This document shows positions 1-4,544 of a stretch of DNA of 4,544 nucleotides, piece after piece. Origin of the DNA: a virus. Lineage: Duplodnaviria > Heunggongvirae > Uroviricota > Caudoviricetes. The number at the start of each line of letters is the position of its first letter. Position 1 is the stretch's first letter. Under the pieces are notes generated by a model. It did no database searches. It had not been told where the DNA came from and saw only the letters and a program-made list of their open reading frames with translations. The position numbers were made by a program, and so were the translations under genes. Where the stretch lies: the IMG/VR virus record IMGVR_UViG_3300029229_000043, positions 1 to 4,544 of that record, one strand, 5' to 3'.

Positions 1-276
1 GCGGATGACCCGCGCAATTGCTCCGGTAGCTCCAAGGCGGAGGTGCTGGAAAATATCAAAAACAATTTCGACGCGTTTCTTGCTCTGACACCAGAAACAA
101 AAGCAGAACGGATGTACCGACGCGATATACAACTCGCGCTAAAACAGGAGAAGGACCGAACAAACGAAACAGCAATGAGACCGTTGCGAAAAGCGACAAT
201 AGACAAATTCCCTGAATATATCGACCCGCGCCTGCGTAATTACCGCTCACGCTATGGCGCTATCAGTAATGACTGA
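1..276 (+). CDS. hypothetical protein, C-terminal fragment (gene starts upstream of window)
   Basis: Frame 1 is open from base 1 to TGA at 274-276 with no stop, so the GTG at 43 in the ORF track is probably internal. No motif recognised in the ~91 translated residues. Confidence 0.5.
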
Positions 277-286
277 GGAATTTACC

Positions 287-451
287 ATGAGAGGACTTGC
301 ATACAATCCCGGCATTCTTCCGGCAGAAATGATTATTCGCCAACGCGTAAAGCCAATGCCATCGAGAGAGGAATTGCTTAAGAGAAATTCTTTTCCATCA
401 GTGAATCAAAACAAATATCTGAATGCGATGTTGCGGAGTGGGAAGAAATGA
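287..451 (+). CDS. small basic hypothetical protein (54 aa)
   Basis: ATG 287 is preceded by GAGGA (275-279) at about 7 nt. In-frame ATGs at 254 and 269 lack an RBS and would overlap the upstream gene. Stop TGA 449-451 overlaps the next start (ATGA). Net charge about +8 by my count. Confidence 0.45.
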
Positions 452-987
452 AACAAATGTCACTAATTGAGATGGATGGATTCCTGAAAGGTAAATGCAT
501 CCCAAGCGATTTAAAGGTTAACGAAACAAACGCTGAATATCTGGTGCGTAAATTTGCTGAAGCGGAGGCCAAGTGCGCGGCGCTGGCGGCGGAGAGTGCG
601 CTGGCTCGTAAGGCAGTTCAGGCATTCTGCGATGTTGTTGGCGACAACACCGAGGTTATCTGTGAGGCGGTTGGGAGAGATGGCGTTCTGGTTATTTTGG
701 AGGCCATGAAGGCAACAGGAAATATGCCAGCCACCGATGCTTTCCTGGCTGAAGTGAAGACTGAAGCACGCAAGGAGGGCGCTTACTTTGTGGCGAACAG
801 AATGCTGGCTGCCTGGGAAGCTGGTTTTATTGATGATACTGCGAAGAACGCCGCGGATATTGCCCGGATGATTCTTACCTCTACTGAGTTTATGGCTAAT
901 GCGCCGGAAGGCGATTTTGACCGCTCATTCTCTGATGGCGTTCTCGAAGATATCGCCGCCCAGCTTCGCAAAGGAGGCAACCAGTGA
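448..987 (+). CDS. hypothetical protein, acidic and Ala/Glu-rich (179 aa)
   Basis: ATG 448 overlaps the upstream stop (ATGA); an alternative ATG lies at 457. Stop TGA 985-987 overlaps the GTG start of the next gene. About 29 acidic vs 20 basic residues by my count. No catalytic motif recognised. Confidence 0.6.
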
Positions 988-1712
988 GCAAGATTGACTA
1001 TCAGGCACTGCGTGAGGCGGCAGAGAAAGCAACGTGTGGCGAGTGGTCGCTCGAATATGGAGATGGCCGATTTGATGGTGATGATGCACTAATTCATCGT
1101 GAAGTTGCTGGATATATTCCCATTTGCAGAATTGAAGGAGCGCATCCAGAAAGCCGTTTCTATGAAGATTTCCAAATGGAGCAGCAGGCCAATGCTGAAT
1201 TCATCGCCGCAGCCAATCCAGCTACCGTGCTGGCACTGCTGGATGAACGGGAAAGAAACCTGCAATACATCAAAAGCCGCGATCAGGAGAACGAGGATAT
1301 TGCGCTAACGGTAGGGAAGCTGCGTGTTGAGCTGGAAGCCGCAGAGAACAACCTTATTGATAGTGAGTGCCATGTTGCTGAACTGGAAGAAGCGCTACGC
1401 GATAAGCAGGCGTTACTTGAAGCATCAGAGAAGCGCATAGCAGAACTGGAAGCGCGGGAAATAAAACCAGCCAAAGGCGAAGTTCTTGTCGTTGTTTCTG
1501 GTTTTACTGGTTGCGGAAAAAGCGCCATTGCCGGGGAAATAGAAATCGCGATGAAGGCTATTGGTGTACCGGTTAAGTGGACTAATGGCGATGCAGAAAA
1601 GCGCATGACTGGCGCTGACTGGCTGACAGCGATTGAGATGTACAAACCAACTGTGCGCATCGTGGAAGTTAATGTGCCACGCGTCGCTGGCATTCGCATC
1701 AAAGGAGAGTGA
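984..1712 (+). CDS. Ead/Ea22-like prophage protein with central coiled coil and C-terminal Walker-A-like segment (242 aa)
   Basis: GTG 984 with AGGAGG (972-977) 6 nt upstream. The N-terminus [21 protein letters not shown] matches my recollection of the conserved N-module of Ead/Ea22-like proteins. Residues ~100-160 are E/A/L-rich heptad-like (coiled coil). The C-terminal ~80 aa contain VLVVVSGFTGCGKS (nt 1482-1523). Stop TGA 1710-1712. Confidence 0.65.
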   Translation: MSKIDYQALREAAEKATCGEWSLEYGDGRFDGDDALIHREVAGYIPICRIEGAHPESRFYEDFQMEQQANAEFIAAANPATVLALLDERERNLQYIKSRDQENEDIALTVGKLRVELEAAENNLIDSECHVAELEEALRDKQALLEASEKRIAELEAREIKPAKGEVLVVVSGFTGCGKSAIAGEIEIAMKAIGVPVKWTNGDAEKRMTGADWLTAIEMYKPTVRIVEVNVPRVAGIRIKGE

Positions 1713-1713
1713 T

Positions 1714-1945
1714 ATGAGCGCTATAACCAAAGAACGTATCGAATTATTCATTAAAAATCCGCTTGATAACGGACTTACTCGTGGCGAACAAATGGAACTG
1801 GCACGAATTGCACTGGCATCACTGGAAGCAGAGCCTGTAAGCCAAACTTACAACTTGCCAGAATTAATCGAAGGGATGGAAGTTTCCATTGATGTAAGCA
1901 CTTGTGATGCTGATTTAGGTAATCGCTATTTCGGTACCGTCACCG
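1714..1945 (+). CDS. hypothetical protein, 5' part; probably the N-terminal portion of the DUF551 gene, interrupted by the N-run
   Basis: ATG 1714 lies 1 nt after the upstream stop, with AAAGGAGAG (1701-1709) as RBS. The frame stays open into the N-run at 1946. The ATG at 1633 from the ORF track would overlap the upstream gene by 80 nt and has no RBS. Confidence 0.55.
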
Positions 1946-1955
1946 NNNNNNNNNN
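1946..1955. other. assembly gap (10 N)
   Basis: Run of N characters. The reading frame before the gap (phase 1) and after it (phase 0) do not match for a literal 10-nt gap, so the true gap length is probably not 10. Confidence 0.95.
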
Positions 1956-2246
1956 TTAGAACTTGATACTGCCAAGAATGGTTACATCCTCCTGGTTCAG
2001 GACGCAGAGCCAAACTTCGATATAAATGGCAACTCTCCGGCAACTCCGGATGGTTGGATTCCGGTAAGCGAAAGGATGCCGGAACCTTATGAATACGTTC
2101 TTGTAACTGATGGTTTTGATGGCTGTGAGGTTATGCGTGTTAATACAGATGGCTACTGGGGGCCAGCAAAGAGTTTATATCCAGGTAGTATTACCCACTG
2201 GATGCCACTGCCAGCAGCACCGCAGCAGGAGGTTAATCGTGGCTAA
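1956..2246 (+). CDS. DUF551 domain protein, 3' part (96 codons after the gap)
   Basis: Open frame from the gap edge to TAA 2244-2246. The translation ...PDGWIPVSERMPEPYEYVLVTDGFDGCEVMRVNTDGYWGPAKSLYPGSITHWMPLPAAPQQE matches the DUF551 pattern as I recall it (W-I-x-V-x-E-R-x-P, VLV, THWMPLP). Not in the supplied ORF track because it has no start codon after the gap. Confidence 0.7.
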   Translation, partial: LELDTAKNGYILLVQDAEPNFDINGNSPATPDGWIPVSERMPEPYEYVLVTDGFDGCEVMRVNTDGYWGPAKSLYPGSITHWMPLPAAPQQEVNRG

Positions 2247-2520
2247 CCTGCAACTAGCCGTTAAAGGTGAATACTTCGATGCCATCATTCGCGGAGAGAA
2301 AACGGAAGAGTATCGCCTGTGTAATGACTACTGGAATAAGCGAATTATGTTCAGGGATTATGACCGACTGATTATCACAAAGGGATATCCGAAGCGCGAC
2401 GACTCCAGTCGTAGAATTGACGTCCCGTATGACGGATATGAAATCAAGACAATCACACATCCCCACTTCGGCGATAAACCGGTAAAGGTATACGCGATAA
2501 AGGTAAATATTGATGGCTAA
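2239..2520 (+). CDS. ASCH domain protein (PUA-like fold, 93 aa)
   Basis: GTG 2239 with AGGAGG (2227-2232) 6 nt upstream; overlaps the DUF551 stop by 8 nt. Contains RGEKTEEYR (nt 2290-2316), matching the ASCH signature GxKxxExR. The upstream 43 codons of ORF 2110..2520 are out-of-frame overlap with the DUF551 coding frame. Confidence 0.65.
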   Translation: MANLQLAVKGEYFDAIIRGEKTEEYRLCNDYWNKRIMFRDYDRLIITKGYPKRDDSSRRIDVPYDGYEIKTITHPHFGDKPVKVYAIKVNIDG

Positions 2521-2549
2521 ATCAGCAGCAGAGCGCAAAGCCGCTCAGA

Positions 2550-2569
2550 NNNNNNNNNNNNNNNNNNNN
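2550..2569. other. assembly gap (20 N)
   Basis: Run of N characters. The flanking coding frames do not match for a literal 20-nt gap. Confidence 0.95.
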
Positions 2570-2579
2570 GCTGGAGATT

Positions 2580-2840
2580 GTGCTTGATGCTCAGGAAATT
2601 GAAATGCTGGAGCGGAACTGCGCCGCCCGGCGCCCTGGTCGAGATCCCTATGAAATGGCCGAGTACATCGCGCTGCTGATCCGCCAGGATGATGCCCGGG
2701 TGCGCGGGCGTATAAAATCGATCAGCAGAAAACGTTGCGGTAAGTGCGGCGAGAGAGTTCCAGTTAATTCATGCCCGTGTAATGGTGACTCGCAATGCTG
2801 GGTGACCAAAGGCTGGCATGAAACGAAATTAATAGTGTGA
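2580..2840 (+). CDS. small Cys-cluster protein, putative zinc-binding; start uncertain
   Basis: The frame is open from the gap edge (2570) to TGA 2838-2840. Candidate starts are GTG 2580 (GGAG only 3 nt upstream) and ATG 2604 (AGGAA 2593-2597, 6 nt spacing); the gene may instead start at ATG 2513 on the other side of the gap. A basic stretch RVRGRIKSISRKR precedes C-x2-C-x8-C-x-C-x5-C (nt 2736-2798). Confidence 0.55.
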   Translation: MLDAQEIEMLERNCAARRPGRDPYEMAEYIALLIRQDDARVRGRIKSISRKRCGKCGERVPVNSCPCNGDSQCWVTKGWHETKLIV

Positions 2841-2857
2841 CATGTCACGAAGGTGTT

Positions 2858-3070
2858 ATGCCAAAAATACGCTACGACCTTGAAGATATGAGAGATAACT
2901 CAGCTAATTTTCCGAAAGAGGTTAAATTTCTCATGCATAAGTATGGTTGCGCCAGGAGGGATATAGTTATCGACAGTCAGCACCCTTGCGGCGAGGATGT
3001 AATTTTCATTCGCGGTAAATGGAAAGGGTATCTTGACGAGAGTTTTTACGATGAATTTGATGGACTTTGA
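2858..3070 (+). CDS. hypothetical protein (70 aa)
   Basis: ATG 2858 with AAGG (2848-2851) upstream. The alternative GTG 2837 overlaps the upstream stop (GTGA). Stop TGA 3068-3070 is followed 6 nt later by a hairpin. No motif recognised. Confidence 0.5.
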   Translation: MPKIRYDLEDMRDNSANFPKEVKFLMHKYGCARRDIVIDSQHPCGEDVIFIRGKWKGYLDESFYDEFDGL

Positions 3071-3075
3071 ATACT

Positions 3076-3101
3076 GCCGCCAACTATGGCGGCTTTATTT
3101 T
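3076..3101 (+). terminator. candidate rho-independent terminator
   Basis: GCCGCCA (3076-3082) pairs perfectly with TGGCGGC (3087-3093) around a 4-nt loop ACTA, giving a 7-bp stem with 6 GC pairs, followed by TTTATTTT (3094-3101). It starts 6 nt after the stop of the upstream gene. Confidence 0.55.
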
Positions 3102-3105
3102 GCAT

Positions 3106-3137
3106 GGTACTATTACCACAACGGTAACTATTACCAC
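3106..3137 (+). repeat. tandem direct repeat GGTA(A)CTATTACCAC x2 immediately upstream of terS
   Basis: Copy 1 is GGTACTATTACCAC (3106-3119) and copy 2 is GGTAACTATTACCAC (3123-3137). The 10-bp core CTATTACCAC is identical, with an 18-bp period. It lies between the hairpin and the terS start. Confidence 0.6.
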
Positions 3138-3144
3138 GGTGGTT

Positions 3145-3741
3145 ATGATGCCTGCTGAACCTAAAACCTATAAACGCAAATCAACGCAATTTAAGCCACT
3201 AACAGCAATGCAGGAGGCTTATTGCCAGTCATACATCAAAACGCCTGAAAATCAGACTCAGGCTGCGATTAACGCAGGATTCTCCCCAAATACAGCGGCA
3301 GTTAAAGCCAGTGTCATGATGCGCGATGAACGCATTCAGAAACGGATTGCCGAGTTGATGGAGGAGCGCAACAAACGAATGCGCGTCAGTGCTGATTACG
3401 TTCTCATGCGCCTGGTGGAGATCGACCAGATGGACGTGATCGACATCCTCAACGACGATGGGAGCCTTAAGCCAATCCGCGAGTGGCCGAAAATCTGGCG
3501 CACTACGCTTAGCGGCTTTGATCTGTCATCGACCATCATGAACATGAACGAGGATTCGATAGAGACAATCCTCAAAAAAATTAAATGGCCTGACAAGGTG
3601 AAGAACCTCGAACTGATTGGTAAGCACGTCGACGTCAACGCATTCAAAGAACGCCTGGATGTTAATGTGAATGTGACAATTGCTGATCGCATAGCAGCAG
3701 CCAGGAAGCGACTCAAAGAACGTCAGGATGGTAATCAGTGA
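3145..3741 (+). CDS. terS: terminase small subunit (Terminase_2-like)
   Basis: ATG 3145 and ATG 3148 are both in frame; GGTGG (3138-3142) gives better spacing for 3148. The translation has an N-terminal HTH-like segment LTAMQEAYCQSYIKTPENQTQAAINAGFSPNTAA and a C-terminal ...KNLELIGKHVDVNAF, typical of small terminase subunits of this family. Stop TGA 3739-3741 overlaps the next start. The TTG 3067 extension in the ORF track reads through the terminator and repeat and is rejected. Confidence 0.8.
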   Translation: MMPAEPKTYKRKSTQFKPLTAMQEAYCQSYIKTPENQTQAAINAGFSPNTAAVKASVMMRDERIQKRIAELMEERNKRMRVSADYVLMRLVEIDQMDVIDILNDDGSLKPIREWPKIWRTTLSGFDLSSTIMNMNEDSIETILKKIKWPDKVKNLELIGKHVDVNAFKERLDVNVNVTIADRIAAARKRLKERQDGNQ

Positions 3742-4544
3742 CAGATACAGCGTTATCTCCTGAAGAGCAGTTAATCGAGGATATTGCAGGGTTCACTCAC
3801 GATCCGCTTGGCTATGCCCTCTATGCGTTCCCGTGGGGGGAAGAGGGGACTGAACTGGCACATGCTACCGGCCCACGTCAGTGGCAGGCTGATGCGTTCC
3901 GAGAGATACGTGATCACCTGCAGAATCCAGAGACGCGCTATCAGCCGCTTATGTTGGCACGCGCTTCTGGTCACGGTATTGGTAAATCCGCATTCATCTC
4001 AATGCTGATCAACTGGGGCATGTCCACTTGCGAGGATTGTAAGGTCGTGGTGACCGCCAACACCGACAACCAGCTACGAACGAAGACCTGGCCGGAAATT
4101 ATCAAGTGGTCGAACCTTGCTATCACGAAAGACTGGTTTACCTGTACCGCTACCGCGATGTACAGCAATGACCCTGGGCACGACAAGCGGTGGCGGGCTG
4201 ACGCAATACCCTGGTCTGAGCACAACACTGAGGCATTCGCCGGACTACACAACGAGCGCAAACGCATCATCGTGGTATTCGATGAAGCGTCGAACATTGC
4301 GGATCTGGTGTGGGAAGTTGCTGAGGGTGCGCTTACGGACGAAGACACTGAGATTATCTGGGTGGCGTTCGGAAACCCTACACGTAACACCGGGCGTTTT
4401 CGCGAATGTTTCCGCAAATATAAACACCGCTGGAAAACTGCGCAGATTGACAGCCGGACGGTGGAAGGCACTAACAAACAGCAGTTGCAGAAATGGGTTG
4501 ATGACTACGGGGAAGACAGCGACTTCGTTAAAATCCGTGTGCGC
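3738..4544 (+). CDS. terL: terminase large subunit, N-terminal ATPase domain (partial, continues past window end)
   Basis: GTG 3738 overlaps the terS stop (GTGA); the frame is open for 269 codons to the window edge. Walker A LMLARASGHGIGKS (nt 3948-3989) and Walker B with catalytic Glu IIVVFDEAS (nt 4266-4292). Position directly after terS. Absent from the ORF track only because no stop occurs in the window. Confidence 0.85.
   Translation, partial: MTDTALSPEEQLIEDIAGFTHDPLGYALYAFPWGEEGTELAHATGPRQWQADAFREIRDHLQNPETRYQPLMLARASGHGIGKSAFISMLINWGMSTCEDCKVVVTANTDNQLRTKTWPEIIKWSNLAITKDWFTCTATAMYSNDPGHDKRWRADAIPWSEHNTEAFAGLHNERKRIIVVFDEASNIADLVWEVAEGALTDEDTEIIWVAFGNPTRNTGRFRECFRKYKHRWKTAQIDSRTVEGTNKQQLQKWVDDYGEDSDFVKIRVR

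What the first reader, a model, noticed from the sequence alone, without database searches (positions are those of the whole stretch)
984..1712. Ea22-like coiled-coil protein with a truncated Walker-A C-terminal module
The C-terminal ~80 aa start with a hydrophobic strand plus GFTGCGKS (GxxxxGKS) followed by a helix and IGVPV. This is the layout of the N-terminus of small nucleotide kinases, yet only about 60 residues follow, too few for a complete P-loop NTPase fold. Ea22-family proteins are known for swappable C-terminal modules, so this may be an uncharacterised effector head on a conserved N-domain and coiled-coil scaffold. Function unknown.
Basis: partly seen in the sequence, partly recalled or inferred. 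Interest (0 to 1): 0.55.

Follow-up and report, generated by a model that had tools for sequence, protein, structure and literature searches.

The report
Ea22-like phage protein, mini P-loop head
This prophage gene encodes an Ea22-type scaffold (N-domain plus coiled coil) carrying a self-contained, roughly 69-residue domain with a perfectly conserved nucleotide-binding-type (Walker A) motif; this domain belongs to a widespread, undescribed phage family that also exists as a free-standing 68-135-residue protein and may be a natural 'minimal P-loop'.

Summary
CDS 984..1712 (+, 242 aa) has a Pfam Ead/Ea22 N-domain and coiled coil (aa 2-156, E 1.5e-36). Its C-terminus runs hydrophobic strand, GFTGCGKS (aa 173-180), helix, IGVPV.

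"Truncated" is the wrong word. Residues 165-233 are a complete, mobile evolutionary unit:
- It has 443 cluster representatives at 50% identity.
- It sits at the C-terminus, N-terminus or middle of unrelated mosaic phage proteins.
- It also occurs as stand-alone 68-135-aa proteins in prophages of Alpha-, Beta- and Gammaproteobacteria and in jumbo phages.
- In 251 distinct sequences GxxGxGK[S/T]A and a strand-terminal Glu (E228, Walker-B-like) are essentially invariant.
- The + frame is under purifying selection.

The most likely mechanism is inferred, not shown: the coiled coil clusters several mini P-loops, which bind a phosphate-bearing ligand at composite sites. The gene is already catalogued as "ead/Ea22-like"; the domain is not described. 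I rate it a new variant of a known kind, of moderate to good interest.

The parts
971..977 (+). Shine-Dalgarno AAGGAGG, 6 nt upstream of the GTG start
   Evidence: Read directly from the sequence.
984..1712 (+). CDS of the Ea22-like protein: 242 aa plus stop at 1710-1712. The GTG start overlaps the TGA of the upstream gene (GTGA, 984-987).
   Evidence: The identical protein, EFI86880.1, is named 'ead/Ea22-like family protein' and found on 55 contigs. PGAP annotates the same CDS in E. coli MS 196-1.
984..1268 (+). N-terminal Ead/Ea22 globular domain (aa 1 to about 95)
   Evidence: PF13935 match over aa 2-156, E 1.5e-36. The heptad score is low up to about aa 85.
1269..1457 (+). Acidic coiled-coil stalk (about aa 96-158, net charge -8); hotspot of recombination junctions
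   Evidence: Heptad scan scores 0.4-0.57 here against 0.03-0.1 elsewhere. Weak Pfam coiled-coil hits. Homology junctions cluster at aa 110-150. DNA matches to other phages start at nt 1194, 1337 and 1431.
1476..1682 (+). Autonomous mini P-loop module, G165-R233 (69 aa). Layout: beta1, Walker A, alpha1, beta2, alpha2, alpha3, YKP turn, beta3.
   Evidence: Conserved block with sharp edges. 443 representatives at 50% clustering. Stand-alone proteins of 68-135 aa. AlphaFold pLDDT 87.6 with helices at 179-192, 202-209 and 213-220. Purifying selection in this frame.
1500..1523 (+). Walker A motif GFTGCGKS (aa 173-180)
   Evidence: In 251 distinct sequences: G173 248, G176 250, G178 248, K179 249, S180 249 plus 1 Thr, A181 249.
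1653..1667 (+). VRIVE (aa 224-228): hydrophobic strand ending in an invariant Glu; candidate Walker B
   Evidence: E228 is present in 246 of 251 sequences and the other 5 are gaps. It is an invariant column in the 101-sequence alignment A5. Its role is inferred.
1683..1709 (+). Variable C-terminal tail (aa 234-242)
   Evidence: Poorly conserved columns; pLDDT about 50.

Best explanation
The gene encodes an early, non-structural phage accessory protein built from three exchangeable parts: an Ead/Ea22 N-domain, an acidic coiled-coil stalk, and a C-terminal 'mini P-loop' head (aa 165-233). The head is not a broken kinase. It is a complete member of an undescribed family of ~65-70-residue domains that phages of Proteobacteria use fused to various scaffolds or as a free-standing 68-135-aa protein. 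Proposed mechanism (inferred): the stalk oligomerises the protein, as shown experimentally for lambda and P27 Ea22, which are tetramers, and so brings two to four heads together. Each head offers a classical phosphate-binding loop (K179/S180 at the N-terminus of helix alpha1) and an acidic residue at the end of the neighbouring strand (E228, Walker-B-like, for Mg2+). One head lacks strands 4 and 5 and every base-recognition or lid element of real NTPases. The ligand site is therefore probably completed between protomers, as in SIMIBI-class dimers and in designed oligomeric 'P-loop prototypes'. The ligand would be a phosphate-bearing molecule such as an NTP or other nucleotide, polyphosphate or nucleic-acid backbone. 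Binding or slow hydrolysis would modulate a host process early in infection. Shown here: the architecture, the autonomy, mobility and spread of the domain, motif invariance and purifying selection. Inferred: oligomerisation of this protein, ligand binding, composite sites and the biological target.
Confidence: 0.45

Rival explanations
1. The head is a ligand-independent protein-protein interaction or oligomerisation domain, like the dimeric lambda Ea22 CTD. The Gly-rich loop and the conserved Lys/Ser/Glu serve folding or partner recognition, not phosphate binding.
Against: A purely structural loop would not need invariant Lys-Ser/Thr-Ala after the glycines across sequences only 30-35% identical, nor an invariant acid at the end of a hydrophobic strand. 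The only family signals are P-loop families.
Confidence: 0.25
2. The head is a mimic or sponge. Either it is a decoy of the N-terminal half of a host or defence P-loop NTPase that poisons its assembly, or it is an oligomeric sponge that sequesters a nucleotide second messenger. In both cases it would be an anti-defence or host-takeover module.
For: Stand-alone copies lie in prophage early accessory regions next to DNA methyltransferases and Lar-type restriction-alleviation genes. Lar domains are fused to the module in 2 of 149 representatives. The Yersinia phage copy lies next to an annotated anti-restriction gene. Small size, oligomer-friendly architecture and rapid module shuffling are typical of counter-defence genes (own knowledge).
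Against: There is no hit to any defence-related model (PADLOC). There is no functional data. The neighbourhood evidence rests on a handful of loci. Early accessory regions hold many kinds of genes.
Confidence: 0.15
3. The head is a degenerate, truncated remnant of a small nucleotide kinase (APS-kinase-like) with no function of its own, which is the literal reading of the first-stage interpretation.
For: The most consistent weak hit is APS_kinase positions 3-40 of 152, including an N-G-D that recalls the kinase's D-G-D after strand 2 (the D-G-D comparison is from my own knowledge).
Against: The boundaries are sharp and conserved. There are 443 representative clusters, free-standing ORFs of 68-80 aa, purifying selection and spread over three proteobacterial classes. 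HMMER found no full-length kinase relative. N201-G202-D203 is not conserved in the wider family.
Confidence: 0.03

Closest known systems
Lambda Ea22 and the Ea22 variants V1-V3 of Stx phages (Pfam PF13935; PMC10834534, PMC7093339)
   Same: They share the N-terminal Ead/Ea22 signature and a central coiled coil, a mosaic and exchangeable C-terminal domain, and early accessory-gene status in temperate phages of E. coli.
   Different: The C-terminal head is unrelated. The lambda CTD is a beta1-beta2-alpha1-beta3-beta4-alpha2 dimer with no P-loop, and the query gives no PDB sequence match to it. tblastn of the module hit 28 phage records, none listed from lambda, 933W, Phi24B or P27, so it appears to be an additional head type. 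The gene here lies in the early-right operon between the replication genes and terS of a Uetakevirus-like prophage, not between exo and xis.
P-loop NTPases, especially SIMIBI-class (MinD/ParA, Get3/ArsA, SRP54/FtsY, GPN-loop GTPases, dethiobiotin synthetase) and small P-loop kinases (APS kinase, gluconate kinase)
   Different: The domain is only 65-70 residues with three putative strands. It has no strands 4 and 5, no base-specificity motif, no lid or NMP domain and no deviant Walker A lysine. No score reaches significance.
Designed 'P-loop prototypes' / phosphate-loop proteins (PDB 6c2u/6c2v; Vyas et al., doi 10.1101/2020.07.30.228619) and the de novo designed ATPase 9jix
   Same: Very small beta-(P-loop)-alpha based proteins, some with a helix preceding beta1, that act as oligomers. 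They are among the best PDB sequence hits of the family profile (E 0.005-0.01).
   Different: Those are laboratory constructs derived from consensus or ancestral sequences. This is a natural, selected family with additional conserved elements (E185/E187, E205-K206, D212-W213, the Y220-K-P222 turn). No binding data exist for it.
PHROG families 250, 11761 and 31825 (unknown function)
   Same: They already group phage proteins containing this module.
   Different: They carry no annotation, do not delimit the domain and do not note the Walker A motif.

Membership tests
Ead/Ea22-like family (Pfam PF13935) | HMM match above the gathering threshold | tested here: met
   126.5 bits against a cutoff of 27, E 1.5e-36, aa 2-156 covering profile positions 1-139 of 139.
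Ead/Ea22-like family (Pfam PF13935) | Short N-domain followed by a central coiled coil | tested here: met
   The heptad scan is high at about aa 85-160 and low elsewhere. This is a crude method.
Ead/Ea22-like family (Pfam PF13935) | Tetramer in solution | not testable with these tools
   Known for lambda and P27 Ea22 only (PMC10834534).
Lambda-type Ea22 (sensu stricto) | Lambda-like C-terminal domain (beta1-beta2-alpha1-beta3-beta4-alpha2 dimer) | tested here: not met
   No PDB sequence match to the lambda CTD even at E<=10. The C-terminus belongs to a different family.
Lambda-type Ea22 (sensu stricto) | Location between exo and xis in the early-left operon | tested here: not met
   Here the gene is downstream of the replication genes and upstream of terS in the rightward operon.
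P-loop NTPase fold | [quoted passage not shown] | tested here: met
   GFTGCGKS at aa 173-180 follows EVLVVVS. The AlphaFold helix starts at K179. The motif is invariant in 251 sequences. The strand itself was not called by DSSP.
P-loop NTPase fold | Walker B: hydrophobic strand ending in Asp/Glu | tested here: inconclusive
   VRIVE at aa 224-228 has an invariant E228. Its spatial proximity to the P-loop is not demonstrated.
P-loop NTPase fold | Core of at least five strands sandwiched by helices (about 130 residues or more) | tested here: not met
   The domain is 65-70 residues and whole proteins of 68-80 aa exist. At most three strand-like segments are present.
P-loop NTPase fold | Significant sequence-profile or structural match to a P-loop family | tested here: not met
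P-loop NTPase fold | Mg2+-dependent nucleotide binding or hydrolysis | not testable with these tools
   Needs biochemistry.
Small nucleotide kinases (APS kinase PF01583 and similar) | Full kinase domain with substrate-binding and lid regions; HMM above cutoff | tested here: not met
   13.6-16 bits against a cutoff of 21.1, covering only profile positions 3-40 of 152.
Known anti-phage defence or anti-defence associated families (PADLOC) | Match to a defence-system model | tested here: not met
   Nothing for the module. The full-length protein gives only a chance-level Avs2 hit at E 0.009 over the coiled coil.

The most novel reading that the evidence does not exclude
The module is a natural minimal P-loop: a roughly 68-residue protein that forms a working Mg2+-nucleotide (or other phospho-ligand) site only by homo-oligomerisation. 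It would be the natural counterpart of the designed 'P-loop prototypes', used by phages either free or mounted on coiled-coil scaffolds, for example to sequester or hydrolyse a nucleotide that matters for host defence or the lysis-lysogeny decision.
Probability: 0.2. Interest if true: 0.85.

Novelty: new variant of a known kind. Interest (0 to 1): 0.58.

Why it matters
If the module binds nucleotides, it would be by far the smallest natural P-loop unit known to me; natural P-loop NTPases are usually at least about 150 residues (own knowledge). The full-text search found only designed minimal P-loops. That would turn a question so far addressed only with designed proteins, namely how little polypeptide a functional P-loop needs and whether oligomerisation can replace the missing fold, into a simple experiment on a natural family. 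For phage biology it defines a further, widespread head type of the mosaic Ea22 family. The head is present in about 7% of complete E. coli genomes, on prophages and phage-plasmids. It gives a concrete, mutable motif (K179, S180, E228) for probing what these long-enigmatic early genes do. If it binds nothing, it is still a well-delimited new domain family worth a database entry.

Tried and rejected
1. A homologue search seeded with the Ralstonia phage RSF1 copy alone found nothing because no k-mer words were shared; that search was wasted.
2. I tested a Rosetta-stone idea: that proteins encoded just upstream of the stand-alone copies (4-nt start/stop overlap) match the N-terminal parts of fused versions. 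BLASTP gave no hits at E<1e-3, so I dropped it.
3. Mean-field DCA on 245 sequences, meant to test strand pairing, had an effective number of about 66. The top couplings reflect subfamily signatures (positions 203, 230-233), so it is uninformative.
4. Foldseek against PDB gave no credible match.
5. PADLOC and NCBIfam gave nothing above chance or cutoffs.
6. The two long antisense ORFs over the module (1283..1702 and 1425..1751, minus strand) are rejected as genes. They are interrupted by stops in other copies, and substitutions follow the + frame.
7. 'Truncated kinase remnant' is rejected on the conservation evidence.
8. A separately translated head from an internal start is unlikely; I saw no start codon with a ribosome-binding site near aa 158-166 when reading the sequence.

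Full report
**1. What is in the sequence**

The window is a stretch of a temperate podovirus-like (Uetakevirus, phiV10/epsilon15-type) prophage of E. coli. Megablast gives 95-98% identity to phages PAS61, O157 typing phages 9 and 10, phiv142-3 and phiV10. An identical copy of the module sits in the chromosome of E. coli MS 196-1. In that prophage the gene order is:
- integrase;
- a leftward early operon (phosphatase, MT-A70 methyltransferase, Bet, PD-(D/E)XK nuclease);
- the repressor region;
- a rightward operon: DnaT-like, replication protein P, DUF1064, a hypothetical protein, the ead/Ea22-like gene, DUF551, ASCH, two small ORFs, terS, terL, portal and capsid.

The finding's ORF is real: 984..1712 on the + strand, 242 aa. 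Its GTG start overlaps the upstream stop as GTGA, and AAGGAGG lies 6 nt upstream. The identical 242-aa protein is in NCBI as 'ead/Ea22-like family protein' on 55 contigs.

**2. Checking the observation**

- Pfam PF13935 (Ead/Ea22-like) matches aa 2-156 at 126.5 bits against a cutoff of 27.
- A crude heptad scan gives high scores only for about aa 85-160, so an N-domain followed by a coiled coil is supported.
- GFTGCGKS is aa 173-180 (nt 1500-1523), preceded by EVLVVVS and followed by a helix and IGVPV. Sixty-two residues follow S180.
- A bare GxxxxGK[ST] arises in 0.45% of shuffles of this protein. The window also contains one out-of-frame chance match (GLMTTGKT, nt 4495-4518). The motif alone would therefore be weak evidence; what matters is its conservation.

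**3. The C-terminus is an autonomous, mobile domain, not a truncation**

An exhaustive HMMER search with aa 158-242 against 1.84 billion cluster representatives found 443 proteins at E<=1e-3 and 350 at E<=1e-10.

- *Boundaries and position.* The match always covers the same ~70 residues (aa 164-233). Among the 149 representatives listed (the query's own close relative P0043 excluded), which gave 154 matched stretches, the module is C-terminal in 130 stretches, near the N-terminus in 11 and internal in 12. Host proteins range from 110 to 623 aa.
- *Partners.* Only 28 of the 149 have the Ea22 N-domain. Other partners are mostly unannotated; a few carry Lar, zinc-ribbon or DUF4406 domains.
- *Junctions.* Homology to the query begins at scattered points in the coiled coil (aa 70-150, peaking at 130-150). 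In 102 of 191 carriers more than 25 residues of unrelated N-terminal sequence precede the junction. The megablast piece boundaries at nt 1194, 1337 and 1431 agree.
- *Distant copies.* tblastn finds copies in Burkholderia phage BcepC6B gp37 (58% identity, N-terminal position). It also finds them in Burkholderia/Ralstonia jumbo phages (35-41%, internal) and in a Serratia jumbo phage, where the module heads a 107-aa protein.
- *Stand-alone proteins.* A profile built from these distant copies retrieved 106 proteins, nearly all stand-alone proteins of 68-135 aa. A third are 70-79 aa. Several lie on contigs of 0.3-6.9 Mb with genes on both sides.
- *Minimal unit.* It is about 65-70 residues, starting 2-4 residues before the first strand and ending just after the third.
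- *Host range.* Copies occur in Gamma-, Beta- and Alphaproteobacteria.
- *Prevalence in E. coli.* The module's DNA is in 365 of 5,426 complete genomes, with 314 chromosomal and 81 plasmid places.

**4. What is conserved**

- In 128 close relatives the block G165-R233 is nearly invariant.
- In a 101-sequence alignment spanning 29-87% identity to the query, the invariant columns are G173, G176, G178, K179, A181 and E228. S180, E185, I186, E187, A192, G194, E205, D212, Y220, P222 and V224 are conserved in at least 90%.
- Over all 251 distinct sequences gathered: G173 248, G176 250, G178 248, K179 249, S180 249 plus one Thr, A181 249, E185 245, and E228 246 with the rest gaps.

This is the substitution pattern of a functional Walker A, GK[ST], plus an acid at the end of a hydrophobic strand (VRIVE, Walker-B-like).

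The + frame is under purifying selection. In the Flyfo phage copy 38 of 46 substitutions are at third positions, with 35 synonymous against 7 non-synonymous codon changes. In the Yersinia phage copy the counts are 32 against 12. The antisense ORFs are interrupted in other copies.

**5. Relation to known families**

- No curated family covers the module. Pfam, NCBIfam and PADLOC give only sub-threshold hits.
- PHROGs 250, 11761 and 31825 contain it but have no assigned function.
- Scanning all 101 alignment members, the weak hits are almost exclusively P-loop families matched at their first ~20-45 positions: AAA_16 in 74 members, AAA_18 in 62, nSTAND_NTPase5 in 39, APS_kinase in 38.
- Profile searches of PDB sequences behave the same way, with a best E of 0.005-0.01. 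The top hits include the designed 'phosphate-loop protein' 6c2u, a de novo designed ATPase 9jix, ArsA and UreG.
- HMMER found no full-size NTPase relative, so the family is isolated in sequence space.

**6. Structure prediction**

With 33 sequences AlphaFold2 gave pLDDT 83.4, with two of five models above 80. With the 101-sequence alignment it gave pLDDT 87.6 and pTM 0.74, with all five models at 78-88.

Helices are at aa 179-192, 202-209 and 213-220. Helix alpha1 thus starts exactly at the Walker A lysine, after an extended segment and the glycine-rich loop, as in P-loop proteins. However, DSSP called no beta-strand in either model.

- Foldseek against PDB found nothing (best E 5.6, TM about 0.2).

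I read this as weak support for a P-loop-like beta-loop-alpha-beta-alpha substructure and as clear evidence against a complete NTPase core. A covariation test of strand pairing was uninformative.

**7. Context and literature**

Lambda Ea22 is pro-lysogenic and tetrameric, with a dimeric CTD of a unique fold. Ea22 proteins of Stx phages share the N-terminal and coiled-coil part but carry unrelated CTDs (V1, V2 with DUF551, V3). No function or P-loop is mentioned (PMC10834534; PMC8614690). None of the listed phage records carrying our module is lambda, 933W, Phi24B or P27, so this appears to be a further head type.

Stand-alone copies lie in prophage early accessory regions between recombination genes (ERF, RecT, YqaJ, RdgC) and excisionase/integrase. 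They are often next to DNA methyltransferases and Lar-type genes. That is positionally equivalent to lambda's exo-xis region.

Designed P-loop prototypes of 40-110 residues bind NTPs, polyphosphate and ssDNA as dynamic oligomers, and a helix preceding beta1 improves their solubility (doi 10.1101/2020.07.30.228619). A full-text search found no description of a natural minimal P-loop.

**8. Interpretation**

*Shown here:*
- the three-part architecture;
- that the head is a discrete, autonomous, widely shuffled domain under purifying selection;
- that it has an invariant Walker A and a strand-terminal Glu;
- that it is too small to be a canonical NTPase;
- that no described family covers it.

*Inferred (confidence about 0.45):* the coiled coil clusters several heads, which bind a phosphate-bearing ligand through K179, S180 and E228 at sites completed between protomers, by analogy with SIMIBI dimers and the designed prototypes.

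*Rivals:* a ligand-independent interaction or oligomerisation head (0.25); a decoy or sponge with an anti-defence role (0.15); a dead kinase remnant (0.03, effectively refuted).

**9. Verdict**

The head is swappable, conserved and Walker-A-bearing, as proposed; it is not truncated and not demonstrably a kinase. The gene is already catalogued. The domain is undescribed and is best filed as a new variant of a known kind: a mini P-loop-motif domain. Interest is moderate to good, because simple biochemistry on a 70-residue protein would settle whether nature uses a minimal P-loop.

Noticed in passing
window 448-987 (+): The upstream gene (179 aa, PHROGs 614 and 14548) shares its C-terminal ~145 residues with PHROG 368 (profile positions 111-239). 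The N-terminal half of PHROG 368 (positions 1-144) matches the Ea22 N-domain of the finding's protein. So this neighbour looks like another 'head' that is fused to an Ea22 scaffold in other phages.
   Followed up: partly
window 1714-2246 (+), N-run at 1946-1955: The downstream gene is a DUF551 protein interrupted by a 10-base run of N. DUF551 is the C-terminal head of Ea22 variant V2 in Stx phages (PMC10834534). Its N-terminal part hits PHROG 60, which also starts with an Ea22 N-domain. In E. coli MS 196-1 this gene is annotated as two fragments, one a pseudogene. Three consecutive genes are thus built from Ea22-associated modules.
   Followed up: partly
window 1946-1955 and 2550-2569: Two runs of N (10 and 20 bases) mask sequence. 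The second lies just upstream of the 86-aa 'transcriptional regulator' ORF (PHROG 536) at 2580-2840, whose true start may therefore be hidden.
   Followed up: no
window 1283-1702 and 1425-1751 (- strand): Two long antisense ORFs (139 and 108 aa) overlap the module. They are interrupted by stops in diverged copies, and substitutions follow the + frame, so they are spurious.
   Followed up: yes
window 4495-4518 (+ strand, out of the terL frame): A second GxxxxGK[ST] match (GLMTTGKT) occurs in a non-coding frame inside the large terminase gene. It shows that the bare motif arises by chance at window scale.
   Followed up: yes
window 984-987; L008, L010-L012 around 6001-6004: The gene start overlaps the upstream stop as GTGA. 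Stand-alone homologues in Burkholderia and Achromobacter prophages show the same 4-nt ATGA or GTGA overlap with an upstream gene of variable N-terminus. In Achromobacter those upstream proteins share a C-terminal tail (...AEYERGHADGWAAGWDQAIKQPQADKDGGGDA). No homology was found between these upstream proteins and the N-terminal parts of the fused versions.
   Followed up: partly
window 3067-3741 (+): The small terminase (PF03592, E 1e-29) is annotated from the TTG at 3067 in E. coli MS 196-1. That start gives an odd N-terminus rich in Thr, Val and Ile (…GTITTTVTITTVVMM…). The Pfam match begins only after the ATG at 3145, so the real start is uncertain.
   Followed up: no
L019 (MAG 'Collinsella sp.' scaffold, 3,030 bp): A contig binned as an actinobacterial Collinsella MAG carries a 99% identical copy of the E. 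coli-type module. This is most likely a mis-binned enterobacterial phage contig.
   Followed up: no
L007 2108-2740 (Yersinia phage fHe-Yen8-01 gene 078): This is a different scaffold: a long coiled coil without a detectable Ea22 N-domain match to the query, carrying the same head at 82% identity. It lies directly downstream of a gene annotated as an anti-restriction, particle-associated protein.
   Followed up: no

What the first reader, a model, noticed from the sequence alone, without database searches (positions are those of the whole stretch)
3071..3147. Terminator hairpin plus tandem 10-bp core repeat directly upstream of terS
A strong terminator-like hairpin separates the accessory genes from terS, implying that the packaging genes form a separate transcription unit. 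Between hairpin and start codon sit two copies of CTATTACCAC with 18-bp spacing. Candidate roles are binding sites for the terS HTH (a cosB- or pac-like recognition element, by analogy with the lambda Nu1 R sites) or an activator operator for a late promoter. No convincing sigma70 -35/-10 pair was found, which fits activator dependence but proves nothing.
Basis: partly seen in the sequence, partly recalled or inferred. Interest (0 to 1): 0.5.

Follow-up and report, generated by a model that had tools for sequence, protein, structure and literature searches.

The report
Terminator plus twin repressor operators before terS
The hairpin is an ordinary transcription terminator, and the "tandem repeat" is the left halves of two adjacent palindromic binding sites, most likely for the prophage repressor, sitting on a small promoter in front of the DNA-packaging genes; relatives of this phage already carry both annotations.

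Summary
A GC-rich hairpin (3076-3093) with a T tract (3094-3101) follows the last accessory gene. ACTATTACCAC occurs twice, at 3109-3119 and 3127-3137, 18 bp apart.

The window is an epsilon15/phiV10-like (Uetakevirus) prophage. Each repeat copy is the left arm of a 17-bp palindrome: O1 (3112-3128, ATTACCacaacGGTAAC) and O2 (3130-3146, ATTACCacggtGGTTAT). Both match ATTACC-N5-GGTAAT with one mismatch.

In the near-identical complete prophage this motif occurs 13 times against 0.1 expected. All 13 sites are intergenic, and some flank a repressor gene homologous to SPC32H Rep (PDB 5D50). The epsilon15 GenBank record annotates the orthologous O1 as a repressor-binding site and the hairpin as a terminator.

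Across about ten genera the arms are invariant and the spacers vary freely. A TGnTAnTAT extended -10 element (3105-3113) abuts O1. O2 covers the ribosome-binding site and start codon.

Best reading: the terminator ends the early-right operon, and a repressor-controlled promoter drives terS-terL. A pac-like TerS site or an activator operator is not supported, because the motif is dispersed and lies too close to the start codon. Repressor binding and the promoter are inferred, not shown. Ordinary and already annotated; low interest.

The parts
2514..2840 (+). Context: gene for a small CxxC/CxC protein, the homologue of phiV10 p55 and epsilon15 gp49 ('transcriptional regulator'). Part of it is masked by N (2550-2569).
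   Evidence: The full-length copy in L009 matches phrog_536, transcriptional regulator, E 1e-54. Gene order matches phiV10 and epsilon15.
2837..3070 (+). Last accessory ORF (77 aa from GTG 2837; RefSeq aa), function unknown. Its TGA stop is at 3068-3070. The ORF is absent from phiV10, which keeps only its last ~20 nt.
   Evidence: ORF list. phrog_1541, unknown function, E 3e-39. Homology with phiV10 resumes at window 3050.
3076..3101 (+). Intrinsic (rho-independent) terminator: 7-bp stem GCCGCCA/TGGCGGC, loop ACTA, T tract TTTATTTT (3094-3101).
   Evidence: z = -4.8. Conserved in most relatives. Annotated as a terminator in epsilon15 (39646-39672) and phiV10.
3105..3113 (+). Extended -10-like promoter element TGgTACTAT: TG at 3105-3106 and hexamer TACTAT at 3108-3113. 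No recognisable -35. The last two bases are the first two of O1.
   Evidence: TG, TA and the final T are invariant (2.0 bits), and position 4 is nearly so (1.7 bits), in 23 unique upstream sequences. This includes relatives whose upstream module lacks the terminator. In 104 close loci the element varies only at the 'n' of TGn (3107) and at hexamer position 3 (3110). Promoter activity is inferred, not shown.
3109..3119 (+). Direct repeat copy 1 (ACTATTACCAC): 3 nt of the -10 hexamer, the O1 left arm and 2 nt of the O1 spacer.
3112..3128 (.). Operator O1, ATTACC-acaac-GGTAAC. One mismatch to ATTACC-N5-GGTAAT.
   Evidence: The orthologous site is annotated 'protein_bind, repressor' in epsilon15, NC_004775 positions 12-27. 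Arms score 1.6-2.0 bits and spacer 0.2-1.6 bits in 23 unique sequences. No arm polymorphism in 104 close loci.
3127..3137 (+). Direct repeat copy 2 (ACTATTACCAC): the last 2 nt of the O1 right arm, the 1-nt linker, the O2 left arm and 2 nt of the O2 spacer.
   Evidence: Its 3' part (ACCAC) is not conserved among relatives.
3130..3146 (.). Operator O2, ATTACC-acggt-GGTTAT. One mismatch. It overlaps the Shine-Dalgarno sequence and ends 2 nt before ATG 3148.
   Evidence: The 6-5-6 geometry is kept while the O1-O2 linker varies from 1 to 3 nt in relatives. O2 is degenerate (4 mismatches) in the Klebsiella clade. It is weaker and less conserved than O1.
3138..3142 (+). Shine-Dalgarno sequence GGTGG for terS, inside O2.
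   Evidence: Read from the sequence. GGTG is conserved in alignment A1. It lies 5 nt before ATG 3148.
3148..3741 (+). terS (small terminase, 197 aa), starting at the conserved ATG 3148.
   Evidence: Pfam Terminase_2, E 1e-29. phrog_51. SF6 small terminase 3ZQP, E 6.5e-7. ATG 3148 is invariant in the alignment. Relatives have in-frame stops upstream of it.
3738..4544 (+). 5' part of terL (large terminase). It overlaps the terS stop and runs off the window.
   Evidence: Annotated terL in phiV10 and epsilon15 at the orthologous place.

Best explanation
Positions 3071-3147 are the junction between the early-right (replication and accessory) operon and the packaging genes of an epsilon15/phiV10-like temperate podovirus prophage. 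The junction holds three elements.

1. An intrinsic terminator (3076-3101) that ends early-right transcription.
2. A sigma70 extended -10 promoter element, TGgTACTAT (3105-3113), with no -35.
3. Two adjacent 17-bp palindromic operators, O1 (3112-3128) and O2 (3130-3146), of the family-wide type ATTACC-N5-GGTAAT. These are most likely bound by the prophage's SPC32H/epsilon15-type repressor Rep.

Proposed mechanism: Rep on O1 covers the end of the -10 element and the expected start point (about 3120). Rep on O2 covers the early transcribed region, the ribosome-binding site and the start codon. Together they keep terS-terL silent in the lysogen. When Rep is inactivated, the promoter, and any read-through of the terminator, expresses the terminase genes.

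Shown here: the sequence elements, their conservation pattern, the genome-wide distribution of the motif, and the presence of a Rep homologue in the near-identical prophage.

Inferred: that Rep is the protein that binds, that TGnTACTAT is an active promoter, and the occlusion mechanism.
For: - Identity of the element. O1 and O2 each match ATTACC-N5-GGTAAT with one mismatch.
- Motif in epsilon15. It has 7 perfect copies, and the GenBank record labels all of them repressor-binding. Three lie beside the repressor gene, and one is the orthologue of O1 at positions 12-27.
- Motif in the complete prophage. The E. coli MS 196-1 prophage is 99.7% identical to the window. It has 13 sites with at most one mismatch against 0.1 expected. 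All 13 are intergenic although only 10.6% of the prophage is. They lie on both sides of the rep gene and in front of the DUF1064 gene, terS, the portal operon, the tailspike gene and moron genes.
- Repressor. That rep gene product matches SPC32H Rep, PDB 5D50, at E 1.7e-41. A Rep homologue and at least 3 sites co-occur in 105 fetched loci. The one distant terS locus without Rep (Novosphingobium) has no sites.
- Conservation fits a protein-bound palindrome. In 23 unique upstream sequences from about ten genera, O1 arms carry 1.6-2.0 bits and the spacer 0.2-1.6 bits. O2 keeps its 6-5-6 spacing while the O1-O2 linker changes length.
- Microevolution. In 104 close loci every polymorphism seen in two or more loci lies in a spacer, the linker, the 'n' of TGn or hexamer position 3.
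- Promoter. TGnTAnTAT is invariant at its key positions and stays attached to O1 in relatives whose upstream module has no terminator. The same geometry, a -10-like hexamer ending in the operator's first two bases, recurs at the proximal operator before the DUF1064 gene (TTGATT-N17-TTTAAT; my reading of the sequences printed).
- Terminator., plus the annotations.
- The region is non-coding. Several relatives have in-frame stops within 1-13 codons upstream of the conserved ATG.
Against: - No binding data. The primary papers on epsilon15 and SPC32H were not in the held library, so I could not check whether the 'repressor' label in the epsilon15 record rests on experiment or prediction.
- All relatives use the same half-site, although their Rep proteins are only 41-100% identical. 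A co-variation test between repressor and operator was therefore impossible. A Cro-like protein or another regulator could share or own these sites.
- The promoter call rests on a 9-nt element with no -35. The hexamer matches TATAAT at only 4 of 6 positions, and the standard scan found no promoter.
- O2 is weak or lost in the Klebsiella clade, so a two-operator mechanism is not universal.
- Three loci with about 8-10 kb of upstream sequence (L049, L066, L107) keep O1 and O2 but show no Rep homologue and no other sites upstream. L092 also lacks a Rep hit but does carry two further sites upstream. They share the window's terS 5' sequence, which suggests recent mosaics (my inference). They still show that the sites can exist without a nearby rep.
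- The window itself does not contain the rep gene.
Confidence: 0.72

Rival explanations
1. The repeats are a TerS recognition element (pac or cosB-like). TerS oligomers would bind the two CTATTACCAC copies to start headful packaging, as SPP1/SF6 G1P binds the repeated boxes of pacL just upstream of gene 1.
For: TerS here belongs to the Terminase_2 family and matches the SF6 small terminase structure 3ZQP. From memory, the pac site of SPP1/SF6 lies partly upstream of the terS gene. The location next to terS is typical for pac sites. The pac site of epsilon15-like phages is not documented in any paper I could reach.
Against: The repeated unit is a half-site of a palindrome present 13 times in the prophage and 7 times in epsilon15, flanking rep and other operons. 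It is therefore not unique to the packaging region. The 3' half of the second repeat is not conserved, and O2 is lost in the Klebsiella clade although TerS is retained. The spacing of the two copies changes by 1-2 bp among relatives. What is conserved is inverted-repeat symmetry, which fits a dimeric HTH repressor.
Confidence: 0.06
2. The repeats are the operator for a phage-encoded activator of a late promoter that drives terS-terL. One candidate activator is the CxxC regulator encoded at 2514-2840.
For: There is no -35 element, and a regulator gene (phrog_536) sits just upstream. Promoters without a -35 are often activator-dependent.
Against: Geometry. O2 overlaps the Shine-Dalgarno sequence and ends 2 nt before the start codon. 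O1 ends 20 nt before it. An activator site centred at -41 or further upstream would put the transcript start inside terS. The motif also flanks the repressor gene and early operons. A different palindrome, CCATATRTGGTT, lies about 9 nt upstream of -10-like sequences before the portal, tailspike and lysis operons. It is the better candidate for a late-activator site, and the pattern scan found no copy between the hairpin and terS.
Confidence: 0.06
3. The element acts as RNA. The O1 right arm and O2 left arm, together with CCAC and GUGG, form an mRNA hairpin (3115-3143) that hides the Shine-Dalgarno sequence and limits terS translation.
For: The minimum-free-energy fold of 3060-3150 includes this second hairpin, which pairs GGUGG with CCAC.
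Against: Any two adjacent palindromic operators can form such a hairpin, so it is an expected by-product. The outer CCAC/GUGG pairing is not kept in relatives, for example epsilon15 and the L013 type. The same 17-bp motif occurs at sites where no such RNA context exists. No Rfam family matches.
Confidence: 0.05
4. The region is coding. terS would start at TTG 3067, as annotated in phiV10 and RefSeq, and the DNA repeat would merely encode a repeated Thr-Ile-Thr-Thr peptide.
For: The frame is open from TTG 3067 to ATG 3148 in the window, and database records annotate the long form.
Against: Relatives have in-frame stop codons 1-13 codons upstream of the conserved ATG, and indels of 1-2 nt in the O1-O2 linker. 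The Pfam match starts at residue 19 of the short form. The long form would be translated through a strong terminator hairpin. Tyrion and epsilon15 annotate the short form.
Confidence: 0.02

Closest known systems
Repressor-binding sites annotated in Salmonella phage epsilon15 (NC_004775: 12-27, 2931-2947, 19895-19911, 32479-32494, 32554-32570, 32616-32632, 35906-35922), with the epsilon15 gp38 / SPC32H Rep repressor (PDB 5D50)
   Same: Same consensus, ATTACC-N5-GGTAAT. O1 is the positional orthologue of the epsilon15 site at 12-27, immediately upstream of terS. The same repressor family is encoded in the near-identical prophage.
   Different: Here O1 has one arm mismatch (GGTAAC). A second adjacent site, O2, which is not annotated in epsilon15 (29-45, two mismatches there), is a better match here (one mismatch). 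That is what creates the visible direct repeat. Binding has not been tested for this prophage.
Rho-independent terminators annotated at the right end of the epsilon15 (39646-39672) and phiV10 genome records
   Same: Same hairpin sequence, apart from A/G at the stem-loop junction. Same position between the last early-right gene and terS.
   Different: In this prophage an extra 77-aa ORF lies between the gp49-like regulator gene and the terminator. Some relatives (module B) have no terminator at all.
Phage P1 C1 repressor with operators dispersed around the genome (from general knowledge)
   Same: One repressor motif placed in front of many separate operons, including late and morphogenesis functions, rather than only at an immunity region.
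   Different: Unrelated repressor family and operator sequence. P1 operators are asymmetric, whereas these are palindromes. This is an analogy only.
SPP1/SF6 pacL boxes upstream of the small-terminase gene (from general knowledge)
   Same: Short repeated boxes just upstream of a Terminase_2-family terS gene.
   Different: The boxes here are half-sites of a palindrome that recurs throughout the genome, so they are not specific to the packaging region. No end-mapping data exist.

Membership tests
epsilon15/SPC32H-type repressor operator (ATTACC-N5-GGTAAT) | 17-bp inverted repeat with 6-nt arms ATTACC / GGTAAT and a 5-nt spacer | tested here: met
   O1 (3112-3128) and O2 (3130-3146) each have 1 mismatch. 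Expected number of sites at that threshold in the window is 0.07.
epsilon15/SPC32H-type repressor operator (ATTACC-N5-GGTAAT) | Several copies in the same phage genome, including sites flanking the repressor gene | tested here: met
   Tested in the 99.7%-identical MS 196-1 prophage, not in the window itself. It has 13 sites with at most 1 mismatch against 0.1 expected, all intergenic, at 10296, 10358 and 11070 around rep (10431-11015).
epsilon15/SPC32H-type repressor operator (ATTACC-N5-GGTAAT) | A cognate Rep-family repressor is encoded by the phage | tested here: met
   L009 10431-11015 matches PDB 5D50 (SPC32H Rep) at E 1.7e-41 over the full length. Rep homologues are present in 105 related loci. 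The rep gene lies outside the 4.5-kb window.
epsilon15/SPC32H-type repressor operator (ATTACC-N5-GGTAAT) | Arms under selection and spacer free across relatives | tested here: met
   Information content is 1.6-2.0 bits in O1 arms and 0.2-1.6 bits in the spacer. Recurrent polymorphisms in 104 close loci avoid the arms.
epsilon15/SPC32H-type repressor operator (ATTACC-N5-GGTAAT) | Physical binding by Rep and repression of the adjacent promoter | not testable with these tools
   Needs EMSA or footprinting and reporter assays.
Intrinsic (rho-independent) terminator | GC-rich stem-loop immediately followed by a U tract, downstream of a stop codon | tested here: met
   7-bp stem with 6 GC pairs, 4-nt loop and TTTATTTT, 6 nt after the TGA. 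-16.2 kcal/mol, z = -4.8.
Intrinsic (rho-independent) terminator | Transcripts actually end at the U tract | not testable with these tools
   Needs 3'-end mapping or RNA-seq.
Extended -10 sigma70 promoter | TG at -15/-14 and a -10 hexamer with T-12, A-11 and T-7 | tested here: met
   TGgTACTAT at 3105-3113. TG, TA and the final T are invariant in 23 unique relatives. The hexamer matches TATAAT at only 4 of 6 positions, and there is no -35.
Extended -10 sigma70 promoter | A mapped transcription start 6-8 nt downstream | not testable with these tools
   Needs 5' RACE or dRNA-seq after induction.
pac / cosB-type terminase recognition site | The sequence element is unique, or nearly so, to the packaging-initiation region of the genome | tested here: not met
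   The same motif occurs 13 times in the prophage, 9 times in phiV10 (at most 1 mismatch) and 7 times perfectly in epsilon15.
pac / cosB-type terminase recognition site | Conserved together with the cognate TerS | tested here: inconclusive
   O1 is present upstream of terS in all the Enterobacterales terS relatives examined. The second repeat copy (O2) is degenerate in the Klebsiella clade, and its 3' half varies elsewhere.
pac / cosB-type terminase recognition site | Virion DNA ends or the packaging series start map to the site, and TerS binds it | not testable with these tools
   No end-mapping data were found for this phage group.
Activator-dependent late promoter operator | The binding site lies upstream of or overlapping the -35 position of the regulated promoter | tested here: not met
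   O1 ends 20 nt and O2 ends 2 nt before the start codon, and O2 overlaps the Shine-Dalgarno sequence. That leaves no room for a promoter downstream of the sites.

The most novel reading that the evidence does not exclude
The most novel reading not excluded is this. A single Rep tetramer bridges the adjacent O1 and O2, using the two DNA-binding dimer pairs described for SPC32H Rep. It would shut off terminase expression at both transcription and translation initiation. This would be one node of a genome-wide network of about 13 dispersed operators, some in conserved pairs 62 bp apart, through which the repressor silences every operon of the prophage directly instead of through a cascade. A further stretch would be that repressor occupancy next to terS also gates packaging initiation.
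Probability: 0.12. Interest if true: 0.4.

Novelty: already known. Interest (0 to 1): 0.14.

Why it matters
It matters little beyond annotation. Three practical points come out of it.

- The repeat upstream of terS in phiV10/epsilon15-like prophages is not a packaging signal. It should not be used to set genome starts or to infer the packaging mode.
- The terS start annotated in phiV10 and RefSeq (TTG 3067, 224 aa) is probably wrong. It runs through a terminator and two operators. The conserved start is ATG 3148 (197 aa).
- Repressor-type operators in front of terS, the portal operon and the tailspike gene suggest that this phage group's repressor controls late genes directly. This could interest people who engineer these phages, for example phiV10 reporter phages. 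The sites were already annotated in epsilon15.

Tried and rejected
- Standard two-hexamer promoter scan: nothing in the region. It cannot detect extended -10 promoters, so it is uninformative here.
- Rfam search of 2800-3400 at E up to 1: no match.
- Literature. The epsilon15 genome paper and the SPC32H Rep/Ant papers (J Virol 2013, PNAS 2016) are not in the held library. Full-text searches for the operator sequence returned only unrelated primer matches. The vB_EcoP_ZX5 paper shows that repressor over-expression abolishes holin and endolysin transcripts, but it maps no operators. No paper I could reach documents the pac site or DNA ends of this group.
- Co-variation test between repressor specificity and the terS-upstream site: not possible. 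Every relative found, with Rep 41-100% identical, uses the same ATTACC half-site.
- Search for a better pac candidate through suppressed synonymous variation along terS, using 42 unique sequences. There were only mild dips at codons 5-10 and 89-95 and nothing decisive.
- Alignment-based search of viral contigs to reach more distant or heteroimmune relatives: it returned only relatives with TerS at least 80% identical and the same motif.
- Coding explanation (long terS from TTG 3067): rejected because of in-frame stops and non-triplet indels in relatives.
- RNA-hairpin explanation: judged a by-product of two adjacent palindromes.
Full report
**What is in the sequence**

The upstream 77-aa ORF ends with TGA at 3068-3070. 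Six bases later comes a hairpin. Its stem is GCCGCCA (3076-3082) paired with TGGCGGC (3087-3093), its loop is ACTA, and TTTATTTT follows at 3094-3101. This is the best terminator-like site in the window. It folds at -16.2 kcal/mol, z = -4.8 against shuffles.

Downstream, ACTATTACCAC occurs exactly twice, at 3109-3119 and 3127-3137, 18 bp apart.

The terS gene (Pfam Terminase_2, E 1e-29) follows, with GGTGG at 3138-3142 as its ribosome-binding site.

**Where the window comes from**

The region from 3050 onward is 97-98.5% identical to Escherichia phages phiV10, TL-2011b and vB_EcoP_ZX5. It is 80-86% identical to Enterobacter phage Tyrion and Salmonella phages SPN1S and epsilon15, all in the genus Uetakevirus.

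The whole window is 99.7% identical to a prophage integrated next to guaA in E. coli MS 196-1. In these phages the genes upstream of terS (Ead/Ea22, DUF551, ASCH, and a small CxxC regulator homologous to phiV10 p55 and epsilon15 gp49) form the end of the early-right operon. The interval 3071-3147 is therefore the early/packaging junction of the circular phage map.

**What is conserved**

An alignment of seven phages shows that repeat copy 1 is invariant. The 3' half of copy 2 (ACCAC) is not. The invariant columns instead spell TTACC..AA.GGTAA, an inverted repeat that spans from copy 1 to the start of copy 2.

The epsilon15 GenBank record annotates exactly this site (12-27) as a repressor-binding site, together with six others. 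All seven read ATTACC-N5-GGTAAT.

Scanning with that pattern shows that the window holds two adjacent sites:
- O1, 3112-3128, ATTACCacaacGGTAAC
- O2, 3130-3146, ATTACCacggtGGTTAT

Each has one mismatch.

**Genome-wide distribution**

The MS 196-1 prophage has 13 sites with at most one mismatch, against 0.1 expected. All 13 lie in intergenic DNA, which makes up only 10.6% of the prophage. Their positions are:
- two downstream and one upstream of the repressor gene
- two before the DUF1064 gene
- O1 and O2 before terS
- one before the portal operon
- one before the tailspike gene
- four among moron genes

phiV10 has 9 such sites and epsilon15 has 11.

The repressor encoded between the first sites matches the crystallised SPC32H Rep (PDB 5D50) at E 1.7e-41 over its full length. 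A citing paper describes that protein as a tetramer that binds palindromic DNA sites through dimer pairs of N-terminal domains (PMC9638917). Among the fetched relatives, 105 loci hold both a Rep homologue and three or more sites. A distant terS locus from Novosphingobium has neither.

**Comparative test of the terS-upstream sites**

I took 23 unique upstream sequences from Escherichia, Salmonella, Citrobacter, Klebsiella, Enterobacter, Pseudocitrobacter, Erwinia, Scandinavium, Superficieibacter, Pseudescherichia and Buttiauxella.
- O1 arm positions carry 1.6-2.0 bits, and its spacer carries 0.2-1.6 bits.
- O2 keeps its 6-5-6 geometry while the O1-O2 linker varies from 1 to 3 nt. This means O2 moves as a unit.
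- O2 is degenerate (four mismatches) in the Klebsiella clade.
- Samsonia, with a very different upstream sequence, still has a perfect ATTACCgcgccGGTAAT before terS.

Among 104 close loci, every polymorphism present in two or more loci falls in one of four kinds of position: a spacer (3120, 3122, 3137), the linker (3129), the 'n' of TGn (3107), or hexamer position 3 (3110). No change falls in an O1 arm, and only two singletons fall in O2 arms. This is the signature of a protein-bound palindrome, not of a direct repeat.

**Promoter**

Immediately 5' of O1 lies TGgTACTAT (3105-3113). Its TG, TA and final T are invariant in all 23 sequences. It stays attached to O1 in relatives whose upstream module is different and has no terminator ('module B', for example L011, L013, L142-L148 and L151).

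It fits an extended -10 element, with the hexamer matching at 4 of 6 positions, including -12, -11 and -7. There is no -35. The expected start would be about 3120, inside O1.

The proximal operator before the DUF1064 gene has the same arrangement: TTGATT-N17-TTTAAT, with the last two hexamer bases being the first two of the operator (my reading of the sequences). Promoter activity is an inference.

**Why not TerS or pac**

TerS is of the SF6/SPP1 type, so the analogy with pacL boxes was reasonable. Three findings argue against it:
- The repeated unit is dispersed through the genome.
- Its conserved symmetry is inverted, not direct.
- The second copy is dispensable in one clade.

A scan of synonymous variation in terS did not reveal a clear alternative pac site. 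I found no end-mapping data. The pac site therefore remains unlocated, and a role for this interval is unlikely but not excluded.

**Why not an activator site**

O2 overlaps the ribosome-binding site and ends 2 nt before ATG 3148. O1 ends 20 nt before it. No promoter can lie downstream of these sites, so they sit where repressors act.

A different palindrome, CCATATRTGGTT, lies about 9 nt upstream of TAATA-like -10 sequences before the portal, tailspike and lysis operons. It is a better candidate for a late-activator site, and the pattern scan found no copy between the hairpin and terS.

**Why not coding**

RefSeq and phiV10 start terS at TTG 3067. Relatives, however, have in-frame stops 1-13 codons upstream of the conserved ATG, and 1-2 nt indels in the linker. 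The Pfam match begins at residue 19 of the short form.

**Verdict**

The hairpin is an ordinary, previously annotated terminator. The tandem repeat is the visible part of two adjacent repressor-type operators overlapping a small promoter and the terS ribosome-binding site.

The orthologous O1 and the hairpin are already annotated in epsilon15, and the hairpin in phiV10. The only small additions here are:
- recognition of O2
- the conserved extended -10 element
- the corrected terS start

Rep binding itself remains untested. I could not check whether the epsilon15 annotation rests on experiment, because the primary papers were not available.

Noticed in passing
window 3067-3147; L009 16479-17153; phiV10 41-715: RefSeq (PGAP) and the phiV10 record start terS at TTG 3067 (224 aa). 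That reading frame runs through the terminator hairpin and both operators. The conserved start is ATG 3148 (197 aa), and relatives have in-frame stops upstream of it.
   Followed up: yes
L009 10296/10358 and 13394/13456; epsilon15 32554/32616 and 35906/35968; also L011, L013, L014, L016, L018, L019: Operator pairs with a conserved start-to-start spacing of 62 bp (61 in one case), about six helical turns. They occur next to rep and before the DUF1064/RuvC gene in many genera. The proximal site overlaps the ribosome-binding site and lies 2-3 nt before the ATG. This suggests looping by a tetrameric repressor.
   Followed up: partly
L009 19791, 34113, 37543; phiV10 3311, 20924, 24742; epsilon15 2991, 24754: A second recurrent palindrome, (C)CATATRTGGTT (perfect AACCATATATGGTT in phiV10 at 24742). 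It lies about 9 nt upstream of TAATA/TATAAT-like hexamers before the portal, tailspike and lysis operons. The portal copy is conserved from E. coli to Buttiauxella. It is a candidate late-promoter or activator site. A pattern scan found no copy upstream of terS.
   Followed up: partly
window 2514-2840: Last conserved early-right gene. It encodes a roughly 112-aa protein with CxxC...CxC cysteines (phrog_536 'transcriptional regulator', the homologue of epsilon15 gp49 and phiV10 p55). It is a candidate late-gene regulator of unknown mechanism.
   Followed up: partly
window 2837-3070 compared with phiV10 1-43: The 77-aa ORF (phrog_1541, unknown function) is missing from phiV10. phiV10 retains only its last ~20 nt (GATGAATTTGATGG.TTTTGA) before the terminator. 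Several relatives with other upstream genes share this same C-terminal DEFDG(L/F)-stop segment, so a mosaic junction lies at about 3050.
   Followed up: partly
L011, L013, L142, L144-L148, L151 (100 nt upstream of terS): An alternative upstream module ('...CCAGTCATGTAACATC...') has no terminator hairpin but joins the same TGnTAGTAT-O1-O2 block. The terminator is therefore not an obligatory partner of the operator/promoter unit.
   Followed up: partly
window 3170-3189: AACGCAA occurs twice, 10 bp apart (ATAAACGCAA / ATCAACGCAA), in codons 8-14 of terS. The DNA is nearly invariant among seven phages, and synonymous variation is somewhat reduced there (0.5 against about 0.9 bits). It could be a DNA-level signal or just codon preference in a Lys/Arg-rich N-terminus.
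   Followed up: partly
window 1946-1955 and 2550-2569: Two runs of N (10 and 20 bases) interrupt the ORF that starts at 1714 (just upstream of the DUF551 gene) and the gp49-like regulator gene. The reading frames around them cannot be trusted from the window alone.
   Followed up: no
L009 15120-15647, 24603-28137, 37611-39351, 19333-19409: The near-identical MS 196-1 prophage is decayed. It has a split DUF551 gene, two IS3-family insertions (one in tail genes and one in a holin gene) and truncated structural genes. It also carries a tRNA-Arg gene between terL and the portal operon. The element studied here may therefore sit in a non-inducible prophage.
   Followed up: no
L049, L066, L107 (upstream 8-10 kb): Some viral contigs share the window's terS 5' sequence and keep O1 and O2, with at most one spacer base changed. 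They have no Rep homologue and no other ATTACC-N5-GGTAAT site in the 8-10 kb upstream. They are probably recent mosaics that join this late region to a different early region.
   Followed up: partly
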